Notes under the pieces: model-generated
Databases searched by the model: none
Told to the model about the DNA's origin: nothing
Seen by the model: the letters and a program-made list of their open reading frames with translations, nothing else
Sequence record: NC_029021.1
Length of the DNA: 60,747 bases
Direction: 5' to 3' (one strand)
DNA from: Enterobacteria phage JenK1
Shown: piece by piece, positions 1 through 60,747 of the stretch
Position numbering within the stretch: position 1 is the stretch's first letter
Layout: each line of letters opens with the position of its first letter
Made by a program: the position numbers and the translations under genes

Positions 1-552
1 ATGGTAAAGCCTATTCTACCTTGGACACGTAGCATTGAATACGAAGCCGATCTCACTAAAGAAGAGATGGCTATACGTGACTCTGTCGTTGAAGAATATC
101 TGTTCGATTATGATTGGGTTAATGCGTGTAAACGTGTAGGCATGAGCTCCGCAATGGCGTTTGATTATGCTAAACGTTTTCAGGATGATAGCTATTGCCA
201 AAGACGAATTAAAGAACTTCAACAGCAGAAAGCAAGAAGTGCTCAACGTGACAGCAAATATGAAATAGAACAAGAGCGCCAGCGCATCATTGAAGGTCTT
301 AGATTTGAATCCACTTATCGTGGACCTGGATCTTCTCAAGCTGCTCGTGTTGCTGCATATAAACAATTATGTAGCATCTTTGGATTTGAAGCTCCTAAGC
401 AACAGAAGATGGATGTTGGTGTATCTACTGGTGTTATGCTGGTTCCTATGGTTGGTTCTATGGATGATTGGGAAAGAGTTGCTGGGGAGTCTCAGACTAA
501 GCTGCAAGAGGATACTTTAAATGGACTCAATGATTCAGACACCGTCCACTAA
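1..552 (+). CDS. putative terminase small subunit
   Basis: 183-aa ORF starting at position 1, directly upstream of and overlapping the large terminase ORF; assigned by synteny only. An AGGAG RBS sits 7 nt before the window end, positioned for this ATG if the sequence is circular. Confidence 0.4.
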   Translation: MVKPILPWTRSIEYEADLTKEEMAIRDSVVEEYLFDYDWVNACKRVGMSSAMAFDYAKRFQDDSYCQRRIKELQQQKARSAQRDSKYEIEQERQRIIEGLRFESTYRGPGSSQAARVAAYKQLCSIFGFEAPKQQKMDVGVSTGVMLVPMVGSMDDWERVAGESQTKLQEDTLNGLNDSDTVH

Positions 553-2119
553 GGTAGTATGGAAACCACATCCAGGATCTCAGGTACTGGCACTGAGTTG
601 TCCAGCAGATGAGATTTTATATCATGGTACTCGTGGCCCTGGAAAGACCGATGCTCAGTTGATGCGTTTTCGTCGTTATGTTGGCATGGGGTACGGTAAA
701 CACTGGCGCGGTATCATTTTTGACCGAGAATACAAAAACTTAGATGACTTAGTTGCAAAGTCACAGCGTTGGTTTCCTGAATTTAATGATGGTTGTAAAT
801 TCTTATCTTCCAAGTCAGATTATAAATGGGTATGGCCTAGCGGCGAAGAACTAATGTTCCGTGTTGCTAAAAAGCCTAAGGATTACTGGCTGTACCACGG
901 TCAGGAATTTCCATTTATTGGATGGAACGAATTAACTAAATATCCTGATAGTGGACTTTATGAAGCGATGAAGTCCTGTAACCGTACATCCTTTGTTGCA
1001 GAAGAAAACCCGATAATTATTGACGGTGATGTGTATCAGAGAACTGGGCGTCTTGTGCTTGTTCAACCGGACCATGAATACGCAATGCAGTTCATACTAC
1101 CACCTTTGCCGTTGCAGATCTTTTCTACGACTAACCCATTTGGGGTTGGACATAACTGGGTCAAGAAATATTTTATTAACTCTTGCCCTCTTGGGTCCAT
1201 GAAGAAGGAAGTAACAAACGTCTTCAACCCGCGTACACAGAAACGGGAAGACGTAGTTCGAACTCGCTGCCATATATTTGGTTCGTATCGAGAGAACCGT
1301 AACTTGACACCCGAGTATGTTGCGCAGCTTGTAAACATTGACGATCCTAACCTCCGTATGGCATGGCTCGGTGGTAGCTGGGATATTACGTCAGGTGGAA
1401 TGTTCGACGACCTGTGGCGCCAGAATATACATGTGGTCAAACCATTTCCAATACCTCACTCCTGGAGAATTGATAGATCATTTGACTGGGGCTCAAGTAA
1501 ACCGTTTTCTGTTGGTTGGTGGGCAAGAAGTGATGGTAGCGATATCGTGTATCCAAATGGGCGTCGTGTACGAACAGTACGAGGTGACTTATTTAGGATC
1601 ATGGAGTGGTATGGTACTAACGGGAAACCGAACGAAGGTTTAAGATTATTGGATTCTGAAATTGCTCGTGGTATCATCGTCAGGGAAATTGAAGCTGGTT
1701 TATACGGTCGCGTAGTTCCAGGCCCTGCTGATAACAGCATTTGGGACGTTAAGGATGGTAACAGTACCGCAGCAACAATGTCTAAACCAATAACTATCAA
1801 TGGTCGGTCTTATCCCGGTGTACAGTGGATTCGAAGTGATAAATCACCTGGATCTCGTAAAGCAGGTTGGAAACGAATGCGAGAATATTTAGCTGCTTCA
1901 ATTCCGGATCCTAAGGTTGCCGCTTTACGTGAAAGACCTTCTATGTTTATTTTTGACAACTGTCATCACTTTATAGATCTTGTTCCAACTCTTGCTAGAG
2001 ACGAAGATGATCTTGATGATGTCGATACTGATTCCGAAGACCACATTGCTGACGAAGCTCGTTATCGCGTAGCCAACGAAGCACGTGGCGGTAGTATCGG
2101 TAAGACTGTTGGGACATAA
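521..2119 (+). CDS. terL: terminase large subunit
   Basis: 532 aa; Walker A-like GTRGPGKT near the N-terminus; followed by portal-sized ORF. Confidence 0.75.
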   Translation: MDSMIQTPSTKVVWKPHPGSQVLALSCPADEILYHGTRGPGKTDAQLMRFRRYVGMGYGKHWRGIIFDREYKNLDDLVAKSQRWFPEFNDGCKFLSSKSDYKWVWPSGEELMFRVAKKPKDYWLYHGQEFPFIGWNELTKYPDSGLYEAMKSCNRTSFVAEENPIIIDGDVYQRTGRLVLVQPDHEYAMQFILPPLPLQIFSTTNPFGVGHNWVKKYFINSCPLGSMKKEVTNVFNPRTQKREDVVRTRCHIFGSYRENRNLTPEYVAQLVNIDDPNLRMAWLGGSWDITSGGMFDDLWRQNIHVVKPFPIPHSWRIDRSFDWGSSKPFSVGWWARSDGSDIVYPNGRRVRTVRGDLFRIMEWYGTNGKPNEGLRLLDSEIARGIIVREIEAGLYGRVVPGPADNSIWDVKDGNSTAATMSKPITINGRSYPGVQWIRSDKSPGSRKAGWKRMREYLAASIPDPKVAALRERPSMFIFDNCHHFIDLVPTLARDEDDLDDVDTDSEDHIADEARYRVANEARGGSIGKTVGT

Positions 2120-2131
2120 GGAGTTTAACAG

Positions 2132-3658
2132 ATGGCCATTTCTTCGGTTCATCCTAAATATTTACAGTTTAGTGCATTATGGTTGAAGATGCGGGACTGT
2201 TTCCTTGGAGCTGACCACGTTAAGGCTCAAGGTACTTTGTATCTTCCACCGACACCCGCTATGCGTTATGACGGTATGAAACCAGGCGAAGATGGCTATA
2301 TCCGTTACAACGATTATAAAGAACGTGCGGTGTTCCCGGAGTATGTCGCTGATGCGGTAGTTAATCACAGTGGTATGCTTCATAGTAAGTCAGCTATTAT
2401 TCAGTTACCTGCTGCAATGGAACCCCTTCGTCAATCTGCTACCAGCAAGCGCGAAGGTTTAGATCAGCTATTACGCCGCATAAACGAGCTACAGCTACGC
2501 GATGGTCGTCTTGGCCTTCTGTTGGAGCTGCCAGCGGGAAGTACCCGTGACACGCTGCCGTACATCGCAGTATACGAGGCGTTAAGTATACGAAACTGGG
2601 ACGACGGTGAAGATGATCTTGGTTCACTTAACCTTAACCTAGTTGTTCTGGATGAGTCCAAAGAAGTAATGGACAAGACTTCATTTGATTGGACTTATAA
2701 AGTTCAATATCGAGTTCTTGTTCTTGGAAGCGCCAACGTAGATGAACCATCAGATAGCGGTTACGTGTATGGGCAGTATATGACAGAACTGCTTCCTGGT
2801 GAAGATGACGAACCAGAAGAGGTGAGCTCTGACGTTGTAGTCCCTCAGTATAAAGGTACTCCGCTTGAGCAGATACCTTTCGTATTTTGTAACGCTATGG
2901 ACTTAGTCCCAGAACCAGATAAACCACCACTACTCGCATTAGCAAACAGATGTATTTCCATTTATCAGGGTGAAGCTGATTATCGACAGGCTTTGTTTAT
3001 GCAGAGCCAGGATACGCTGGTTGTTCGTGGTGGTATTACGAACAGTGACGCAGTTGATGATAAAGCCCCTGTTCGTGTTGGTGCTGGTGCTCGTATTGAT
3101 GTATCTCCGGACGGTGATGCCAAATACATTGGTACTAATTCACAAGGTTTACCGGAGCAACGTAAAGCACTTGAAGCTGACCATAAAGACGCTCAGACCC
3201 GTTCCGGGCATTTAACCAGTGCAGAAAGTGCTTCTCAAGAATCTGGTGACGCACTGGAAACACGTCTTATCACTAAGACTGCTTCATTAGTTGGTATTGC
3301 TAAGACTGGTGCTGCTGCGTTAGAAAAAATCCTTCGTATTTGTGCTATATGGATGGGATTAAATCCAGACGAAGTTAAAGTTACACCTAACCTTGACTTC
3401 AGCAAAGCTAATATTGAAGGACAGGAATTGGTGCAGGTGCAGACTGCCAAGAATCTTGGTGCTCCGTTATGTGCTGAGTCTATGCACAACTGGTTGCAGG
3501 ATAAGGGAATGACCTCTTTGACGTTTGAAGAGGAGATGAAACGGCTTGAGGAGGAGCGCAAAGAATACCCGTTCCTTTTACCTCAAGTTAAAAACGATCA
3601 GAACCAAATCCAGCAAACAACTGGAGAACAGACGGGGAATGAAAATGCCGCTAAGTAA
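2132..3658 (+). CDS. portal protein (putative)
   Basis: 508-aa ORF immediately after terL and before scaffold and capsid genes; assigned by size and synteny. Confidence 0.6.
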   Translation: MAISSVHPKYLQFSALWLKMRDCFLGADHVKAQGTLYLPPTPAMRYDGMKPGEDGYIRYNDYKERAVFPEYVADAVVNHSGMLHSKSAIIQLPAAMEPLRQSATSKREGLDQLLRRINELQLRDGRLGLLLELPAGSTRDTLPYIAVYEALSIRNWDDGEDDLGSLNLNLVVLDESKEVMDKTSFDWTYKVQYRVLVLGSANVDEPSDSGYVYGQYMTELLPGEDDEPEEVSSDVVVPQYKGTPLEQIPFVFCNAMDLVPEPDKPPLLALANRCISIYQGEADYRQALFMQSQDTLVVRGGITNSDAVDDKAPVRVGAGARIDVSPDGDAKYIGTNSQGLPEQRKALEADHKDAQTRSGHLTSAESASQESGDALETRLITKTASLVGIAKTGAAALEKILRICAIWMGLNPDEVKVTPNLDFSKANIEGQELVQVQTAKNLGAPLCAESMHNWLQDKGMTSLTFEEEMKRLEEERKEYPFLLPQVKNDQNQIQQTTGEQTGNENAAK

Positions 3659-3731
3659 AGGCGTGCAACGTAAAGCAAAAGACAAGAGTAAAAAATAGTT
3701 GCTTCATTCTTAATGATGTATTAGTCTTTAT

Positions 3732-3761
3732 AGCGCGGTAGAACGGTCTATCGCGCTTTTT
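3732..3761 (+). terminator. intrinsic terminator after portal gene
   Basis: Stem agcgcggtaga / tctatcgcgct (11 bp, one G-T pair) with acgg tetraloop, then TTTTT. Confidence 0.6.
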
Positions 3762-3789
3762 AGTGGAACGGTCCACAATGGAGAATTTT

Positions 3790-4668
3790 ATGAACAAATA
3801 TCACATTCATCTAGCGGTAGCTTATTCCGCTGGCTTCTTCCAGTCCATGCCTCGTTTTGGTGCATTGGAACTTGAATATACTTCTGAAGATGAAATCCCG
3901 GAAAACGCGCGTGAGTATTATTCCCAAGAAGGCGATAAGTGGATCCTCACTGGTGTAAAGGGTGGTGGCAAACAGAATATTGACAGGTTGCAATCTGCAC
4001 TTGAAAAAGAACGCAACGATCATAAAGCGGTCAAGAGTAAGCTAAGTAAGCTGAACGGACGTGATATTGACGAACTCTTGCAGCGCGACGCTGAATATGA
4101 AGAGCTTAAACTGCGTGCGGATAAAGTTGATGATGAAAAGTTGGAGCAAATCATTAACGTACGAATCCGTAACAAGTTGACTCCGCTTGAGCGTGAACGT
4201 GACGAGCTGAAAAACAAACTTTCTACCTATGAGAAGCAAGTAGAAGAGCTGACCACAAAAGAGAAGAACCGCATCGTTAAGACCGCTCTCAGCAAGGCTG
4301 CAATGTCTGCTAAAGTGATCACTGAAGCTATTGACGACGTGGAACTGATTGGCTCTCGTTTGTTTGAGCTCACTGAAGACGGTCAGGTTGTGACACGCGA
4401 CGGTGTGGGTGTAACTCCTGGGATCACCCCAGAAATGTGGTTACAGGACATCCAGGATAAGAAACCTCACTGGTTCCCTGGAAACGTTGGCGGTGGTGCT
4501 GGTGGCTCACGTACCCCTGGCGCTGCTGGTAAGAACCCGTGGAGTGCCGACGGTTGGAACCTTACTGAGCAGGGTAAAATTCTTCGTGAAAATCCTGAAA
4601 AAGCAGGCCGTCTGGCAGCCATGGCTGGCGTGGACTTGAAGCGTCCAGTACGTCCAGTTAAAAAATAA
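3790..4668 (+). CDS. scaffolding protein (putative)
   Basis: K/E-rich coiled-coil-like protein with Gly-rich C-terminal region, between portal and capsid genes. ATG at 3790 has a GGAG RBS; the ORF-track start at 3763 is a GTG just after the terminator. Confidence 0.5.
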   Translation: MNKYHIHLAVAYSAGFFQSMPRFGALELEYTSEDEIPENAREYYSQEGDKWILTGVKGGGKQNIDRLQSALEKERNDHKAVKSKLSKLNGRDIDELLQRDAEYEELKLRADKVDDEKLEQIINVRIRNKLTPLERERDELKNKLSTYEKQVEELTTKEKNRIVKTALSKAAMSAKVITEAIDDVELIGSRLFELTEDGQVVTRDGVGVTPGITPEMWLQDIQDKKPHWFPGNVGGGAGGSRTPGAAGKNPWSADGWNLTEQGKILRENPEKAGRLAAMAGVDLKRPVRPVKK

Positions 4669-4677
4669 TAAAATTTG

Positions 4678-4706
4678 TTGACACTCCCTCCGGTTGGTGT
4701 TAGTTT
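4678..4706 (+). promoter_or_regulatory. candidate sigma70-like promoter in capsid gene leader
   Basis: TTGACA (4678-4683), 17-bp spacer, weak -10 TAGTTT; followed by two overlapping hairpins. Confidence 0.25.
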
Positions 4707-4806
4707 TACATCAACCGGAGCACGGGCTCCGATCAATCAAGGATTATTGGAGCCTCCCACGGCGGTAGAGTTCCAAAGTAAATCGATTAACTTTGCGGAG
4801 ACTACC

Positions 4807-5910
4807 ATGTCTAAAATTCTGTCAGCTCCGATGCTTAATTTGCGAGCTACCAATTCAATTCTTCTGTCTGCTGTTCGTCGTGGTGCGATCACTGAACTTG
4901 CAGATGTTATCGTTCCAGAGATCTTCGTACCGTATGTGCAGAACCGCACAACTGAAAAGTCCCGACTGATTCAGTCTGGTGCTATTGAGATTTCTGAGCG
5001 TCTTAACGCTGCATTGATGGGTGAAGGTACTACCTTTAACCAGCGTTTCTTCAAAGACCTGGATCGTGACGAAGAAAACGTTTCAAGCGCAAGCGATGCA
5101 ACCGATTCTACTCCTGGTGGTATCAAATCTGGGCGTGAAATTCAGATCCGTCTGTCCCGTAACCATTCATGGGGTTCTGCGGACCTGCTGGACAGCCTGA
5201 TCTCCCCTGACCCGCTGGACGCTATCATTAACTTAGTGGCAAGCTACCGTCAGAGCCGTCTGCAACGTGCATTCGTTGCAACTGTAGGTGGTGTGTTCGC
5301 TATGAACGCCGCTGCTCCGGCTGGTTCCGGTGATAAGAAGTCTACTCACGTTCAGAACGATATGACCCACGACATTTCTGGTTCATCCTTCGTTGATGGT
5401 GTGACTAACTTCAACCCGGCTGGTGTTATCCTGGCGGCTGGTACTATGGGTGACTCCCTGAACGACCTGTCTATGATGATGGTTCACAGTGTGGTCTACC
5501 AGCGTATGCAGCTAATGAACCTGATCGACTTCATCCCAGATGCTCGTGCTGAAGTAATGATCCCGACCTACATGGGCCGTGAGGTTATCGTTGACGATAT
5601 GATGCCGCATGAAAGCGGTAAATACGAAACCTGGCTGGTTGGTCGTGGCGCATTCCAGTTAGGTGTTGGTTCACCGAAAGTTCCTGTTGAAACTGAACGT
5701 AAACCTGCATCCTACAAAGGTGGCGGTTCTGAAATCCTGTTCCACCGCTGGGAAAACATCATTCACCCTGTCGGTCACGCATGGGTTGGTACTGCTGCTG
5801 AAGGTGGTCCGGATAACGCCGCTCTGAAAACTGCTACCAACTGGGCTCGTGTATTCCCTGAGCGTAAACAGATTAAGATTGCTCGCCTGATCACTCGCGA
5901 ACACGCTTAA
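4807..5910 (+). CDS. major capsid protein
   Basis: 368 aa from ATG 4807 (ORF-track start 4675 is TTG inside the structured leader); strong host-like codon bias (ctg, cgt, ggt, aac); follows scaffold gene and ends at a terminator. Confidence 0.7.
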   Translation: MSKILSAPMLNLRATNSILLSAVRRGAITELADVIVPEIFVPYVQNRTTEKSRLIQSGAIEISERLNAALMGEGTTFNQRFFKDLDRDEENVSSASDATDSTPGGIKSGREIQIRLSRNHSWGSADLLDSLISPDPLDAIINLVASYRQSRLQRAFVATVGGVFAMNAAAPAGSGDKKSTHVQNDMTHDISGSSFVDGVTNFNPAGVILAAGTMGDSLNDLSMMMVHSVVYQRMQLMNLIDFIPDARAEVMIPTYMGREVIVDDMMPHESGKYETWLVGRGAFQLGVGSPKVPVETERKPASYKGGGSEILFHRWENIIHPVGHAWVGTAAEGGPDNAALKTATNWARVFPERKQIKIARLITREHA

Positions 5911-5930
5911 TGCTTTAGCCATGTAATTAA

Positions 5931-5954
5931 AGGGGCCTATATGGTCCCTTTTTT
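5931..5954 (+). terminator. intrinsic terminator after capsid gene
   Basis: Stem aggggcc / ggtccct with tatat loop, then TTTTTT. Confidence 0.6.
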
Positions 5955-5967
5955 GTTAGGAGGAAAC

Positions 5968-6402
5968 ATGCGTTATCAACGTCATTCAAGACATCGTCGT
6001 TATGTACGTCATGAACGTCACGGTTCAGATGCAACACCTAAAGCAAAGATTAAGACTGTAGGTAAAGTTCAGTATTCAGCTGACGGTGAAAGTGGTTGGC
6101 AAGATACAATCCCTGAAGGTCTTATGAAAGTAAGCACACCACTGACTTTCTACATTCGTGCTAAAGAAGTAGATCCAGAGGATGATGGTTCTTATGTTTA
6201 TAAGTTCCAGATTGCCGCTGGAACTGGCGATGCGTTGTCCCTTCAAAATGCGGGCGTCAACAAAGCAAAAATCTCTGGTACAGCTTCAGAGGATATGCTG
6301 AGTAAGACGTTCAGTGTTAACTGTACCGTTGAAGACAGTTATGGGACAGAAGTTACGGGAACTGCATTAACGCAAGCCTGGTCCGCAGCTCCCGCAGCAT
6401 AA
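5968..6402 (+). CDS. hypothetical protein with Arg/His-rich N-terminus (possible head decoration protein)
   Basis: Strong RBS aggagg 5 nt before ATG 5968 (track start 5941 lies inside the terminator hairpin); N-terminus RYQRHSRHRRYVRHERH followed by a beta-rich region; gene is bracketed by two terminators. Confidence 0.5.
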   Translation: MRYQRHSRHRRYVRHERHGSDATPKAKIKTVGKVQYSADGESGWQDTIPEGLMKVSTPLTFYIRAKEVDPEDDGSYVYKFQIAAGTGDALSLQNAGVNKAKISGTASEDMLSKTFSVNCTVEDSYGTEVTGTALTQAWSAAPAA

Positions 6403-6427
6403 ACGTTAAATTGCTAGATGTTTTAAA

Positions 6428-6462
6428 GGGTGTTACACTTCGCTTGTAACACCTTTTATTTT
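6428..6462 (+). terminator. intrinsic terminator
   Basis: Stem gggtgttaca / tgtaacacc with 7-nt loop, then TTTTATTTT. Confidence 0.65.
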
Positions 6463-6471
6463 GAGGAATGA

Positions 6472-7143
6472 ATGATGAAAGACAAGATCATTGAAGGGCT
6501 TCGTAAACTCAACGTTGAGAATGACAATCATTGGACTGCCGATGGCCTGCCTAAAATTGAAGCATTGAAGTTTACAGTTGGCCCGTCCGTCACGCGAGAA
6601 GATGTCAATTCTGTTGCGCCTGGGTTCACTCGTTCAAATCCTGTAATTGAGGACGTCGAACATGAAGAAAAGCATGACACTTCCTCATTGCAGGAAACCG
6701 AACAGACGGAAATTGTTGCAGATACCGACAATGCACAATATGAGTCCTTATCTAAGGCTGAAGCAGATAAGGAAACTGTTAACGGTAAATCGATTGTCAC
6801 TACGCGAGTAGCTTTAGAAGTCAACGTGAGCGATGCAGTTAAAGCAATGCTCAAAGGTATTCCAGATATTGACTTTGACACTGTTTCTGTGGAAGAACTT
6901 AAAGAATATGAAAAAGTTCTTTCAGAACAAGTCAACGCAGACAACCAGATGTTATCTGCAATGTACGAACTTGTTGAATCTCGTGCTAAATTGTACGCAA
7001 AAGTCAACACTGAAATTGAACGTCGTAAACCTAAGACCGAGCTGGCTCACACGTTAGCATCTTTCCGTGATCAGATGGCACAAATCCCACATGTGGTCAA
7101 TCAGCCTCGTATGGTTGTTCGTAACGGTATCCGCACTCGCTAA
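6472..7143 (+). CDS. hypothetical acidic protein
   Basis: 223-aa ORF with GAGGAA RBS; no recognisable motif. Confidence 0.55.
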   Translation: MMKDKIIEGLRKLNVENDNHWTADGLPKIEALKFTVGPSVTREDVNSVAPGFTRSNPVIEDVEHEEKHDTSSLQETEQTEIVADTDNAQYESLSKAEADKETVNGKSIVTTRVALEVNVSDAVKAMLKGIPDIDFDTVSVEELKEYEKVLSEQVNADNQMLSAMYELVESRAKLYAKVNTEIERRKPKTELAHTLASFRDQMAQIPHVVNQPRMVVRNGIRTR

Positions 7144-7151
7144 GGTGACAT

Positions 7152-7481
7152 ATGGCATTTCGAACAGACAAAAAGTTCTTGTTTCATATGATGCAACGTA
7201 ACAGACGTCGTCGAGATGCCACGTTGAACCCTGTAAGCGGTGTCCTGGGGTGGGTAACGCCGCCCCCGTCGACAGGTGTGGTAGATACCGATTACGTTAC
7301 AACGTGGCAGAATGGACAAACACCTTACGTTGTACAGGTCTTTAAAGATAAAGAATTGGTCTCACAGAATCAGTCTGATTTGCAGACCTTCACAATTAAC
7401 GAATCGTCTGCTGCAAGGTATGACATTAAAATTATAAGTGCAGACGGACAGATTCTTAATGCTACGATAGATATTGCTTGA
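7152..7481 (+). CDS. hypothetical protein (head-tail region)
   Basis: 109-aa ORF in a translationally coupled series between capsid and tail genes. Confidence 0.5.
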   Translation: MAFRTDKKFLFHMMQRNRRRRDATLNPVSGVLGWVTPPPSTGVVDTDYVTTWQNGQTPYVVQVFKDKELVSQNQSDLQTFTINESSAARYDIKIISADGQILNATIDIA

Positions 7482-7488
7482 GGCGCAT

Positions 7489-7992
7489 ATGACTGTAACT
7501 ATCATTGTTGAAGATGGGTCTTGTGTACCTAATGCAAATAGCTATATTGATGTCGAATATGCTACGCAATATTTAGAAGACCGTGGATTTACTGTCCCAG
7601 CGGAAGATAAGTTGAAACCTATGCTTATCAACGCAATGGATTTTATGGAAAGTCTTAATCGCTATAAGGGCAAGCGCACTAACCAAGATCAGGAACTACA
7701 GTTCCCGCGCAGCGGCTTATACAGCGACGGTGTAGAGATTCCAGGTAATACCATACCTGTAGCAATTAAGCGAGCACAGGCCCAACTGGTCGCGGATACG
7801 GTGCAGAGCGGTAAGCCATTATTAAGTAACAGTACCAATTATGCACTGAAAAAGCGTATTCTTGGACCTCTGACGCTTGAATACGCAGTTGGTCAGAGTG
7901 CTGTATTAGAAAGTGCAACACCACACCCGCGTTTCTGGGCTTTGATTAATGACTACCTGCGAAGCTCTAGCTCAAAAGGAGTAATGCGATGA
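7489..7992 (+). CDS. putative head-tail connector protein
   Basis: ATG 7489 with GAGG RBS (track start 7474 is TTG); position between capsid and tail genes. Confidence 0.45.
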   Translation: MTVTIIVEDGSCVPNANSYIDVEYATQYLEDRGFTVPAEDKLKPMLINAMDFMESLNRYKGKRTNQDQELQFPRSGLYSDGVEIPGNTIPVAIKRAQAQLVADTVQSGKPLLSNSTNYALKKRILGPLTLEYAVGQSAVLESATPHPRFWALINDYLRSSSSKGVMR

Positions 7993-8363
7993 CAATTGCT
8001 TCAGAATTTATTGCAATGGCACATGAGATGTTGAACGACCAAGAAATTGGTTTTGATGGAACACTCATTGTTAAAGTAAAAGAAGATGGAAGTGAATCAA
8101 GGCCTTGGGCTCCAACTTTTAAAGAACAAGAAGTACCACTGCGTTTGTTCTATGACGAGCAGTCAAAGACTAACGTAAACGGTAGCATAGTTCTTCAAGG
8201 TGAAAAGGTCTTTATCACTTACGAACCGGACGGTATTAGTCTGGAAGATTGCATTGGTTTTAAATTTATTGACCACAAAGGGCGCTCGTTCGTTGTTAAT
8301 GCAGTTGAGCCTATCGGTGCGGGTGGAACTACAATCATTAGTTACGTTAAAGTTGGTTCCTAA
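7989..8363 (+). CDS. putative head-tail joining protein
   Basis: 124-aa ORF; start overlaps upstream stop (ATGA); AAAGGAG RBS. Confidence 0.5.
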   Translation: MTIASEFIAMAHEMLNDQEIGFDGTLIVKVKEDGSESRPWAPTFKEQEVPLRLFYDEQSKTNVNGSIVLQGEKVFITYEPDGISLEDCIGFKFIDHKGRSFVVNAVEPIGAGGTTIISYVKVGS

Positions 8364-8782
8364 TGGCTAAGAAGAGCTTCCGTGATCAGTTTACCAGTGC
8401 TCAATTAAGAGCCATGCAAAAAGCCGCAGGTGAGGTAAAACAAAGACTTTATGGCTTCGTTAGTGCTGTTGTTGATGACACTCCTGTTAAGGACGGTGGA
8501 TTACGCGGAAGTTGGCAGATACAGAAATCACCCGACCTTATTGAGGACAATCTGCCGGAAGACCCGTCCGGAGCTGCTACGAAACAAAGATTGTTTACTA
8601 AAATAAGATATCTCCCAATCCATCAAGATTGGGATATTTATTTTGGTAACGGTAAGCCTTATGCTCAGAAGATCGAATATGAAGGTTACAGTAAGCAGGC
8701 GCCTAACGGGATGTTGCGTAAGAACATCGCAAGAGGTGGACAAGCATTCAGTGGATTTAAACTTGGGAGCTTTGATAAATGA
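8363..8782 (+). CDS. putative head-tail joining protein
   Basis: 139-aa ORF; TAATG overlap with upstream gene. Confidence 0.5.
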   Translation: MAKKSFRDQFTSAQLRAMQKAAGEVKQRLYGFVSAVVDDTPVKDGGLRGSWQIQKSPDLIEDNLPEDPSGAATKQRLFTKIRYLPIHQDWDIYFGNGKPYAQKIEYEGYSKQAPNGMLRKNIARGGQAFSGFKLGSFDK

Positions 8783-9246
8783 TCCCGTATCCGTTTCATT
8801 GGGTAGAAGATACCCTGAAATCACACTTAGTGAATAACTATGCTGAAATGTCACACGCTATGGCGTGGAAGAACTTGACATTTGATGCCAGCGGCTTTAA
8901 AGTGTGGTTAAAGATTATCAATACCCCATCCAGTGAAGATCCTGTAACGTTAGGCCCTTATGGCGATAATGAAATGCGTGGGTTTTTACAGATTGGTATA
9001 TATTCACAGTTGAATATCGGTATTGAAGAATCTAACGCTGTTCTTGGGCATGTGAGTAAAATCTTTAGTGTGCCAAGACAGCTCCAGGCACCGGACGGCT
9101 GCATGTTAAGACTGACAAGAAAGACGTTTTCCCAGGGCGGGCAGACGTCAATTGCAGACTTCACTCGCGGTGGTGTTGAAGGTGTTTGGGATGCTCAATA
9201 TGTAACAATCTACTGGCTCGCACGTGAGCCTAAACAGAGGATATAA
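8779..9246 (+). CDS. putative tail completion protein
   Basis: 155-aa ORF; ATGA overlap with upstream gene; precedes major tail gene. Confidence 0.5.
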   Translation: MIPYPFHWVEDTLKSHLVNNYAEMSHAMAWKNLTFDASGFKVWLKIINTPSSEDPVTLGPYGDNEMRGFLQIGIYSQLNIGIEESNAVLGHVSKIFSVPRQLQAPDGCMLRLTRKTFSQGGQTSIADFTRGGVEGVWDAQYVTIYWLAREPKQRI

Positions 9247-9248
9247 CG

Positions 9249-10430
9249 ATGGCTGAAGGTTCACGTTATAGTAGCTATTACATCAAAGAACAGACCTCCG
9301 GTGTCACTCCGTCTAGCGGAACTCTGAAGGTCTTTCGTGCTACTAAATCGGGTCTTGATATTAAAGTCGCTACTCTGCAATCTGAAGAAATTCGAGATGA
9401 CGCGGAAGTGGCGGATTTCCGTCTTGGTGCTCGTCACGTAGAAGGTACAGCAACGGGTGAATTGTCTTATGAGACATTTGACGACCTGTTGGGTGGTGCA
9501 TTACGTGGTACGTTTGCGGGAGAAGCGTTGACCGCAAGTATCGAGCGCCAATCTTTTACCTTTATTGACTATAACGCAGATATTCCGGATTTCCCGTATA
9601 CCATCTATCGTGGTTGTGAAGTTAACAGTCTTGCAATTACTGTAAGTGCTGAAGCTATCACCAGCGTGGAATTCGGTATCGTTGGTCGTACAATGGAACA
9701 GGCTGCTACCCTGCCGTCTGGTCTAAGTAAAGGTACTCGTACGACTACGTCACCTATGGATGGCTTCTCTGGTAAGCTAACTATGGGCGATGTGTCTGTT
9801 GATGTTATCACTGAGATGGCTATTAACATTGAGAACGGCATCGAGCCTCGTTTCGTTGTTGGTTCCAAGTTCTCTATCAAGCCAAGCTCTAAACGTCGTC
9901 AGATCAGTGGTACACTGACCGCCTACTACGAAGATAACAAACTGCGTAGTAAATTCCTGAACGAACAGGAAAGCGACCTAACTATCGACATCCTGGACGG
10001 AACTACTGGTGCTGGTTATCGTTTCAGTATGCCTCGTATCAAGATTACGGAAGCTCCGCGTCCGATCGATGGTGAAGGCGATATCATGCTGAACATGAGT
10101 TATACTGGTCTGTTGGACCAAGACGAAGGTTACAGCATTCGTATTACTAAACTTCCTCCGATGTCTTTCACGACCGATCTTACAGGAAACAAGACTATCA
10201 CTAAAGGACAAACACTAACCCTTTCAGTTGTGGTCAAAGGTGGCGAAGAACCTTATACCTATGTATGGAAGAAAGGTGGTGTTGTTATTCCGGAAGCTAA
10301 ACAAGCGACATACACTAAATCTAACGCACAAGAGGCGGATGCCGGTCAGTATGTATGTGAAGTAACAGATTCACATGGTCGTACTATACCGAGCACACCT
10401 TGCCTTGTTGCTGTTAATCCTGGTGAGTGA
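9249..10430 (+). CDS. major tail protein with C-terminal Ig-like domain
   Basis: 393 aa; C-terminal roughly 90 aa has an Ig-like pattern (YTYVWKK...GQYVCEVTD); located just upstream of the chaperone and tape measure genes. Confidence 0.65.
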   Translation: MAEGSRYSSYYIKEQTSGVTPSSGTLKVFRATKSGLDIKVATLQSEEIRDDAEVADFRLGARHVEGTATGELSYETFDDLLGGALRGTFAGEALTASIERQSFTFIDYNADIPDFPYTIYRGCEVNSLAITVSAEAITSVEFGIVGRTMEQAATLPSGLSKGTRTTTSPMDGFSGKLTMGDVSVDVITEMAINIENGIEPRFVVGSKFSIKPSSKRRQISGTLTAYYEDNKLRSKFLNEQESDLTIDILDGTTGAGYRFSMPRIKITEAPRPIDGEGDIMLNMSYTGLLDQDEGYSIRITKLPPMSFTTDLTGNKTITKGQTLTLSVVVKGGEEPYTYVWKKGGVVIPEAKQATYTKSNAQEADAGQYVCEVTDSHGRTIPSTPCLVAVNPGE

Positions 10431-10470
10431 TTGGAACGGGGTGCAAACCCCGTTTTATTAAGGAACGATT

Positions 10471-10899
10471 ATGTCTTCAGAAAACAAACAAGTATCCACT
10501 GAAGTTGCAAAGAAAGCTGTTGGTACATCTTTCCGTGACTTTAACTTGAAAAAGAAATTAGAAAACGCTCCGCTGTTGCATTACCCGCTTGTTTTTCCAG
10601 GACAGGGTGATACAGGTCACTGGTTGAAAATTCGCAACCGCCACAGCGAAGAATTTCGTCAAGCAGATTTAAAAGCGCAACGTCAGATCAGTGCGCTTGT
10701 CGTTGCCAACGGATCTTTTGAAAAGATTGATAAGGACATGCTCGACGATATCAATATGCGAGCGTTCTGTAAATTGGTTGCTTCGTGGAGCTTCGAAGAA
10801 GAATGCAACGAAGACAATCTTCTTGAATTCTTTGATAATAATCCGTTTGCGTATGACGACATTAATCGTCTGGCAGCTCAAGATTCCCTTTTTTTCTAA
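10471..10899 (+). CDS. tail assembly chaperone (G-like)
   Basis: 142-aa ORF directly upstream of tape measure; ends just after a T-rich slippery run. Confidence 0.65.
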   Translation: MSSENKQVSTEVAKKAVGTSFRDFNLKKKLENAPLLHYPLVFPGQGDTGHWLKIRNRHSEEFRQADLKAQRQISALVVANGSFEKIDKDMLDDINMRAFCKLVASWSFEEECNEDNLLEFFDNNPFAYDDINRLAAQDSLFF

Positions 10900-11282
10900 G
10901 ATCCCGCGAAAAGTTAATTGATCACTTACTGCTCGAATGGCAATTGCACAGTTGCCCGCCGGGCAGTAAGACTCCAACAATTAAACATCTCCAGCACGTT
11001 AAAAAAGTCACTGGTAAGACTCCCTCCTTACTAGCAAAGTACGAATCCAGCTCCGTACCGCACGAACTCAGATACATTTACAAGTTATTTCTTGACTTTT
11101 ATAATGGTGATAAATTCAGTTACAGCGAATTTAATGCCTGGCAAGATTATATAGGTGTAGAACTTGATTTTAGAGAGCGTGAACTAATTCGGCAGATTTG
11201 TCTTGAACGGCAAGCATTTGATATTAGGCGTCAACAAGAACTTATGCAACACGCTCAGACCAATAATAAAGGAGGTAAATAA
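10471..11282 (+). CDS. tail assembly chaperone frameshift product (GT-like) via -1 frameshift near 10890-10896
   Basis: Heptamer T TTT TTC (10890-10896) lies 1 codon before the G stop; the -1 frame is open from 10866 to 11282 and ends in TAATG overlap with the tape measure start. Confidence 0.5.
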
Positions 11283-14200
11283 TGGCTGATGCAGCTGACA
11301 TCGTCATTAGAGTCCGTGCTGAAGGTATTCAGAATGCTGAAACAGCACTGCGACGCTTGCAAGCGGCAGGTGTAAGAGTTGAGACTGTCAGCTCGCGTAT
11401 GGAGAATGGTTTTCAACGTGCGGCTACAAGTGCTGACGCATTCCATCATGCCATTAGTGCAATCTATACGGTAATGACTGTAACCACACTGACATCCTAC
11501 GTCGGCGGGCTTGCTAAGTTATCGGATGCGTGGCTGGACGTTACTAACAAACTGGCTAACGCCAACTCTGCAAACGAGCAGATGGTTGATATTCAAGAGC
11601 GAGTATTTGGTATCGCTCAAAGAACTCGTACGAGCCTGGAAGCTACGTCAACTCTTTATGCTCGTATGGAACGTTCACTGAACCAGTACGGTGTGACTGG
11701 TAAACAGGTCGCTCAGATCACTGAAACAATTAACAAGGCAATGATTGTTTCTGGTGCAACCACTGCAGAATCTACTGCTGCTATTATCCAGTTCTCACAG
11801 GGTCTGCAATCCGGCGTGTTACGTGGGGACGAATTCCGTTCTGTAATGGAACAAGCTCCTCGTCTTGGTAAGATGATTGCAGATGGTCTTGGTGTTGGTA
11901 CTGCTGGTCTACGTGAGATGGCTAACACTGGACAATTAACCGCTGATGTTGTTATTAACTCCATCTCTAAAGCTGCATCAACTATTGACGATGAGTTTAA
12001 TCGTACAATACCAACGTTCTCTCAGCGAATGGAGATTGCGAATAACAACCTGATTAAATTCGCGGGAACGTCAACCTCGGTACAAACTGTGGTCAATTCA
12101 ATGGGTGCTGTCATTGAAACTGCTACAGACCACCTCACCTTGCTGTCTAATATCGCAATCGGTGTTGCTGCTATTGTTGGCGGTCGAATGATTACCGCCC
12201 TGGCTGGGCAGATTGCAGCATTCATAAAGCTCAACGCGATACAAGCAAGTAGCTCGGCCATAAACATCAAGACCATTGATGGTATCACAAGATCCGCAGT
12301 AGCTCGATATAATGAAGCACAAGCAACGTTAGCACAGGTTGCAGCCGAGCGCACCAAGATTCAGGCGGCATTGCAAGCCAACCAAACGTATTATAAAGGT
12401 ATAGCGACACTCAACGCATACATGCAGAATACGCGGCAGGTGCGCGAAGCTACGGAAGCTGTTGCTATTGCCCAGACTACCATGCAGGCGCGTATGGCTG
12501 CCGCGACTGTAGCGTCCCGTGTGCTTACTGTCACCATGACAGGCCTGCGGACGGTAATGGGCTTGATGGGTGGACCTGTAGGTGTGGTCACATTGGCTGC
12601 TGCCGCATGGTTCATGTGGAGTCAAAACAGTAAACAAGCTGTCCAGGATGCACAGAACCTTGCTTCCTCCCAAGAAGATTTAAAGAACAAGTTAAAAGAA
12701 ACAACTCTTGAACAGCAACGAGCTCTTAGTGTTCAGTTGCAACGTGCCGCTATTACGTTGGACGAACAGATTGCCTCTGAAAACAGGGAGTTGGCTGAAT
12801 TAAAGAACCGTCTTAGCACAGTAACGCGCTATCAAGCTGAAGCAACTGAAGGAACAAGCGAGTATAACCGACTCACTAAAGACCGTAAGGAATTAGAAGG
12901 TGACGTTGCTATTAAGATTGGTGAAATATCTACTCTTGAGCAAAAAGCACAACAGATTAAATCTAATTTAACGACTGTACTGAACAATTTAACTGCTGCT
13001 GTAATGGGTCATACTGATGCACTCAAAGCAGAAAACGAGCAGTTATCTATTAATATCAGTTCTGCTGCCGGTCGTTCGAAGGAGCTAGTTAGTGCAATCC
13101 AAGCTCAGAATAATGAGCTCGATGTTGCTCAATTGAAGATGTCTGGTCATGCACGACAAGCAAGCATCTTAAAAGATGCTCAGACAGCTCTTGGTAAGAA
13201 GTATAAAGAAAACGAATCCTTCATCAAGAACTATATTAGCGGTCATGCTGACGCAACTGCTGTATTAACGGATGAGCAACGAGGACTGGTTGAATTTATC
13301 AACTTGTCTGGAAAGAACTATGACGCTCAGAAGAAGATCCATGAACAGCAAGAAAAAGAACGTCAGAGTAAGAAAGACAATAAAGCTGCCATACGCTATG
13401 CTGAACAATGGGATAAAGCATATGAACGCGTAGAAGCGCGTGGTGCTACTGGTTTACAGCGTCTTAACTTACAGCAAGAAGCTGAAGTTCGTGCTATTCG
13501 TGATAAAGCTGAACGAGCTAAAGCATCTGAAGAAGAATTACAGAATGCGTTACTGGCTATTCAACGTAAGTACGATCTGAAACGTGCAGAACTGGCAGAG
13601 CAGTACAAGCCAGGCGTTGCAATGGTGCGTGCGTACAAAGAAGCCCAGCAAGAAATAAATCAGTTGCTTGAAGCTGGTTTATTGACAGAGCAACAGGCAT
13701 ATACGGCTAGATTGAATTTGCAGGCGGATTATTATACAAAACGTGCGCAGATGCAATCTGAATTGAACCCTGCTGGACAAGCTGCTGATCAAGAAGCTGC
13801 TGAACTTGCAACACTTAAATCCCAGTATGAAACAGCGATTGAACTAGCTGCTGGCAAAGAAGAGCAACTAACCGCTATCAAAGAGAACTATGAGCGCATA
13901 CGACACGACATTCAGTTGAAGTACGCTCAGAAGCAGATGCTCGCTCAGAACCAGACGGCAATGGCTTACATTGAAAGTCTGAGTTCTATGGCTGGGTCAA
14001 TGACCACAATTATGGCGGCTGCTGGCGATGACGCTAGTGGTGCTTACAGGGTTATGTTTGCACTGTCTAAATCGTTCAGTATTGCTCAGTCGATGTTAAG
14101 TATTACCACCGCACTGTCGCAGGTGTTAGCAGATCCGACAGCATTGACACCGATGCAAAAGATGGCCAACTATGCAACTATTGCGGCCGCTGGTGCTAAC

Positions 14201-14542
14201 ATTATTTCGACATTATCCAGTGTCGCTCTTACTGGTATGGCTCACGATGGTATAGCCAACGTTCCAGAAGAGGGTACGTGGCTTCTGAATAAAGGTGAAC
14301 GAGTTCTTAGTCCCCAACAGAACGCGGACTTTACTAACTTTATGAAGGGTCAATCAAATACTGGCAATAATTCGGGTGGGGGTGTTATCATTAACCAGAA
14401 CTTTAACATCCAGGGTAGTGGTGATGCAGCTTTGAAAAGCGCAGTTCAACAAGCTGCGAGAGATGGCGCCCAGCAAGGTTATAACATGGTACTCCAAGAC
14501 TTTGCTAACCGTGGATCAATTAGAAAATTAGCGTTGGGGTAA
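11282..14542 (+). CDS. tail tape measure protein
   Basis: 1086 aa, Ala/Gln-rich and largely helical-looking, with hydrophobic Gly-rich segments; follows chaperone pair. Confidence 0.85.
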   Translation: MADAADIVIRVRAEGIQNAETALRRLQAAGVRVETVSSRMENGFQRAATSADAFHHAISAIYTVMTVTTLTSYVGGLAKLSDAWLDVTNKLANANSANEQMVDIQERVFGIAQRTRTSLEATSTLYARMERSLNQYGVTGKQVAQITETINKAMIVSGATTAESTAAIIQFSQGLQSGVLRGDEFRSVMEQAPRLGKMIADGLGVGTAGLREMANTGQLTADVVINSISKAASTIDDEFNRTIPTFSQRMEIANNNLIKFAGTSTSVQTVVNSMGAVIETATDHLTLLSNIAIGVAAIVGGRMITALAGQIAAFIKLNAIQASSSAINIKTIDGITRSAVARYNEAQATLAQVAAERTKIQAALQANQTYYKGIATLNAYMQNTRQVREATEAVAIAQTTMQARMAAATVASRVLTVTMTGLRTVMGLMGGPVGVVTLAAAAWFMWSQNSKQAVQDAQNLASSQEDLKNKLKETTLEQQRALSVQLQRAAITLDEQIASENRELAELKNRLSTVTRYQAEATEGTSEYNRLTKDRKELEGDVAIKIGEISTLEQKAQQIKSNLTTVLNNLTAAVMGHTDALKAENEQLSINISSAAGRSKELVSAIQAQNNELDVAQLKMSGHARQASILKDAQTALGKKYKENESFIKNYISGHADATAVLTDEQRGLVEFINLSGKNYDAQKKIHEQQEKERQSKKDNKAAIRYAEQWDKAYERVEARGATGLQRLNLQQEAEVRAIRDKAERAKASEEELQNALLAIQRKYDLKRAELAEQYKPGVAMVRAYKEAQQEINQLLEAGLLTEQQAYTARLNLQADYYTKRAQMQSELNPAGQAADQEAAELATLKSQYETAIELAAGKEEQLTAIKENYERIRHDIQLKYAQKQMLAQNQTAMAYIESLSSMAGSMTTIMAAAGDDASGAYRVMFALSKSFSIAQSMLSITTALSQVLADPTALTPMQKMANYATIAAAGANIISTLSSVALTGMAHDGIANVPEEGTWLLNKGERVLSPQQNADFTNFMKGQSNTGNNSGGGVIINQNFNIQGSGDAALKSAVQQAARDGAQQGYNMVLQDFANRGSIRKLALG

Positions 14543-14544
14543 AG

Positions 14545-15135
14545 ATGGCGATATTAACCTGGCCTGAAGCCTTAAGACCTTCTACAATGGACTGGGATCT
14601 CGTATCTAACTCTGTAAAATTTACAAGCCCCTTCAACGGGGCTTCACAGGTTGTAGGATATCCAGGATCACGTTGGAAGGCAAGTCTTAAATTTAATAAC
14701 TTGGACGATTGGGAATCCCGAAAGCTGGAAGTCCTTATCGCTAAGTTGGACGGCATGGTTGGCATGATAAAGTTGCACGACTTCGGTAGATGGGGACGCC
14801 CACCAGTTGGGACACCTGTGGTCAAAGGAGCAAATAATACCGGGACACAGATACAGTCAAGAGGTTGGCTCGCTAAACGCCTTGTTCTACAAGAAGGTGA
14901 TTACATTACTGTCAACAACGAACTCAAACTTGTTACAGAAGATGTATGGAGCGACGCCAGTGGTCTTGCTACGGTGTACTTTGCACCTATGTTAAGAAAT
15001 GTTCCACCTGACGGAGCTAAGATAGAGACTGAAAACCCATTTGGATTGTTTCGTTTATCCGATAACACAAATGGTGTGTCCCGTCAACCCGCATTCAATA
15101 ACTCGTTCACGTTAGAGTTTGAGGAGACTTTTTAA
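14545..15135 (+). CDS. minor tail protein
   Basis: 196-aa ORF between tape measure and tip protein genes. Confidence 0.5.
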   Translation: MAILTWPEALRPSTMDWDLVSNSVKFTSPFNGASQVVGYPGSRWKASLKFNNLDDWESRKLEVLIAKLDGMVGMIKLHDFGRWGRPPVGTPVVKGANNTGTQIQSRGWLAKRLVLQEGDYITVNNELKLVTEDVWSDASGLATVYFAPMLRNVPPDGAKIETENPFGLFRLSDNTNGVSRQPAFNNSFTLEFEETF

Positions 15136-15720
15136 ATGATATTTAGTCCATTCAGTGACTCTTTATTGGACTCTATGGAACAACCTAGCGTCACGATGAT
15201 AATTGCAGTTGCAATTTATTTTGATTCGGGAACAACAAGAGTCCATTCTGGTACTGGCGTATTATCTATTGATGGTCAGACATTCGTTGGTGTCGGTAAT
15301 CTTGGTGATGTAGGTGGTGTCACGGAAGAGAATACTACCAGTGCAAGTACGATGTCTCTTACATTAAGTGGACTTGATATGACACTTGTTGGGCAGACAC
15401 TCAATGAAAACTGCGTAGGACGCGATGTGAAATGTTATATTGCTACTATGGATGAAAGAGGGCAAGTGACTAACGCTAACGTCCTTTTTGAAGGTTTTAT
15501 TAGTGATACTGCAATGCAAGCGGGCACAACAAACGCTATCACATATACGGTGTCAAATATATTTGAAAAGTGGTCTTCCGGTATACCGGATCGTTATACG
15601 GATGAAAGCCAACAGCGATTACATCCAGGAGATCGCTTCTTTAGATATGTTGCACAGATGGCAGAGCGTTCAATTTATTGGGGAAGTAAAAAAGATGCAC
15701 CAGGATTCAACTACAATTAA
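15136..15720 (+). CDS. minor tail protein
   Basis: 194-aa ORF, translationally coupled in the tail tip module. Confidence 0.5.
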   Translation: MIFSPFSDSLLDSMEQPSVTMIIAVAIYFDSGTTRVHSGTGVLSIDGQTFVGVGNLGDVGGVTEENTTSASTMSLTLSGLDMTLVGQTLNENCVGRDVKCYIATMDERGQVTNANVLFEGFISDTAMQAGTTNAITYTVSNIFEKWSSGIPDRYTDESQQRLHPGDRFFRYVAQMAERSIYWGSKKDAPGFNYN

Positions 15721-16129
15721 GATTCCAGGTTGGCAGACACGCTTGCTAACCACAGTTAACTCCCTCAAAGAAGTTCCTTTCCAATGGGGTCAAAATGATT
15801 GCTGCATCTTTGCCGCTAAGTGTATTGATGCTCAATATGGTACAAAGATTGCGGATGAAGTTGTCGGTCAATATGACTCCGAGATTAGCTGTAAACGATT
15901 TATGCTAAAACGAGTCAAAGACACATCCTTAGCAATGGTTCTTGACTCATTCTTACCAGTTCGTGTAGACAGAAAGTTTGCTCAACGCGGTGACGTAGTG
16001 ACATTTAACGGGGATCTTGGCTTAACTGCTGGGGTGCTGTGGACAGGTTGCATCTGGGCGATGGGCCCGAATGGTGTTGTTACCTTTAAACTGGCGGACG
16101 TCGAAATCACAGACGCGTGGAGGGTGTAA
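15695..16129 (+). CDS. tail assembly protein with NlpC/P60-like motif (lambda K-like C-terminal domain)
   Basis: ATG at 15695 (track start 15488 overlaps the upstream gene); WGQNDCC and GDVV motifs resemble the NlpC/P60 part of lambda K; immediately precedes the J-like gene. Confidence 0.4.
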   Translation: MHQDSTTIKIPGWQTRLLTTVNSLKEVPFQWGQNDCCIFAAKCIDAQYGTKIADEVVGQYDSEISCKRFMLKRVKDTSLAMVLDSFLPVRVDRKFAQRGDVVTFNGDLGLTAGVLWTGCIWAMGPNGVVTFKLADVEITDAWRV

Positions 16130-19100
16130 ATGCCACCAGCAATAATTGGAGCTGTAGTTGCTATCGGTGCAGCGGCTGGGGCAGCGGCAGGTATTATCAC
16201 AGCCACTACTGCGCTTGTGATTGGTATTGCTGCCAGTGCTGCTGGAGCTCTACTTACAAAAACTCAGAGCTATAACTTTGACTCCTATACACCTCAGAGT
16301 GAGCGTAAACAGGTTATTCGTGCTGCTGCTGCATCCAGGACAGTGATTTATGGGACAACTGTGTCTAGTGGTGTTCTTGTATTTGCAGAAGAAGAACCTG
16401 GAGTACAGGATCCAGATAAACACGGTGAGAACTACGAGAAGTTGACTCTTGTATTGGCATTAGCTGGGCACGAACTGACCGAAGTAGGACAAGTGTGGTT
16501 AGGGGATGATCCAATAGGTACTTATGCGGGAAATGCGTCCTATAAGGTATACAACAATCCTACTACGGTCAGCCAAGACATGTTGAATCGTTGCCCATCA
16601 TGGAAAAGGGACATGATTGGTAAAGGTATCTGCTGGATGCAATTGAATCTAGTATATGATTCACAGAAGTTTCCAGCTGGGCTTCCTAATGTCAAATGTG
16701 TTAAGAAGGGGAGAAAAGTTCTAGACCCTAGAACTGGTCAGATGGTGTTTAGCAATAATGCCGCCCTTGTGATTTTGGACTATCTTCGAGTGTATCTTAA
16801 ACGCGGAGACGATTCAATTCTTTGGGACCAGTTCAAAGAGGCCGCTAACATATGTGATGAAAGAGTTAAGAACGCGGATGACACGTTTGAATCCCGGTAT
16901 ACTATCAACGGGGAATTTGACATGGATGAAGCACCTTCCAAGATCCTGGAAGACATGCTTGACGCTTGCGGTGGGGAGTTGACTTATATCGGCGGTAAGC
17001 ATGGTATCCTAGTAGGTGCATATTACGGGCCTCCGGAATTAACTCTGGATACGAGTTGCATTGCTGGTGACATTAAAATCACACCAGAGACAGCTTTTAA
17101 AGATCGAACTAATACAATCACAGGTACTTACATCGATCCTCTGCAAAACTATCAAGAAGCAGACTTCCCGTCTGTAAGTGTTTCTGAATGGGTACAACAA
17201 GACGGTCAAGAGATTACACAAGACGTCGATTATCGTTTTGTCACAAGCCCATATCAGGCTCAACGTCTAGCTAACTTGACGTTGAAACGCAAACGTATTG
17301 GTCGTTCCATCGAGATACCATGTAACATGCGTGGGTATCGTTTCCGTCCAGGTATGTATGTCTACGTTGACATTCCTAATATTGGAATGAACAAAGTAGA
17401 GATGCGTGTTATTAAGTGGCAGTTTGATCCGAAAGGTGGTGTCACTGTAACTGTACGTCAAGACTTCCCGGACTTATGGGACGATGCAATTGGCAAACCT
17501 GTAGAGCGACCAGATCTAGTGGATTTGCCTACTGGTGGCGCTATGCAACCTCAGAACCTACAATATGAAGTCTTACAAATTAGCGACGTTGTACAGGGTG
17601 TTCTGTCGTGGCAAAATATAATGGCTGTAGCCTACAACAACGTAGTAATTAAGAAAGATGGTACTACCGTATTGACGGTGCAAGTACCGGGCCAGAGCAC
17701 GCGGATTACGGGGCTTATTCGCGGCGCTTATACAGCACATGTGAAAGCTGTGGCGTATACCGGCGCAACAAGTCCAGAAGCGTATCTTGAATTCAATATT
17801 CAAGCACCTTCCGCCCCTACGTCTGTTGAAGTAACGCAAGGCTACTTCGCAGTGACATTGAAACCAAAATCTGCAGATCTGGCGAACGTTAGTACACAAT
17901 ATGATTTCTGGACGTCCGGTGAAACAAGATTACCATCCGCCGCTGTAGACGTTGTAGAACGACAGGCCACCCGTGCTGGTATGGGCACAACGTGGACTTC
18001 AGAGGGGTTGCTTAATGACCACACTTATTACTGGTACGTGCGGGCAATTAATGCTTTTGGTTCTTCTTCATTTGTAGAGGTGGCTGCAAGATGCTTCACA
18101 GATGCTGCTGGCCTTATTCCGCAAATTGACACAGAGTTCAAAGGTACTAACACCTATAAAGAACTTATGGCTGAGATTGGAAGCGTCAGCGATGGTGTCA
18201 AGAGTTATGTGGACGACCAAATTGAAACCTCTGAAGGGCGCTTAACTCAAACAATAGATACAGTACAACAATCTGTAGTTCTTGTTGACGGTAAAGTGCA
18301 GCAACAGGGCGTCACAATCAATGAACAGGGGCAGTTAATAGATGCTCAAGGTAAGTTGATCGAGACAAACGGCCAACAGATCAATGTGGTCAAAGCTACT
18401 GTACAGGAAGTCAGTAAGTCCGTTGTGGATCTTGAAGGTAACGTCAACGCTCAGTGGGGTGCCAAGATCCAGGTAGATAGTAAAGGTCAAAAATACGTTG
18501 CCGGTATTCAGTTAGGTATGGAAGGTTCCGGTGGAGCCATTCAATCTTACTTTATGGTCAACGCCAACAACTTCGCTATCTATAACCCAACTAACAGCAC
18601 AGCGGATTTAGCATTTGCAGTTAAAAACGGTCAAGTGTTCATGAAGGCAGCGTTCATTGAGAACGGTTCTATTGATAATGCTAAGATCGGTAACTATATT
18701 CAATCTAACAACTATGTAGCTGGTTCTGCAGGCTGGAAGTTGAATAAAGCTGGGGATGCTGAACTGAATAATGTTGTCGTGAGGGGTACGGTATATGCCA
18801 CGAACGGTAGATTCACAGGCGAGATACAAGCAACTAGTGGGACATTTAAAGGTACAGTTGAAGCAAGTAGATTTATCGGGGATGTAGTCGCAATCTATAC
18901 TTTCCCAGATATATTAAGTATAGGTACGGATATTTCCGGTGAGCAATATAAAGTATACACTTATAATGACTCGTCATCCTCCCCACAAGCAAGATCTGTT
19001 GTATTTGATTGTATAGTGAGAACTACAAATACTACAAATGGATATAAATTAAAACTAACATTAGCAGGTCAATATAGGGAATATGTATTCTATCAAACTA

Positions 19101-19258
19101 ATACTATGATTCCTATAAAATTCGGAGTAAGTGGAGTTACAACACGTAGTATACAACTGATTCTGGATACAGATAGGGGTAGTGGTACACATATAGATAT
19201 AATAGCACCGACATTAACAATAGGGAGAGCTAGTGGTACTTTCACTGTAAGTGGATAA
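16130..19258 (+). CDS. tail tip / host specificity protein (lambda J-like)
   Basis: 1042 aa; C-terminal half contains segments matching lambda J as recalled (YVAGIQLGMEGSG...NNFAIYNP, fibronectin-like YYWYVRAINAFGSSSFVEV). Confidence 0.85.
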   Translation: MPPAIIGAVVAIGAAAGAAAGIITATTALVIGIAASAAGALLTKTQSYNFDSYTPQSERKQVIRAAAASRTVIYGTTVSSGVLVFAEEEPGVQDPDKHGENYEKLTLVLALAGHELTEVGQVWLGDDPIGTYAGNASYKVYNNPTTVSQDMLNRCPSWKRDMIGKGICWMQLNLVYDSQKFPAGLPNVKCVKKGRKVLDPRTGQMVFSNNAALVILDYLRVYLKRGDDSILWDQFKEAANICDERVKNADDTFESRYTINGEFDMDEAPSKILEDMLDACGGELTYIGGKHGILVGAYYGPPELTLDTSCIAGDIKITPETAFKDRTNTITGTYIDPLQNYQEADFPSVSVSEWVQQDGQEITQDVDYRFVTSPYQAQRLANLTLKRKRIGRSIEIPCNMRGYRFRPGMYVYVDIPNIGMNKVEMRVIKWQFDPKGGVTVTVRQDFPDLWDDAIGKPVERPDLVDLPTGGAMQPQNLQYEVLQISDVVQGVLSWQNIMAVAYNNVVIKKDGTTVLTVQVPGQSTRITGLIRGAYTAHVKAVAYTGATSPEAYLEFNIQAPSAPTSVEVTQGYFAVTLKPKSADLANVSTQYDFWTSGETRLPSAAVDVVERQATRAGMGTTWTSEGLLNDHTYYWYVRAINAFGSSSFVEVAARCFTDAAGLIPQIDTEFKGTNTYKELMAEIGSVSDGVKSYVDDQIETSEGRLTQTIDTVQQSVVLVDGKVQQQGVTINEQGQLIDAQGKLIETNGQQINVVKATVQEVSKSVVDLEGNVNAQWGAKIQVDSKGQKYVAGIQLGMEGSGGAIQSYFMVNANNFAIYNPTNSTADLAFAVKNGQVFMKAAFIENGSIDNAKIGNYIQSNNYVAGSAGWKLNKAGDAELNNVVVRGTVYATNGRFTGEIQATSGTFKGTVEASRFIGDVVAIYTFPDILSIGTDISGEQYKVYTYNDSSSSPQARSVVFDCIVRTTNTTNGYKLKLTLAGQYREYVFYQTNTMIPIKFGVSGVTTRSIQLILDTDRGSGTHIDIIAPTLTIGRASGTFTVSG

Positions 19259-19263
19259 AAAAT

Positions 19264-19283
19264 AGGCGCTCTATCGAGCGCCT
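19264..19283. terminator. bidirectional terminator between J-like gene and minus-strand moron
   Basis: Perfect 8-bp stem aggcgctc / gagcgcct with tatc loop, A/T runs on both sides. Confidence 0.6.
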
Positions 19284-19288
19284 ATAAT

Positions 19289-19579
19289 TTATTTACAACC
19301 TTCAGACCAACCAACACGGTTCATAGCCGGTGAGCAATCAGGTTTGACTTTTTTACCTTTCATCCACTCAGCTTTAGCTTTACCAGCGGTAGTACCTTCG
19401 TAGATGGAAGTCTGGTGCTCAATGTTACTTACTCCACCAGTATGCCCGCCTAATGATGAACCACTACCAGGACCACCAGCTCCACCATTACCTGGACCAC
19501 CAGTACCACCGGAAGGACCAGTCGCGTAAGCAAACGTAGCAGTCATAGAAAGGATAATGGCGCAGATTAAAGTCTTCAT
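19289..19579 (-). CDS. secreted Gly-rich small protein (moron)
   Basis: Start at second Met (MKTLICAIILSMTATFAYA signal peptide) with AAGGAG RBS; Gly-rich mature region with two C-terminal Cys; opposite strand to flanking tail genes. Confidence 0.6.
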   Translation of the reverse strand: MKTLICAIILSMTATFAYATGPSGGTGGPGNGGAGGPGSGSSLGGHTGGVSNIEHQTSIYEGTTAGKAKAEWMKGKKVKPDCSPAMNRVGWSEGCK

Positions 19580-19610
19580 TTCGAACTCCTTTATGTTTGT
19601 GTGTAACAAC

Positions 19611-19638
19611 TATATAGGGATATAATTTAAGATGTAAA
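19611..19638 (-). promoter_or_regulatory. candidate sigma70 promoter for moron
   Basis: Minus strand TTTACA - 16 bp - TATATA upstream of the moron RBS. Confidence 0.35.
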
Positions 19639-19665
19639 CCCCGATCTTATATAAGGGCACAACTC

Positions 19666-22600
19666 ATGGCAATTCGTTTACATGGTATTTTAGTTGATGG
19701 ATTGAATAAACCAATCGTCAATGCAAACGTCTTCTTACTTGCACGAAGCAATACTATTGTAGTTCTAGGTGGAAGTAAAGCGGTATTTAAGACCGATTCA
19801 CAAGGTGCTTACGACGTCACAGTGAACACCGGGCATTATGTGGTTATCATTGGACCAGAAGGTAAGGAACCATATAAAGCGGGTGACATTGTAATCTATG
19901 CAGATAGCCAGAACGGTTCACTTAACGCATATCTTACTAAATGGGCTCCAGAAGAAACCACACCTGAAATACTTCAGGAAATAAAGCAACTGGTGGCTAA
20001 CTCTGAGCAATTTGCATTGCAGGCGTCTGAATCTGCTGCTAATGCTAAGAAGAGTGAGCTTAACGCGGAGACAAGTAAAAACTCTGCTGCAACGGACGCA
20101 GCGTCAGCTCTGCTGTCAAAACAGGAATCTGCTGCTAGTGCGTCTTCCGCATTGCAATCCAAGAACGCTGCGGCTGGTTCTGCTACATCAGCTCAACAAG
20201 CTCTTACTGCTGTGCAAGGACTCAAAGCTGAAGTTCAGCAATTAAAAACCGACACGCAGCATATTAAAGAAGAGGGCGTCGCTGAAGTAACAGCTCTCAA
20301 AAATGCTGCAACTACTGCGGCTAACAATGCTAAAGCATCAGAAACTGCATCTGCTAATAATGCGACTTTGGCTGATACTAAAGCAAAGGAAGCGTCTGCA
20401 AGTGCAACCACTGCCAATCAAGCGAAAGTAGCTGCTGAGGCAGCAAAGGCCGCATCCGAAGCAAGCGCAGTTGAGTCCGCTACTTCTGCTGGTAAATCGC
20501 AGACCGCAGCTAATGCAGCTAAGGCAAGCGAGACGGTTGCAACACAGAAGGCAGCTTCGGCCTCTACGTCTGAAACTAATGCGGCAGCTTCCGCTCAGAC
20601 TGCGACTAGCAAAGCTGGTGAGTCTGCCGCTAGTGCTACCGCAGCTAAGGCAAGCGAAACTAATGCTAAGACTTCAGAAACTAATGCTGGTACATCAGCT
20701 GGAAGATCTGAGTCTGCTGCTTTACGCTCAGAAGCTGCTGCCCAACGTGCGGAAGACATCGCTGATGCAATTGGTCTTGAAGACGCAACTTTGACTGTCA
20801 AAGGTATCGTTCGTCTTAGCAATGATACTAACAGCACTGCTGAGAACCTGGCAGCTACACCAAAAGCTGTTAAAACAGTCATGGACGTTGTTAATACTAA
20901 AGCTCCGTCAAGCAGTCCTGTTCTAACTGGTGTACCAACGGCACCAACTCCAGCACCTGAAGTCAATAACAATCAAATTGCTACAACTCAGTTTGTACAC
21001 CAAATTATAAGCGCACTGATTGGTGATGCACCAGGCGCTTTAAACACTCTGAAGGAGTTAGCTGACGCTCTTGGCGGTGATCCGAATTTTGCAACGACGA
21101 TAACCACACTTATTAACAGTAAGTTGGCTAAAGATCAGAACGGTGCTGACATTCCTAATAAGCAATTGTTCATTGATAACGTTGGTCTACGCGAGACTGT
21201 CAACTTAGCTCTCGGTGCATTGAAGAAGAACCAAAACGGTGCGGATATACCGGACAAAGGTGTCTTCCTTAATAACATCAATGCTGCCAGCAAGACGGAT
21301 ATGGCCGCTAAGAAAGGCATGAAATATACTGTGGTCAATGCCCCAGCGGGGGTTGAAGCAGGTAAGTTTTATCCTGTTGCGATTCGTCGTTCTTCTGGAT
21401 TCAGCAGTGAATTAGCATCCAGGGTGACAATAAGTACAGGTTCAAGAACGGGAAACCATAGGCTGAACAACTGCGAGTTCAATGGTTTTGTTATGACTGG
21501 TGGTTGGACTGACAGGGGACGTTATGCTTATGGAATGTTCCACGCATATACTGCAAATGAACGTGCTATTCATTCCATTCTGATGAGTAATAAAGATGAT
21601 GATCTGTGCTCTGTGTTCTATGTCGAAGGTGAAGCGTTCCCTATTTCTGTATATGTAGAAGAAGGTTTATCTGTTGTTGTACCATCTGCCGACTATGTTG
21701 TCGGACAAACGACTTACAAATGGGGTGCTACAGACCCTAGAACAGAATGCGTGGCCACTGATACTGTACTTGATTTCTCCAATGGTAGAGGATTCTATAG
21801 TTCTCACGCTCTCCTCACAAATGTAGATATTAGTGGTGCCAGAATCTACGCTAACGGTGAAATCGTAGCTCGTGGTGAGAATCAAGTCCGCATGATTGGT
21901 GGAGACTATGGTGCATTATGGCGCAATGACGGTGCCAAGACCTATCTCTTATTTACCGCTAAAGGCGATCAATACGGTGGTTGGAACGATTTAAGACCAT
22001 TTATGATTGATAACGCTACCGGTGAGTTTACCATTGGTACTAAATTGAACGCCGGTCAAGGTGTGAATGGTAACGCATCCAGTGCTACTAAGTTACAAAC
22101 AGCGCGTAAGATTGGTGGCGCCTCGTTCGACGGTACTGCTGACGTCAATCTTCCAGGTGTTAACATTCAGGGTAATCAGAACACAACTGGTAATGCGGCA
22201 ACTGCTACCAAACTACAGACAGCACGTAGGATTGCCAATGTACCTTTTGATGGTAGTGGTGATATATCAATTCCACCTAGAAATGTGAATGCGTTTGCGT
22301 TAGGACTGACAGGTAGTATTAGTGTAGAAGATGATATAGATAACAACAGCGTTCCGTGGAATGCTATATCTGGTGTCTATAACCATCAGAGAAGGGGTAG
22401 CTCGGATCTTGTAGTTCACTTTTATCAACATACTGGTTCAACTCCTGCTTTACAGATAAGAGGTAACTATAAGAATGGTGGTATTTGGTATCGTACAGCG
22501 CGTGATGGCTATGGTTTCGAAGAAGATTGGGATCAAATTTACACTAAAAAGAACCCACCTCCTGTGGGTGAAACCTTACCTGTAGGTGTTCCATTACCGT

Positions 22601-23328
22601 GGCCTACAGATACACCACCGTCCGGTTATATTGTAATGCAGGGTCAACCCTTCGATAAAGCTGCATACCCGAAACTGGCTGCTGTATACCCAACGGGTGT
22701 ACTTCCAGATATGCGTGGTCAAACTATCAAAGGTAAACCAGCAAGCGGTCGTGACGTACTTTCTACAGAAGCTGATGGTGTGAAATCACATACTCACACT
22801 GCGTCTACTGCATCTGTCGATCTTGGAAGCAAGACAACTTCTAGCTTTGATTATGGTACTAAAGGGACAAGTAGTTTCGACTACGGTACTAAGACGAGTA
22901 ATAATACTGGTGCGCATACACATGGTATTAGCGGAACAGCAAATAGTGCAGGTGGGCACCAACACCAGAGTTCTGGACCATATGCGAATTCTAGTGATAG
23001 TGATCTCTTTCCTAACGGTTATACCCAGGTTTCAGCCACAAACAAACCAGTTGTACCACGGCAAGGTGGCGCAGGTATGACCCGTGTATCAGGGAAGACA
23101 TCATCAGATGGTGCTCATACCCACTCGCTGTCCGGTAGTGCCGCAAGCGCAGGTGCTCACGCACACACTGTTGGTATTGGCGCGCATACGCACTCAGTCG
23201 GTATTGGTGCTCATAGTCATACAGTCGCTTTAGGTTCGCACAGCCACGGTGTTACAGTTAACGCAACTGGTAACACAGAAAACACTGTTAAGAACGTTGC
23301 ATTCAACTATATTGTGAGGGCTGCTTAA
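19666..23328 (+). CDS. stf: side tail fibre protein (lambda Stf-like)
   Basis: 1220 aa; N-terminal domain, long Ala/Ser/Thr-rich repeat region, and C-terminal GAHxH repeats ending [16 protein letters not shown], which matches the lambda Stf C-terminus as recalled. Confidence 0.85.
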
Positions 23329-23905
23329 TGTCTTTTGAAATGAGTAATGAAGACCAGACTGTAACTGTGTACGACTACTCCAATGATACGGGCGAATATG
23401 TGGGAACCCGTGAAGCGTATGTGGTGGCCAACACAGGTCTTCCAGCATGTTGTACTGATATGGAGCCTCCAGTGGCTCCAGAAAATCATGTGGCGATTTT
23501 TAAAATAGACAGCGAAGTATGGATTTTGCGTGAGGACCATCGAGGGAAAGTCGTATACGATAAAAATACAGGACTTCCTTTAGTGATAACCACAATTGGA
23601 TCACTCCGGATAATGTGACCTATATCGCTCCCAACGGCGAGTATATGAAGTGGAACGGCGATATGTGGGTGGACGACCCGGATGCACAACGTGCTAAGTT
23701 GGTTGCGGATGCAACACAACATAAAACAGATCTTCTTAATTTAGCAGATTATAAAATCAGTATTCTGCAAGATGCTGTGACTTATAATCTAGCTACTGAC
23801 GAAGAAAGTTCGATGTTGGAATCGTGGAGAAAGTTTCGTGTACTTGTGAACCGCATAAACGAAAACGATCCACAGAATATTATCTGGCCTGAGTCTCCAG
23901 AATAA
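23328..23905 (+). pseudogene. tfa: tail fibre assembly protein gene (tfa) split by a frameshift at about 23604-23606
   Basis: ORFs 23328-23618 and 23615-23905 together align colinearly with lambda Tfa as recalled; continuity is restored by a -1 shift after CTC at 23604-23606. Confidence 0.6.
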
Positions 23906-23944
23906 TACCTGTCGTAGTGACCTCCATTAGCTTGATATAAATAA

Positions 23945-23987
23945 TTATCCGCTGTAAGTCCAACGACCAGCGGATAATTTTTATTTT
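23945..23987 (+). terminator. intrinsic terminator after tail fibre module
   Basis: 10-bp stem ttatccgctg / cagcggataa, 13-nt loop, then TTTTTATTTT. Confidence 0.7.
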
Positions 23988-24099
23988 CAATATTTACAAA
24001 TCATTTTTACGCTTTACCTTGTGATTCCCCACTTTTGCTATATGCTTGCTCTGTAACGTAAGAGTTACATCAATTTAACAATCTAAATGGGGAATCCAT

Positions 24100-24813
24100 A
24101 TGTCTGACATGACTCTTATTCCGGGCGGTTTGGGTGGCGGTTTCGGTGGTGAAGCTGGCGCAGCGGCCGTTGGCGGTGGTATCGGTGGCTTAATCGGTTC
24201 GTGGATCGGAAATGGTTGGGGTGGCAATGTCGGTTGGGGTGGTCGCGGCGGTTGGGGTGGTGGTGTCGGTGAAGTCCAGGCTTCCGTAGATACTAACGCA
24301 ATTCTGCAAGCCATCAATAACGGCAACCTGCAAAACATCCAGGGCCAGAACGGTACTAACCTGACTGTCGAACGTTCTGCGGCGTCCACCTTCAACGGTA
24401 TTACTCAACAGAACACTCAGAACATGCTGGCTTCCGTTCAGGGCTTTGCTGGTCTGAACACTGAAATTCGCACTGGTACAGCGTCTGTCGTAGCTGCTGT
24501 CAATGCTGCGGATGTAAACGCGTTGAACCGTTCCTTCCAGGCTCAGTTAGCTGCTCAGGAATGTTGCTGCGAGACCAACCTGAACATCGAACGTCAAGCG
24601 AACGAAACCCGTGGCCTGATCCGCGATCAGTTTGCTCAGTCTCAGGCTGTTCTGATCTGTGATCTGAAATCTCAGTTGCAGGAAGCTCGCTTTGCGAACT
24701 CCCAGCTTCATCAGACCGCTCAGATCGATTGTAAGATCAATCAGGTTGCACAGCTCGTTAACTTCAAACTGCCAACCCCTCCGACTCCGCCGACTGGTTG
24801 TTGTGGTTGCTAA
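24100..24813 (+). CDS. Gly-rich N-terminal / Cys-containing hypothetical protein
   Basis: 237 aa; N-terminal 60 aa dominated by GG/GW repeats, Q/N-rich middle, CCC and C-terminal GCCGC; strong host-like codon bias; bracketed by terminators. Confidence 0.6.
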   Translation: MSDMTLIPGGLGGGFGGEAGAAAVGGGIGGLIGSWIGNGWGGNVGWGGRGGWGGGVGEVQASVDTNAILQAINNGNLQNIQGQNGTNLTVERSAASTFNGITQQNTQNMLASVQGFAGLNTEIRTGTASVVAAVNAADVNALNRSFQAQLAAQECCCETNLNIERQANETRGLIRDQFAQSQAVLICDLKSQLQEARFANSQLHQTAQIDCKINQVAQLVNFKLPTPPTPPTGCCGC

Positions 24814-24834
24814 GATCCTAAAGTGTGGTCAACT

Positions 24835-24858
24835 AAACGCCTCTCACGGGGCGTTTTT
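24835..24858 (+). terminator. intrinsic terminator
   Basis: Stem aaacgcc / ggcgttt with 8-nt loop, followed by TTTTT. Confidence 0.5.
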
Positions 24859-24875
24859 AAAAAGAGGTCAGACAT

Positions 24876-25241
24876 ATGGGTCACATTAAATTAGCAACAC
24901 TTGCGTTACCACATATCCGTCTTCCAATGATTGCTTTACCGCATCTGGTTTACAAGACGGGTGAGCACCATACAGAGGAGCATCACGAACATGATAAACT
25001 TCATGCTAGAGATCATGAATCTATGGCAGTTATGGAATATGTGCATGAGCGGATGGAACAACCTCCGTCAACTTGGGCGGCGTACAGTAGCAAGTCCGGC
25101 GGTATGATGTCAATTGTCGAAATGGAGTATCGTGAACTGATGGAAAAGAAAGCTGAAGGTTCACATACTGGTGTAGAAAAAGAACTAACTGATCTTGCTG
25201 CCGCTTGTATTTGTGCGCTCAAGAAAATGAAAGCGAAGTAA
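24876..25241 (+). CDS. His/Glu-rich hypothetical protein (possible MazG-like NTP pyrophosphohydrolase)
   Basis: 121-aa ORF with E/H/D-rich helix-like segment; assignment weak. Confidence 0.35.
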   Translation: MGHIKLATLALPHIRLPMIALPHLVYKTGEHHTEEHHEHDKLHARDHESMAVMEYVHERMEQPPSTWAAYSSKSGGMMSIVEMEYRELMEKKAEGSHTGVEKELTDLAAACICALKKMKAK

Positions 25242-25257
25242 AAGATAGGAAGCCGAC

Positions 25258-25806
25258 ATGCAGAACATAAACAATGGTATGGGCGTTACTCAATTCAATG
25301 GTATGAAACCGAAAAGCTCCATCAGCGTTGGCGGCGTTGAATGGGCGTTACGTCGGGACGCTACCGATTCAACGACTGCGTTTCCGCACCAAAAGGTCAG
25401 CTGGCTAAATGCTGGTTGCGAACCTATGGCAGATGGTCGGGTTCATTATTGTTGGATAATGGGTGTGATACCACCAACGCCAGGTACTATCGAACGTCCA
25501 GTGAATGTGATGTATGTTGGCTTCCACCAGTTTAAGATCACAATAGCTCCGAACTCCATTAGCCAATCCGATCTCGATCGTATGCACGTATATGTGAGCG
25601 ATAACTCTGACTTTGCAGGTGAATTCGTAAGTAAGTTCTTAGGGCTGGAACCCGCGCAGCCTGTAGAATCCCGTGAGAGCATTAGCCCATGGCCACCAAC
25701 GATAGATCAGAGCGTGTTACACGCGAAACCGCAGACTCCAGAACCTCAGGCGCAACCACAACCGCAAACTGTGGTCAAGCCAGAGCAGAAAGGTGAAGTT
25801 AAATGA
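25258..25806 (+). CDS. hypothetical protein
   Basis: 182-aa ORF with Pro/Gln-rich C-terminus. Confidence 0.5.
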   Translation: MQNINNGMGVTQFNGMKPKSSISVGGVEWALRRDATDSTTAFPHQKVSWLNAGCEPMADGRVHYCWIMGVIPPTPGTIERPVNVMYVGFHQFKITIAPNSISQSDLDRMHVYVSDNSDFAGEFVSKFLGLEPAQPVESRESISPWPPTIDQSVLHAKPQTPEPQAQPQPQTVVKPEQKGEVK

Positions 25807-26072
25807 CGAAGAACGAAGGTATTGATAAAGTAGTTCAGCAACTGGCAATACGTGCCCATGTTGTAGTAGACGAAGGTCATTCCGAATTAGACATCCTAAA
25901 GTCCGCTTTCAATGACTTCAAATCCATGGGTTCTTTAACTGGTATTATGTCAGTGATGAGCTCAGGTAAATTAACTCAGCAACAAGTTGATGTTGCACAA
26001 CGTATTGCTGTAAAGGTCTTGGCTGTGCTAGGCATCCAAGAATCAAATAAAAAACAAAAAAAAGAAGAATAA
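25803..26072 (+). CDS. hypothetical protein
   Basis: 89-aa ORF; ATGA overlap with upstream gene. Confidence 0.45.
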   Translation: MTKNEGIDKVVQQLAIRAHVVVDEGHSELDILKSAFNDFKSMGSLTGIMSVMSSGKLTQQQVDVAQRIAVKVLAVLGIQESNKKQKKEE

Positions 26073-26108
26073 GCAGAGGCAACGTGCGGTATTTTGGGGC
26101 ATTTTATT

Positions 26109-26144
26109 GTGGGCCAGTATAAACGTATTGGCCCACTTTTTATT
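26109..26144. terminator. terminator at convergent junction of plus late genes and minus replication operon
   Basis: 8-bp stem gtgggcca / tggcccac, 12-nt loop, then TTTTTATT on plus strand. Confidence 0.55.
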
Positions 26145-28116
26145 AAGCGGCGTATGCGAGTTTTTCCAGCAATTTTTCCGCTTTAGCTATGTACACTTCG
26201 TGGTTGAGATCTGGCGGTAATTGGTCAGTGAGTTCCATCATTGGTTTACCCCCTGCTGTCTTACCAACACGACCTCCACTCTTGACTATTAGTATTTCAG
26301 GTACTTCTTCTTTTGTATAGTACCAGCGAACAACCTTACCTAACGGCTCACTATTCCACGCAGCTCCACCATTAGCTGTCTTGATACAAACAAACTTACG
26401 AATATCCTGACACTCTGTGATAGTTTTGGCAATTGGTGTACCGTCACGAAGCAGATTAACAACTGCATCCATAATGATCTCACCTTCTGCGTTTTTAGCA
26501 AGACCTGTCTCAGCGAACCAACCTTTACGCTTGGCTTTACCATCCGCTTTGATTGCAACGTAGTTGTTAACGTTTGCAGAGTTAAGGCGCAGGTACTGGT
26601 TCAACTCCATTTCAAAGCCAGTTGTCTCTTCCCACCACTTAATGATATCTGTCATTAATTGCTTCTTAGCTTTGCAAGGTTTAATAACAATACCGTCCGT
26701 GTTAGCACTGACGACCTGAATACCGTTAAGCTCCAGTGTTTCAATGAGCATAAGCAAAGCCAACTGGCCTGTCAATGTGGTCTGAATAATAAGGTGCGGT
26801 GCATACAGAATAGAGAACGGTGAACCGAACTTACCATAAGAACCGTTAATAACGATCTTAAGAGTTTGTGCAGTCTTATCGTCATGAGCCATCTTAGCTG
26901 CAATACGTCGTTCTACGATCTTAACAAAGATATCTATAAAGCGCGGGCCCAGGTGCTCAGGATACAGTTGCTGGTTAATGATACAGATTGGGTAGTATGA
27001 CGTTACGTCAGCATCCCACATCTCTTCATCTTCAGATGGTACAATCTCCATTAACTCTTCGCAGGAGTGCAGACCACCGATACCCATGTTGTAGGTTGTC
27101 TGATTGATTGTAAACTTCAAAGAGTTCATTGTAGATGGTTGCTTAATTTTACCATCTTCTGCAACTCGGAAGTAACTATCAAGCACAACCTGAAATACAG
27201 ACTTCATTAGTGGAGTTTGGAAACCTAACCACACTGGAGGATTGTACCTAAAGGTTCTGCCAACTTCCACCATTCCCTTCTGTGGTACGAAGCCCAGCAT
27301 TTCCTTCATTTCGTGACGGATTACAGCTTCTGCAATCTGTGCATCGGATTTAGAGCGAAGGTCCACTTTATACTCTTCACTCATAATCTCACGTAGATGG
27401 ATCTGTTCTTCCAGGGAGTTAAACAGAGCCATTGTTGTATCAAGGTCGTTAATACAGTAGAAGCGCACAATAGCGATCTGTTCTACGGATAACGCCCAAT
27501 GTGGTGGGAATGGTAAGTCCTGGAGCTTCTGCATGTGCATACGGCCACCATACAACTTCAGCGAACCGAAGCCAGGAGCTACCTCTTGAACGTCAATGTG
27601 GTCAATCCAAAACTGTTTTACACCAAAACTGTTAAGAATGTCCCACGGAGCCCACTCTTCCTGGATCATCCTGTCACTTGCTTCTTTCAGCTTGTCAACA
27701 GTTAAACCAGCAATGGCAAGGAATGTCATCGTATTATCGTAGTTTCTTGAGTTGAAACCAACAGTACGAAAGTTCTTCATTATCCATTCATATTTTTCCG
27801 TGTCGAGTGTCTGACCGGCAGTCATTTCTAGATAATAGACCTTACCGAACTTAACCCCTTTAAACGCCACAAGAAAATAGTTCTTGTAACATTCAATATC
27901 GTATACGAACGTTTCTTGCGCAAAATACATCTCCACTAATTCACCGTCTGTCATACGCGGATCATTAGCTGCAAAACGCATTGCTGCATCAAGACCTGGA
28001 AGGTAATCCGGGCGTTCCCATACCCTTTCAACTGGTTGACGTTTTACTTTCTGTTTCTTCTCTTTCTTAGCGGGAGGTAAATCCTCCCAAAAGAAACCAA
28101 TAGCATCTTTTCTCAT
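26143..28116 (-). CDS. DNA polymerase, family B, with 3'-5' exonuclease motifs
   Basis: 657 aa; Exo I YDIE, Exo III YCINDLD, motif A DVTSYYP, motif B KIVINGSYGKFG, motif C NTDG. Confidence 0.8.
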   Translation of the reverse strand: MRKDAIGFFWEDLPPAKKEKKQKVKRQPVERVWERPDYLPGLDAAMRFAANDPRMTDGELVEMYFAQETFVYDIECYKNYFLVAFKGVKFGKVYYLEMTAGQTLDTEKYEWIMKNFRTVGFNSRNYDNTMTFLAIAGLTVDKLKEASDRMIQEEWAPWDILNSFGVKQFWIDHIDVQEVAPGFGSLKLYGGRMHMQKLQDLPFPPHWALSVEQIAIVRFYCINDLDTTMALFNSLEEQIHLREIMSEEYKVDLRSKSDAQIAEAVIRHEMKEMLGFVPQKGMVEVGRTFRYNPPVWLGFQTPLMKSVFQVVLDSYFRVAEDGKIKQPSTMNSLKFTINQTTYNMGIGGLHSCEELMEIVPSEDEEMWDADVTSYYPICIINQQLYPEHLGPRFIDIFVKIVERRIAAKMAHDDKTAQTLKIVINGSYGKFGSPFSILYAPHLIIQTTLTGQLALLMLIETLELNGIQVVSANTDGIVIKPCKAKKQLMTDIIKWWEETTGFEMELNQYLRLNSANVNNYVAIKADGKAKRKGWFAETGLAKNAEGEIIMDAVVNLLRDGTPIAKTITECQDIRKFVCIKTANGGAAWNSEPLGKVVRWYYTKEEVPEILIVKSGGRVGKTAGGKPMMELTDQLPPDLNHEVYIAKAEKLLEKLAYAA

Positions 28117-29105
28117 AGACGAAATCCTACAATTACCCCACGTAGATTTTCACCATAAAAAATAATAGGAGTTGAAAGACCCCTTTCGTCCTTTTCATTG
28201 AAACGCGAGGCATCCCAGTCCGTTGCAAGTCCTTTCAACTGCATAATAAGATCTATATTATACACGCCAATTGACTTGGATTCACGGAACATTGCACTAG
28301 CACCATCCAACTCGTTGTAATGTGTGCGTACAACACCGTTTTCCATGTAAATACGCCCATCCCGCTCACAGAACGGTTTTATCTTTTCTAGGCAATTAAA
28401 AAGCTCAGTATCAAGCGTATAAACGTCGGACCCCTTTTCTGTGCGCTCAATTATCTTATCAATGTTAGGCCACTTTAATTCCAGCAATTGTGTACGCAAC
28501 CAGCAACCGTCTTCGTAGTGAAATGTCATACTGGTATCCGTACATTGAATTCTTACTGGTGGCTTTTTAATACGCAATAATTCTTTGATGGCCATACGTG
28601 GCACAACACAATCTACAGGGAATACAGCACCGAACCAATATTGTATAATACTAGCGTTGTTGGTCGCGTACATGCTGCCCTGTTTTACCAGCACGCCGCA
28701 AGACCACGGGCGGGAAGCATCGTCGCTTATAAATGGCGTTACGCGGCTTAAACCGTTGAGAAAAAGCTGACCGTCTATTTCGTGAATTGTTCCTTCTGGC
28801 TCTACGTGTGCAGTTGGTTTTTGAAGAGTATCCACACTAACCTTAAAGCCACCAGACTTAATGCTCAACTTACCGTTCGCCAACATTGTCATCTGTACAG
28901 CTTCATCACATGCTGCAATAGCTTTCAACATTGGTTCAGCTTTAGGTGTGCAGTCAATATTCAGCGGCACTGGACTACACAATGAAATAGTTCCGTTGAA
29001 CCCGCGCACAGTACCATCAACAATACGGAAGTGAGTTAAACCTTCCTGAAGTTCTTTCTTAGCTACAGAACCCTGAACAAACTTTAAAGCATCAAGTAAA
29101 TCCAT
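28113..29105 (-). CDS. hypothetical protein between DpdA and DNA polymerase
   Basis: 330-aa ORF, translationally coupled to polymerase; no motif recognised. Confidence 0.5.
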   Translation of the reverse strand: MDLLDALKFVQGSVAKKELQEGLTHFRIVDGTVRGFNGTISLCSPVPLNIDCTPKAEPMLKAIAACDEAVQMTMLANGKLSIKSGGFKVSVDTLQKPTAHVEPEGTIHEIDGQLFLNGLSRVTPFISDDASRPWSCGVLVKQGSMYATNNASIIQYWFGAVFPVDCVVPRMAIKELLRIKKPPVRIQCTDTSMTFHYEDGCWLRTQLLELKWPNIDKIIERTEKGSDVYTLDTELFNCLEKIKPFCERDGRIYMENGVVRTHYNELDGASAMFRESKSIGVYNIDLIMQLKGLATDWDASRFNEKDERGLSTPIIFYGENLRGVIVGFRL

Positions 29106-29113
29106 AAGTAACC

Positions 29114-30067
29114 TTATTCGTCAAATAAATCCTGGAGACGTTCGTTGAACTTCCCATTGTGGTTAGCAAGAATCATAGCGTTGACCACACCATACGCCCA
29201 TAAATTGTATGCAGCGCGTGATTCGTATATCGTTGAAAGTCGTTCGTATGTGAAACCTGACTCCTCTAAGTAGCGTAGAACGTTATTCTGTTCTATTTCT
29301 GAAAGGTTACAGATATGCTGTCCTTGATAATGGCGTGACGGGGACTTTTCGGATACCTGCATTGGGCCCCACTTAGGAGTTTCAATAGCACCAAACGCCG
29401 CAGATTGAATCCAGGAGGATGAGTCACAGGAGTACCACGGGTAACGCTCCATAAGCGGGCGGGACGTAATACCAAAGCCGTGGACTTTAATCTTAGCGCG
29501 TCCACTACCGTCTACAAGGTGTTTATCCCATACCCTGTCCAGCCATACCTGAAGTTGTTGTGTACTCGCTCCAACAAGACCACCGAGAGTGATATATTCA
29601 TAATTTCGCACATAATGGTCCAGGTATTCAAAAGGTTCACCGGCGTGGAAGCATGGTAAAGGTCTTACACCCCTGGCTTCCATCTCTTCCTGGTTGCGCC
29701 ACGTTTGAAGTGGATCTCCGATACCATCGAGTACAGAAGCCATAAGCGAACCATCTTCTACACGGATGATATCTATGTTTCGTTGGATGTAATCACAGTA
29801 TTCTTTAACCGATAACGTAACTCCCAAAGTGTAGGCTGAGAACGCCCCGGAGTCGAGGAATATCTTGGCCCCATCGGCACGCATGGCATCAACATAGGAT
29901 TGCTTTCCAACGTAGTGCCAGGATTCAAGAATGTTTGGAATATTCTCGACAACGCGTTTTTCTTGCTCGTTGAGTTTGACATAGCGGTTCATTCCTGGTT
30001 TATAGCTGTTCGTATATACGGCAGCCATATAAATCTGAAAGGTATAATCGATATCTTGTCTGTGCAT
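29114..30067 (-). CDS. dpdA: tRNA-guanine transglycosylase-like DNA 7-deazaguanine transglycosylase (DpdA-like)
   Basis: 317 aa; FLDSGAFS motif resembles the TGT DSGGFQ substrate-binding motif and YSCDSSSW resembles the catalytic Asp region; adjacent to the preQ0 pathway genes. Confidence 0.6.
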   Translation of the reverse strand: MHRQDIDYTFQIYMAAVYTNSYKPGMNRYVKLNEQEKRVVENIPNILESWHYVGKQSYVDAMRADGAKIFLDSGAFSAYTLGVTLSVKEYCDYIQRNIDIIRVEDGSLMASVLDGIGDPLQTWRNQEEMEARGVRPLPCFHAGEPFEYLDHYVRNYEYITLGGLVGASTQQLQVWLDRVWDKHLVDGSGRAKIKVHGFGITSRPLMERYPWYSCDSSSWIQSAAFGAIETPKWGPMQVSEKSPSRHYQGQHICNLSEIEQNNVLRYLEESGFTYERLSTIYESRAAYNLWAYGVVNAMILANHNGKFNERLQDLFDE

Positions 30068-30136
30068 TGTTCACCTAACAAATAAGCGCCCGTAGGCGCT
30101 TATTATATTAAAGATAATGTATGATTCGCAAATCAG

Positions 30137-30751
30137 TTACTTTTTACACGCTTCAAGAAATTCCCGACGCCATGTGTCACCAGTTACGTCCGGTAATACA
30201 CCATCGCCCAATGCAGTACGCCCGCGGAATGCCTTAGTGATGGTTGAGCTACCGCATACCTGTTTAATACCGCGCGACTCCATGCACATATGTTTTGCAT
30301 CGATGTAGACGCACACAGCTTTCGGCTCTAAATGGTCACGGATGGCGTCCGCAATCTGGTTAGTTAAACGTTCTTGGACTTGCAAACGTCGAGCGAAAGC
30401 ATCAACTACCCGAGATAACTTGCTGAGACCGACAATTTTTCCATTTGGAACATATCCAACCACCGCATGACCAATAATAGGAGCCATGTGATGCTCACAA
30501 TGACTATATACAGGGATATCGCGAACGATGACCATTTCATCGCAGTCTTCCCCACCATCTTCAAATGTCTTGAACAGGGATGCGATATCGACAGAATAAC
30601 CCCCGAACCACGTCTCAAATGCTTTAGCGACGCGCAATGGAGTTTCAACTAGACCTTCACGCAAGTCATCGCCACCTTCAATCAACTTTAAAATCTTTTC
30701 AATACTGTGCGAAATTTCTGCTCGGTTTGTCATCTTTGTAAATTCATTCAT
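30137..30751 (-). CDS. folE: GTP cyclohydrolase I
   Basis: YSHCEHHMAPIIG signature; ATG at 30751 chosen (track start 30787 is TTG and overlaps QueD). Confidence 0.85.
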   Translation of the reverse strand: MNEFTKMTNRAEISHSIEKILKLIEGGDDLREGLVETPLRVAKAFETWFGGYSVDIASLFKTFEDGGEDCDEMVIVRDIPVYSHCEHHMAPIIGHAVVGYVPNGKIVGLSKLSRVVDAFARRLQVQERLTNQIADAIRDHLEPKAVCVYIDAKHMCMESRGIKQVCGSSTITKAFRGRTALGDGVLPDVTGDTWRREFLEACKK

Positions 30752-30777
30752 GGTTTGCAGTTTCCTTGTGTGGTCAA

Positions 30778-31311
30778 TTATTTGCAATAGTTAACATGGC
30801 ATTTGGACGTTTCTTCAATGGTGCATTCTACCAATTCAACACCATATTGGTCAAGCAGTTGAGGACCAATTACGTCAACCATATATGCAGCTAAGTTTTC
30901 CGCAGTTGGGTTGAATGGTAAAGCTACCAAAGAATCAAAGAACGGATCATAATCTTCATCCGTTACTAAATTGTTCTCACGTGCAAACTTAGTCGATGCG
31001 ACAACAATGAGCGAATTAATTACGCTGTCTTGTTCCCAATGCAGGAACTTATGATCCCAATTATCTTCCAACCACTGGCAAAGCGTAGTTTTAACCACAC
31101 TGAAGTCGATAACGCGACCTACGTCATCCAGCGAACCTTCTAGAGCAAATCCACTTACAGACTTGACGTAACCTTCCGACAATGTTTTCTTCGGGGCAAC
31201 TTTAAAATGGAACTTATAGTTGTGGCCATGCAGGTGACGACATTTACTTTCATGTCCTACGACACGATGCCCAGCGCAAATCTCATGTGAACGAATAACA
31301 GTGTAACCCAT
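30778..31311 (-). CDS. queD: 6-carboxy-5,6,7,8-tetrahydropterin synthase
   Basis: CRHLHGHNY zinc-binding Cx4HGH motif; start at Met 31311 avoids overlap with upstream gene. Confidence 0.8.
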   Translation of the reverse strand: MGYTVIRSHEICAGHRVVGHESKCRHLHGHNYKFHFKVAPKKTLSEGYVKSVSGFALEGSLDDVGRVIDFSVVKTTLCQWLEDNWDHKFLHWEQDSVINSLIVVASTKFARENNLVTDEDYDPFFDSLVALPFNPTAENLAAYMVDVIGPQLLDQYGVELVECTIEETSKCHVNYCK

Positions 31312-31312
31312 T

Positions 31313-32728
31313 TTATTCCTCGCTTTCGTATTTAATAACTTCTTGTGCATTATTAATATTAAACGCAGTCCGACGCATCATGCAAGGGCCACAAGTACCG
31401 CAATGCAAATCCCCGTTACGGTAACAGCTCCAAGTGTGCTCCAACGGGGCCCCTAAACGCAGACCTGTAGCGACAATTTCGTGCTTCATTAAGTTACCTA
31501 CCGGCATGAGCACTTCAACGCGCTTACCGTCCCCTACAGCGAACGGTAACACTTGATTAAAGCGGTTAATAAACTCAGGCTCGTTGTCCGGATAGGCTCC
31601 AGCTTCTTCTAGGTTGTTACCAAGAACAATATAGTCGAAACCGTTAGCTTCTGCGTATGCAGTAGCAACAGAAAGCATTACAAGGTTACGAGCTGGAACC
31701 CATTCATGCGCGAATTCAGCGCCTTCTTCACCGCCAGCAATTGCAGCATCTTGATCAAATAACGGGCTATCTTTTTTATCGTAAATTGGAATTGGGAATT
31801 CAACTAATGGAACTTCCATCACTTCCGCAATCTTACGAATAGCATACAGCTCATTAGTTTCTGCACGACAACCATACTGGAAGTTAATCAGAGTAACATC
31901 TAAACCATTGGACTTACACATTTGAGCTGCTACTGTGCTGTCCATACCGCCACTGGCGACAACTAACGCACGTTGAGTTTGCTTATTTGGAATAAGATCA
32001 ACTTCATTGCACACATCAGTCGATGTGACCACATTACATGAATAAGGCTTCAGCATCTGCTTAATAGCGCGGGTTGGTAGCATGTCTTCCTGGCTGGCGA
32101 AATACATACCAGTATCAGTCTTACCGATCCAGATTGGACGATAATTACATGCTGTAAACACACATCCTGGAAAGGAATCATGTGTTGCAAGGATTGCGAA
32201 GCTACCTTTCAATTTGCGAACAACTTCATGAAACACACTGTACAGGTAATTAAAGTCAGACAAACACATTTCATCTGCTGAAAGTGTACATTCTGCCAAC
32301 TGTTCAACGATCGCAGCACTATCAATCTTAGTCTGTAGGGCATAGGTACGAAGGTCTTTATCGTTCGCAATAGTACCGTTATGAACAATAGTCCAACCAT
32401 CCATATGATACGGTTGCTGGTCCCACTCATTCTTGTCAACGACCCACTCTGTAGTCGGTTCAGCGCGAGCGTTACCAATCATTGTGAAGCTACCAATAGC
32501 TCCAGCATGAGATACAATGCGCCCAACTTTAACAAGACGTTCCAGCGATGTTTTCTTACCGACACTAACAATACGTTGCGGGTGCATACTGTGGTCACCA
32601 TGCGTAAAGCGTACACCAAGACCATCACGACCACGGCTGATACTAGCTTTAATAAGATCCTCAATGTCGTTACGGATAATAAGACTTTCAGGTTGACCGT
32701 TAGTAATAACACCAAAGATAGAGCACAT
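31313..32728 (-). CDS. queC: class-II glutamine amidotransferase fused to QueC-like PP-loop synthetase (Gat-QueC)
   Basis: Start at MCSIFGV (AsnB-type N-terminal Cys nucleophile); SGGMDS PP-loop; C-terminal WSCY...CGTCGPC...R zinc motif typical of QueC. Confidence 0.75.
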   Translation of the reverse strand: MCSIFGVITNGQPESLIIRNDIEDLIKASISRGRDGLGVRFTHGDHSMHPQRIVSVGKKTSLERLVKVGRIVSHAGAIGSFTMIGNARAEPTTEWVVDKNEWDQQPYHMDGWTIVHNGTIANDKDLRTYALQTKIDSAAIVEQLAECTLSADEMCLSDFNYLYSVFHEVVRKLKGSFAILATHDSFPGCVFTACNYRPIWIGKTDTGMYFASQEDMLPTRAIKQMLKPYSCNVVTSTDVCNEVDLIPNKQTQRALVVASGGMDSTVAAQMCKSNGLDVTLINFQYGCRAETNELYAIRKIAEVMEVPLVEFPIPIYDKKDSPLFDQDAAIAGGEEGAEFAHEWVPARNLVMLSVATAYAEANGFDYIVLGNNLEEAGAYPDNEPEFINRFNQVLPFAVGDGKRVEVLMPVGNLMKHEIVATGLRLGAPLEHTWSCYRNGDLHCGTCGPCMMRRTAFNINNAQEVIKYESEE

Positions 32729-32729
32729 A

Positions 32730-33491
32730 TTATTTACCTTCCTTAACCATTTCAATTTCACGCTCAACGGATGCAATAATATCGTTGAGGTCTTCCAGTA
32801 AGTCTTTATGACCGCGCTCACCCGCACACAGCACTTTCTTCAGTGCATGTTGCATGGGCCCACTGGTTACATTGAATGCTTTAATTACGTCGTACACGTC
32901 AACCCATACATCGATTTCGATTGGGCTACCGTTAAGGTCATGGGATTCAAAAGTTTTAATTTTGCGCATATATTTATTTGGACGTGGAGCTTTAATCTCC
33001 TGGATACAACCCTTGTCGATAAACGTTTCTTTAATGAATACTTCCGGATCGCCTTCTTTGTTACGATCAACTTTAAAGACGCTCGTAAGTACATCTTCCA
33101 TGATACTTGTTAATTTATGAGTGGACGTTGTGTGCTTCATGGTATTCGCTTCCGCTTCTTCTGACACTTTCTGACTTCTTCTAGCAGAAGCATTGATACG
33201 CCATTTGTAAAGTGCGTTACGTGGAGGTGTTACATGCGTGTTGTAGACCGTCTTTAAGTTCATAAGATCGTGTCCATCCATAGCTTCAACAAAAACAGTG
33301 AGTGCAGGACTACTATCGTTCAGAACATCCACCAAATATCCTTCCCGAATTACAGATGCAAGAGCTGCATGTGACGCGGCCTGAGAAACTGTGGTTACAT
33401 AATGTTTCACAAATCCGTCTTCATCAAACAGACACTGGTTTAACACATTTTCTGGAACAATTTCACCGAGTAATTGAACGTGCTTATTCAC
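32730..33491 (-). CDS. hypothetical protein embedded in 7-deazaguanine cluster
   Basis: 253-aa ORF between Gat-QueC and QueE, tightly coupled; no motif recognised. Confidence 0.55.
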   Translation of the reverse strand: MNKHVQLLGEIVPENVLNQCLFDEDGFVKHYVTTVSQAASHAALASVIREGYLVDVLNDSSPALTVFVEAMDGHDLMNLKTVYNTHVTPPRNALYKWRINASARRSQKVSEEAEANTMKHTTSTHKLTSIMEDVLTSVFKVDRNKEGDPEVFIKETFIDKGCIQEIKAPRPNKYMRKIKTFESHDLNGSPIEIDVWVDVYDVIKAFNVTSGPMQHALKKVLCAGERGHKDLLEDLNDIIASVEREIEMVKEGK

Positions 33492-33525
33492 AATAATTTA
33501 CCTTATTAGTTGAATATGTATAACT

Positions 33526-34314
33526 TTACTCTACACCTAAATATTTATGAATCTGCAATTGCACGATGTAATTGTGCTTCATTGCATATTTAACGACAGC
33601 TTGAGCGTTTGCTTTATTAGCATCGTCGTCCTGTTCATCCATAGGTTGAAGATAAATCTTACCTTTAAAGTGTACAGGTGGGCGTGCAATAAATGGTGTC
33701 GCACGGTGATCCAGTGCCTGCAACGGTAATCCATCTTCCTCGTTGACGTTTCCGCTTTTCATTACATATTTGAAAGCATCCGCTCGAGCGGAAACGCTAG
33801 GGTGAACCTTTGCTGCCTTAGGACTACATACTACCACACAGTTATAGTTGAGTTCACGCGGGATAGGCATAGTTCCGTTAGTTTCGACCTGTACGCGATA
33901 ACCTTTCATATCAATAAGGTAATTGATAAAATTAGCAACTTCAGGTTGACGGAAAGGTTCGCCGCCAGTAATGACAACTAAGTTAGTCTTGGCTTCACCA
34001 GTAACACGGACAATCTCTTGCCAAATGTCACCGTGGTTCATCTTCTTACGATTGGATGTATAGTTTGTATCACATCCTGGGCATTGCAGATTACAACCAG
34101 CTAATCGAACAAATACGGCAGGTTGACCACAAAATGGGCCTTCGCCTTGAATGGTATGAAAAATGGAATGTACGTCAAGAATACCACGTTCACGAACTAA
34201 CTTCTCAGGTTCCTGAGTATTAATAATTTTCATATGATTTCCAAATTTGGCTTGAGCCCAGTGGTGGGCGATAATGGCTTGTGCAAACATTTGAACCTCG
34301 GGGTAAGATAACAA
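33526..34314 (-). CDS. queE: 7-carboxy-7-deazaguanine synthase (radical SAM)
   Basis: CNLQCPGC radical-SAM Cx3Cx2C-type motif; 262 aa. Confidence 0.85.
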   Translation of the reverse strand: MLSYPEVQMFAQAIIAHHWAQAKFGNHMKIINTQEPEKLVRERGILDVHSIFHTIQGEGPFCGQPAVFVRLAGCNLQCPGCDTNYTSNRKKMNHGDIWQEIVRVTGEAKTNLVVITGGEPFRQPEVANFINYLIDMKGYRVQVETNGTMPIPRELNYNCVVVCSPKAAKVHPSVSARADAFKYVMKSGNVNEEDGLPLQALDHRATPFIARPPVHFKGKIYLQPMDEQDDDANKANAQAVVKYAMKHNYIVQLQIHKYLGVE

Positions 34315-34358
34315 AGGGGCAGTAAATGCCCCTTCTGAGTTTCCGAAGTATCTACAGA

Positions 34359-35183
34359 TTACTCTGCAGTTTTCTGAGACGGAATTTCTACGTTAGCGGC
34401 CGCTTGTGCAATATTAGCAGGTACTGGAACGGATACGCGACCAGTAATGCCCATGTATTTTTTCCAGCGAGCGTATTCCGCTTTAACGTTCGCTTCGTTC
34501 AGGCCTTTGTCCAGTGCAACAGGCAGAACGTAGCTGATCGGTGCAGTCTGACCCAGCTCCATGGTGACAGCGTCAAAGATATCCCATGCAGCACGGCACA
34601 GAGTACCGACACCAGGCTTACGAATACCGTTCTGTTCAGGCTCTTTCTTAGCTTCGCGTTCTGCTGCTTTACGAGCACGCTCTTCGTCCTGCAGACGTTT
34701 CTTCTCAGCGCGTTGTGCGTCACGTTGAGCTTTTTCAGCGGCCTTAGTGGCTTCGCGGGCAGCGGATACACGACCTTTAACATCTTTCAGAGTGGATTCA
34801 ATGGAGGAAACCAGATCTTCAGATGCTGCAACGGCAGTTTTCAGCTGATCGTTGTCTTTAACTTTACGTGCTGCCGCTTTAACAGCTTTCAGACCTTCTT
34901 TAGCGGTCTTCAGTTGAGCGGTAACTACGCCTTCAACTGCTTTAACTTCGTCCAGCAATGAACCTTCGTTCAGGGTCGCGAACTGTTCTTTAACAGCGGA
35001 CATAGCACCTTCGATCACATTGTAACCGGCAGTGGCTTCGTTCATTGCGGCGTCAACTTTAGCCTGCAATTCACGTGCTGCTTTTTCTTCAGCTTCACGT
35101 TTTTTCTTTGCTTCAGCTTCTTTTGCTGCTTTCTTTGCTGCTTCTTCTGCTTCCAGTTGTTCTGGAGTTTTCTCTTTAGCCAT
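34359..35183 (-). CDS. highly charged coiled-coil protein, probably abundant
   Basis: 274 aa, K/E/A-rich N-terminus, globular C-terminus; very strong host-like codon bias; strong promoter immediately upstream. Confidence 0.6.
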   Translation of the reverse strand: MAKEKTPEQLEAEEAAKKAAKEAEAKKKREAEEKAARELQAKVDAAMNEATAGYNVIEGAMSAVKEQFATLNEGSLLDEVKAVEGVVTAQLKTAKEGLKAVKAAARKVKDNDQLKTAVAASEDLVSSIESTLKDVKGRVSAAREATKAAEKAQRDAQRAEKKRLQDEERARKAAEREAKKEPEQNGIRKPGVGTLCRAAWDIFDAVTMELGQTAPISYVLPVALDKGLNEANVKAEYARWKKYMGITGRVSVPVPANIAQAAANVEIPSQKTAE

Positions 35184-35238
35184 GATTTAAATCCTCACAG
35201 TGTGGTTATTGGTTGTGAACTACGTTCTAAGTGGTTGC

Positions 35239-35267
35239 ACTATAACCCCTCTAAAAGAACTATGCAA
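35239..35267 (-). promoter_or_regulatory. candidate sigma70 promoter
   Basis: Minus strand TTGCAT - 17 bp - TATAGT, then GAGGA RBS for the 34359-35183 gene. Confidence 0.4.
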
Positions 35268-35279
35268 TATTTTAATTAA

Positions 35280-36002
35280 TTAATTTAAGCCACGTTCTTT
35301 TACCCAGACCCCTAATGTATTACTTGATGTATTACGCTTCACACCTTGTGCCTCTAAACGATCCATCATTTGTTTTCTAAGCTGTAGGATTTCCTTCTTG
35401 TCACGAGGTTCACCAGCTTCTTTCCACATTTCGTCAGCAACAGCGAAAATAATATCGCGAGTGCCGGCTGTACGCGACGTTGCGGCACGTTTTTCGTTTG
35501 CCGGTGTGCTAGTACCTTGCCGCTCTCTTGTCGGTGTCCATGCCCCTTGTATGCCCATATTTGTTTGTACGGTTGGGCCGTCAATGATGGTGGATTCCAA
35601 TGAACTATCATTCCGTACTTGAATATTAGGCTCCTCCCCCAAATCTGGAACAGAGCTGCCTTCGCGGTACATGCACTCACCCTCTTTATTACTAGCAATT
35701 GCCCAGTCCGCTTGTTCAGCCACATCCGCATCTATTACTGTCTCCGGTATTTCATTTAAAAAGTAATGGATGATCTTACTGATCATTTTCTTTGGATATA
35801 AAGCACCTTGCTTATTACCCGTTAAGTTGATGTACAAAAGCTGCATTTGCACATCATCAAACTCTTTATACAGTTCTTCAACTTCTAACGGAAGAACTAC
35901 AGAACTTTCGCTACAGCATAGAATTCCATACTCATGAAGACGTTGGAAGTTTGGATGTTTGGCTAACACCTGCATCCGATCATAATCAATTAAGACGTAC
36001 AT
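35280..36002 (-). CDS. hypothetical protein
   Basis: 240-aa ORF downstream of helicase. Confidence 0.5.
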   Translation of the reverse strand: MYVLIDYDRMQVLAKHPNFQRLHEYGILCCSESSVVLPLEVEELYKEFDDVQMQLLYINLTGNKQGALYPKKMISKIIHYFLNEIPETVIDADVAEQADWAIASNKEGECMYREGSSVPDLGEEPNIQVRNDSSLESTIIDGPTVQTNMGIQGAWTPTRERQGTSTPANEKRAATSRTAGTRDIIFAVADEMWKEAGEPRDKKEILQLRKQMMDRLEAQGVKRNTSSNTLGVWVKERGLN

Positions 36003-36022
36003 GTTAATCCTTCCAATTAAAA

Positions 36023-38026
36023 TTAAAACGGTATGTCGTCATCAAAATCTGGTGGTAGTTCTTTACCGTTACCAGTAAGAATAGGTTGATTAGACGTAGA
36101 ATGCAATACTGTCGTACGGGAATCAGTCTGCTCATCTTCATCAAACTTATTCGTATAACTTCCACCAAACTGGGACAGACCATTCATTGCTGCAATTTGT
36201 ACAACAGGACGTTCGTTTGTTGCTTCTTTCTTACCGAACTCGCTACCGTCATAACAACTATTCAACACTTCAGGGAACTTACCCTTCAAGTTGACATATA
36301 TGTGCGTCGGTACACGAAGCTGGCTGACCACATTGAGAGCTTCGTCAATGTTAGCTGGGATTGCCAAGCTGCAATGCTCGCGCCACCAGTTACGCGCTTT
36401 CTTGCCCGCAAAGCCAGTATGGAACAGGCAGATATATTGTTGGATAGTCTGTGAGCCACAAAGATAGTCGACACGAAGTGTTGGTGGTTTAGAACGGTCG
36501 CCCCTGTTCTCGTGGCGGTAGTAACTTACCATATCAACTTTCAATACCTCAGTGACCGGTAAATCATTCTTGATAATAGCTTTCGTACTAGCACTCGCCA
36601 TTAGTTTCTTCTCAAAAGTAAACTCATGACCGCAATAACCAGCACGGCACGCTTTATTATTTGTAATGGTATAGCCTAATCCTTGTAGATAGAGTATTTC
36701 TTCATGCGACATGCTACTTGTGTCGAATGGTTTTAACCCACCACAGAATCGAACTGACGCATGGTTCCATGTTTTACATACCGGGCATTCTTTAACAGGT
36801 GCAGCGGACTTTCCTTTCTGCCCTGGGCGCTTAGGAATTACAGGGTCATTAATAGGCCCAAGGCGTCTTGTGTTACCTGCATAGTCCAATACAAGACAGT
36901 TCTGTTTATGCGAAGCGGAGATAGCTTGCAAACGACCCTCTGTTGTGGTCAAATCAAAACCATCTGCATAATCAGGTCGTGTACCACGTCCAAGCATCTG
37001 AACCCACAAACGGGAAGATTGAGATGGTCGCATACCAATTATCAAATCAAGCCCCGGATGGTCAAAGCCTGTCGTTAATACGTTGTTGTTTGCTATTGCC
37101 TGTAAACGACCAGCTTTAAAATCAATAAGATACTGGTCACGCAAGGCTTTCGGTGTATCACCAGTTACAACTTCACAACTAATACCGCGCTCGTTGAGGT
37201 AGTCTTTGACATCTTTTGCATGGTCTACACCAGCACAAAAGACAAGCCAACTCATTCTATTCTCTTCTTCCGCAATACTAATCGCATCATCTAATAAATG
37301 GCGAGTTACATCAGGATCGTTTACAACCTTTTGAAGTTCGCTTTCAATGAACTCACCGCCTCGAGTATGAACACCACTTACGTCATACTCTTTCTTTGTT
37401 TTACGTGGTACTAACGGAACAAGATAACCTTCATCAATGAACCAGTTGAAGCACTCTACGGTACACGCGTTAAATACGATTTCATCAAATAGAGCGTTAG
37501 GCGCATAATCATCTTTGATGATAGAACCAAAACCAAGACGCCAACTCGTAGCAGTAAGACCGATAATCTTTAGATATGGGTTCTTTTCACGAATGTGCGC
37601 AAAGAACTTCTGATAACTTGTTTGCTGATTTGGGCTAATAAGGTCACATTCGTCAACTATAATAATATCAACGTCCTCGAAGTATTTAGCTTGTTTTGCA
37701 ACAGACTGAATACCTGCGAACGTTATCATTGCATTCTTATCCTTGCGACCCATACCAGCACTATAAATACCAGTCGGTGCTTCAGGCCACAACTTCTTAA
37801 ATTTATCGTGGTTCTGGTCTATCAATTCTTTTACGTGAGTAATTACCATCATGCGGGTACTACCCCAATTATCGTGAATTGTCTTTAATAGACCAGCAAT
37901 TACAAGGGACTTACCAGTCCCTGTAGGCAACAAGATAACAGGATTTCCTGACTTTTCACCATACTTGATGAAATAGCGCAATGTACTGTTTACAGCTTCT
38001 TGCTGATAATCACGTAGTTTGAACAT
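36023..38026 (-). CDS. superfamily 2 DNA helicase with SSB-like C-terminal tip
   Basis: Walker A LLPTGTGKS, DECD box, Cys-rich region; extreme C-terminus PPDFDDDIPF matches the E. coli SSB C-terminal tip. Confidence 0.75.
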   Translation of the reverse strand: MFKLRDYQQEAVNSTLRYFIKYGEKSGNPVILLPTGTGKSLVIAGLLKTIHDNWGSTRMMVITHVKELIDQNHDKFKKLWPEAPTGIYSAGMGRKDKNAMITFAGIQSVAKQAKYFEDVDIIIVDECDLISPNQQTSYQKFFAHIREKNPYLKIIGLTATSWRLGFGSIIKDDYAPNALFDEIVFNACTVECFNWFIDEGYLVPLVPRKTKKEYDVSGVHTRGGEFIESELQKVVNDPDVTRHLLDDAISIAEEENRMSWLVFCAGVDHAKDVKDYLNERGISCEVVTGDTPKALRDQYLIDFKAGRLQAIANNNVLTTGFDHPGLDLIIGMRPSQSSRLWVQMLGRGTRPDYADGFDLTTTEGRLQAISASHKQNCLVLDYAGNTRRLGPINDPVIPKRPGQKGKSAAPVKECPVCKTWNHASVRFCGGLKPFDTSSMSHEEILYLQGLGYTITNNKACRAGYCGHEFTFEKKLMASASTKAIIKNDLPVTEVLKVDMVSYYRHENRGDRSKPPTLRVDYLCGSQTIQQYICLFHTGFAGKKARNWWREHCSLAIPANIDEALNVVSQLRVPTHIYVNLKGKFPEVLNSCYDGSEFGKKEATNERPVVQIAAMNGLSQFGGSYTNKFDEDEQTDSRTTVLHSTSNQPILTGNGKELPPDFDDDIPF

Positions 38027-38977
38027 TTACTCACCGTAATAATCTGCTGCTTCGTATTGACCACATGCTGCCATCTGATCTTCCTTCGTTAATACACCTT
38101 CGGTTCCATCTGTGATGTATGCAGTAGCAGAAGCTAATTTTATTGCACATCTCCAGGTTCCATCTTCAAGCGGATAAGAGTGCTTACAGGTGCGGCAGTT
38201 AACTTCAGGCATCTTGTTGTTATGGCACACTGCTTTGTGGTCACACCATTTGCATTTATAGTAGGATTTACTTTCATTGATCTTAGGTGGTGGACATTCT
38301 GCCAGTGCAATTACAAATCCACGGTCTTTGTAGCGTTCCGCGGTTTCTTTATCAAATGGTACAAGCTCTGCCCAAATCTCGTCCGTGTTCTTATTAACTG
38401 CAATATAAAGAGCGGCTGGGAGCCCATAGTACAACATGTACTCCTGCATCTGAACATAGTGCTCCCATTTGGATTCCATCACACCATTAACGACAAGTTT
38501 CTTGAACGAATCGTTATTGTGCGTTTTCATCTCCGTCAAGATTGGTGTAGAAGGTTGTGGCATGTCGGGGCAACCAATGACAATACCATCTATCGCAGAG
38601 CCAAAGTGCCCGTTGAGATAGCTAACTCGATACTGGCTGCCATTTTCGTCTTGTTGGATGACTTGCATACCAGCGGTAAGTAATAAGGCCACGAAGCGGC
38701 CTTCTTCAAGATGCCCGCGATTGAATAGACGTAATGTTTTACCGTTAAAGTGCGGTTTTGTTGCCCATCGCCATCCGTAGAAGATTGCTCTGCTACACTC
38801 TTGCCCGATAAGACTAATCCCAAGATGCGAACGGAATCCGCCATCTCCCTCTCGATATGCGTCTTCAATATGTGGTAATACTTTTCCGAGCCATACTCTG
38901 TAAGCGGATCCTTGATCTCGTTCAATACAGTCATTGAATAACTCCATTGTCTTAGTAGCAGGATAAAAATGTGGCAT
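38027..38977 (-). CDS. PD-(D/E)XK exonuclease (RecB/Cas4-like) with C-terminal Cys cluster
   Basis: Motifs AIDGIV, LTEMK, QMQEY plus multiple C-terminal Cys (CKWCDHKAVC...CRTC). Confidence 0.55.
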   Translation of the reverse strand: MPHFYPATKTMELFNDCIERDQGSAYRVWLGKVLPHIEDAYREGDGGFRSHLGISLIGQECSRAIFYGWRWATKPHFNGKTLRLFNRGHLEEGRFVALLLTAGMQVIQQDENGSQYRVSYLNGHFGSAIDGIVIGCPDMPQPSTPILTEMKTHNNDSFKKLVVNGVMESKWEHYVQMQEYMLYYGLPAALYIAVNKNTDEIWAELVPFDKETAERYKDRGFVIALAECPPPKINESKSYYKCKWCDHKAVCHNNKMPEVNCRTCKHSYPLEDGTWRCAIKLASATAYITDGTEGVLTKEDQMAACGQYEAADYYGE

Positions 38978-39039
38978 ATCATAATCCTATATAGAAAAAT
39001 AAAGCTCCCGGAGGAGCTTTATTATAACATGATTTTTAA

Positions 39040-39963
39040 TTACTGTGCAGCGTCATCGCCTTCAGTGGAACGTTTCCACGGTGGAGTCTTGGTCTGAGCT
39101 GCTTTAGCGATATCGTCCTGGACTTCAGGTTCTGCATGGTTAGCAGTACCAGTGTTCTGAGCCTGAGTTTGCGGTTGCTCTGCTCCAGGTTGTACCTGCT
39201 GAGTTGCCCAGTTAGGTTGCTGTGTGGTTTGTTGCTGCGGCTGCTGCGCACCAGTAGCCCACGGTTGAGATTGCGCCGCACTGTTAAAATCAACTGTTCC
39301 AGACTGCTGCTGTTGCTGTACCGGCTGCTGCGGCTGTTGTTGCTGCTGCGGTTGCTGGAACCCCTGAGTCTGAGGTTGTTGCTGCTGTTGCTGCGGCTGC
39401 TGCCCAAATGCGCCCGGGAAACCCTGCTGCTGCGGTTGCTGCTGTTGTTGCTGAGCACCACCGAACGCACCGCCACCAAATGCTGGAGATTGTGCTGCCG
39501 CTGCCGGAGTTGATTTAGGCAGGTTAGCCATATCCGCCTTAGTTGCGTATACAACACCTTCCATGTTATCAATTGCTTGATAAATCTGAGGTTCGTTGTT
39601 TGGCTCATAGCCAGGTTGTTGACGAACTTTCACTTTCAGGTTAAACGGAATACCGTGCAGTTGTTCAGTATCGTTCCAAACTGGAACTTTAACAGCACGG
39701 GACAGCTCTGCCAGTTCTTCCATTGCAATCTGTACAGCGACAGGGTTCGCGTTCTTGACGTTGTAACCGCCAAACATCACACGACCAGCAAAATCACCCT
39801 GCATAATCTTAAACTGAAGATTCAGACGCGCACCGCCTGGAGTTTTAGTCGGTTTGATTTCAGAGTTTACAATCTGAACAACATACCAACCAGCGGGCAT
39901 CAAGCTGTTGTGTTGACGCTCTGCGTGCTGTCCAGCGTTAAATTGCATTCCTAAACCGGCCAT
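39040..39963 (-). CDS. putative ssDNA-binding / annealing protein with Gln-rich linker
   Basis: Folded N-terminal 150 aa, then roughly 100 aa of poly-Q/P low complexity and acidic C-terminus; adjacent to Sak4-like ATPase. Confidence 0.45.
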   Translation of the reverse strand: MAGLGMQFNAGQHAERQHNSLMPAGWYVVQIVNSEIKPTKTPGGARLNLQFKIMQGDFAGRVMFGGYNVKNANPVAVQIAMEELAELSRAVKVPVWNDTEQLHGIPFNLKVKVRQQPGYEPNNEPQIYQAIDNMEGVVYATKADMANLPKSTPAAAAQSPAFGGGAFGGAQQQQQQPQQQGFPGAFGQQPQQQQQQPQTQGFQQPQQQQQPQQPVQQQQQSGTVDFNSAAQSQPWATGAQQPQQQTTQQPNWATQQVQPGAEQPQTQAQNTGTANHAEPEVQDDIAKAAQTKTPPWKRSTEGDDAAQ

Positions 39964-40709
39964 TATTGTACCCCTTTGATTTTGTTAATGATTGCACCGA
40001 GATGTGGATATTCCATCTGTTCTAACGAACCAGAACGATCTTTACATACATTTGACAGATCTGGTCTGGTCAGCAGATAACGAAAATCTGCTTGAGTATT
40101 TTGGTCTTTACCAACACTAATTTTGAAAACTTCATCAAAAAAGTATGGTAATTCTGGACCTAATTTTGCACCAGGCATAGAAGGACCATAAGACGTAATA
40201 CCTGTTAACTCGTCCTTATTACGGGACATTTTAGCTGCCATGTATACGTTAAGTCCAGGGATATCTCGAAAAGCACGAACTAACGTTTGCATCTTCTCAA
40301 TGAGATCCCCATAAGCCTGACGCGGATCCTTCACAGTGCGCTTCGCATTGTTAAGGCACTTTTCAGCAATCTCAGTAAGTGAATCCAGCGCAAGAGACTG
40401 AAAGCGCGGTAAACCATCTTCACCTACAGGATTGTTTGCAGGGTTAGTCGCCCAAACATAAGCCTGCTCCACATCCTGGATATTTTCAACCGTGATGGTT
40501 GGAATATCGTAACAGATATCTGGTCTGTTTTCACCAAACACACGAGCAATGTTATTCGGTGTTAAAGACAGAAGCCCAGACTCTGCAGAAATCAGCAACG
40601 GTCTTGGAAGGGTTGCTGTAAGCATGGTCTTACCCATACCGGATTCACCATACACAAGCATCTTGACACCAGTGTCCAAAACTGCCTGCGCGGTAGTTGT
40701 AAATTGCAT
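39963..40709 (-). CDS. RecA-like recombination ATPase (Sak4-like)
   Basis: Walker A GESGMGKT, Walker B-like LALDSL; roughly 250 aa; ATGA coupling with neighbour. Confidence 0.5.
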   Translation of the reverse strand: MQFTTTAQAVLDTGVKMLVYGESGMGKTMLTATLPRPLLISAESGLLSLTPNNIARVFGENRPDICYDIPTITVENIQDVEQAYVWATNPANNPVGEDGLPRFQSLALDSLTEIAEKCLNNAKRTVKDPRQAYGDLIEKMQTLVRAFRDIPGLNVYMAAKMSRNKDELTGITSYGPSMPGAKLGPELPYFFDEVFKISVGKDQNTQADFRYLLTRPDLSNVCKDRSGSLEQMEYPHLGAIINKIKGVQ

Positions 40710-40773
40710 ATGTTGTTCCTTGTGTGGTTACGGTTGCAATACTAGGACCTAATTAACCTGAATGCAAACGTGA

Positions 40774-41721
40774 TTATTCACTAATATCTGTTGGATCACG
40801 GAAACTTTGATGCGTAGGAATACGCAATTTGTCCTTCATACCATGAGCAAAGAATTTCCATTTAGAAATCTTCCCAATGAATTCATCAGGATGTTCAAAA
40901 TAATATTTACGTTCTTCGTGCGTAAGACGACCAGCACCTACACGCATCTCTTGTCCGACTTCAATAAGACCTTCGAGGCCTTCTGGTACTGTAAGCACAC
41001 GTACATCAAATGAGCCAACCATACCATTTGGAACCATATTAGCTTGATGGCTTGAACGATAAGTCTGCCCTAATTCATTAATCTGGGCTTCATTCTCATT
41101 GGTGCAACCTTCGATGATACGAATGATCTCACCTTCACCATCAGTGAAACGTTTAATGCGGAGATAACCGCCTTCACGCTGCGTACTGCGACCCCATTTA
41201 TATTTCGCTTCAAGGTCACGAATGATCACACCTTCGTATCCCATATCAAGCCAAATATTTTCCCACTCCAAGAGTTCTTGTTCGTTGTTGACCACATACA
41301 GTGGCACAAGTTTCACGTCCATCAACTCGCCGTTAGCGTGACATTCGTCCACGTACTTCTTGAGCATATCATAACGCTCTTTGTACGGTAGATGTGCAAC
41401 GTTTGGTTCGCACAAATCGAATACATGCCACGTCCAAACGTATTCACCTTCAATTTTAGATGTTGCACTACTTGTTTTGCGACATAAGTCAAAGTCTGTT
41501 TCGTTCCCAACGGCAAGCTCACCGTCCATACCATCATAAATGGGAGATCCAAACACCTTTGCGACCTGCTTATTTGCAAAAGATTTAAGACTTCGTCCAA
41601 CAAGCTCCCCAAACGGTTTCATTCCACGAACGCCGTCAATTTTAGGCATAATACCTACAGGATATTTCTGTTTAGCTGAATCCCAATCTGTTGCAAGAAA
41701 AGGACGAAATTTTTTAGTCAT
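40774..41721 (-). CDS. ATP-dependent DNA ligase
   Basis: Motif I KIDGVRG (KxDGxR); start at MTKKF (track start 41736 is 5 codons upstream). Confidence 0.75.
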   Translation of the reverse strand: MTKKFRPFLATDWDSAKQKYPVGIMPKIDGVRGMKPFGELVGRSLKSFANKQVAKVFGSPIYDGMDGELAVGNETDFDLCRKTSSATSKIEGEYVWTWHVFDLCEPNVAHLPYKERYDMLKKYVDECHANGELMDVKLVPLYVVNNEQELLEWENIWLDMGYEGVIIRDLEAKYKWGRSTQREGGYLRIKRFTDGEGEIIRIIEGCTNENEAQINELGQTYRSSHQANMVPNGMVGSFDVRVLTVPEGLEGLIEVGQEMRVGAGRLTHEERKYYFEHPDEFIGKISKWKFFAHGMKDKLRIPTHQSFRDPTDISE

Positions 41722-42248
41722 CTGAACCCTCCACATGCAAATTCGTCATGTATAGATTTTCTCATATCATCTAACCATTCTGAAGCAAGAGCTAAACCTT
41801 CATCCGTAAATGGAAACACCTTCTGTTTACGTTTACCATTAACTTGAATTGCGGCGCACCAACGCTCATAACCATTATTGTTTACAAACCGAGATACACC
41901 TTTTACACCGGAAGTGTTGTTAGCCTGAATAATTTTATTACAGTTATTTTGGCTTGATGTGGCTTTTCTAATATTACACCATCTGTTATCAAAACCTTTC
42001 CCGTTTTTATGGTCTATTTCGGCTTGAGGATCTTCCCCTGTCATCCATTTCCAAATGACCCTGTGAACAAAGTAATCGCGTCCTTTAAGACCTACATACT
42101 TATAATTTAGACCATAATACCCAGCTTCCGCTCCAGCAACTCTTCTCCGCCAACTTTTACGCCAACTAAGAATGCCAGTTTCCGCGTTATAATCCAATAA
42201 CTCTTTTAATTCCTGTTGACTATAAGGAATAGGTTTAAATCGAGCCAT
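41718..42248 (-). CDS. HNH homing endonuclease with AP2-like DNA-binding domain
   Basis: HRVIW...IDHKNG...N...NLR HNH motif and GVKGVS...W.A AP2-like segment; free-standing between ligase and RNase H. Confidence 0.65.
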   Translation of the reverse strand: MARFKPIPYSQQELKELLDYNAETGILSWRKSWRRRVAGAEAGYYGLNYKYVGLKGRDYFVHRVIWKWMTGEDPQAEIDHKNGKGFDNRWCNIRKATSSQNNCNKIIQANNTSGVKGVSRFVNNNGYERWCAAIQVNGKRKQKVFPFTDEGLALASEWLDDMRKSIHDEFACGGFR

Positions 42249-42825
42249 TGAAATTTACCTTTGTGTGTTCCCGAACAAGAAGTTTTAACTTCCTAACCCA
42301 AGATTGCTGTTTCTCAATGTTAACTTTCTTCAGTTTAGGAATAACGGATTTTGCTGTATCTACTTTTAATTTATCGTAGTCCATGCGTCGTCTACCTGTT
42401 CGCATGTGCATACCCGCAATTTCATCGCACTTGTCTTGTGCAAGGCTACGGGAATCCATCCTACCTGAATGACCTTTAACATGACGAAATTGGAAACTAA
42501 GCCTATTCTCGACAATAGTATCCATGAACCATTTATATACTTGCTGCTCTTCTCCTCTCGGTGGACGTTTACCTTCGAACATATGGATAGCTGCTTTGCA
42601 ATCCGTCTGGAACAATATAACGTCGTTTGTGTAGATAAGTCCAGCCTCTATACCGTGATATAAACCGTTAGCTACTGCAATACATTCAACTACGGTATTA
42701 TCTGTGTGACCATGTGCAGGGCCACCAAAAGCCTTCTTACCCCGTTTGGAGGCTACCCAAATCCCATAGCCTCCACATTTAGTACGGTGACAAAACGACG
42801 CATCCGATATTATCGTGATGAGCAT
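42235..42825 (-). CDS. rnhA: ribonuclease H
   Basis: DASF...E...D...HVKGHSG...CDE catalytic pattern of RNase HI. Confidence 0.75.
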   Translation of the reverse strand: MLITIISDASFCHRTKCGGYGIWVASKRGKKAFGGPAHGHTDNTVVECIAVANGLYHGIEAGLIYTNDVILFQTDCKAAIHMFEGKRPPRGEEQQVYKWFMDTIVENRLSFQFRHVKGHSGRMDSRSLAQDKCDEIAGMHMRTGRRRMDYDKLKVDTAKSVIPKLKKVNIEKQQSWVRKLKLLVREHTKVNFNGSI

Positions 42826-43251
42826 TTAACCCTTCTTAACAGCGATCTTAACCTGTGGAGAACCTGGAGTTGTGGTCACACATTCGTCAAAGATCGCCAA
42901 CTGTTCAGCTGTGAGCTTACGATATGCAGCCACACGGAGTTCTACTTTAGTTTCAGTAACTTCGTTAACATCCACACCAGCTTCAATAAGGTCTGGCAGG
43001 ATCTGACTAAAGATCGCCTTATCAACTTTACGCGTATAAGGTTGAGTAACAACAAGATCATCACCTGTATCAAGTTTAATCTTGTTAGTATTCTCGTTAA
43101 GACCATCTGGAAAGAAGACGCTAACCACACTTTGGCGCAGTGCGCGTTCTTGCGCTTGTACTTTGGCCAATTCTTCTTTCTTAGAATACCAGTTGTAAAG
43201 GAGTTCGTACTTCTGCTCTTCAGTTAAGTTCATTTCTGGTAGCTGGACCAT
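42826..43251 (-). CDS. hypothetical protein
   Basis: 141-aa ORF; no motif. Confidence 0.5.
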   Translation of the reverse strand: MVQLPEMNLTEEQKYELLYNWYSKKEELAKVQAQERALRQSVVSVFFPDGLNENTNKIKLDTGDDLVVTQPYTRKVDKAIFSQILPDLIEAGVDVNEVTETKVELRVAAYRKLTAEQLAIFDECVTTTPGSPQVKIAVKKG

Positions 43252-43260
43252 GTTATCACC

Positions 43261-43578
43261 TTATTGCAAAGATAAAGATACAGTAATAAAGTTTCTTGCC
43301 TGAATATCACTACTTACATTTTTGTCATTCATTGTGGATTCTACGAACTGCATTACTTCCTTCGTAGACATACCCGATTCTGAAGCTGTTCTTGCAGCTT
43401 TACACAGACCGATGCTAGTCTTAATGACGTTATCAGCGTACTTCTTATCAATATTGTAACGCTCATTCTTAATAAGAATGTCTTTATTTACAATGTCTGA
43501 GACAGTTTCACAATTGAACGTATATGCGTTCGCGTTGACAGATACAACTAATCCTAACAAAACAAGTAGCTTTTTCAT
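43261..43578 (-). CDS. secreted small protein
   Basis: Signal peptide MKKLLVLLGLVVSVNANA; AAGGAG RBS; own promoter upstream. Confidence 0.6.
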   Translation of the reverse strand: MKKLLVLLGLVVSVNANAYTFNCETVSDIVNKDILIKNERYNIDKKYADNVIKTSIGLCKAARTASESGMSTKEVMQFVESTMNDKNVSSDIQARNFITVSLSLQ

Positions 43579-43605
43579 TTCTAGCTCCTTTTTCTTAATG
43601 AGGGT

Positions 43606-43634
43606 ATATTACCCAACTAAAACGTTGATGTAAA
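43606..43634 (-). promoter_or_regulatory. candidate sigma70 promoter enclosed by inverted repeat
   Basis: Minus strand TTTACA - 17 bp - TAATAT, flanked by 8-bp inverted repeat GAGGGTAT / ATACCCTC. Confidence 0.4.
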
Positions 43635-43649
43635 TACCCTCGGAGCTTA

Positions 43650-44168
43650 TTACAGCTTACCAGTAGAACCAAAACCTCCGCGGCCTGTTTCTTCTACAAT
43701 ACCAGAAACAATGCGCGTACGAACCAACTCCACAAGACGTGCCTGTGCAATACGTTCGCCAACCTGGACTGTATAAGGTTCACAAGAGTCGTTATGCAGA
43801 CGTATCTTCAACTCATCACGGTAATCATGATCAATGATACCAGTACAGTTACCTAAACGAATTCCGTGTTTAAACCCGTGACCGCTACGTGAATAAACTT
43901 CCAGGCCGTAACCATGAGGGATCTGTAGCTTAATACCCGTGCTGAACGTATACGCACGACCTCCATAGATAGTTACGGGCTCTGGTTCATCCGCATAGAT
44001 ATCAAAGCACATAGAACCTGGAGTGGCAAATCGCGGCATTTGAGCAGTGTCCGTAAGGAGCTCCACGATTAGCTGTTGCACAGCGCCATCTTGAACCGCA
44101 ATAGTACCTTTGACAGTTACATCTTTGATAATATTAGACATATCGTCTTTGTTAGTCATGTTTTTCAC
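43650..44168 (-). CDS. dut: dUTP diphosphatase
   Basis: Motifs RSG, GIIDHDYRDEL, RGGFGSTG. Confidence 0.8.
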   Translation of the reverse strand: MKNMTNKDDMSNIIKDVTVKGTIAVQDGAVQQLIVELLTDTAQMPRFATPGSMCFDIYADEPEPVTIYGGRAYTFSTGIKLQIPHGYGLEVYSRSGHGFKHGIRLGNCTGIIDHDYRDELKIRLHNDSCEPYTVQVGERIAQARLVELVRTRIVSGIVEETGRGGFGSTGKL

Positions 44169-44307
44169 TCTCTTTATCAGACAGACGTTATTCCCACTGT
44201 TGCTTTAACTGATAATAACGATAAGCGTCCTCACCAGTTTCAGCTTCCCGTTGCATACGTTCACACCATTGAACGGGACTTTCCTCACTACTCACTTCTT
44301 ACACCTC

Positions 44308-44769
44308 CTAAGCGTGGCCGTTTCTCTTAATGTATTCGTAAGCATGTGATTTAAAGATCATTCGAAAATCTTCCAGGGATATTTCACATCTTGGGGGATC
44401 TTCTTTGTGATGTTTCGCTTCATCAGCGAAAAGCATGATAGGGTTCATATACAGGACTACGCGCCAGGACTTTTTATTCTGACGGTACATAAGAACTGGA
44501 AACTTGTCTGCTTCCAATGCGCTCTTAACACACTGCGCCCACCATGTGTTAATTGATAACTGCTCCTGTCGTTTAACTTCTACCGCATAGAAACAGGTAT
44601 TTGTGATATCACAACCACCTACAGCACTCTGATTTTGGTTACGTTGTGCTATGGGCTTTTCTGGATAAGTCATTCCAAGAGCGGCGTAAACTTCTTCGTA
44701 GATATCATTAAAGAATTTACAAATTTCACGCTCACCTGTTTGACCTTTGGTACGAGGATTAGCTCCCAT
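44308..44769 (-). CDS. putative nuclease (PD-(D/E)XK-like)
   Basis: GQTGERE and D-x-EVK pattern; start at second ATG (44769), which has a GGAG RBS. Confidence 0.4.
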   Translation of the reverse strand: MGANPRTKGQTGEREICKFFNDIYEEVYAALGMTYPEKPIAQRNQNQSAVGGCDITNTCFYAVEVKRQEQLSINTWWAQCVKSALEADKFPVLMYRQNKKSWRVVLYMNPIMLFADEAKHHKEDPPRCEISLEDFRMIFKSHAYEYIKRNGHA

Positions 44770-44784
44770 GTTATAAATCTCCAT

Positions 44785-44814
44785 CCAAAAAATAGGGGGT
44801 ACACAAGTACCCCC
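44785..44814 (-). terminator. hairpin with U-run (terminator or attenuator) on minus strand
   Basis: Perfect 8-bp stem GGGGGTAC / GTACCCCC, 4-nt loop, then TATTTTTTGG on the minus strand immediately before the nuclease gene start. Confidence 0.4.
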
Positions 44815-44955
44815 GAAAGCGAAGCATATAATAGATAATAACATGTCAGCGAGAGGCAGCCTTCGAAAAGGGGTAATCTACCAACCACTCTCGCAAATAA
44901 TGTTAACCCGTTTACGTGTTTGATTACAATACACGAATTCGTCAGAATTCACAGG

Positions 44956-45231
44956 TCATACCGTACATTTTTGCCAATGGCCCATAGAAAATGACAGCGA
45001 AGTACAGACAACTTCCAGCCCGTCATCATCACGCACCACGGGCAAAGCTAGGCCGCTGCGGACGTTATGTACAGTGCGGTGTACTCTATACACAGAGTTA
45101 TGCGTAAAGCGCCGCGTGTTCGCGTTTGTGCAGCGTAATAACGCTCCGATATGTACAAGTGGAGCAGGCATAGTAAAACCAATCATTAGATCCTTCTCTT
45201 TCTTATTAGGCTGGCGTACAGTTACATTCAT
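44956..45231 (-). CDS. hypothetical protein
   Basis: 91-aa ORF; ATGA overlap with upstream small ORF. Confidence 0.4.
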   Translation of the reverse strand: MNVTVRQPNKKEKDLMIGFTMPAPLVHIGALLRCTNANTRRFTHNSVYRVHRTVHNVRSGLALPVVRDDDGLEVVCTSLSFSMGHWQKCTV

Positions 45232-45407
45232 TGTGTCGTCCCCTCATTTAAAGATTCCAGGCGCTCACCTAACAAAATGAGCGATTTAATTTGATGCGGT
45301 TTCTTACCAAGATGTTCAGCAATGTGGTTATAAGTAAAACCTTTCTCCCGCATACGATAAGCAGTAATGGCGGCATTGCGATTGCGGATATCGGTTTTCT
45401 TACTCAT
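45228..45407 (-). CDS. small helix-turn-helix protein (59 aa, below ORF-track cutoff)
   Basis: Translation MSKKTDIRNRNAAITAYRMREKGFTYNHIAEHLGKKPHQIKSLILLGERLESLNEGTTQ; start overlaps upstream stop. Confidence 0.35.
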   Translation of the reverse strand: MSKKTDIRNRNAAITAYRMREKGFTYNHIAEHLGKKPHQIKSLILLGERLESLNEGTTQ

Positions 45408-45712
45408 GGTAAACTAGCTCTCCTTAATTTAGCTTCAATACGATTAATTAGCATCGACATACTACGATCTGCAACCATATGATGCGGTTCGTAGTAACCA
45501 TATGCCCAATAGTTTACCTCTTGCCCACAATGATTACAATTAATCTTTGACTCGCATACAGGCGAATAGTAGCCATCAACTTGATCTACGACAGTCTCTG
45601 TAAACTCAGTGTGACCACACTTTGGGCATCGTATGCACTTCATTTGCTTGTCGTAGTTTGAGCGAAAAGTATAAGGCTTCCACCCTAACACCTTGTATAT
45701 TTTGCTGGGCAT
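45404..45712 (-). CDS. zinc-ribbon protein
   Basis: Two CxxC pairs (CIRCPKCGH ... CNHCGQ). Confidence 0.5.
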   Translation of the reverse strand: MPSKIYKVLGWKPYTFRSNYDKQMKCIRCPKCGHTEFTETVVDQVDGYYSPVCESKINCNHCGQEVNYWAYGYYEPHHMVADRSMSMLINRIEAKLRRASLP

Positions 45713-45936
45713 TAGTGTAGATTCTCTTTAGGTTGTTCTTCGCTCGTCATAAGATGAGCTAATACGCTACATGTGTTTGATTTCTGCCAGGCTTTCTCAA
45801 TTTCATCTAATGAGGATTCTGGTTTACATAAGCGATAGGCTTCCATGAAGGAATTCTGGGCTGCTTCAATGATTGCCAGAGACACTAATACTCTTTCGTC
45901 TATCATTGTCATCATTTCTTCACATTTATTACACAT
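45712..45936 (-). CDS. hypothetical protein
   Basis: 74-aa ORF in coupled series. Confidence 0.45.
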   Translation of the reverse strand: MCNKCEEMMTMIDERVLVSLAIIEAAQNSFMEAYRLCKPESSLDEIEKAWQKSNTCSVLAHLMTSEEQPKENLH

Positions 45937-45953
45937 ATTATTTCTCCTGTGTC

Positions 45954-46175
45954 CTAATCATTAATTAATGTGATATCATCTACAAAAAATAAGCTATCGT
46001 TCTGGATACATTTACGTCGATTGATAATATCGTCGACATTGTAGTCCATCAAGGAAGGGTACTCGACCTCATCCTTCATACAAGGCCCATACACACTCAG
46101 ACCCAACTCAGCCAAATGTTGCATGAATCCTTCAAGAGATTTTTTAGTATAAATTGTCGTTTTTAATTTACCCAT
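45954..46175 (-). CDS. hypothetical protein
   Basis: Internal Met start chosen to avoid overlap with 46211-46408 ORF. Confidence 0.35.
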   Translation of the reverse strand: MGKLKTTIYTKKSLEGFMQHLAELGLSVYGPCMKDEVEYPSLMDYNVDDIINRRKCIQNDSLFFVDDITLIND

Positions 46176-46210
46176 CGCCCACTCCTTAAATCTTAATGGT
46201 AAACTGGAAG

Positions 46211-46408
46211 TTAAAAGAACGTACCAGTTAGCACATACAGCACAGCGTCGCGCAGTGTTGGCAACAAAGGTGAACAATTAGGAACGCTGTAGAATTTACG
46301 TGATCCCACTTTAACACTTACTATTGTAATAGAACGTTTATTGCGCTCTACTGCGTAGAGACCACCACCAAGACGACGGACTTTATATAGAGGTTGATGC
46401 TTTTGCAT
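46211..46408 (-). CDS. hypothetical protein
   Basis: 65-aa ORF. Confidence 0.35.
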   Translation of the reverse strand: MQKHQPLYKVRRLGGGLYAVERNKRSITIVSVKVGSRKFYSVPNCSPLLPTLRDAVLYVLTGTFF

Positions 46409-46425
46409 GTTTTAACTCCTTTCAT

Positions 46426-46704
46426 TTATTTGCTGACACGCATGGCTCTACCTGTTAAGAAGGTGTATCCACAGTGCCGCATTAAGTCACGTTCTTCTAT
46501 TACACTTCGTAACTGGCGTGACAGCGTTTCATAGTAAGGACGGACTTCGTTCTTACTGATAGCTAAAGCATAGGCGAACAGTTGTTCCGAGTCAATACGA
46601 TTAGACTTGATTCTTTTGATCGCCTGCTCAATTCCTGGGAACTCCTCATCCTGGTATAGAGCACCGTACACAATTTTAATAGCTGCTAGATTGTAACTGG
46701 ACAT
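46426..46704 (-). CDS. hypothetical protein
   Basis: 92-aa ORF with GAGGG RBS. Confidence 0.5.
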   Translation of the reverse strand: MSSYNLAAIKIVYGALYQDEEFPGIEQAIKRIKSNRIDSEQLFAYALAISKNEVRPYYETLSRQLRSVIEERDLMRHCGYTFLTGRAMRVSK

Positions 46705-46739
46705 TTGACCCTCGGACGTAAAATAATTCTTGATACCTA

Positions 46740-46767
46740 TTGCATTCCTAAGGAAATGCTCTATAGT
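46740..46767 (+). promoter_or_regulatory. candidate sigma70 promoter for plus-strand small gene
   Basis: TTGCAT (46740-46745) - 16 bp - TATAGT (46762-46767), then GGAGG RBS. Confidence 0.45.
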
Positions 46768-46802
46768 ATGTATTATACAGTTTGTAAGCGGAGGAACACA
46801 AA

Positions 46803-47033
46803 ATGACTCACCAAGATCTTATAAAAAGAAACATCAGAACTGCAATGAACAAGTCAGAGGAATTCTCACATAACTGTACTGATGGTACTCATAAAATTAG
46901 ATACGAATATATGGGATCCTCAACTGTGGTTAAGTTTGAGAAAGATGAGTATCACGTTGGAGATTTTTCAACACCAGATTACGACGAGATGTTTGAATAC
47001 GTTGTATGTGGGTTCTTAAAATTGCACGAATAA
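46803..47033 (+). CDS. small Cys/His-containing protein on opposite strand to surrounding operon
   Basis: 76-aa ORF with its own promoter, RBS and terminator. Confidence 0.55.
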   Translation: MTHQDLIKRNIRTAMNKSEEFSHNCTDGTHKIRYEYMGSSTVVKFEKDEYHVGDFSTPDYDEMFEYVVCGFLKLHE

Positions 47034-47036
47034 TAT

Positions 47037-47064
47037 AATGGGCGCATATAGCGCCCATTTTTTA
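47037..47064. terminator. intrinsic terminator
   Basis: Perfect 9-bp stem aatgggcgc / gcgcccatt, atata loop, TTTTTT on plus strand. Confidence 0.7.
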
Positions 47065-49611
47065 TAACTTAATAACTTCGTTCATTCTCTCAATATCTAC
47101 CAAATAACACTTCATTCTCGGTGGTGTAAACTCTGCGCCGAAGAAATTTGAAAAGTCCATTGGCCTCATCTCGGTAAGAACTTCCATAGACATCAAACCA
47201 TAGATTGTATTGTCTATGACCTGTAGGATGTTGTCATTTCTTGTCTGTTTAAAAGCCTTGAACTGGCGACATACTGTGCATAAATCACTCCTTGTGACAA
47301 TAAATGCGTCCTTAAACATGGGAAACCGTTTATATACACCAGCTTTAACTTCACCATCCAAGAACTTCTTAATGGAGTTCAGCATTATCTTCTCACGACT
47401 TGTACTGTCCGTAGAACCAATCTGCCCACTGTTACGCTTCTCTAAGAAACGCTCGTTACCCTGATCGATAAATGACTCAGCCCAACGATAATGTTCCATG
47501 GTGACAACAGGACGCTCACTGTTATCTGCAACAGCAAGAAGAGAAGCTATACGCAATACCTTCAACGCCTTCCTTGTGTACATCTGACGAATTACTTCGT
47601 CTTGCACCTGCTCACCATCATTGCCGCTGTTCAGGAACTTCGCAACAATATTATCAAGATTATCAAACGCTTCGTGTACCTCTGCTTCCATTTCAACATA
47701 ACATGGAGCAGTCCCTGACATAATACGCACAGCTTGTTTATAGATAGCTCCAATAGTGCGCAGAATTGCTTCTGGATATTCCAGGAGCATACTTTTATTC
47801 ATCAACGGTCGGTTAGCAGTACATTCCCATGCGATAATGCGGGACATGAAACCACTTGACATCATACGGTCATCTACGTTCCCGTAAAATTCATCTGGTG
47901 TCGTTTCACCTGCAAAACTATACGCCTTGACCTTACCGCCAGCAGTCGTATTATCTTTACTAGAGTGCTTTGAACCACCTGAGAAAGCGTAGAAATGCCC
48001 CTTATCATAAAGGGAAAGCATTTCATCCATAATGTCTTTAGCTTTACCGACTTCCATCTTACCGTTACGGAAAAACGCACCGACTTCAGTCTTATAGTTA
48101 ATGGATGAGCCACAGGACATAACTGACGTATCCATTATGACGTCTTTACGCAATGCAGCATCAGACGCATATGTACTTGTATCCAGGACACGTTCAATAC
48201 CAAATATCTGCTGCCCGTCCTGGCCGCCATAATTGGATACTTGAGAAAGAATAGTTTCAATGTTAGAGCGAAACGCTTCTTTACCAATACCAGAACGTGC
48301 AATCAGTACAAAGTAGTTATTCAAACCACTTCGTGTGACTGTGTTCCACGCCTTACCGCACATACCACTAAATAAAGCAAGAGCAGACAGAATACTAATG
48401 TCTTTAATAGGCAACAAGCTCGCTTTATACATATTACGCGCAACCTCGCCCATAAAGCCCGGAGGCCAAGCCAAACCGTCTGCCTGCTCTTCAGTGTAAT
48501 TGCCATCTGTGGTCAACACTTCTTCAGGTGGGCGTTCTGGTGTAGTTGCTTGACGTAGTTTTTCCGTGCGCTCTATAGCTGCATTAACGTTATTCTGAAC
48601 TATCTGCATAAGTCCCATAGATTTGACATGGGCATCATAGCGATAGTTGCGAATCATTCTATCCAGGTGATACGGGCGTTTGATTTTTTCACCAGGCAGA
48701 CGACGGGAATCATCGTAACGACTACTCATTGGTGAATACATGAACAAACGTCTTACCTGGAAATTGTACTTACTCTTAAAGCAAAGAAAGTCAATTAATG
48801 CAAACTCTGCTTCGGACTGAGAAGGGAAACAACGTTCACCGATAGAAGTATCAACTTCTTCAGCTCTCCAACGACCTTCCCATAGTTGCTTAAACAATGT
48901 TCCGTTTTCTTGTTCACACAACTGAATATAGACATCCTGGTCTTCCATTGCATATGGGTCGTTACTAAAATCTTCTTCAGTAAGTTCCAGCATTTGGAAG
49001 CCATCAGACTCATTAATCTCACTCATCTCAGACATAAGTTGATGAATGAGATTAGCGATATACCCTTCGCTTTCACTGCCTGGAGCACCAGACACAGTAC
49101 GCGGAGTAATATCCCAGTGATCTCCTGTACAGATAATAAAGCGATACTGTGAATACACTTCCACACCATCGCGGCGCTTACCAGCCTGAGGTATGGAATA
49201 AATCCATGTGTGCAACCCATCACCACTTCTGGAAATTTCCGTATAGCTATGGAACGATTCAACAATCTTCTTATATCGCTCACCAGCAACTTTCTTTTCC
49301 ATTTCAGACATGGTATCTTTAATGTCCATGTCTATACAACAGAACGGGTCACTTGGAAGTAGATAGAAACCTAAACGCAAGTTATGGCCGATCTCGTTAT
49401 AATAACGAACGCAGCGTTCAGCATCTTCAAAAGACATAAGTAAATGCAGGTTAGACGGTTTCTTATCATTGCCGTCTTTACGAAGTGGGACCATATCCCC
49501 TAAATCATCGTCCCATACATAAGGTTGTTTTTCTGATGATGTACCTGGATGGAAACCGCAGACAGCCCACTGTTCGTATTGTTTAATTTCTTGAGGAAAA
49601 AGTTCCAGCAT
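47062..49611 (-). CDS. DNA primase-polymerase (archaeo-eukaryotic primase-like) replication protein
   Basis: 849 aa; N-terminal AEP-like motifs CIDMDIKD (DxD) and SGDGLHTWIY (sGxGxH); large C-terminal domain unassigned. Confidence 0.55.
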   Translation of the reverse strand: MLELFPQEIKQYEQWAVCGFHPGTSSEKQPYVWDDDLGDMVPLRKDGNDKKPSNLHLLMSFEDAERCVRYYNEIGHNLRLGFYLLPSDPFCCIDMDIKDTMSEMEKKVAGERYKKIVESFHSYTEISRSGDGLHTWIYSIPQAGKRRDGVEVYSQYRFIICTGDHWDITPRTVSGAPGSESEGYIANLIHQLMSEMSEINESDGFQMLELTEEDFSNDPYAMEDQDVYIQLCEQENGTLFKQLWEGRWRAEEVDTSIGERCFPSQSEAEFALIDFLCFKSKYNFQVRRLFMYSPMSSRYDDSRRLPGEKIKRPYHLDRMIRNYRYDAHVKSMGLMQIVQNNVNAAIERTEKLRQATTPERPPEEVLTTDGNYTEEQADGLAWPPGFMGEVARNMYKASLLPIKDISILSALALFSGMCGKAWNTVTRSGLNNYFVLIARSGIGKEAFRSNIETILSQVSNYGGQDGQQIFGIERVLDTSTYASDAALRKDVIMDTSVMSCGSSINYKTEVGAFFRNGKMEVGKAKDIMDEMLSLYDKGHFYAFSGGSKHSSKDNTTAGGKVKAYSFAGETTPDEFYGNVDDRMMSSGFMSRIIAWECTANRPLMNKSMLLEYPEAILRTIGAIYKQAVRIMSGTAPCYVEMEAEVHEAFDNLDNIVAKFLNSGNDGEQVQDEVIRQMYTRKALKVLRIASLLAVADNSERPVVTMEHYRWAESFIDQGNERFLEKRNSGQIGSTDSTSREKIMLNSIKKFLDGEVKAGVYKRFPMFKDAFIVTRSDLCTVCRQFKAFKQTRNDNILQVIDNTIYGLMSMEVLTEMRPMDFSNFFGAEFTPPRMKCYLVDIERMNEVIKL

Positions 49612-49620
49612 GTTATTACC

Positions 49621-49857
49621 TTAAAACGTAGCGGGATTAATTTCAAATAACGAACGTGATGGTACAACATCAAAGTTGACATCTACCAGCTTAAAAGAAT
49701 TCGTGTAAACACACCATGTACCGACTTTTTCATTAAAGACGGGCTTGTCATTATTAAATGCGTACACGCAACCATCAGAATCTGTTGCAATATATCTTGT
49801 GTCTTTTGGTACTTCTACATCTGAACCATAATAGTGAACGGTAATTAAATCTGACAT
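49621..49857 (-). CDS. hypothetical protein
   Basis: 78-aa ORF. Confidence 0.45.
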   Translation of the reverse strand: MSDLITVHYYGSDVEVPKDTRYIATDSDGCVYAFNNDKPVFNEKVGTWCVYTNSFKLVDVNFDVVPSRSLFEINPATF

Positions 49858-49931
49858 GTTATTCTCCTACGATCCATTAGGACACACCTAGTATATACTG
49901 ATGGATCGGCAGGGGGCTAACCCCCTGCAAA

Positions 49932-50330
49932 TTATGGTACTAAGACCCAACGACAGGTGATAGGTTTACACGTTACTTGTTCTTTAGAGATAGTAATTCT
50001 GTCCCTGAACATTATTCTCGGATAAAAATATTGCATGTAATTATCCGAATCCGTTTTACATTGTGCATTCAATATGCGGGAGCTAACAATAAACTTTAAA
50101 TCCGCCCAATCCTCCATAGAATCAGAAAAGGATAAGATACGCCCATTTCCACGGACTTTAGCTGTTGACTTAGCTGGTAGTCTGTGGTCAATATCACACG
50201 GTAAGTCTAAAGCAGGTAGCTTCCCTTTGATTAATTTATCGGTATTAAAAGAGCCAATTTCCAAAGTATGGATATTTTGACCTTTAATTGGTTCTTCAAA
50301 CTTAACATCGACAACGAGTTTAACTAACAT
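49932..50330 (-). CDS. hypothetical protein
   Basis: 132-aa ORF. Confidence 0.5.
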   Translation of the reverse strand: MLVKLVVDVKFEEPIKGQNIHTLEIGSFNTDKLIKGKLPALDLPCDIDHRLPAKSTAKVRGNGRILSFSDSMEDWADLKFIVSSRILNAQCKTDSDNYMQYFYPRIMFRDRITISKEQVTCKPITCRWVLVP

Positions 50331-50344
50331 AACTTACCCTATAA

Positions 50345-50614
50345 TCACCATAAAATTTCTACACTTTCAGTATCCAGCTGACTTAATGGTTGCTTATATG
50401 AGATTGTATATCCAAATGATACCAGTTGTTCAGTGACCTTTCTCATTACAGGACGTGCATTAGGACTACCGATTTCACTATATGGCTTTTTAAATAATTT
50501 AATATGATCCCTGCCATCTAGAGACGCTTTAGTAATCCATTTATCCAAATCATCAAGATATGCACCGGTATCCAAGTTTTCACTATTTGTACGAGCTTCT
50601 TGTGCTGTAATCAT
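50345..50614 (-). CDS. hypothetical protein
   Basis: 89-aa ORF. Confidence 0.5.
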   Translation of the reverse strand: MITAQEARTNSENLDTGAYLDDLDKWITKASLDGRDHIKLFKKPYSEIGSPNARPVMRKVTEQLVSFGYTISYKQPLSQLDTESVEILW

Positions 50615-50616
50615 GA

Positions 50617-50832
50617 TTATTGCTCCATAGCTTGTTTCATCAATGCGTCATAGATACGTTTCGCACTAGACGCGTTCCACAGTTGTTCGTCTGTCTGAAC
50701 TTCCTGGTTCCATTGCTTGTCAAACAAACCTTCTTCATACGCATCTTTAATACGCTCGCACAAAGTAAGAATGTCGGTCTGAAGAATATCAATTTCTTCT
50801 TGTGTTAACGCAGTTTGGAGTTCTTTACTCAT
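50617..50832 (-). CDS. hypothetical protein
   Basis: Internal Met start (MSKELQ) chosen to reduce overlap. Confidence 0.4.
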   Translation of the reverse strand: MSKELQTALTQEEIDILQTDILTLCERIKDAYEEGLFDKQWNQEVQTDEQLWNASSAKRIYDALMKQAMEQ

Positions 50833-51217
50833 CCTTATCACCTTCTTTATTGAGTTGACCACATGCTTGAGTCCATTGTCCGTTCAATGTTCGCTTAAGA
50901 TCGTCTTTGCGCATACGTTCGAACCATTCAGTGTGGTCATGTGGATTGTCGCTTACTTTATAGTCAATATTAACACACGTTTCTTTGAAATCCATACCTT
51001 CCAGGTCCACGTTATAACAGATATCGATTTCAATACCTGGCTCAGTTAATACCCAAAAACCATCGCCATCAATACATTCGCACCACTGAGGTTCATTCTC
51101 AAATGCAGTTAAAGTACCGTCCTCGTCAACCGCAAGGTATTTCGCCCACACTGGAACAAAGAACACTTCACCGAAGTAGCGCACAGCCTTCTGAGTAAGG
51201 TTAATTTGCATCTTCAC
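50825..51217 (-). CDS. hypothetical protein
   Basis: 130-aa acidic ORF. Confidence 0.5.
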   Translation of the reverse strand: MKMQINLTQKAVRYFGEVFFVPVWAKYLAVDEDGTLTAFENEPQWCECIDGDGFWVLTEPGIEIDICYNVDLEGMDFKETCVNIDYKVSDNPHDHTEWFERMRKDDLKRTLNGQWTQACGQLNKEGDKDE

Positions 51218-51554
51218 CTCCCGATACTAGTTCCAAAGTCTCACGAAGCAGACGCTCGAGCTTCGATTTATTTTTGATAAGCTGATATTGCCGATCTACC
51301 ACCAGCACCTTCTCGCGGTTACGCATAAGGTATTCGAACGCACTTTGAAAATCTTCGACTTTACCTTCATAACCTAAAGCCTTGGCAACGTGCGACACGC
51401 GATGGAACAGAAAGTCCGCAAAGTCCATAAATTCCATCGCATTGACAATAGCGTCAAGTAAATCAGGATTTGTATTCGGGTCGACCTGTTTGGCTTGTTC
51501 AAGAAGTCGCACCTTTGCTTTATATAAAGGTGAATTGCTCACTGTTTGCATCAC
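51201..51554 (-). CDS. hypothetical protein
   Basis: 117-aa ORF. Confidence 0.5.
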   Translation of the reverse strand: MMQTVSNSPLYKAKVRLLEQAKQVDPNTNPDLLDAIVNAMEFMDFADFLFHRVSHVAKALGYEGKVEDFQSAFEYLMRNREKVLVVDRQYQLIKNKSKLERLLRETLELVSGGEDAN

Positions 51555-51820
51555 TTCCTCCAGATTTTACGTGATTCTTCAATACGGATGTTGTACCGTA
51601 TAAGCTGTTGCATAACTTTATGCAGGTCATCAAGATGCTTCCTTAAACGAAGACGTTTCTTGATAGCCCACAGGTTCTTCATATCTGTTCGGCGGAGCTC
51701 CTCCCTTAAATACAATGAAAAGTCAGTCTGGTGGTTTAAGATAAATTGAATACGCATCAAGGTATCCGACTTACGATAATCAGGATACCATTTAGGAAGA
51801 AGATCTTGTTCGCCAACCAT
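51551..51820 (-). CDS. hypothetical protein
   Basis: Start at internal ATG 51820, one nt after the stop of the upstream gene; the longer track ORF overlaps the upstream gene. Confidence 0.4.
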   Translation of the reverse strand: MVGEQDLLPKWYPDYRKSDTLMRIQFILNHQTDFSLYLREELRRTDMKNLWAIKKRLRLRKHLDDLHKVMQQLIRYNIRIEESRKIWRK

Positions 51821-51821
51821 C

Positions 51822-52442
51822 TCACGCTCCAAACTGATCAATGTATTCAATGAGCTCTTGCAATTCTTTCTGTAACTGCACATTACCACTATTATTCGTC
51901 TGAAGTCTAACGAGGCACTCCTTGATATGTGCAATGTGGTTAGCACCCATCCGACGCTTCTGTACATCACACCAGCGAACAACACCATCTTCAATATATG
52001 CACGACGCGCTTTACCACGTGGGTATCGCAGCGGCCGAACTTCACACTTATCGCCAACCCACTTAAAGCCCAGGATCATAACAGCGTTACCTTCCGTATC
52101 AGGACACACGTCAAAACAACTGGTGAACCCTTTACTGTGCATATACTCGTCGAGCGGAATCACACAATCCACCTCTAACAACCAGTACCCGAAGTAAATG
52201 TCAACAGTAAACATCATCCCCAACATCGGAGCCGACCAGCACATATACATCCGCCCGTCATCCAACTTCTTGACCGCATTCGGCCGCAACACGAGGCCAG
52301 CCTCCTTCCACGCTTTGACCACATTACTTAGGCTTTCATTATGCTGCTCTAATATGGCTACCGCTTTGGCGTACATTTCTTCGTTGTAACCGAACATTTC
52401 TTGTACGTGTGCGTGTGTTATTTCAATTTTACGATTGCGCAT
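51822..52442 (-). CDS. hypothetical early protein (first gene of long leftward operon)
   Basis: 206-aa ORF preceded by repeat-rich control region. Confidence 0.55.
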   Translation of the reverse strand: MRNRKIEITHAHVQEMFGYNEEMYAKAVAILEQHNESLSNVVKAWKEAGLVLRPNAVKKLDDGRMYMCWSAPMLGMMFTVDIYFGYWLLEVDCVIPLDEYMHSKGFTSCFDVCPDTEGNAVMILGFKWVGDKCEVRPLRYPRGKARRAYIEDGVVRWCDVQKRRMGANHIAHIKECLVRLQTNNSGNVQLQKELQELIEYIDQFGA

Positions 52443-52505
52443 AACCTCACCCTTGATGATAATAAATCGATTAATTTTGAAATTCAGTTGCCAAGTTTTA
52501 ATTTA

Positions 52506-52576
52506 TGCGAAGTTTTTGCTATTTGCAACTGTGATATTTTGCGGTGTTTGTATATGCAAAGTTTTTGCTTTTGCAA
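52506..52576. promoter_or_regulatory. two operator-like palindromic repeats upstream of leftward operon
   Basis: tgcgaagtttttgctatttgcaa (52506-52528) and tgcaaagtttttgcttttgcaa (52555-52576); each carries TGCAAA/TTTGCA inverted half-sites around palindromic TTGCAA. Confidence 0.4.
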
Positions 52577-52605
52577 AAATTACAACAGTCTGAAGGTGAG
52601 AAATT

Positions 52606-52651
52606 GTACATTTATAAAGATCGGTGAAAAAATGCACAATTTATAAAGACC
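52606..52651. repeat. direct repeats of TTTATAAAGA motif
   Basis: tttataaaga at 52611-52620 and 52640-52649; inverted copy tctttataaa at 52789-52798. Confidence 0.5.
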
Positions 52652-53039
52652 CCGTAATACATAAAACGGCGAAGCGAAGTGTATGAAAAATAATGGAAAA
52701 TTTTGAGGATTGGGAGGTTTGTAGTGATTTATATTATTTATAAAGGGGTCTCGTGGGGGTCGTCAGTAGACAACTCAAAAACAAAAAATCTTTATAAAAT
52801 TTATATAAATACACACATATACACATTTTTACCTTATTTTTCATGCACTTACCTCCTTTCATTTCGTATATTAAGCGACAATATACGAGCAATATAAGAA
52901 ATATTTGTTGCGCAACGACTGTGTGTTTTCTAACCAATCGAAAGATTGCTTTATATACGTCCGCGCGTCTAACACAAAAGAAAAGTAGATTGCAAGCGAT
53001 TTTTGCTGAGGTAACTCTCGAAGTGAAAGCGATTTGCGA

Positions 53040-53420
53040 GTTTGAAATTTTGTAGCCCGAAAACGATTCTATTTTATGGTATAAATGTCGGATTTTTCGG
53101 TGAAAGGTGGCTTTTCGGTGAGGTTGGGTGGCTGGAATCGGGGTAGCGGGTAGACCATAAAGCGAAAATAGCCGCGAAAACGGGGCACGCAGCGCGATTA
53201 ACTGGTTGGATCGGTGTAAGGGTGGCGGTGAGGGGCGAAAATGCCGCAAAATCGCGTACAGGGAAGCAGGGAGTGGATCACTGTAAGGGCGTGTAAGGCG
53301 ACTGAATTGGAGTCAATGGTAATGTACGGAAGAGGGATTCAGGTTCTTAGAGCGCGAATGGTGGAGTTATGGGTGAGGAATATGTGGTCAGCAGGGTAAC
53401 GCGGGAGGTTATGCAGGTAC
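53040..53420. repeat. purine-rich non-coding tract with tandem and dispersed short repeats
   Basis: ttttcggtga(a/g)(a/g)gtgg twice (53094-53131), gcgaaaat(a)gccgc(g)aaaa twice (53162-53183, 53234-53255), recurring GGTGAGG / GTAAGG motifs; no convincing ORF. Confidence 0.5.
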
Positions 53421-53457
53421 AAAAACGAAAGCGCCCCGTTGGACTTCAACAGGGCGC
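53421..53457 (-). terminator. intrinsic terminator ending leftward early operon
   Basis: Minus strand stem GCGCCC / GGGCGC with 15-nt loop, then TTTCGTTTTT. Confidence 0.5.
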
Positions 53458-53480
53458 GGATTATATAATGCAGTTAGAAG

Positions 53481-53729
53481 TTATTTACAAGTTAATAGTA
53501 CCGCCCAGGTATTATCTGGAAGCGTACCAACTCCAAGTATTTTAAGTTGAAGCGACTTGTTCTGCATGTTGTAATTGTCCAGTAACTCCTGGGCCGCGGC
53601 AGCGGCGTTCGCTTCACCGTTCAGGTTGTAGTCGTTTGCAGTTATTGCGCACATACCGAGGCCAACCGCTTTGAAGCGCATACCTTTGGATTGAGTCGGT
53701 GCTAGTGCTTTGACATGGATAGCGTTCAT
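53481..53729 (-). CDS. hypothetical small protein, paralog family B (copy 2)
   Basis: 82 aa; alignable with 54260-54505 product (shared AAA.EL...G.LPD pattern). Confidence 0.55.
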   Translation of the reverse strand: MNAIHVKALAPTQSKGMRFKAVGLGMCAITANDYNLNGEANAAAAAQELLDNYNMQNKSLQLKILGVGTLPDNTWAVLLTCK

Positions 53730-53758
53730 ATTATTTATCTCCGTTACAATTTGAAAGG

Positions 53759-54016
53759 TTAGCAGCTTTTTAACAGGTTAATGAAGCCCACCAGCGTGGA
53801 CGCGGTTGCAACCAGGCGGCCCATAGTATGCAGTTCCGCGTAAACTTTACCGTCGTTGAACACTGTTAAATAAACGTTAAGACCATTGCAACGGACGCGA
53901 TATTTGCGCGAGTTATTATTGAAAGTTTCTAATTCCGCAGTGATAGTCGCAAGATTAGCTATACGCTTGCCGATAATGCGGCGAGTGATAGTGGACTGGT
54001 TTAATACTGTAGACAT
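53759..54016 (-). CDS. hypothetical small protein, paralog family A (copy 2)
   Basis: 85 aa; N-terminus STITRRIIGKRI matches SMITKRIIGKRL of 55331-55636 product; AGGA RBS. Confidence 0.55.
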   Translation of the reverse strand: MSTVLNQSTITRRIIGKRIANLATITAELETFNNNSRKYRVRCNGLNVYLTVFNDGKVYAELHTMGRLVATASTLVGFINLLKSC

Positions 54017-54053
54017 AATCTTTTCCTCTGTTAACTATGCGAAGTGCATATTA

Positions 54054-54076
54054 TTGCCCACTGTTACTATGGGCAA
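54054..54076 (-). promoter_or_regulatory. palindromic element overlapping candidate promoter (copy 1)
   Basis: ttgcccactgttactatgggcaa; on minus strand reads TTGCCC - 17 bp - TAATAT upstream of 53759-54016 gene. Confidence 0.4.
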
Positions 54077-54084
54077 TGTATATG

Positions 54085-54249
54085 TCACTCAGCGGACACA
54101 TATTCTAACGCTTCTGATAGTGTAGCGAAGTGACCATCACTCACCAGATTAATAGCGTACTCAAGTTGATCCCGGGTCAGGTTGCGAAACTTGTTACGGA
54201 TGTGATAGCAACGACCGCGATAAATAACCTGGAAATAATTGCGTTCCAT
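54085..54249 (-). CDS. hypothetical small protein
   Basis: 54 aa from internal ATG 54249 with GGGGA RBS (longer track ORF overlaps upstream gene). Confidence 0.35.
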   Translation of the reverse strand: MERNYFQVIYRGRCYHIRNKFRNLTRDQLEYAINLVSDGHFATLSEALEYVSAE

Positions 54250-54259
54250 AATTATCCCC

Positions 54260-54505
54260 TTATGCAACGATGAACGCGTAACCGCTTTGATCCGGGAGCT
54301 CACCACCAGCAACAATCTCAAACTCAACACCCGCTTTATCGTTGAACTTTTTGATAAGCTCTTCCGCTGCGGCGCGGTGGTTGCCGTAAACACCCAAATC
54401 GTCACGCCATGTGATAGTCAAGGAGCCGTTCCAGCCTGTTGCTTTTACGCGCGGGTCACGGGTGGCAGTCGGGTTGATGAATTTCGTGATGATAGCTTGA
54501 GCCAT
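54260..54505 (-). CDS. hypothetical small protein, paralog family B (copy 1)
   Basis: 81 aa; paralog of 53481-53729 product. Confidence 0.55.
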   Translation of the reverse strand: MAQAIITKFINPTATRDPRVKATGWNGSLTITWRDDLGVYGNHRAAAEELIKKFNDKAGVEFEIVAGGELPDQSGYAFIVA

Positions 54506-54510
54506 GATAA

Positions 54511-54729
54511 TTACTCCGGTAAAATTACAGTGACGTTAATATTTGCAATGCGAGCGCACTCGCGGAAACCTTTTACATAAGCATCCATTTCGTCATAGGA
54601 TGCGAATGTCACGTCCGGGACTGGTCCGTTGTTAATATTCACGCAATATTCGTGTTCGTCCAGGTCAACCCAGCAGTATAGAACTATAGTTTCCATATTA
54701 TTTACCCTCCGTATAGTAAAGACCCGCAA
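54511..54729 (-). CDS. hypothetical small protein
   Basis: 72-aa ORF (possibly starting at internal METIVLYC). Confidence 0.45.
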   Translation of the reverse strand: MRVFTIRRVNNMETIVLYCWVDLDEHEYCVNINNGPVPDVTFASYDEMDAYVKGFRECARIANINVTVILPE

Positions 54730-54774
54730 CTATTGGAGCTCCGAACACCAAGAAAGCTAATAAGTAGAACATAA

Positions 54775-55269
54775 TTAGTTACCCCCTTTATTATTGAGCC
54801 CGTTGAATTTACGCCATGCGTAGAATTCAATCGTTGCATTATTAATATTCCAACCATTAGCTTTCGCAAGGTCACGGACGTTACCAATAGTTGGCACACT
54901 ATCAGGTAACATATTATCCAGGGCATTCCAAACGTCTGCGCATTTACCTTTAATTGGGCGGCGGACCCCGTTGCGCGTTTCGCTGCGCGTTTTGCTCTTG
55001 GCGGGAGCGACCGGAGCTTGTTGTGTGGTCACTTCCACGACAGTCGCTTTATCAGCTTCAACCAGATCGTTAGCTGCCTTGTTAACCGCGCTTTCGCTGT
55101 ACCAGTAGCGGCCACCGTCTTCTTGCGGTTCCTGGTGAATAAAGCTATTAGCTGTCGCAGTGTCCACATCCAGAACCTTTTTTAAGGCACGGCGAGCGTT
55201 AGACATATTGGTGAAGAAGCGAGCATCTTTTGCTACGCGAGTGATAGTAACCATTGTGAATATCTCCAT
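54775..55269 (-). CDS. hypothetical protein
   Basis: 164 aa; N-terminal TITRVAKDA loosely resembles paralog family A; preceded by second copy of the palindromic element. Confidence 0.5.
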   Translation of the reverse strand: MEIFTMVTITRVAKDARFFTNMSNARRALKKVLDVDTATANSFIHQEPQEDGGRYWYSESAVNKAANDLVEADKATVVEVTTQQAPVAPAKSKTRSETRNGVRRPIKGKCADVWNALDNMLPDSVPTIGNVRDLAKANGWNINNATIEFYAWRKFNGLNNKGGN

Positions 55270-55296
55270 GTTGTTCTAGCGGATTGCTAGTGGGAG

Positions 55297-55317
55297 CCCA
55301 CTGTAACAATGGGCAAC
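55297..55317 (-). promoter_or_regulatory. palindromic element (copy 2)
   Basis: gcccactgtaacaatgggcaa; 19 of 21 nt identical to copy at 54056-54076. Confidence 0.4.
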
Positions 55318-55330
55318 CATTAGCACGCTA

Positions 55331-55636
55331 TTATTGTTGAATAGCTTTATCTATCATTGCGATGAAGCAGAACACAGACCAAAGGCTATTCGCTTGGCAT
55401 ACTGCGCGGCCGTACATTACAGCGTGAGAGCTAACAGTACCGTCCTCGTTAATGCGAATATATAACGGGGTGCTGGAATACTTTTCGTTGCCCGGGAGCA
55501 TTACTAAATACTCGTCGAAACCCCAATCCCCGTCGACTTTTTCCGCAGTAAGGCCCAGCTGATACAGGCGCTTGCCGATAATACGTTTGGTGATCATGGA
55601 CTGGGACATAGAACGCGGTAAGTAGATAATGGACAT
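55331..55636 (-). CDS. hypothetical small protein, paralog family A (copy 1)
   Basis: 101 aa; AAGGGAG RBS; paralog of 53759-54016 product. Confidence 0.55.
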   Translation of the reverse strand: MSIIYLPRSMSQSMITKRIIGKRLYQLGLTAEKVDGDWGFDEYLVMLPGNEKYSSTPLYIRINEDGTVSSHAVMYGRAVCQANSLWSVFCFIAMIDKAIQQ

Positions 55637-55821
55637 AATGCAATCTCCCTTCGGGTGAAGCGGGCGCGGAACCCGTGTCCCGCTTTAAAACCCCCTTTAC
55701 CCCACGCGTTTATAGTATGACAACAGGGTATCAGATGCAACTATTATCTGCATTATTTTAGAACTTTTTTAGTTGTGTTTCATAATAATAACATCCGGGA
55801 CTATACGGTAGATGGTGTGCC

Positions 55822-55890
55822 GGAAATACCAGGTAGCGCGAGTGTGCTGAAAATACCAGGTAACAGCACGCGCAGGAAATACCAGGTAGC
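55822..55890. repeat. three iteron-like direct repeats in divergent intergenic region
   Basis: ggaaataccaggtagc (55822-55837), gaaaataccaggtaac (55849-55864), ggaaataccaggtagc (55875-55890); spacing 27 and 26 bp; each contains CCAGG. Confidence 0.55.
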
Positions 55891-56241
55891 ACATACATAG
55901 ACAGCACATAGTGGGCAGGTGGATAGTAACAGATGTAATTATACTGGACGGTATAGTATAGTCATGTAATAGATAGCACACTAATCAAATAAAAAATAAT
56001 AACGCGTGTAACAATAAACAACGTTATAGTAGAGCGCATGACAGTCACATCACGTAACAATCACCTCACTGACGATCACGGGACGTTATAGTAACGCCGC
56101 GGGGCGGCTCTTAGATCTCTGCCAAGGATTCATCGTTTGTAGATTGTCTCGTCACTAGACACTTTATATCCTCACCTCACCTGCCCTATATTGTTCGTAT
56201 AAAGTTAATTCCGTATGTAAATACTCGAGAGGAGATCTGTT

Positions 56242-56529
56242 ATGTTCGTTCTGGCTTTCAGTAGTGCAATATGGCTAGGTATCAACTGGATCCTTGCAAT
56301 TATATTGGGTCTTGTGATTTGGTATGTGCCGTTTATGCGTTACGCTGTTATCATTTCGCTTGTATATTTAGTTGTTAAACATTTCTTCGTATGGTGTGTA
56401 TGCAACCCACAAGCTGCAAACATCAAACGTAACAAAGCGAACTTCTTTAGTGTACTTATTTTAGGTTCACTGATTGTGTACGCATGGTTGCTCGGTGCGC
56501 AGAACTTAGGTTGGTTCACGTTACCTTAA
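56242..56529 (+). CDS. small membrane protein
   Basis: 95 aa with two or three hydrophobic helices. Confidence 0.5.
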   Translation: MFVLAFSSAIWLGINWILAIILGLVIWYVPFMRYAVIISLVYLVVKHFFVWCVCNPQAANIKRNKANFFSVLILGSLIVYAWLLGAQNLGWFTLP

Positions 56530-56614
56530 TGTGGTCACTAATTGTTGCGGCCGGCTATGTTAATCAACTTGCGTATCCTGTTATAGTTATTCCGTTAACG
56601 TTAAAGGGGTTTAT

Positions 56615-56980
56615 ATGAACGAGAATATAGTTAAAGCCTGGTCTATCTTACGACCACAGTTGAAAGACGATCGTGTCGCTTTTGTTTTATGTCCTGCTAA
56701 CGAATATCGCCGGAAGCTCGAAGAAGTGTTGCGCGAAGATCCTGAGTTCGTTCGCTGTGTGCAACTGTCGCGGGAGTCATCTGTGGTACAGTTTGATCGT
56801 TTCCATCTTCGTTTGGTTGCTCATCGCAGAGACTCGTATGAAGACACTGTAATTCGTACGAGTGGCTTCCATTGTGATATTGCGATTCTTGACTGTGAAT
56901 TAAGTATTGGGCAGAAACAAGAGTTATATAATCTCGCTCGTGAACGTCATGGTGAATTGTTGATTGTGGAAGTGCAATAA
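56615..56980 (+). CDS. hypothetical protein
   Basis: 121-aa ORF. Confidence 0.5.
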   Translation: MNENIVKAWSILRPQLKDDRVAFVLCPANEYRRKLEEVLREDPEFVRCVQLSRESSVVQFDRFHLRLVAHRRDSYEDTVIRTSGFHCDIAILDCELSIGQKQELYNLARERHGELLIVEVQ

Positions 56981-57318
56981 TGGCCAAAGATATCGTTATT
57001 CCGAAAATGTATTGCCAACTTCGTGATACTTTATTACAAAGCGGTTGGATTATTAGTCACACCGATGTGAATGATACTTATATTGTTCTTATACCACCTG
57101 ACGGGACGATATCCTGCATTTTGCACTACATGCCCGAAGCAAAGACGGTTTATCCGAACGGGTCGTTCTTACTTCGTCTGCGCTCCGATACATGGAAGAT
57201 CCAAACGGATACCTGTGCAATTGACGAGAATACCAGTAAAGAGTTTATTCGCAAGCTAACTCAGCTGAATAAAATCTACCAGCATGTTAAATTTGATTTA
57301 TTTAAGGAAGTCTTCTAA
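56980..57318 (+). CDS. hypothetical protein
   Basis: 112-aa ORF; coupled to neighbours. Confidence 0.5.
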   Translation: MAKDIVIPKMYCQLRDTLLQSGWIISHTDVNDTYIVLIPPDGTISCILHYMPEAKTVYPNGSFLLRLRSDTWKIQTDTCAIDENTSKEFIRKLTQLNKIYQHVKFDLFKEVF

Positions 57319-57758
57319 TGCTTACTATCAACGATCCAATCAAGCATAAAACTCAGAAAAGCATAATGGCTTGCATTCCTACCTGTCTTGCTATGCTTCT
57401 TGACAAAGACCCTGAGCAGGTATATGACGAGTTCACAAAGGACTATATCCGTGGACATATTGATGTTGCTAGTTATCTATATCGATACGGTATCTTTGCG
57501 CAGCCGCATATCACTGCCGGTATGCACCAAATCCGACCTGGGCGCTTGTATCTTGCGACTGTACCCTCTTTGCAGTTACCTGGACTTTTCCATCAGATCA
57601 TTATTGACGCTCGCTTCGGCGATGTTAAGGTATACGACCCATGTAAAGGTCTGCAAGGGAAACAATACTATTCCTATGACCACGTTGCAGAGGGTAATGA
57701 TCTGGCGTATCCTCTGCGGTCTTTCCTGATTGATTACGAAATTATATTGCCGGGGTGA
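57318..57758 (+). CDS. papain-like cysteine peptidase, C39-like
   Basis: Q at -6 then CIPTCLAML (compare C39 CGxACLAM), later HQIIIDARFGDVKVYDP (compare C39 HFVVL...DP). Confidence 0.5.
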   Translation: MLTINDPIKHKTQKSIMACIPTCLAMLLDKDPEQVYDEFTKDYIRGHIDVASYLYRYGIFAQPHITAGMHQIRPGRLYLATVPSLQLPGLFHQIIIDARFGDVKVYDPCKGLQGKQYYSYDHVAEGNDLAYPLRSFLIDYEIILPG

Positions 57759-57761
57759 TTT

Positions 57762-58115
57762 ATGAGCTTGCAACGTTTTGACAATGCAGAACTCGCGTGT
57801 GAATTTGCAAAGCGTAAGTTCGCTAAAACAGGTACGCCGCGATGCGTACATGCGGCTATTGGGCAAAATGGGGCAAAGTATTGGTACGTTGGTACAGTAG
57901 CTCAGATCAAGCGAAGATTCGCGACTACGCCCGAAATGCGCCGGCTTGGGTCCCCTACACTTGTGCGAAACAGGCAGTTGGATAAAGAGGAAATTTATCA
58001 ATTTCTTAGGAATTACACTGGTAAAGAGAATAGATTTCAGGTTGCAGCGAAAGAGTTCAATATCGGTCTTTCCACTGCTTATAAAATTTATCACATATAT
58101 GGGCGTTTAATATGA
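57762..58115 (+). CDS. putative DNA-binding protein (C-terminal HTH-like)
   Basis: 117 aa; C-terminal segment QVAAKEFNIGLSTAYKIY resembles a helix-turn-helix. Confidence 0.4.
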   Translation: MSLQRFDNAELACEFAKRKFAKTGTPRCVHAAIGQNGAKYWYVGTVAQIKRRFATTPEMRRLGSPTLVRNRQLDKEEIYQFLRNYTGKENRFQVAAKEFNIGLSTAYKIYHIYGRLI

Positions 58116-58606
58116 CCGCAATTGCTTATCGTAATGGTATATTGGCTGTAGATCGTCAGGTTACATGGGGTAATATTGCAACAACTACGGATAAAGTTCA
58201 CACTGTCAACATTCCAGGAATTGGACTTTGTCTTGTTGCGATGTCTGGTAAACTACGTCCTGTAACTGATATTATAGACCATCTGAAAACTACGGTTCGT
58301 GGACGCAAAGAACCTTTCTCAGATTTAAATCCGGATTCCCGTTATGGTATTGCGGTGACGCAGGAGCTTGTCGTATATCCTATCTACGGGGATGGTAAAT
58401 TAGGTCTACCGGACACTAATGAATTTATTGCGGAAGGTAGCGCGTTTGAGTTCTTGATGGGTGCAATGGCGGGAGGTTGCACCGCCGAAGAGGCTGTACG
58501 GCTGGCGTGCGTATATTGCGATAGTTGTGGTCAAGGGGTTAAGTTCTATGATGTAGCCTATACTCTTAAAGTGGCGCAGTGTAAAATCGAGGAGAAACCA
58601 TTTTGA
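58112..58606 (+). CDS. HslV-like N-terminal nucleophile peptidase
   Basis: MTAIAYRNGILAVDRQVTWGN aligns with HslV N-terminus [24 protein letters not shown] as recalled (Thr nucleophile after Met); later IAEGSAF...AGGCTAEEA resembles HslV IAIGSGG...TELSAREIA. Confidence 0.55.
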   Translation: MTAIAYRNGILAVDRQVTWGNIATTTDKVHTVNIPGIGLCLVAMSGKLRPVTDIIDHLKTTVRGRKEPFSDLNPDSRYGIAVTQELVVYPIYGDGKLGLPDTNEFIAEGSAFEFLMGAMAGGCTAEEAVRLACVYCDSCGQGVKFYDVAYTLKVAQCKIEEKPF

Positions 58607-58794
58607 AGAAACCTAAGACTGGTCTGTTCCTTTGTGTTGGTGGACCTTTTGACGGTAAGCGTATACGCTTAACAACATCAGATTTGTATCCAAGTTCCTC
58701 CGTTTTCTCTGTTCCATCCTATAAAAACGGTGAGAAGGGGCAATACGTCTGGAATGATGAAATTCGAAACAGTGTAATCTGGAGAACATCGTGA
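58603..58794 (+). CDS. hypothetical small protein
   Basis: 63-aa ORF; ATGA-type coupling. Confidence 0.4.
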   Translation: MKKPKTGLFLCVGGPFDGKRIRLTTSDLYPSSSVFSVPSYKNGEKGQYVWNDEIRNSVIWRTS

Positions 58795-59018
58795 GTGATC
58801 CTACAAATGCACAATTAGCCGCTGCAAGAGTGTATATGCGCGGAGCTGCCGCTGAGATTGATGCTTTGCCACAATTTGAAAAGCATGTACAGCAACTCGA
58901 AGATAAATTCAAGACTCTTAAAGATCTAGGGGATACAAAAGATGCTATAGCCTTTCTTCTTGCTATCCAATACTTGTCTATGGGGGTTGGTGACAAAGTA
59001 TGTTCCTTAGAAGAATAA
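58791..59018 (+). CDS. hypothetical small protein
   Basis: 75-aa ORF. Confidence 0.4.
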   Translation: MSDPTNAQLAAARVYMRGAAAEIDALPQFEKHVQQLEDKFKTLKDLGDTKDAIAFLLAIQYLSMGVGDKVCSLEE

Positions 59019-59500
59019 TTGGTATTGTTGCACCTTGGATACCACTTGTCATAATTGCTATTCTAGCCAACTGGGCTTATGACAATGCCATAGAATCAGC
59101 TAGAAAGGAGGGTTTCGATGCCGGTGTGTCGTACCAAAAAGAAACTCAGAAAGCGGTTGATTTCGAGGAGGAGAAACGAAGAGCGTATGAGAAAGACACT
59201 ATCGAACGTCAGTACCGATCTCGTATTGAATCTTTGGTTGCCGATCTTAATAATTATCGCGCTACTAATGACAGGTTGCACAACGAAATCGCAACCGTCC
59301 GTAAGTACCTCGGTGACGCTACCGGCCCTCAGCCCGACAGCAAGACAACCGCCCAGATCGCCCGTGTGCTCACCGAGCTGTATTCAGAAAGCGTCACAGA
59401 ATACAGACAAGTGGCAGAAGAGGCTGAAAAGTATCGTCTTGCCGGCGAGCAGTGCGAACTACAGTATGATGCAATGCGAAATCCGCGTAAAGAACGGTGA
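59000..59500 (+). CDS. inner-membrane spanin (Rz-like)
   Basis: N-terminal transmembrane helix, then charged coiled-coil-like periplasmic domain; contains embedded +1-frame lipoprotein ORF. Confidence 0.55.
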   Translation: MFLRRIIGIVAPWIPLVIIAILANWAYDNAIESARKEGFDAGVSYQKETQKAVDFEEEKRRAYEKDTIERQYRSRIESLVADLNNYRATNDRLHNEIATVRKYLGDATGPQPDSKTTAQIARVLTELYSESVTEYRQVAEEAEKYRLAGEQCELQYDAMRNPRKER

Positions 59501-59531
59501 TAAACTGCAAAGTCCTTGCCGGATTGCGTAA
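59187..59531 (+). CDS. outer-membrane lipoprotein spanin (Rz1-like), embedded in +1 frame
   Basis: Signal peptide ending in lipobox LLMTGC, Pro-rich mature region; ATG 59187 preceded by GAGGAGGA. Confidence 0.55.
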   Translation: MRKTLSNVSTDLVLNLWLPILIIIALLMTGCTTKSQPSVSTSVTLPALSPTARQPPRSPVCSPSCIQKASQNTDKWQKRLKSIVLPASSANYSMMQCEIRVKNGDKLQSPCRIA

Positions 59532-59622
59532 CTAACCGTTCAATCTTAATCACACATAATTGATTGTGTGCGTGTGATAATTCAACTATGCTCTATTCGG
59601 TTTAACTGAATGGAGCTTTTTT

Positions 59623-60057
59623 ATGACTATGCAACCACGAGGCATCCGGAATAACAATCCTGGAAATATTCGTTGGGGTGATAACTGGAAAGGTCTTGTT
59701 CCTGAAAACAAACGGACTGACCGTTCTTTCTGTCAATTTATCGATGTAAAATACGGTATTCGCGCCATTGCGCGTATTCTACTAAACTACCGCAACCGCG
59801 AAGGGATGAAACGTGTCGGAAATAAAGGGATTGACACTGTACGGGAGATTATTTCGCGCTGGGCTCCGCCGAATGAAAATAACACTGAAGCTTATATTCA
59901 ATCTGTGTCTAAGGCTTGTGGTGTTGGTGCAGAACAGCCGATTTCAGTGACCGATGATAAAATCATGCTCGCAATCGTGAAAGCGATTATCAAACATGAA
60001 AACGGTGTGCAACCTTATTCTGATGAAGTTTTGCTCGCGGGTATCCACATGGCATAG
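59623..60057 (+). CDS. hypothetical protein, possibly lysis-associated (candidate endolysin by context only)
   Basis: 144-aa soluble protein between spanin pair and two small membrane proteins; no catalytic motif recognised. Confidence 0.3.
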   Translation: MTMQPRGIRNNNPGNIRWGDNWKGLVPENKRTDRSFCQFIDVKYGIRAIARILLNYRNREGMKRVGNKGIDTVREIISRWAPPNENNTEAYIQSVSKACGVGAEQPISVTDDKIMLAIVKAIIKHENGVQPYSDEVLLAGIHMA

Positions 60058-60070
60058 TAAGAGGTTATAA

Positions 60071-60379
60071 GTGTCGCCGAACTGGGATTGGAATATAGTT
60101 TTTATTCTGACTGCCATTGCAATGGTAGGGGGTTCCCTTGGCTACGCTGCAAGAACCCATGATGCTAAAGAAAGGTTCAGACTCAGTGTCTTCATTCAAG
60201 AGGGTGCTTTTTCTGCATTCTTTGGTTTCTTGATAGGTGTAATTAACGTGGAACATGGTGTCTCACTGGGGCTCAGTGGGGCGTTCATAGGTGTGTTATC
60301 TTGGTCCGGTTCAAGAACCATGCTAAAGTTTCTACGGAGAAAGACAGAAGTATGTGACCGAGAAAAGGAAAGAGGTTGA
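60071..60379 (+). CDS. small membrane protein (holin-like)
   Basis: 102 aa with two to three hydrophobic helices and charged C-terminus; GTG start with GAGG RBS. Confidence 0.4.
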   Translation: MSPNWDWNIVFILTAIAMVGGSLGYAARTHDAKERFRLSVFIQEGAFSAFFGFLIGVINVEHGVSLGLSGAFIGVLSWSGSRTMLKFLRRKTEVCDREKERG

Positions 60380-60381
60380 TT

Positions 60382-60618
60382 ATGCGTCACTTCATCAACG
60401 ATCTTCTCATGTTGTGTAAGAAACCGCGATTGCTTTTCATCTATATGATGATTGGACTTGTACAAATTGGAGTCAGTGCTATCGCCATTGATCAGATGCA
60501 CAAGAAACACAGGGCAAACCTGCAACCTTCAACACCACCTGTTTATGTGGTCAATAAGGTTGAACAAATCAAACAAGATATCCGGGAGATAACGTACATT
60601 CCTAAAGTGGAAATGTAG
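60382..60618 (+). CDS. small membrane protein
   Basis: One predicted transmembrane helix; ATG 60382. Confidence 0.4.
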   Translation: MRHFINDLLMLCKKPRLLFIYMMIGLVQIGVSAIAIDQMHKKHRANLQPSTPPVYVVNKVEQIKQDIREITYIPKVEM

Positions 60619-60633
60619 ATTGGTTTATAAGTA

Positions 60634-60671
60634 AAGCCCGCTCCTTGAATTTATATCGAGCGGGCTTTTTA
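60634..60671 (+). terminator. intrinsic terminator at end of right arm
   Basis: 10-bp stem aagcccgctc / gagcgggctt, 14-nt loop, then TTTTTAT. Confidence 0.7.
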
Positions 60672-60690
60672 TTGACATTTGCTATAACCC

Positions 60691-60719
60691 TTGCAATTAA
60701 TTAATCCACCGCTTATATT
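60691..60719 (+). promoter_or_regulatory. candidate sigma70 promoter reading across the window junction toward terS
   Basis: TTGCAA (60691-60696) - 17 bp - TATATT (60714-60719); AGGAG at 60736-60740 lies 7 nt before the window end. Confidence 0.35.
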
Positions 60720-60747
60720 CGTGTCAAGAATCGACAGGAGTAACTTT

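Follow-up and report, generated by a model that had tools for sequence, protein, structure and literature searches.

The operon in the terminal repeat

The DNA analysed here (the window, 60.7 kb in all) is by its sequence the genome of a Nonagvirus similar to phage 9g, and it is recorded as a unit-length sequence without repeated ends. The direct terminal repeat (DTR) that Nonagvirus DNA has in the virion is placed on it by homology with two relatives. The HdSG1 record carries an exact repeat of 3363 bp at both ends, which aligns with positions 52737-56110 of the window at about 94% identity, and the physical genome end of 9g, given as record position 28243 in the 9g paper, maps to about position 56110. 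The DTR equivalent so defined contains about 700 bp of non-coding DNA, an operon on the minus strand and a divergent promoter region. The entire operon (53431-55965) falls within it, and this portion of the genome is best explained as carrying a single transcription unit.

In the direction of transcription the order is the HP0 leader, A1, HP2, gp159, a 24-aa open reading frame, gp61, B1, gp54, HP1, A2, B2 and a terminator, all on the minus strand, where A and B denote two pairs of paralogous genes and HP0, HP1 and HP2 predicted hairpins. The candidate sigma-70 promoter of the operon, ATGACT-16-TATAAT (55938-55965), is the top promoter-like site predicted (10/12) and matches the position of the BPROM promoter annotated in phage 9g. 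At the other end, an intrinsic terminator (53431-53457) is predicted from an 11-bp stem with 8 GC pairs that is followed by TTTCGTTTTT, and the same terminator is annotated in HdSG1, HdK1 and SP8. Just 5' of A1 the fold scan finds HP0 (55645-55708), a structured 5' leader hairpin that is the second most stable 64-nt fold of the whole window; it is kept in JenP1, and in FritzHoffmann another first gene comes after it.

The remaining genes are small. Profile matches assign gp159 (54775-55254) to PHROG 17772, gp61 (54511-54696) to PHROG 5461 and gp54 (54085-54249) to PHROG 18706, the latter two families having no assigned function; gp159 heads the operon in more distant relatives and has no match in Pfam, NCBIfam or the PDB. 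The hydrophobic 24-aa reading frame, MFYLLAFLVFGAPIVAGLYYTEGK (54698-54772), is read from the sequence and goes under the names bas20_0075 and bas19_0075 in the annotation of the BASEL phages; it is also kept in contig L079. Scans of all operon proteins against Pfam, NCBIfam and PADLOC gave no meaningful match, and the domain scans found no DNA-binding domain among them, helix-turn-helix or other.

Two paralogous families

The first-pass annotation of this DNA had noted that the products of A1 (55331-55636, 101 aa) and A2 (53759-54016, 85 aa and basic, its net charge being about +7) share a motif, and that those of B1 (54260-54505, 81 aa) and B2 (53481-53729, 82 aa) can be aligned. Both observations stand up to statistical alignment. 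In BLASTP the A proteins are 34% identical over 77 aa (E=3e-9), the ITK/RRIIGKR motif included, and the B proteins 36% identical over 73 aa (E=3e-7). The A proteins match PHROG 13865 over their full length (E 8e-60 and 1e-36), and the B proteins likewise match PHROG 3199 (E 9e-30 and 5e-25). By these alignments A1 and A2, and B1 and B2, are diverged paralogs from two families found only in phages, neither of which has a functional annotation in PHROGs; Pfam, NCBIfam and PADLOC gave no functional match to either.

In profile searches the A family is restricted to Nonagvirus-like phages. An exhaustive search of 1.84 billion representatives returns 9 matches at E <= 0.001, consisting of A1- and A2-type representatives, three more distant small relatives and four long repeat proteins with YDG and SpaA domains, the last of which I judge to be spurious. 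The A protein is modelled as an alpha-beta5-alpha fold in which the N-terminal motif would sit in a folded helix. The B family has members in about 160 phage records, which come from many hosts, and a search of PDB sequences with the B profile gave no match. Chi-like phages encode a 179-aa tandem fusion of two B domains (hhalign probability 91%), from which it follows that B probably works as a dimer. As for sequences upstream of B homologs in unrelated phages, a hairpin is present in phiKT and Roomu-2 and absent in a Chi-like phage, an anecdotal observation.

Cassette variation among relatives

The same annotation had described the locus as a duplicated two-gene module, a description that does not hold. 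A2 and B2 are adjacent, but A1 is separated from B1 by HP2, gp159, the 24-aa reading frame and gp61, and more distant contigs have only one A-B pair. The comparison of relatives identifies HP1-A-B (here HP1-A2-B2) as the conserved unit and A1 and B1 as dispersed extra copies that have been gained or lost among close relatives. The content of A and B genes does vary among these, the copy-number variation for which a comparison had been proposed: 9g, SP8, SE1 and JenP1 are without A2, and the palindromic element described below precedes B2 in them. The BASEL phages Bas19 and Bas20 differ in their content of A1, B1 and gp54, and differ also in their sensitivity to EcoKI, AbiA and AbiK.

The A2-B2 (or B2) cassette is bounded on its 5' side by HP1, the base of which coincides with the upstream homology breakpoint in at least five contexts that differ from each other (ChristophMerian, CYGL, L063, L081 and L053), and in FritzHoffmann HP2 is a chimeric element with 25 pairs. 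An A gene lies directly beside a hairpin in nearly all genomes. The association is imperfect: the hairpin of L053 is not accompanied by an A gene within 12.6 kb, and L079 has A-B without any hairpin.

The palindromic core

A 21-bp palindromic element, GCCCACTGTWACWATGGGCAA, had been reported in two copies with 19 of 21 positions identical. The identity and the position of copy 1 (54056-54076) are as reported, but copy 2 lies at 55296-55316 and not at 55297-55317. The 60.7-kb window contains these two copies and no third, where shuffled sequences lead one to expect none. The element had further been placed upstream of two genes, which is correct for gp159 and A2, but copy 2 lies downstream of A1. 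Its presence in relatives, on which the first reading was to be judged, is borne out: each of the 12 GenBank relatives carries both copies, as do additional metagenomic contigs, and both sites are kept in every relative, also where the downstream gene differs.

Across all relatives the arms of the core are invariant and its central bases vary. One invariant position breaks the dyad symmetry (T/G) and would pair solely in RNA of the transcribed strand, as U-G. The core folds more stably in the transcribed strand (-8.0 and -9.3 kcal/mol) than in the other strand (-5.8 and -6.9 kcal/mol). Between the two copies it is conserved far beyond the needs of pairing, which could reflect either sequence-specific recognition by a protein or a recent common origin, and the similarity extends past the core, as GCAATCCGC-TAG follows it in HP2 and in HP1 of the SP8 type. 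Pattern scans for the hairpin tip in viral and genome collections returned chance matches, located in coding regions of contigs that are unrelated and mostly GC-rich. A 20/21 match in L132 falls inside a tail gene.

The extended hairpins

The palindromes turn out to be the conserved tips of two homologous predicted hairpins, each of about 55 nt with an imperfect stem of about 21 bp. RNA folding places HP1 at 54039-54093, with an imperfect 21-bp stem, and HP2 at 55277-55330, with one of about 21 bp; both are intercistronic and lack a U-tract. They lie in same-strand intergenic gaps between one promoter-like site and the single terminator. The gp54 stop codon falls within the 5' arm of HP1, and HP2 begins directly after the A1 stop and ends 8-10 nt before the ribosome-binding site of gp159; downstream of either stem, the ribosome-binding site is left free at this distance. 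Neither hairpin is called as a terminator, while most other intergenic hairpins of the genome are classical terminators. A search of Rfam gave no match, with the whole window at gathering scores or with 52700-56250 at E <= 5.

The predicted minimum free energies are -25.0 kcal/mol for HP1 (z = -4.0) and -27.2 kcal/mol for HP2 (z = -5.1), z-scores for these two and the FritzHoffmann chimera range from -4 to -6, and HP1 and HP2 rank within the approximately 20 most stable local folds of the 60.7 kb. With the core kept fixed, the flanks were shuffled 3000 times. The observed energy was reached by 7 of 3000 shuffles for HP1 (p ~0.002) and by none for HP2. The lower stems of the two hairpins are of unrelated sequence, yet paired in both.

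Variation among relatives shows the same preference for pairing. In 11 variants of HP2, 12 of the 13 variable sites are unpaired and the remaining one changes C-G to U-G, with the pair kept. In 9 variants of HP1, 96% of cells are paired, and both partners have changed in 4 of 21 pairs; pair 18-42 is found as AU, GC and UA. The covariation score of HP1 is 0.126 against 0.057 and was exceeded in none of 500 shuffles, though it rests on only 4 pairs because diversity is low (9 and 7-11 variants, mostly >90% identical). The loop, of 3-9 nt, varies freely, with for instance three substitutions in contig L078, and the internal loops of the stems are small (2x1 and 2x2).

The antisense strands fold about equally stably (-24.4 and -29.3 kcal/mol), and one mismatch of HP2 becomes a G-U pair there. 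With respect to the strand of action, the G-U pairs favour the sense strand in HP1 and are ambiguous in HP2. The pairing evidence fits a dyad or cruciform in the DNA as well as it fits a hairpin in the RNA.

Alternative explanations

The promoter-like arrangement TTGCCC-17-TAATAT that had been noticed over copy 1 is there, on the minus strand, with TTGCCC at 54076-54071 and TAATAT at 54053-54048. HP1 could then be an internal sigma-70 promoter with a stem-loop, resembling the promoter-early stem-loops (PeSLs) of T4-type phages (PMC2839356, PMC4122927), and HP2 a decayed copy. PeSLs recur in intergenic regions as stem-loops whose stems contain G/C runs; they lie between or over the -35 and -10 sequences, upstream of ORFans, with recombination occurring within them (PMC2839356). 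HP1 would attenuate transcription from upstream, restart it for A2-B2 and provide homology for the shuffling of cassettes. The resemblance includes the stems, the overlapping hexamers, the position ahead of small ORFans within a variable region and the boundaries of gain, loss, indels and replacement at the elements, with a chimera in FritzHoffmann. The geometry of copy 1 is also suitable, given a 17-nt spacer and a predicted start that precedes the A2 ATG by about 25 nt, with the ribosome-binding site between them, and HP1 travels with an A-B cassette that is then closed by a strong terminator. However, the hexamers match the consensus at just 8 of 12 positions and are absent from the output of the promoter scan, and HP2 has no usable -10 in any phage but the FritzHoffmann chimera, so that of the two copies one has a weak promoter part and the other none. 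In three variants (L053, L081 and the FritzHoffmann chimera) TAATAT has become CAATAT or AAATAT, and each loss of the first T is accompanied by a compensating change on the opposite arm that has no promoter function, which points to selection on pairing and not on promoter or operator sequence. Furthermore, the stems (about 21 bp) are much longer than those of PeSLs, their lower parts reaching 10-12 bp past the promoter core, and two copies per genome compare with about 50 PeSLs per T4-type genome. I regard this explanation as possible, though unlikely.

A shared operator, as originally proposed, would make the 19-21-bp dyad a duplex-DNA site of a dimeric phage regulator, possibly an A-family protein, whose binding would repress an internal promoter located at HP1 and create a roadblock at HP2. 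The identity of the core copies and their invariant arms around a variable centre are like those of many operators with a free spacer, and the A gene beside the hairpin could supply the regulator. However, an operator has no use for the self-complementarity of unrelated flanks, which is significant in both copies, compensatory changes swap the identity of bases in both half-sites, and the invariant asymmetric position pairs in RNA alone. Copy 2 overlaps no promoter, the co-occurrence of A and hairpin is imperfect (L053 and L079), and no DNA-binding domain was detected among the operon proteins. With the flanks paired, the -10 changes compensated and HP2 lacking a -10, the operator has become a distinctly improbable reading. 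A related circuit, to which I would give slightly less credence still, has an A-family protein binding the tip of the hairpin, in RNA or DNA, to autoregulate the operon and control whether transcription reads on into the leftward late genes. The A protein, basic, with its modelled alpha-beta5-alpha fold and almost always encoded beside the hairpin, would be the binder, and the B proteins, as homo- or heterodimers, would be the effectors directed at the host or at its defences.

Alternatively, the hairpins may act in cis as RNA sites comparable to nut or put, possibly with A as the bound protein, and modify RNA polymerase so that it would read through the terminator at 53431-53457, across a 1-kb spacer, and into the leftward structural genes. 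The GCCCA/UGGGC stem does resemble the GC-rich boxB stems of lambdoid phages, and the operon is closed by a strong terminator. The authors of the 9g paper predict that the entire leftward half of the genome has a single leftward promoter, which means that control of read-through is needed somewhere. However, the freely variable loop is not a GNRA-like pentaloop, the hairpins are far longer than boxB, and an arginine-rich peptide like that of N is missing from the N terminus of the A proteins, whose motif is placed in a folded helix by the model. There is no boxA-like sequence above chance either, as the sole nearby match has 3 mismatches and the window contains 32 such matches where 21 are expected; this possibility is therefore a very slim one. 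Slimmer again is the chance that the elements are neutral leftovers of one duplication event, without a function of their own. The likeness of the copies beyond the core (GCAATCCGC-TAG) does fit common descent or gene conversion. However, the stems are nearly free of substitutions and show compensatory changes, while loops, bulges and adjacent coding and intergenic positions vary, and the element is kept in contigs whose neighbouring proteins share just 36-65% identity.

Proposed role in the mRNA

The explanation that I prefer, with a probability of about one half for the whole of it, is that the conserved hairpins are signals for processing or stability of the mRNA, and at the same time joints between cassettes, in an early operon of the DTR. 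The leftward promoter would drive a polycistronic mRNA that ends at the 53431-53457 terminator. Within it the hairpins would serve as intercistronic elements, most likely as a cleavage site of the RNase III type or as a barrier to 3' exonucleases, and would split the transcript into segments that differ in stability and translation while the ribosome-binding sites stay free. As near-identical repeats at the borders of genes, they may also be the joints at which cassettes are swapped by recombination. The operon would be expressed early, and A and B would act on the host, in takeover or anti-defence. What suggests a role in host takeover is location: the operon lies in the DTR equivalent, next to divergent promoters, as would fit early expression. 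In the Nonagvirus literature I found no data on expression, cleavage, transcript ends or rnc.

E. coli RNase III requires about two helical turns, which the stems of about 21-25 bp provide. The closest comparison is with the RNase III sites of T7 (R0.3, R0.5, R1, R1.1 and R1.3), which likewise lie between cistrons of an early polycistronic mRNA made by the host RNA polymerase. They, too, are irregular stem-loops that span about two turns, have small internal loops but no U-tract, and do not include the ribosome-binding site that follows. In contrast to these, the JenK1 hairpins have smaller internal loops (2x1 and 2x2) and a tip that is nearly identical between copies, and they show no similarity in sequence to the T7 sites, nor a match in Rfam. 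The phage type differs as well, JenK1 being of a siphovirus type with a long terminal repeat, and the cleavage of its hairpins is putative.

Blocks of small takeover genes within long terminal repeats, near strong promoters, are familiar from the first-step-transfer region of T5 and the terminal redundancy of SPO1. In JenK1, too, small genes that are mostly without annotated function fill the direct terminal repeat, and by lying within this repeat such a block is present at both ends of the virion DNA. The JenK1 repeat differs from these in its size, with about 3.4 kb and 8 small genes, and no homologs of the T5 or SPO1 takeover genes were found in it.

Biological implications

As an intercistronic hairpin and a linker between cassettes are both already familiar, the advance made here is an incremental one. 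Nonagviruses are common coliphages that are present in the BASEL reference collection and are used in studies of deazaguanine DNA modification. The present analysis places a single compact operon in their terminal repeat; it encodes two paralogous ORFan families, which vary from isolate to isolate, and has three conserved structures of the RNA type. The stems and the A, B and gp54 cassettes are concrete targets, the former for work on post-transcriptional control, the latter for work on the difference in defence sensitivity between Bas19 and Bas20. With B present in about 160 phage genomes, whose hosts are many, a function found for it here would transfer widely.

Results

The duplicated small genes A1/A2 and B1/B2 lie in one operon, with every gene on the minus strand when the order is built with the gene starts annotated in relatives. 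A candidate promoter (55965-55938) and a structured leader (55708-55645), directly upstream of A1 (55331-55636), are followed by the intercistronic hairpin HP2 (55277-55330), gp159 (55254-54775), a 24-aa hydrophobic ORF (MFYLLAFLVFGAPIVAGLYYTEGK, 54772-54698), gp61 (54696-54511), B1 (54260-54505), gp54 (54249-54085), the second hairpin HP1 (54039-54093), A2 (53759-54016), B2 (53481-53729) and a strong intrinsic terminator (53457-53431). The first-pass annotation had described a duplicated two-gene early module under a shared palindromic operator; I confirm the observation as a whole, while the interpretation is partly supported. Paralogy is found for A1/A2 (E=3e-9, 34% identity, ITK/RRIIGKR motif included) as well as for B1/B2 (E=3e-7, 36% identity), both A proteins being in PHROG 13865 and both B proteins in PHROG 3199, families of which neither has a known function. 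However, these are not two tandem modules, as A2 and B2 adjoin whereas three genes and a hairpin stand between A1 and B1.

The GC-rich leader, the second most stable local fold of the window, is conserved in JenP1, and as a different first gene follows it in FritzHoffmann, it is a feature of the operon and not of A1. A rightward promoter is predicted at 55757-55786, and its 5' UTR would overlap that of the leftward promoter antisense for ~150 nt. Between these divergent promoter-like sites, inside the predicted overlap, three direct repeats of ~21 nt each, GTGTGC(C/T)G(G/A)AAATACCAGGTA, lie 26-27 nt apart (55815-55888) and look like iterons or operators. Only the BASEL phages have the 24-aa ORF annotated; it is also kept in the distant contig L079.

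The palindromic 21-mer, GCCCACTGTWACWATGGGCAA, does occur twice with 19/21 identity, at 54056-54076 and, one base away from the position first assigned, at 55296-55316; the window holds no further copy, and none is expected by chance. Both palindromes cap longer hairpins. When each copy was folded with its surroundings (71 nt), the outcome was a single imperfect 21-bp hairpin, of -25.0 kcal/mol (z -4.0) for HP1 and -27.2 kcal/mol (z -5.1) for HP2, which rank among the ~20 most stable local folds genome-wide. When the shared 19-nt core was fixed and the flanks alone were shuffled (3000 trials), 7/3000 shuffles for HP1 and 0/3000 for HP2 attained the observed energy, and since the two sets of flanks are unrelated in sequence, these are two independent signals for extended pairing. 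No U-tract follows HP1 or HP2, whereas most other intergenic hairpins of the genome are classical terminators. The leftward gene block holds other long hairpins without U-tracts, each directly ahead of a ribosome-binding site, at 49858-49931 and 43579-43649 (minus strand), so intercistronic hairpins of a non-terminator kind also occur outside the terminal-repeat operon. One invariant position of the core is a U-G wobble that pairs solely on the transcribed strand, where the core is more stable, but a lower-stem mismatch of HP2 would favour the other strand, so that either strand may be the one of action.

Each of the 12 GenBank relatives carries HP1 and HP2 at the corresponding positions, as do several metagenomic contigs. 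Among 11 distinct variants of HP2, 12 of the 13 sites that vary lie outside pairs, in a loop, internal loop or flank; at the thirteenth, C-G becomes U-G. In nine distinct variants of HP1, 96% of cells are paired and 4 of 21 pairs show change on both sides, one pair being seen as A-U, G-C and U-A. Covariation scored 0.126 (0.057 in shuffles), a value surpassed in 0/500 shuffles, and in slid-register controls pairing collapses to 30-46%. The hairpin loop is free to vary, with up to three substitutions (L078). The proposed promoter in copy 1, TTGCCC-17-TAATAT, is indeed present on the minus strand, but it matches the consensus at just 8/12 positions and the promoter scan does not list it. In the G-C and U-A variants the first T of its -10 is replaced (giving CAATAT or AAATAT), and each such change is matched by one upstream of the -35, without promoter meaning. 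Judged by these substitutions, selection appears to have preserved the pairing in HP1, not the -10 hexamer.

The full operon arrangement is common to most relatives. Phages 9g, SP8, SE1 and JenP1 are without A2 and have a diverged B2 directly after HP1; in FritzHoffmann (L008, Bas20) other genes replace A1, and HP2 is chimeric, its flanks being of the HP1 type; ChristophMerian (L009, Bas19) and contig CYGL are without B1 and gp54, CYGL also without gp61. The distant contigs L063, L081 and L053 have a gp159 homolog first, one hairpin, then a single A-B pair or B alone, and L079 has A-B with the hairpin absent. For each of the differing upstream neighbours (gp54, gp61, gp159, a 175-aa protein or the tiny ORF), homology starts at the base of HP1, at (C)GCTGAGTGACAT, which argues that HP1-A-B behaves as a cassette with the hairpins acting as joints. 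According to published phenotypes, Bas19 alone among the Nonagvirus phages shows some EcoKI sensitivity and alone among the Queuovirinae escapes AbiA, while AbiK blocks none of them but Bas20 (PMC8594841, PMC11077055); gene content here correlates with defence phenotypes in two phages that differ elsewhere too.

Scans of the operon proteins against Pfam, NCBIfam and PADLOC gave no match. A profile search of 1.84 billion representatives confines A to Nonagvirus-like phages, with nine matches at E <= 0.001. Four of these are long repeat proteins judged spurious; the others are the representatives of the A1 and A2 types and three small relatives at greater distance. B is widespread (~160 phage records; hosts Escherichia, Salmonella, Pseudomonas, Klebsiella and others), often close to genome ends. 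Its model is beta3-alpha-beta2 (pLDDT 89.6), for which no convincing relative was found among solved structures. A 179-aa protein of Chi-like phages, e.g. 2998-3537 in Salmonella phage FSL SP-088 (L083, Chivirus), is a B-B tandem fusion, which accounts for the 181-position length of the PHROG 3199 profile. The fusion suggests a dimeric working form for B, so homo- or heterodimers of B1 and B2 are conceivable. The C-terminal ~70 residues of gp159 (54775-55254) also match PHROG 21588, 22313, 18634 and 11298, which indicates a C-terminal domain of unknown function shared across phages.

The region has 90-95% identity to Nonagvirus phages of the subfamily Queuovirinae (9g, JenP1, JenP2, BRET, HdSG1, HdK1, SE1 and the BASEL phages ChristophMerian and FritzHoffmann), in which all genes under the match are annotated hypothetical. 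An exact 3363-bp repeat at both ends of the HdSG1 record aligns to 52737-56110, and the physical DNA end of 9g (record position 28243; 9g paper) maps to ~56110, the right edge of that match. From these alignments, the direct terminal repeat of the phage group comprises the operon, the divergent promoter region and ~700 bp of non-coding DNA left of the operon, the window being a unit-length genome with ends not repeated. The left boundary (52737) coincides with a ATTTATAAAG repeat. About 1 kb (52450-53430) is without a credible ORF, its left part AT-rich and crowded with short direct and inverted repeats, and may recall the non-coding injection-stop region in the T5 terminal repeat. The motif ACG(G/T)TATAGTA occurs three times within 55948-56093 (at 55948, 56021 and 56083); as the last copy lies ~20 nt from the inferred physical end, it is a possible terminase or end-recognition motif.

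Discussion

The best-supported reading, at a probability of about one half, treats HP1 and HP2 as hairpins of the mRNA that lie between cistrons and act post-transcriptionally. They would be candidate RNase III-type sites in the operon mRNA; in an equally ordinary variant they would simply be barriers to 3'-exonucleases. They match the RNase III sites between the early genes of T7 in being about two helical turns long, with irregular stems and no U-tract, in lying between cistrons of an operon that the host transcribes, and in leaving the ribosome-binding site just downstream free. The kind of element is familiar; the 9g, HdSG1 and BASEL papers hold nothing on these elements and genes, and Rfam has no matching family for the elements.

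The HP1-A-B cassette with its joints is reminiscent of the PeSLs in T4-type phages, stem-loops that overlie promoter hexamers or sit between them and that mediate shuffling (PMC2839356). That HP1 is such an internal promoter with attenuator fits its geometry and cassette behaviour, but is unlikely, as the hexamers are poor, HP2 is promoterless and loss of the -10 T is compensated. Less probable again is that the core is a duplex-DNA operator of a dimeric regulator, possibly A: the core is strongly conserved and the A genes adjoin the hairpins, but the paired, unrelated flanks and the asymmetric invariant position are left unexplained, and no DNA-binding domain was found in the operon proteins. 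I consider a nut-like antitermination site improbable, given the absence of its loop features and boxA, and a neutral duplication remnant, contradicted by the substitution pattern, the least probable of all.

As mRNA hairpins that are near-identical repeats, HP1 and HP2 may also serve as recombination joints. Small-gene blocks in long terminal repeats are known from the T5 pre-early region and the SPO1 host-takeover module. The small unknown genes that fill the long terminal repeat here resemble them, and this likeness is the one point in favour of the suggestion that the operon may have a role in host takeover or anti-defence.

What the first reader, a model, noticed from the sequence alone, without database searches (positions are those of the whole stretch)
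55822..55890. Three iteron-like 16-bp direct repeats at roughly 26-27 bp spacing
The repeats GGAAATACCAGGTAGC lie in the 600-bp divergent region between the leftward early operon and the rightward operon. Regular 2.5-turn spacing is characteristic of initiator or regulator binding arrays, so this is a candidate replication origin or transcription-factor array. Each repeat contains CCAGG; nearby are two ACGTTATAGTA repeats (56021-56031, 56083-56093).
Basis: seen in the sequence. Interest (0 to 1): 0.55.

Follow-up and report, generated by a model that had tools for sequence, protein, structure and literature searches.

The report
Triple repeat beside phage packaging end
Three conserved copies of a short palindrome-containing DNA motif sit in the control region of a 9g-like coliphage, about 250 bp from the end where DNA packaging starts; they are most likely optional protein-binding sites that tune early gene expression, not the replication origin.

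Summary
GGAAATACCAGGTAGC occurs at 55822, 55849 (2 mismatches) and 55875, spaced 27 and 26 bp, and nowhere else.

The window is a complete Nonagvirus (9g/JenP-like) genome.

- **Conservation:** about 18 Nonagvirus genomes keep three copies. The ATACCAGGT core varies in 1 of 27 columns, the spacers in 8 of 28.
- **Anomaly:** each core carries the palindrome ACCWGGT, which is otherwise purged from the genome (0 observed, 6-16 expected).
- **Against origin or packaging site:** JenP1 has near-identical terminase, polymerase and primase-helicase but swaps the block for a gene cassette with only one core-like site. One metagenomic variant has two copies. The sister lineage has an unrelated mini-array in the same slot.
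- **Negative checks:** no RNA structure, Rfam hit, DnaA/IHF site or co-occurring gene.

Best reading (about 0.45): an accessory array of protein-binding sites in the early leftward control region. Main rival (about 0.25): a functionless tandem triplication. Origin iterons rate about 0.1. Interest is modest.

The parts
55822..55837 (.). Repeat copy 1, GGAAATACCAGGTAGC (palindromic core TACCAGGTA at 55827-55835)
55849..55864 (.). Repeat copy 2, GAAAATACCAGGTAAC (2 mismatches outside the core)
55875..55890 (.). Repeat copy 3, GGAAATACCAGGTAGC
55815..55895 (.). Whole array: about three tandem units of 27/26 bp. It forms the variable 'slot', bounded by anchors that are conserved in the sister lineage.
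   Evidence: (D1), (alignment A2; two-copy variant L048)
55741..55800 (.). AT-rich flank on the left of the array (73% AT, 99th percentile of 60-bp windows in the genome)
55728..55749 (.). Conserved non-coding island GTATCAGATGCAACTATTATCT, shared with the Ec1-ASingh/Klebsiella-phage lineage. It contains the -35-like TTGCAT of the proximal leftward promoter candidate.
55712..55740 (-). Proximal leftward promoter candidate: TTGCAT, 17-nt spacer, TACTAT (-10 is the reverse complement of 55712-55717). The same TACTAT -10 sits next to the first leftward gene in the sister lineage. The array would lie roughly 105-185 bp upstream of it.
   Evidence: plus reading; inference, no transcript data
55938..55965 (-). 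Distal leftward promoter candidate: ATGACT, 16-nt spacer, TATAAT (10 of 12, the best sigma-70 match in the region). The array would lie about 40-110 nt downstream of its start site.
   Evidence: consensus match only
55331..55636 (-). First gene of the leftward operon inside the terminal repeat (101 aa, phrog_13865, function unknown)
56074..56110 (.). Context, not part of the array: published pac element of 9g. Two repeats with core SRYCRCGGGRCG (56074-56085, 56095-56106) and the terminase cut after 56110. This is the most conserved non-coding stretch.
   Evidence: PMC5567051; PMC4276943
52737..56110 (.). Context: terminal repeat, duplicated exactly at both ends of the HdSG1 (3363 bp) and HdK1 (3367 bp) records
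56163..56192 (+). Context: the only rightward promoter candidate conserved in both lineages (TTTATA, 18-nt spacer, TATATT). It lies outside the terminal repeat, about 50 bp upstream of the first rightward gene.

Best explanation
The three repeats are an accessory, lineage-specific array of binding sites for a sequence-specific DNA-binding protein, probably a dimer. Each site is centred on the palindrome TACCAGGTA.

The array lies in the early control region of the terminal repeat, between two candidate leftward promoters and upstream of the small 'pre-early' leftward operon. Occupancy of the sites would modulate leftward early transcription. It would act as a roadblock to transcripts from the distal promoter, as upstream sites for the proximal one, or both.

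- **Shown:** position, conservation, the dyad core, dispensability for packaging and replication, and retention of an otherwise purged palindrome.
- **Inferred:** protein binding, the identity of the binder (phage early protein or host factor), and the effect on transcription.
For: 1. The repeats are non-random and unique in the genome.
2. Fifteen distinct Nonagvirus intergenic regions keep three copies at 27/26 bp. The ATACCAGGT core varies in 1 of 27 columns, against 8 of 28 in the spacers and 22% across the whole region (Fisher p = 0.016 and 0.025). Three further metagenomic genomes show the same.
3. Within the genome, 14 of 16 motif positions are identical in all three copies, while the flanks of the 27-bp unit have diverged. 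This pattern looks like a conserved motif and not like a decaying duplication.
4. Each site has a perfect 9-bp dyad.
5. ACCWGGT is the most under-represented NNNWNNN palindrome in the genome: 0 outside the array against 6-16 expected, despite 166 seven-mers one substitution away. It is confined to this slot in the window, 9g, SE1 and JenP1.
6. The avoidance is general, because the array-less Klebsiella relative also has none. Other rare exceptions do not cluster in the terminal repeat. The array therefore keeps three copies of a counter-selected word.
7. The core has no GA step on either strand, so it would stay free of the GA-linked 7-deazaguanine modification. GA accounts for 26.5% of G, against the published 25-27% dG+.
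8. The array lies between promoter candidates.
9. Kulikov et al. inferred regulated, closely spaced promoters in this region.
Against: - No binder was identified. Pfam, PHROGs and NCBIfam give no DNA-binding assignment for neighbouring proteins. Structure models were poor or unmatched.
- No accessory gene co-occurs with the array.
- Promoter positions are consensus matches only, and there is no transcript mapping in the literature searched.
- JenP1 manages with one core-like site inside an unrelated cassette, and one variant has two copies. Any function is therefore dispensable.
- The sister lineage has unrelated sequence in the slot.
- The conservation statistics are modest, and the genomes are closely related (90-97% identical).
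Confidence: 0.45

Rival explanations
1. A functionless, or nearly neutral, tandem triplication of a 27-bp unit in a hypervariable spacer of the terminal repeat, kept only by shared ancestry.
For: - The whole 26-27 bp unit is repeated, so the regular spacing follows trivially.
- Copy number can change by exactly one unit (L048).
- L028 has a mutated core.
- The same slot holds an unrelated triple ~10-bp tandem in the sister lineage and a gene cassette in JenP1.
- No partner protein, RNA structure or known-family match was found.
- All carriers are 90-97% identical, so conservation has limited power.
Against: - The core is significantly less variable than the spacers and the rest of the region.
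- Divergence between copies is concentrated outside a 12-bp block that is identical in all three copies.
- Three copies of a palindrome that is otherwise purged genome-wide persist in about 18 genomes.
- No general tolerance of such sites in the terminal repeat was seen.
Confidence: 0.25
2. Iterons of a phage replication origin. An initiator binds the three sites and melts the adjacent AT-rich DNA.
For: - Direct repeats with internal dyads, flanked on both sides by AT-rich DNA in the top 1-1.5% of the genome.
- The position is in the only large non-coding region, at the switch of gene orientation and near the cumulative GC-skew minimum.
- It resembles the lambda origin layout (own knowledge).
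Against: - JenP1 has DNA polymerase 99.8% and primase-helicase 97.5% identical but no array, only one core-like site inside an ORF.
- The sister lineage, with the same gene order around the region and annotated primase, polymerase and helicase genes in K9PH25C2, has no such repeats.
- No DnaA or IHF consensus sites.
- The 26-27 bp spacing puts neighbouring sites on opposite faces of the helix.
- No Rep/O-like initiator gene is recognisable nearby.
- GC skew here follows gene orientation, so it is not independent evidence.
Confidence: 0.1
3. A DNA-end function. The array could be auxiliary terminase small-subunit binding sites (lambda cosB-like) on the side packaged first, or a T5-like DNA-transfer stop or pause signal at the inner edge of the first-entering terminal repeat.
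For: - The array lies 220-288 bp from the mapped pac cut, on the side packaged first.
- Three 16-bp sites beside a terminase cut recall lambda cosB R1-R3 (own knowledge).
- The terminal repeat carries a leftward operon of small unknown genes, like the T5 pre-early region (own knowledge).
Against: - The pac element is already mapped and has its own, different repeats. It is the most conserved part of the region and is conserved in the sister lineage.
- JenP1 has 98.9% TerS, 99.6% TerL and the same pac sequence, but no array.
- A two-copy variant exists.
Confidence: 0.07
4. An RNA-level element, such as a leader structure, small RNA or protein-binding RNA repeats, in the 5' leader of the leftward transcript.
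For: If the distal promoter (55965 to 55938) is used, the array is transcribed at about +40 to +110 of a roughly 295-nt leader.
Against: - Folding energy is no better than shuffles (z = +0.10 for the leader, -1.23 for the plus strand).
- No Rfam match even at E up to 1.
- The palindromic core cannot form a hairpin, because 4-bp arms would have a 1-nt loop.
Confidence: 0.04

Closest known systems
Lambda OR/OL-type operator arrays: three ~17-bp dyad-symmetric sites between divergent promoters (own knowledge)
   Same: Three similar sites with internal dyad symmetry, spaced in the 20s of bp, in the single divergent control region. Kulikov et al. already noted that the layout 'evokes' temperate phages.
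   Different: The dyad is only 9 bp. The sites do not demonstrably overlap promoter hexamers. No repressor or Cro-like gene is recognisable. The phage is virulent or pseudolysogenic, with no integrase reported. The array is missing in a congener.
Lambda cosB (R3, R2, R1 gpNu1-binding sites next to cosN) and the SPP1/P1 pac-site repeat boxes (own knowledge)
   Same: Three 16-bp repeats within a few hundred bp of the terminase cut, on the side packaged first. Each site carries a methylatable host motif (Dcm CCWGG), reminiscent of the Dam sites in P1 pac.
   Different: The experimentally mapped pac repeats are a different sequence immediately at the cut. The array is dispensable in JenP1 despite identical terminase.
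Iteron origins (lambda ori, P4 ori/crr, plasmid iterons) (own knowledge)
   Same: Direct repeats next to AT-rich DNA in a non-coding region.
   Different: Spacing is 26-27 bp, not about 22 bp. There are no DnaA or IHF sites and no adjacent initiator gene. The array is not conserved together with the replication proteins.
Repeat arrays near terminal repeats of T7 (SRL/SRR) and the T5 injection-stop region (own knowledge)
   Same: Short repeat arrays adjoining or inside direct terminal repeats that also carry the first-expressed genes.
   Different: The function of those arrays is itself poorly defined. No sequence similarity was found. Two-step DNA transfer has not been reported for Nonagvirus in the papers read.

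Membership tests
Iteron-type replication origin | At least three direct repeats phased with the helix (about 11 or 22 bp) | tested here: not met
   Three repeats, but spaced 27/26 bp (about 2.5 turns)
Iteron-type replication origin | Adjacent AT-rich unwinding element | tested here: met
   55741-55800 is 73% AT (99th percentile) and 55975-56034 is 72% AT
Iteron-type replication origin | Host-factor sites (DnaA boxes, IHF) | tested here: not met
   No TTATCCACA with up to 1 mismatch and no IHF consensus in 55600-56260
Iteron-type replication origin | Conserved together with the replication or initiator proteins | tested here: not met
   JenP1 has polymerase 99.8% and primase-helicase 97.5% identical but no array. 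The sister lineage lacks it.
Iteron-type replication origin | Replication initiates there | not testable with these tools
   Needs marker-frequency sequencing or 2D gels
Terminase recognition array (cosB/pac-type) | Lies beside the terminase cut on the side packaged first | tested here: met
   220-288 bp from the cut at 56110, with packaging leftward
Terminase recognition array (cosB/pac-type) | Conserved wherever the same terminase is used | tested here: not met
   JenP1 has TerS 98.9%, TerL 99.6% and the same pac sequence, but no array
Terminase recognition array (cosB/pac-type) | Bound by the small terminase subunit | not testable with these tools
   Needs EMSA or footprinting
Transcription-factor operator array | Repeated sites with dyad symmetry | tested here: met
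   TACCAGGTA is a perfect 9-bp palindrome in all three copies
Transcription-factor operator array | Purifying selection on sites relative to spacers | tested here: met
   1 of 27 core columns vary against 8 of 28 spacer columns, p about 0.02. A counter-selected palindrome is retained.
Transcription-factor operator array | Overlaps or adjoins a functional promoter | tested here: inconclusive
   The array lies between two consensus-level leftward promoter candidates. No transcript mapping is available.
Transcription-factor operator array | Cognate DNA-binding regulator identified | tested here: inconclusive
   No family assignment. The 117-aa protein annotated 'late transcriptional activator' in relatives has a C-terminal three-helix model, but no significant structural match. 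No co-occurring gene was found.
Structured RNA / known RNA family | Significant fold or covariance-model match | tested here: not met
   Rfam gave nothing at E up to 1. Fold z-scores were +0.10 and -1.23.
Coding repeat | Period divisible by 3 inside a credible ORF | tested here: not met
   The period is 27/26 bp. Only 41-70 aa ORFs overlap it, they are annotated inconsistently, and they have no homologue in JenP1.

The most novel reading that the evidence does not exclude
The array is a deliberately retained set of three modification-free palindromic sites (ACCWGGT, purged from the rest of the genome) in the terminal redundancy. In this reading it is the target of a site-specific protein acting on the DNA ends. 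One possibility is a T5-like stop or pause signal for stepwise DNA entry just after the pre-early operon. Another is a staggered cut at the same site in both terminal-repeat copies, which would leave complementary CCWGG overhangs and let the phage's own ligase circularise the genome with exactly one repeat copy.
Probability: 0.05. Interest if true: 0.75.

Novelty: new member of a known kind. Interest (0 to 1): 0.35.

Why it matters
Nonagviruses are the model for archaeosine-modified (dG+) phage DNA. Their early transcription programme, their origin of replication and the role of the ~3.4 kb terminal repeat are all undescribed.

If the array is a real binding site, it offers a handle on how early expression from the terminal repeat is controlled. 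It would also show how a DNA-binding protein finds its site in a genome where about a quarter of G is hypermodified, because the core is one of the few palindromes that stays unmodified.

If it is only a tandem duplication, the practical value of this analysis is negative. The array should not be annotated as an origin or as the pac site, because the latter is already mapped 220 bp away.

Tried and rejected
- **Dcm/EcoRII avoidance as the reason for three CCAGG sites:** CCWGG as such is not depleted, 118 observed against about 80-105 expected.
- **'Palindromes are tolerated inside the terminal repeat because cuts there are survivable':** the 17 other rare occurrences of strongly avoided palindromes all lie outside the repeat.
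- **'ACCWGGT is avoided because it is a dedicated cis-site':** an array-less relative avoids it too.
- **Phylogenetic profiling for a partner gene:** the window genes missing from JenP1 (85-aa 53759-54016, 105-aa 43261-43578, 95-aa 56242-56529, two tail-region ORFs) do not track the array.
- **RNA element:** no Rfam hit, no significant fold, no tRNA.
- **Coding:** rejected.
- **Host or plasmid origin:** no match in 5,426 E. coli genomes or in PLSDB plasmids.
- **Pattern scan of viral contigs:** the extra hits in giant-virus and other contigs are coding repeats with periods of 24 or 27 bp, unrelated to this array.
- **Metagenome scan with the pac-proximal anchor:** most hits were unrelated (no similarity to the window where tested); five were Nonagvirus-like, one of them (L055) low quality.
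- **Structure-based identification of binders:** the 164-aa protein model was unusable (pLDDT 44). The 117-aa protein model (pLDDT 67) has no significant PDB match; Mu Mor and other helix-turn-helix hits appear only at E about 1.
- **Sequence search of the PDB:** uninformative.
- **Conserved promoters:** only one rightward candidate and one leftward -10 are shared between the lineages.

Full report
**1. The observation**

The window contains GGAAATACCAGGTAGC at 55822-55837 and 55875-55890, and GAAAATACCAGGTAAC at 55849-55864. With up to three mismatches there are no other matches on either strand, and none of 100 dinucleotide-preserving shuffles gives three. Similarity extends leftward, giving 21-23 bp of a 27/26-bp tandem unit (D1). 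The '2.5-turn spacing' is therefore just the period of a tandem repeat. Only three loci in the genome have any 10-mer present three times within 100 bp. The other two (24214, 39339) lie in gene-dense regions with periods divisible by three, and I did not examine them. Each copy contains the perfect 9-bp palindrome TACCAGGTA. The ACGTTATAGTA copies at 56021 and 56083 are also real (D3).

**2.

The region is 92-97% identical to Nonagvirus phages such as 9g, JenP1/P2, SE1, HdSG1, HdK1 and the BASEL phages. Genes run rightward from 1 to about 26 kb, leftward from about 26 to 55.6 kb, and rightward again from 56.2 kb. This makes 55637-56241 the single divergent non-coding region.

- Two GenBank records (HdSG1, HdK1) carry exact terminal duplications of 3363 and 3367 bp. 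These map to window 52737-56110.
- The right boundary coincides to the base with the physical end of 9g DNA. That end was found from read starts (Kulikov 2014, PMC4276943) and by run-off sequencing of virion DNA (Tsai 2017, PMC5567051).
- Terminase cuts after window 56110 and packages leftward. Two 21-bp repeats with core SRYCRCGGGRCG (window 56074-56106) immediately precede the cut.
- Tsai et al. interpret the ~3 kb redundancy as headful, whereas the HdSG1/HdK1 records imply exact repeats. I could not resolve this difference.

Either way, the triple repeat lies inside the terminal redundancy. It is 220-288 bp from the pac cut, on the side packaged first, and upstream of a leftward operon of seven small genes of unknown function.

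**3. Conservation**

Eleven of twelve database relatives have three copies at 27/26 bp with ATACCAGGT unchanged, and so do three IMG/VR contigs. One of those (L028) has a C-to-G change in the core of copy 1.

I then retrieved contigs with the pac-proximal anchor, so that retrieval did not depend on the repeat. This gave four clean metagenomic Nonagvirus contigs. Three have three copies, and one (L048) has an exact 27-bp unit deletion leaving two copies.

Across 15 distinct intergenic sequences:

| Columns | Variable | Total |
|---|---|---|
| ATACCAGGT cores | 1 | 27 |
| Spacers | 8 | 28 |
| Whole intergenic region | 134 | 605 |

Fisher tests give p = 0.016 (core against the rest of the region) and p = 0.025 (core against spacers). 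Within one genome, 14 of 16 motif positions are identical in all three copies, while the rest of the unit has diverged. This is modest but consistent evidence for constraint on the core. The genomes are closely related, so it is not strong evidence.

**4. Dispensability**

JenP1 replaces window ~55717-55920 with a ~700-bp block. The block holds an extra leftward 102-aa ORF with no PHROG match, plus structured non-coding DNA, and it has no array. JenP1's proteins are nevertheless nearly identical to the window's:

| Protein | Identity to window |
|---|---|
| Small terminase (TerS) | 98.9% |
| Large terminase (TerL) | 99.6% |
| DNA polymerase | 99.8% |
| Primase-helicase | 97.5% |

JenP1 also has the same pac sequence. 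The array therefore cannot be the obligatory recognition site of the packaging or core replication machinery.

A mid-distance sister lineage (Ec1-ASingh and Klebsiella phages K9PH25C2 and Kpn2-P2) has 45-65% protein identity and the same gene order. It shares several non-coding islands with the window: 55728-55749, 56007-56020, ATCACCTCACYGAYGATCA at 56060-56078, and TAACGCCGC next to the cut. It does not share the array. At the aligned slot it carries three tandem ~10-bp units (GCCTTACAGC) of unrelated sequence. More distant relatives (Seurat, ECP2304, Vid5, PSTCR4, a Nipunavirus) showed no comparable array in a scan of 5-7.5 kb around the homologue of the 164-aa protein. The slot is thus a variable position that tends to hold short tandem arrays or cassettes.

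**5. An anomaly: the core is a purged palindrome**

- ACCWGGT occurs only at the three repeats. Outside them it is absent, against 5.9-16 expected (Markov orders 1-4) or 6.1 from ACCWGG x CCWGGT / CCWGG. It is the most depleted of the 64 NNNWNNN palindromes.
- The same confinement holds in 9g (50 kb examined) and SE1 (50 kb examined). Whole-genome JenP1 has a single ACCTGGTAAC, inside its replacement block. By chance a 700-bp block would contain a site with probability of about 0.07-0.17, so the JenP1 site may be coincidence.
- In the window, 166 seven-mers are one substitution away from the word.
- The avoidance is not caused by the array. K9PH25C2 has no array and also has zero ACCWGGT, GGTWACC and GCTWAGC, and the words of its own mini-array are not avoided.
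- Genome-wide, 6-bp palindromes containing a GA step are at expectation (169 observed, 171 expected). GA-less ones are depleted (504 observed, 746 expected). Many are absent: ATGCAT 0 against 20, TACGTA 0 against 16, GGTACC 0 against 16, AGCGCT 0 against 14.
- GA makes up 26.5% of G, matching the published 25-27% dG+ in 9g. The 9g motif is formally unknown; GA/GGC is established only for CAjan.
- The simplest inference is that sites which cannot be shielded by the modification are removed by restriction pressure. CCWGG flanks fit this: 109 of 115 sites have GA or GGC on at least one strand.
- I tested whether the terminal repeat simply tolerates such sites. The 17 other rare exceptions are all outside it.

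The array therefore keeps three copies of a counter-selected, modification-free palindrome. That favours a sequence-specific function for the core.

**6. Tests of the alternatives**

- **RNA:** no Rfam match at E up to 1. Fold energies are indistinguishable from shuffles. No tRNA.
- **Coding:** the period is not a multiple of three, and only short, inconsistently annotated ORFs overlap the array.
- **Origin:** the flanks are AT-rich, at the 98.5th to 99th percentile. However, there are no DnaA or IHF consensus sites, the spacing is out of phase with the helix, no initiator gene is recognisable, and the array is absent where the replication proteins are conserved.
- **Host or plasmid homology:** none.
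- **Partner gene:** genes missing from JenP1 do not co-occur with the array.
- **DNA-binding candidates:** all proteins encoded in the terminal repeat are of unknown function. The 164-aa protein has homologues across related genera, often near record ends, and one is annotated 'transcriptional activator', but its model was unusable. The 117-aa rightward protein is annotated 'late transcriptional activator' in the Klebsiella relatives. Its model ends in three helices but has no significant structural match.
- **Promoters:** the best sigma-70 match is leftward, ATGACT-16-TATAAT at 55965 to 55938. It would place the array at about +40 to +110. A second leftward candidate, TTGCAT-17-TACTAT with its -10 at 55712-55717, shares its -10 with the sister lineage's promoter next to the first gene. 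It would place the array about 105-185 bp upstream. The only rightward candidate conserved in both lineages lies outside the terminal repeat, at 56163-56192. All of these are consensus matches, and I found no transcript mapping for this genus.

**7. Conclusion**

The array is real and moderately constrained. It is specific to most Nonagviruses, dispensable, and distinct from the mapped pac element. My estimates for the competing readings are:

| Reading | Confidence |
|---|---|
| Accessory protein-binding array modulating early leftward transcription from the terminal repeat | 0.45 |
| Functionless tandem triplication in a variable slot | 0.25 |
| Origin iterons | 0.10 |
| Packaging or DNA-entry role | 0.07 |
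| RNA element | 0.04 |

It is most like operator arrays in its anatomy. It is not a demonstrated member of any family, because neither the binder nor any promoter overlap has been shown. None of the papers I read on 9g and its relatives mentions it. I rate it a new member of a known kind, of modest interest.

Noticed in passing
window 52737-56110: This stretch equals the exact direct terminal repeat of HdSG1 (3363 bp) and HdK1 (3367 bp). Its right edge is the experimentally mapped pac cut of 9g. The published descriptions disagree: headful with ~3 kb redundancy, against exact repeats in the two records.
   Followed up: yes
whole window: Selective palindrome avoidance. Six-bp palindromes with a GA step are at expectation (169 observed, 171 expected), while GA-less ones are depleted (504 observed, 746 expected). 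Many are absent, including ATGCAT, TACGTA, GGTACC, AGCGCT, AGTACT, GTGCAC and GCATGC. GA is 26.5% of G, matching the published dG+ content. This suggests GA is the modified context in Nonagvirus and that unprotectable restriction sites have been purged.
   Followed up: partly
window, CCWGG sites genome-wide: CCWGG is not depleted overall, but its flanks are strongly biased to 5'-T and 3'-A. Of 115 sites outside the array, 109 have GA or GGC on at least one strand.
   Followed up: partly
window 52677-52850: The left boundary of the terminal repeat (52737) sits at the centre of an AT-rich dyad, with 29-nt inverted arms at 52677-52705 and 52822-52850. The most AT-rich 60-bp window of the genome (85% AT, starting at 52772) is here. 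The surrounding ~750 bp (52737-53480) has no credible ORF, tRNA or Rfam hit. It is a candidate for the other end-defining site or for an origin.
   Followed up: partly
L002 1915-2630 (JenP1 record 55160-55875): The JenP1 cassette that replaces the array holds a 102-aa leftward ORF with no PHROG match and GC-rich hairpins. It also has a perfect 10-bp-stem hairpin (TGTTGGATGC/GCATCCAACA) followed by a T-run, at the position where the window has the conserved island 55728-55749.
   Followed up: partly
window 53481-55636: The leftward operon in the terminal repeat contains two paralogue pairs: 55331-55636 with 53759-54016 (phrog_13865), and 54260-54505 with 53481-53729 (phrog_3199). All are of unknown function.
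   Followed up: partly
window 54775-55269 (-): The C-terminal domain of this 164-aa protein is conserved in Seuratvirus, Nipunavirus, Vid5, iggy-like, Vibrio, Alteromonas and other ~58-63 kb siphophages. It is often encoded near record ends or twice per record, so it appears to be a conserved terminal-repeat early protein.
   Followed up: partly
window 56111-56614; L012 943 onward (HdK1): The segment just right of the pac cut is a second variable slot. The 95-aa membrane protein gene (56242-56529) has no counterpart in JenP1, the aligned sequence is divergent in BRET, PD328 and ESCO3, and in HdK1 an HNH endonuclease gene is annotated there.
   Followed up: partly
L029 5304-5431 and L029 3036-3147 (Ec1-ASingh): The sister lineage has a 15-bp-period repeat array (TCTAATGGTTAGC-like) in the region equivalent to the ORF-free left part of the terminal repeat. 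It also has a G-rich repeat block (GGGTGTAGGYACGC) inserted near the first leftward gene.
   Followed up: no
window 56615-56980 (+): This 121-aa protein, noted as 'potential sigma factor' in the 9g record, gives only a weak NCBIfam hit to an RNA polymerase sigma factor (E = 0.003, 17 bits against a cut-off of 307).
   Followed up: no
window 9264-9273: A third exact copy of CGTTATAGTA lies at the start of the tail-subunit gene (9249-10430). TATAGTA occurs 9 times on the plus strand against once on the minus strand, and 4 of the 9 are in the intergenic region.
   Followed up: no
window 24214-24260 and 39339-39445: These are the only other loci with a 10-mer present at least three times within 100 bp (periods 18 and 39/57). 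They lie in gene-dense regions and look like coding repeats, but I did not check the reading frames.
   Followed up: no

Follow-up and report, generated by a model that had tools for sequence, protein, structure and literature searches.

Near the right end of the map of a 9g-like phage genome, two genes for small peptidases, here called A and C, flank a gene, B, for a probable DNA-binding regulator. By sequence and predicted structure, A is a C39-type cysteine peptidase and C is a member of the PPH family of proteasome-like threonine peptidases. The explanation that we favour, with a probability of roughly 0.45, is that A and C are two independent cytoplasmic peptidases that serve the proteolysis of specific targets, that C acts without the ATPase HslU and that B is a regulator. 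We infer the catalytic activity and cytoplasmic location of the enzymes, the independence of C from HslU and the target of B, and also an accessory role in host takeover or anti-defence, which is the role that best fits genes that are soluble, accessory and mobile. As the operon runs into the spanin genes upstream of the lysis and packaging genes, the peptidases may have a late role in lysis or morphogenesis.

The window (the whole 60,747-nucleotide stretch that was analysed, from Enterobacteria phage JenK1, NC_029021.1) is, by sequence similarity, a Nonagvirus genome (9g-like, Queuovirinae), and looks like a complete one. The best match for positions 56600–59600 is phage BRET (96.8% identity), and the 16 phage records that match this region at 90–97% all belong to 9g-like siphophages with E. 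coli or Salmonella as host. Base 1 of the window is in the gene for the small terminase, which is followed by genes for the large terminase, portal, scaffold and major capsid proteins; the lysis genes lie downstream of the A–B–C block and the packaging genes come after those. The lysis set is complete and consists of an endolysin (59623–60057; phrog_873, E = 2e-64), a LydA-type holin, and i- and o-spanins (Rz-like spanin). An Rfam scan of positions 55000–60747 returned no RNA family, and a structure search of BFVD found uncharacterized phage proteins only.

GenBank records of close relatives already carry the labels ‘papain-like cysteine protease’, ‘proteasome subunit alpha type-2’, ‘peptidase HslV family’ and ‘putative protease’. 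Both folds were therefore public in near-identical phages, and the novelty implied by the initial annotation of this DNA was overrated. Both enzyme families had previously been catalogued in phages, and the operon is not a new kind of system; PPH itself received its name in 2021, as the first proteasome-family member from a virus (PMC8665760). A search of the literature found no functional work on phage HslV-like, PPH or C39-like proteins, and the papers on Vid5, EC151 and the BASEL collection do not discuss the A and C genes. The value of the operon lies in its convenience as a model, in E. coli K-12, of two families of phage peptidases. Both peptidase genes are intact, together and under purifying selection in 9g-like coliphages, and E. 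coli K-12 is a host for the BASEL relatives Bas19 and Bas20, so that standard phage genetics and hslU-deleted hosts can be used. The leads on offer are the conserved pairing of A and C, the proposed independence from HslU and a tail on C that resembles that of SSB.

Three plus-strand open reading frames (ORFs) fill positions 57318–58606 exactly (Table 1), and the tight packing that had been read from the sequence at the outset was borne out both by these ORFs and by their junctions. The junctions across the block (TAATG, a 3-nt gap, ATGA and TTGA) fit translational coupling. On the plus strand, no terminator-like site was found from the first gene of the unit (56242) up to the strong hairpin that precedes the endolysin gene, and this hairpin is likely to mark the 3′ end of the transcription unit that holds A, B and C. 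Promoter-like matches are at about chance level. In the arrangement that we propose, the three genes would belong to a single rightward operon that starts at a divergent control region at about 56.2 kb and probably ends at the 59.6-kb hairpin, just before the endolysin and holin genes.

Table 1 Features of the A–B–C operon and its surroundings, with positions in the window
Feature	Position	Strand	Description
Repeat cluster	55815–56093	+	Upstream of the operon, in a divergent intergenic region of ~600 bp
Two upstream genes	56615–57318	+	121 aa and 112 aa; phrog_17838 and phrog_21152; given as co-transcribed
Gene A	57318–57758	+	146 aa; phrog_4049; predicted stand-alone C39-like (clan CA, papain-fold) cysteine peptidase
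Predicted catalytic residues of A	57354–57356, 57372–57374, 57591–57593, 57636–57638	+	Gln13, Cys19, His92 and Asp107, respectively
Gene B	57762–58115	+	117 aa; phrog_17085; probable C-terminal helix-turn-helix at about residues 70–113
Gene C	58112–58606	+	164 aa; phrog_1040; predicted PPH-type proteasome-beta/HslV-fold N-terminal-threonine peptidase
Predicted catalytic residues of C	58115–58117, 58151–58153, 58193–58195, 58247–58249	+	Thr2, Asp14, Lys28 and oxyanion Gly46, respectively
Flexible C-terminal tail of C	58583–58603	+	...KIEEKPF-COOH; acidic residues, then Pro-Phe
Downstream gene	58603–58794	+	63 aa; phrog_12090; start overlaps the stop of C
Terminator-like hairpin	59590–59616	+	12-bp stem and T run; separates the spanin genes from the endolysin gene

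The repeat cluster upstream of the operon comprises three 21-nt direct repeats with the core GAAATACCAGGTA and three copies of ACG[GT]TATAGTA. Both motifs are essentially limited to this region, which is a candidate control region or origin. We also considered the repeats at 55.8–56.1 kb as a genome-wide class of promoters and rejected this reading, as they are local to the region. The two genes just upstream of A accompany the A–B–C module in closer lineages, and are clustered in five lineages. The 121-aa protein, which is labelled ‘potential sigma factor’ in the 9g record, has a weak sigma-factor match (E = 0.003) that falls far below the cut-off. Among Nonagvirus relatives, dN/dS is 0.04–0.27 for A, B and C, indicative of purifying selection.

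The predicted catalytic residues of A (Gln, Cys, His and Asp) stand in the order found in C39 peptidases, with a spacing that we take to be roughly C39-like. All four are invariant in 13 sequences with identities down to 31%, from Nonagvirus, Seuratvirus, Vidquintavirus, Kuttervirus, Samunavirus and one Vibrio phage (the distant members are 31–38% identical). An AF2 model made from 13 homologues is confident (pLDDT 92.9) and has a papain-like fold; in the fold comparison its nearest neighbours are C39 domains, and the nearest folds are those of cytoplasmic leader peptidases. The C39-like fold and the Cys–His catalytic pair that had been proposed for A are thus upheld by the structural comparison and by the invariance of Cys19 and His92 in related phages. 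Curated resources do not recognize the protein. PHROGs places it in a family without annotated function, Pfam and NCBIfam give no match, a single-sequence search of the PDB was empty and a profile of the family against the PDB gave nothing significant. The gathering score of Pfam Peptidase_C39 was not reached by A, and the best value among relatives (E = 0.004, in 2 of 13) is below the cut-off. We therefore regard A as a predicted C39-type cysteine peptidase in its working, outside the curated C39 family. The C39 domains of the exporters PCAT1, ComA and LahT are joined to an ABC transporter, whereas A is a free 146-aa protein; no ABC transporter is attached to it or encoded in this region of the genome, and no double-glycine substrate is evident. 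The 63-aa protein encoded downstream of C, which has a conserved core of C-x-(G/D)-G-P-[FWY]-D, was unconvincing as such a substrate: its Gly-Gly lies inside the conserved core and is replaced by Asp-Gly in one homologue.

For C, the PHROGs match is to a family annotated as ‘peptidase HslV family’ (E = 2.7e-34), and a profile of 16 homologues finds 20S beta subunits and HslV in the PDB with weak but coherent scores (E = 0.005–0.1). Its predicted fold is proteasome-beta-like. A whole-library search with hidden Markov models returned 6320 representative relatives, mostly 140–165 aa in length and with a Met-Thr start, and PPH-like relatives of C occur in many phage genera. Among 149 diverse PPH relatives, Lys28 is present in all, Gly46 in 148, Asp14 in 146 and Thr2 in 143, and the same number (143/149) begin with Met-Thr; Ser110, the equivalent of proteasome Ser129, is conserved in only 82. 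There is no start codon in the ORF upstream of the ATG at 58112, and C therefore lacks a propeptide. Removal of the initial Met by methionine aminopeptidase would expose Thr2. In the model of C, DSSP assigns helix H1 to residues 48–58, followed by coil and then by a strand at residues 77–83, with no helix at residues 59–76.

These features can be set beside the published description of PPH (Fuchs, Alva and Lupas 2021, PMC8665760), a family of proteins of about 140 aa from tailed phages and prophages that have no propeptide and keep Thr1, Asp17, Lys33 and Gly47. PPH and the related RPC are alone among proteasome homologues in missing helix H2, and PPH, the phages of which infect hosts from many groups, is classed apart from HslV (PMC8665760). 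C agrees with the description in every feature examined: it is a small, tailed-phage, proteasome-beta-like protein with a Met-Thr start, no propeptide, the four catalytic residues and, in the model, no H2. On sequence and model alike, C is assigned to the PPH family. It differs from the published proteins in its length (164 aa compared with about 140 aa; the family median is 150 aa), which is due to a C-terminal extension, and in its extra C-terminal helix and an acidic tail that ends in Pro-Phe.

C had been described as an ‘HslV homolog’. The proteasome/HslV-type fold stands, as does the predicted nucleophile Thr2; orthology with HslV does not, given the PPH assignment, the missing H2 and the lack of a match to a Proteasome or HslV model. 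Neither Pfam (PF00227, Proteasome) nor NCBIfam matched C, a single-sequence PDB search was empty, and the profile of C reached HslV chains at an E value of only 0.03–0.1, with an hhalign probability of 4%. In the record of phage 9g, gene C carries a 1-nt deletion (a frameshift), which points either to an error in the sequencing or to a gene that the phage can do without.

B belongs to a PHROGs family without annotated function (E = 1e-80) and has a dN/dS of 0.04–0.13. We consider it a probable helix-turn-helix (HTH) protein on the basis of sub-threshold matches. B itself matches HTH_7 at E = 0.086, and a homologue from a Klebsiella phage (20% identical) matches HTH_28 (7e-5) and Mor (7e-4), both below gathering scores, as well as phrog_532, ‘late transcriptional activator’ (1.9e-4, sub-threshold). 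The profile of the B family reaches the HTH of gamma-delta resolvase (1res) at E = 0.29, NCBIfam has no match for B and one GenBank record names a B homologue late transcriptional activator. By these sequence similarities, B may be a DNA-binding regulator of the Mor-like or resolvase type. Its small size, its probable C-terminal HTH and its place immediately before the lysis and packaging genes are reminiscent of Mu Mor/C and other small HTH late activators of phages and, in position, of lambda Q. Unlike Mu Mor/C, its matches all fall below curated cut-offs, and B is absent from this position in Seuratvirus and Vid5.

In the working scheme that follows from the favoured explanation, A would be a cysteine endopeptidase with Cys19 as its nucleophile, His92 as the base and Asp107 as the orienting residue, and Gln13 would provide the oxyanion hole. 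Its most likely activity would be a limited, site-specific cut in a cytoplasmic protein of the host or the phage, and not the removal of the leader from an exported bacteriocin. In C, host methionine aminopeptidase would remove Met1 and expose Thr2 as the nucleophile, which would act together with Asp14, Lys28 and Gly46. As C lacks both a propeptide and H2 and is not accompanied by an unfoldase gene, action independent of HslU is most likely. Its substrates would be peptides, or proteins that are recruited in some other way, possibly through the acidic Pro-Phe tail. B would probably act as a regulator, perhaps of the late genes downstream.

The main rival to this scheme holds that A, B and C work as a single unit, in which A activates or trims C or its substrate, or the two peptidases make up a tag-and-degrade pair similar to that of Anbu, with B as the regulator of the unit. 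We consider this unlikely. In at least 10 lineages of Queuovirinae-like siphophages, A and C are no more than one gene apart, down to about 31–35% identity, and this adjacency persists through at least five gene orders. The order is A–B–C in Nonagvirus, in lineages L003 and L043 and in the Klebsiella-type phages, HTH–A–C in L004 and L044, A–C in L042, A–SLOG(DUF2493)–C in Pantoea phage Vid5 and A–61aa–C in Seuratvirus CAjan; some Nonagvirus relatives have an extra gene of 91–96 aa between B and C. An HTH gene lies beside the A–C pair in most lineages. Anbu provides a precedent, as its operon joins a proteasome homologue to a transglutaminase-like papain-fold enzyme, together with an ATP-grasp ligase and Alpha-E (PMC5666114). 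As in that operon, a proteasome-family threonine peptidase is linked here to a papain-fold cysteine enzyme without an AAA+ partner (PMC5666114); in contrast to it, there is no ATP-grasp or Alpha-E protein, the cysteine enzyme is C39-like instead of transglutaminase-like and the genes are in a phage and not on a bacterial chromosome.

Adjacency that is kept through rearrangement is mild evidence of a functional link. The whole region, including the holin, spanin and terminase genes, is syntenic in Queuovirinae-like phages, so common descent accounts for most of the adjacency of A and C. Beyond this clade the pairing is lost. No C39-like gene lies within 6 kb at 19 distant PPH loci, and a comparison of 28 PPH loci showed that, outside the Queuovirinae-like clade, no gene family recurs except PPH itself, and revealed no recurrent partner gene there. 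C39-like genes are likewise found without PPH nearby: the Kuttervirus relative of A is translationally coupled and lies between two genes for topoisomerase II subunits, and the Samunavirus relative lies among small genes. A and C can be separated, and both are accessory genes that are widespread among phages. Also against a single unit, no ligase or tag gene is present, and Seuratvirus and Vid5 have no HTH gene between or beside the A–C pair. Homology between B and the HTH proteins of L004 and L044 could not be demonstrated (hhalign E = 0.14, not significant) despite their similar architecture.

A second alternative, which we judge improbable, is that A, C or both are morphogenetic proteases that process the head or scaffold and replace a missing canonical prohead protease. 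No prohead protease gene accompanies the portal, scaffold (phrog_206) and major capsid genes of the head module, and A, B and C point in the same rightward direction as the terminase, portal, scaffold and capsid genes that lie 2–6 kb downstream of them. At three loci in distant phages (L023, L040 and L027), PPH adjoins genes that, judged by eye, are terminase-, portal- or connector-like. Set against this, a protease is often not required for maturation in phages that have a separate scaffolding protein, of which P22, SPP1 and T7 are examples. Furthermore, PPH and the C39-like gene are found in a large number of unrelated settings, one of them between topoisomerase genes, and C is frameshifted in the 9g record. 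In the Vid5 paper, the main text on LC–MS/MS of the virion makes no mention of gp93 or gp95, the Vid5 counterparts of the two peptidases; as far as that text goes, this speaks against a morphogenetic role and for an intracellular one, as do the lack of a signal peptide in A and the Kuttervirus setting of its relative for the latter.

It is very unlikely that A serves as an auxiliary peptidase for wall cleavage or lysis, that is, an envelope endo- or isopeptidase released through the holin. This reading has in its favour the similarity of A to PeiR. PeiR, PeiW and PeiP (MEROPS C71, from methanogen prophages) have wall-binding repeats and act on pseudomurein, whereas A has no such repeats and E. 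coli has no such substrate. A has no signal peptide (as read from its sequence), no SAR and no wall-binding domain, its nearest folds are cytoplasmic, and its Kuttervirus and Samunavirus relatives are surrounded by replication or early genes. The suggestion that A is an unconventional endolysin is also unnecessary, as a regular endolysin, holin and spanins are already there.

The least probable of the alternatives is that C is a surrogate HslV, pairing with the ATPase HslU of the host so as to divert ATP-dependent degradation. In HslV, the pocket that receives the C-terminal tail of HslU is lined by H1 (Phe54 and Phe57) and H2 (Ala79 and Lys80) (PMC6429459), and the model of C, in which H2 is absent, does not offer the complete H1/H2 surface. 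With part of the pocket missing, docking of host HslU to C is unlikely, and the use of host HslU suggested by the initial annotation is unsupported. C differs from HslV (ClpQ) also in having no linked hslU gene and no significant match to a Proteasome or HslV model, and the presence of PPH in phages of many host groups weighs in the same direction. No linked ATPase recurs in the 28 PPH loci compared, and the annotated genome of a relative lists no Clp- or HslU-like ATPase.

The tail of C deserves a separate description. The last block of the model has a pLDDT of 49, consistent with flexibility. An ending of P[FWY] occurs in 18 of 176 members of the family of C, all of them within the clade of longer proteins (159–168 aa), and the endings include DEEEPF, GDIPF, GDIPW, EGIPF and DEDSPF. 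The acidic Pro-Phe tail is kept in Nonagvirus and in several more-distant lineages. It resembles the C-terminal tip of bacterial SSB, in which acidic residues also precede Pro-Phe (the SSB-Ct motif is DDDIPF; PMC5872125). It is conceivable, but very doubtful for a likeness in sequence noticed post hoc, that the tail mimics the SSB tip and delivers a mini-proteasome to proteins that dock on SSB tails. The targets would then be host enzymes of repair, recombination or restart, or a replisome factor of the phage, and would be degraded or trimmed without an ATPase, a new, tail-guided mode of targeting for a proteasome homologue; the neighbouring C39-like A could possibly take part in the same pathway. 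Alternatively, the tail of C might insert into an adjacent subunit, by analogy with the tail of HslU in HslV. The only other real ORF in the window with an ending of this kind encodes an SF2 helicase (36023–38026, minus strand), the C terminus of which is an exact DFDDDIPF.

Three genes of the rightward unit, which encode a C39-like cysteine peptidase (gene A), a probable helix–turn–helix protein (gene B) and an HslV-fold threonine peptidase (PPH, gene C), differ among relatives in what stands between and beside them. An additional gene separates B from C in Nonagvirus relatives of the JenP1 type and in a single more distant lineage; in these phages the overlap of B and C is lost owing to the insertion. 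The C39-like and PPH genes of Seuratvirus and Vidquintavirus have a gene for a SLOG-type protein (YAcAr/DUF2493) next to or between them; Nonagvirus genomes have no counterpart at the corresponding position. The Kuttervirus homologue of gene A, from Salmonella phage Maynard, lies between the genes for the two topoisomerase II subunits and directly abuts both.

In phage 9g (NC_024146), the PPH gene is frameshifted by a 1-nt deletion (CATCTGAAAAC to CATCT-AAAAC), and the RefSeq annotation covers only the 3′ half of the gene. The frameshift could stem from a sequencing error in a homopolymer; otherwise it would be a sign that the gene is dispensable. The head module (window 1–5910) includes portal, scaffold (phrog_206) and major capsid genes, and no prohead protease was recognizable within it.

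Downstream of C, a short open reading frame has the conserved core C-x-(G/D)-G-P-[FWY]-D, preceded by a basic N-terminal extension of 0 to approximately 30 residues, depending on the lineage. Its 63-amino-acid product was considered as a double-glycine substrate for the gene A peptidase, and this candidate was rejected. Upstream of the operon, a divergent intergenic region of around 600 bp houses two repeat motifs that are practically restricted to it. The motifs may serve as operators, as promoters of an unusual kind or as iterons of an origin. Within the lysis cassette, a strong terminator-like hairpin putatively divides the genes into two transcription units.

Coordinates of features in the window and in the phages compared with it
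Feature	Sequence	Position	Details
Additional B–C gene	L015; L021	5711–6001; 5729–6004	read as 91–96 aa
Additional B–C gene	L013	5561–6001	longer ORF, 146 aa
SLOG-type gene	CAjan (L007); Vid5 (L010)	1463–1855; 4462–4830	gp82; ORF94; annotated ‘GTP-binding domain’
Gene A homologue	Maynard (L009)	3992–4441	gene 191
PPH gene	9g (L002)	5513–6007	corresponds to window 58112–58606
63-aa ORF	window	58603–58794	overlaps stop of C
121-aa protein	window	56615–56980	two genes upstream of A
21-nt direct repeats	window	within 55815–55888 and 55948–56093	3 copies; spacing 26–27 nt; core GAAATACCAGGTA
ACG[GT]TATAGTA	window	within 55815–55888 and 55948–56093	3 copies; spacing 62–73 nt
Terminator-like hairpin	window	59590–59616	12-bp stem and T run; between spanin genes and endolysin gene
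SF2 helicase	window	36023–38026 (−)	667 aa; ResIII, DEAD and Helicase_C domains

For the 121-amino-acid protein encoded near gene A, the match to a model of RNA polymerase sigma factors was weak (E 0.003) and fell far short of the cut-off. The match agrees with the 9g record, in which a ‘potential sigma factor’ is noted. Elsewhere in the window, the SF2 helicase ends in ELPPDFDDDIPF, identical to the C-terminal tip of Escherichia coli SSB; this sequence identity suggests that the phage helicase may recruit, or compete for, proteins that bind to the SSB tail.
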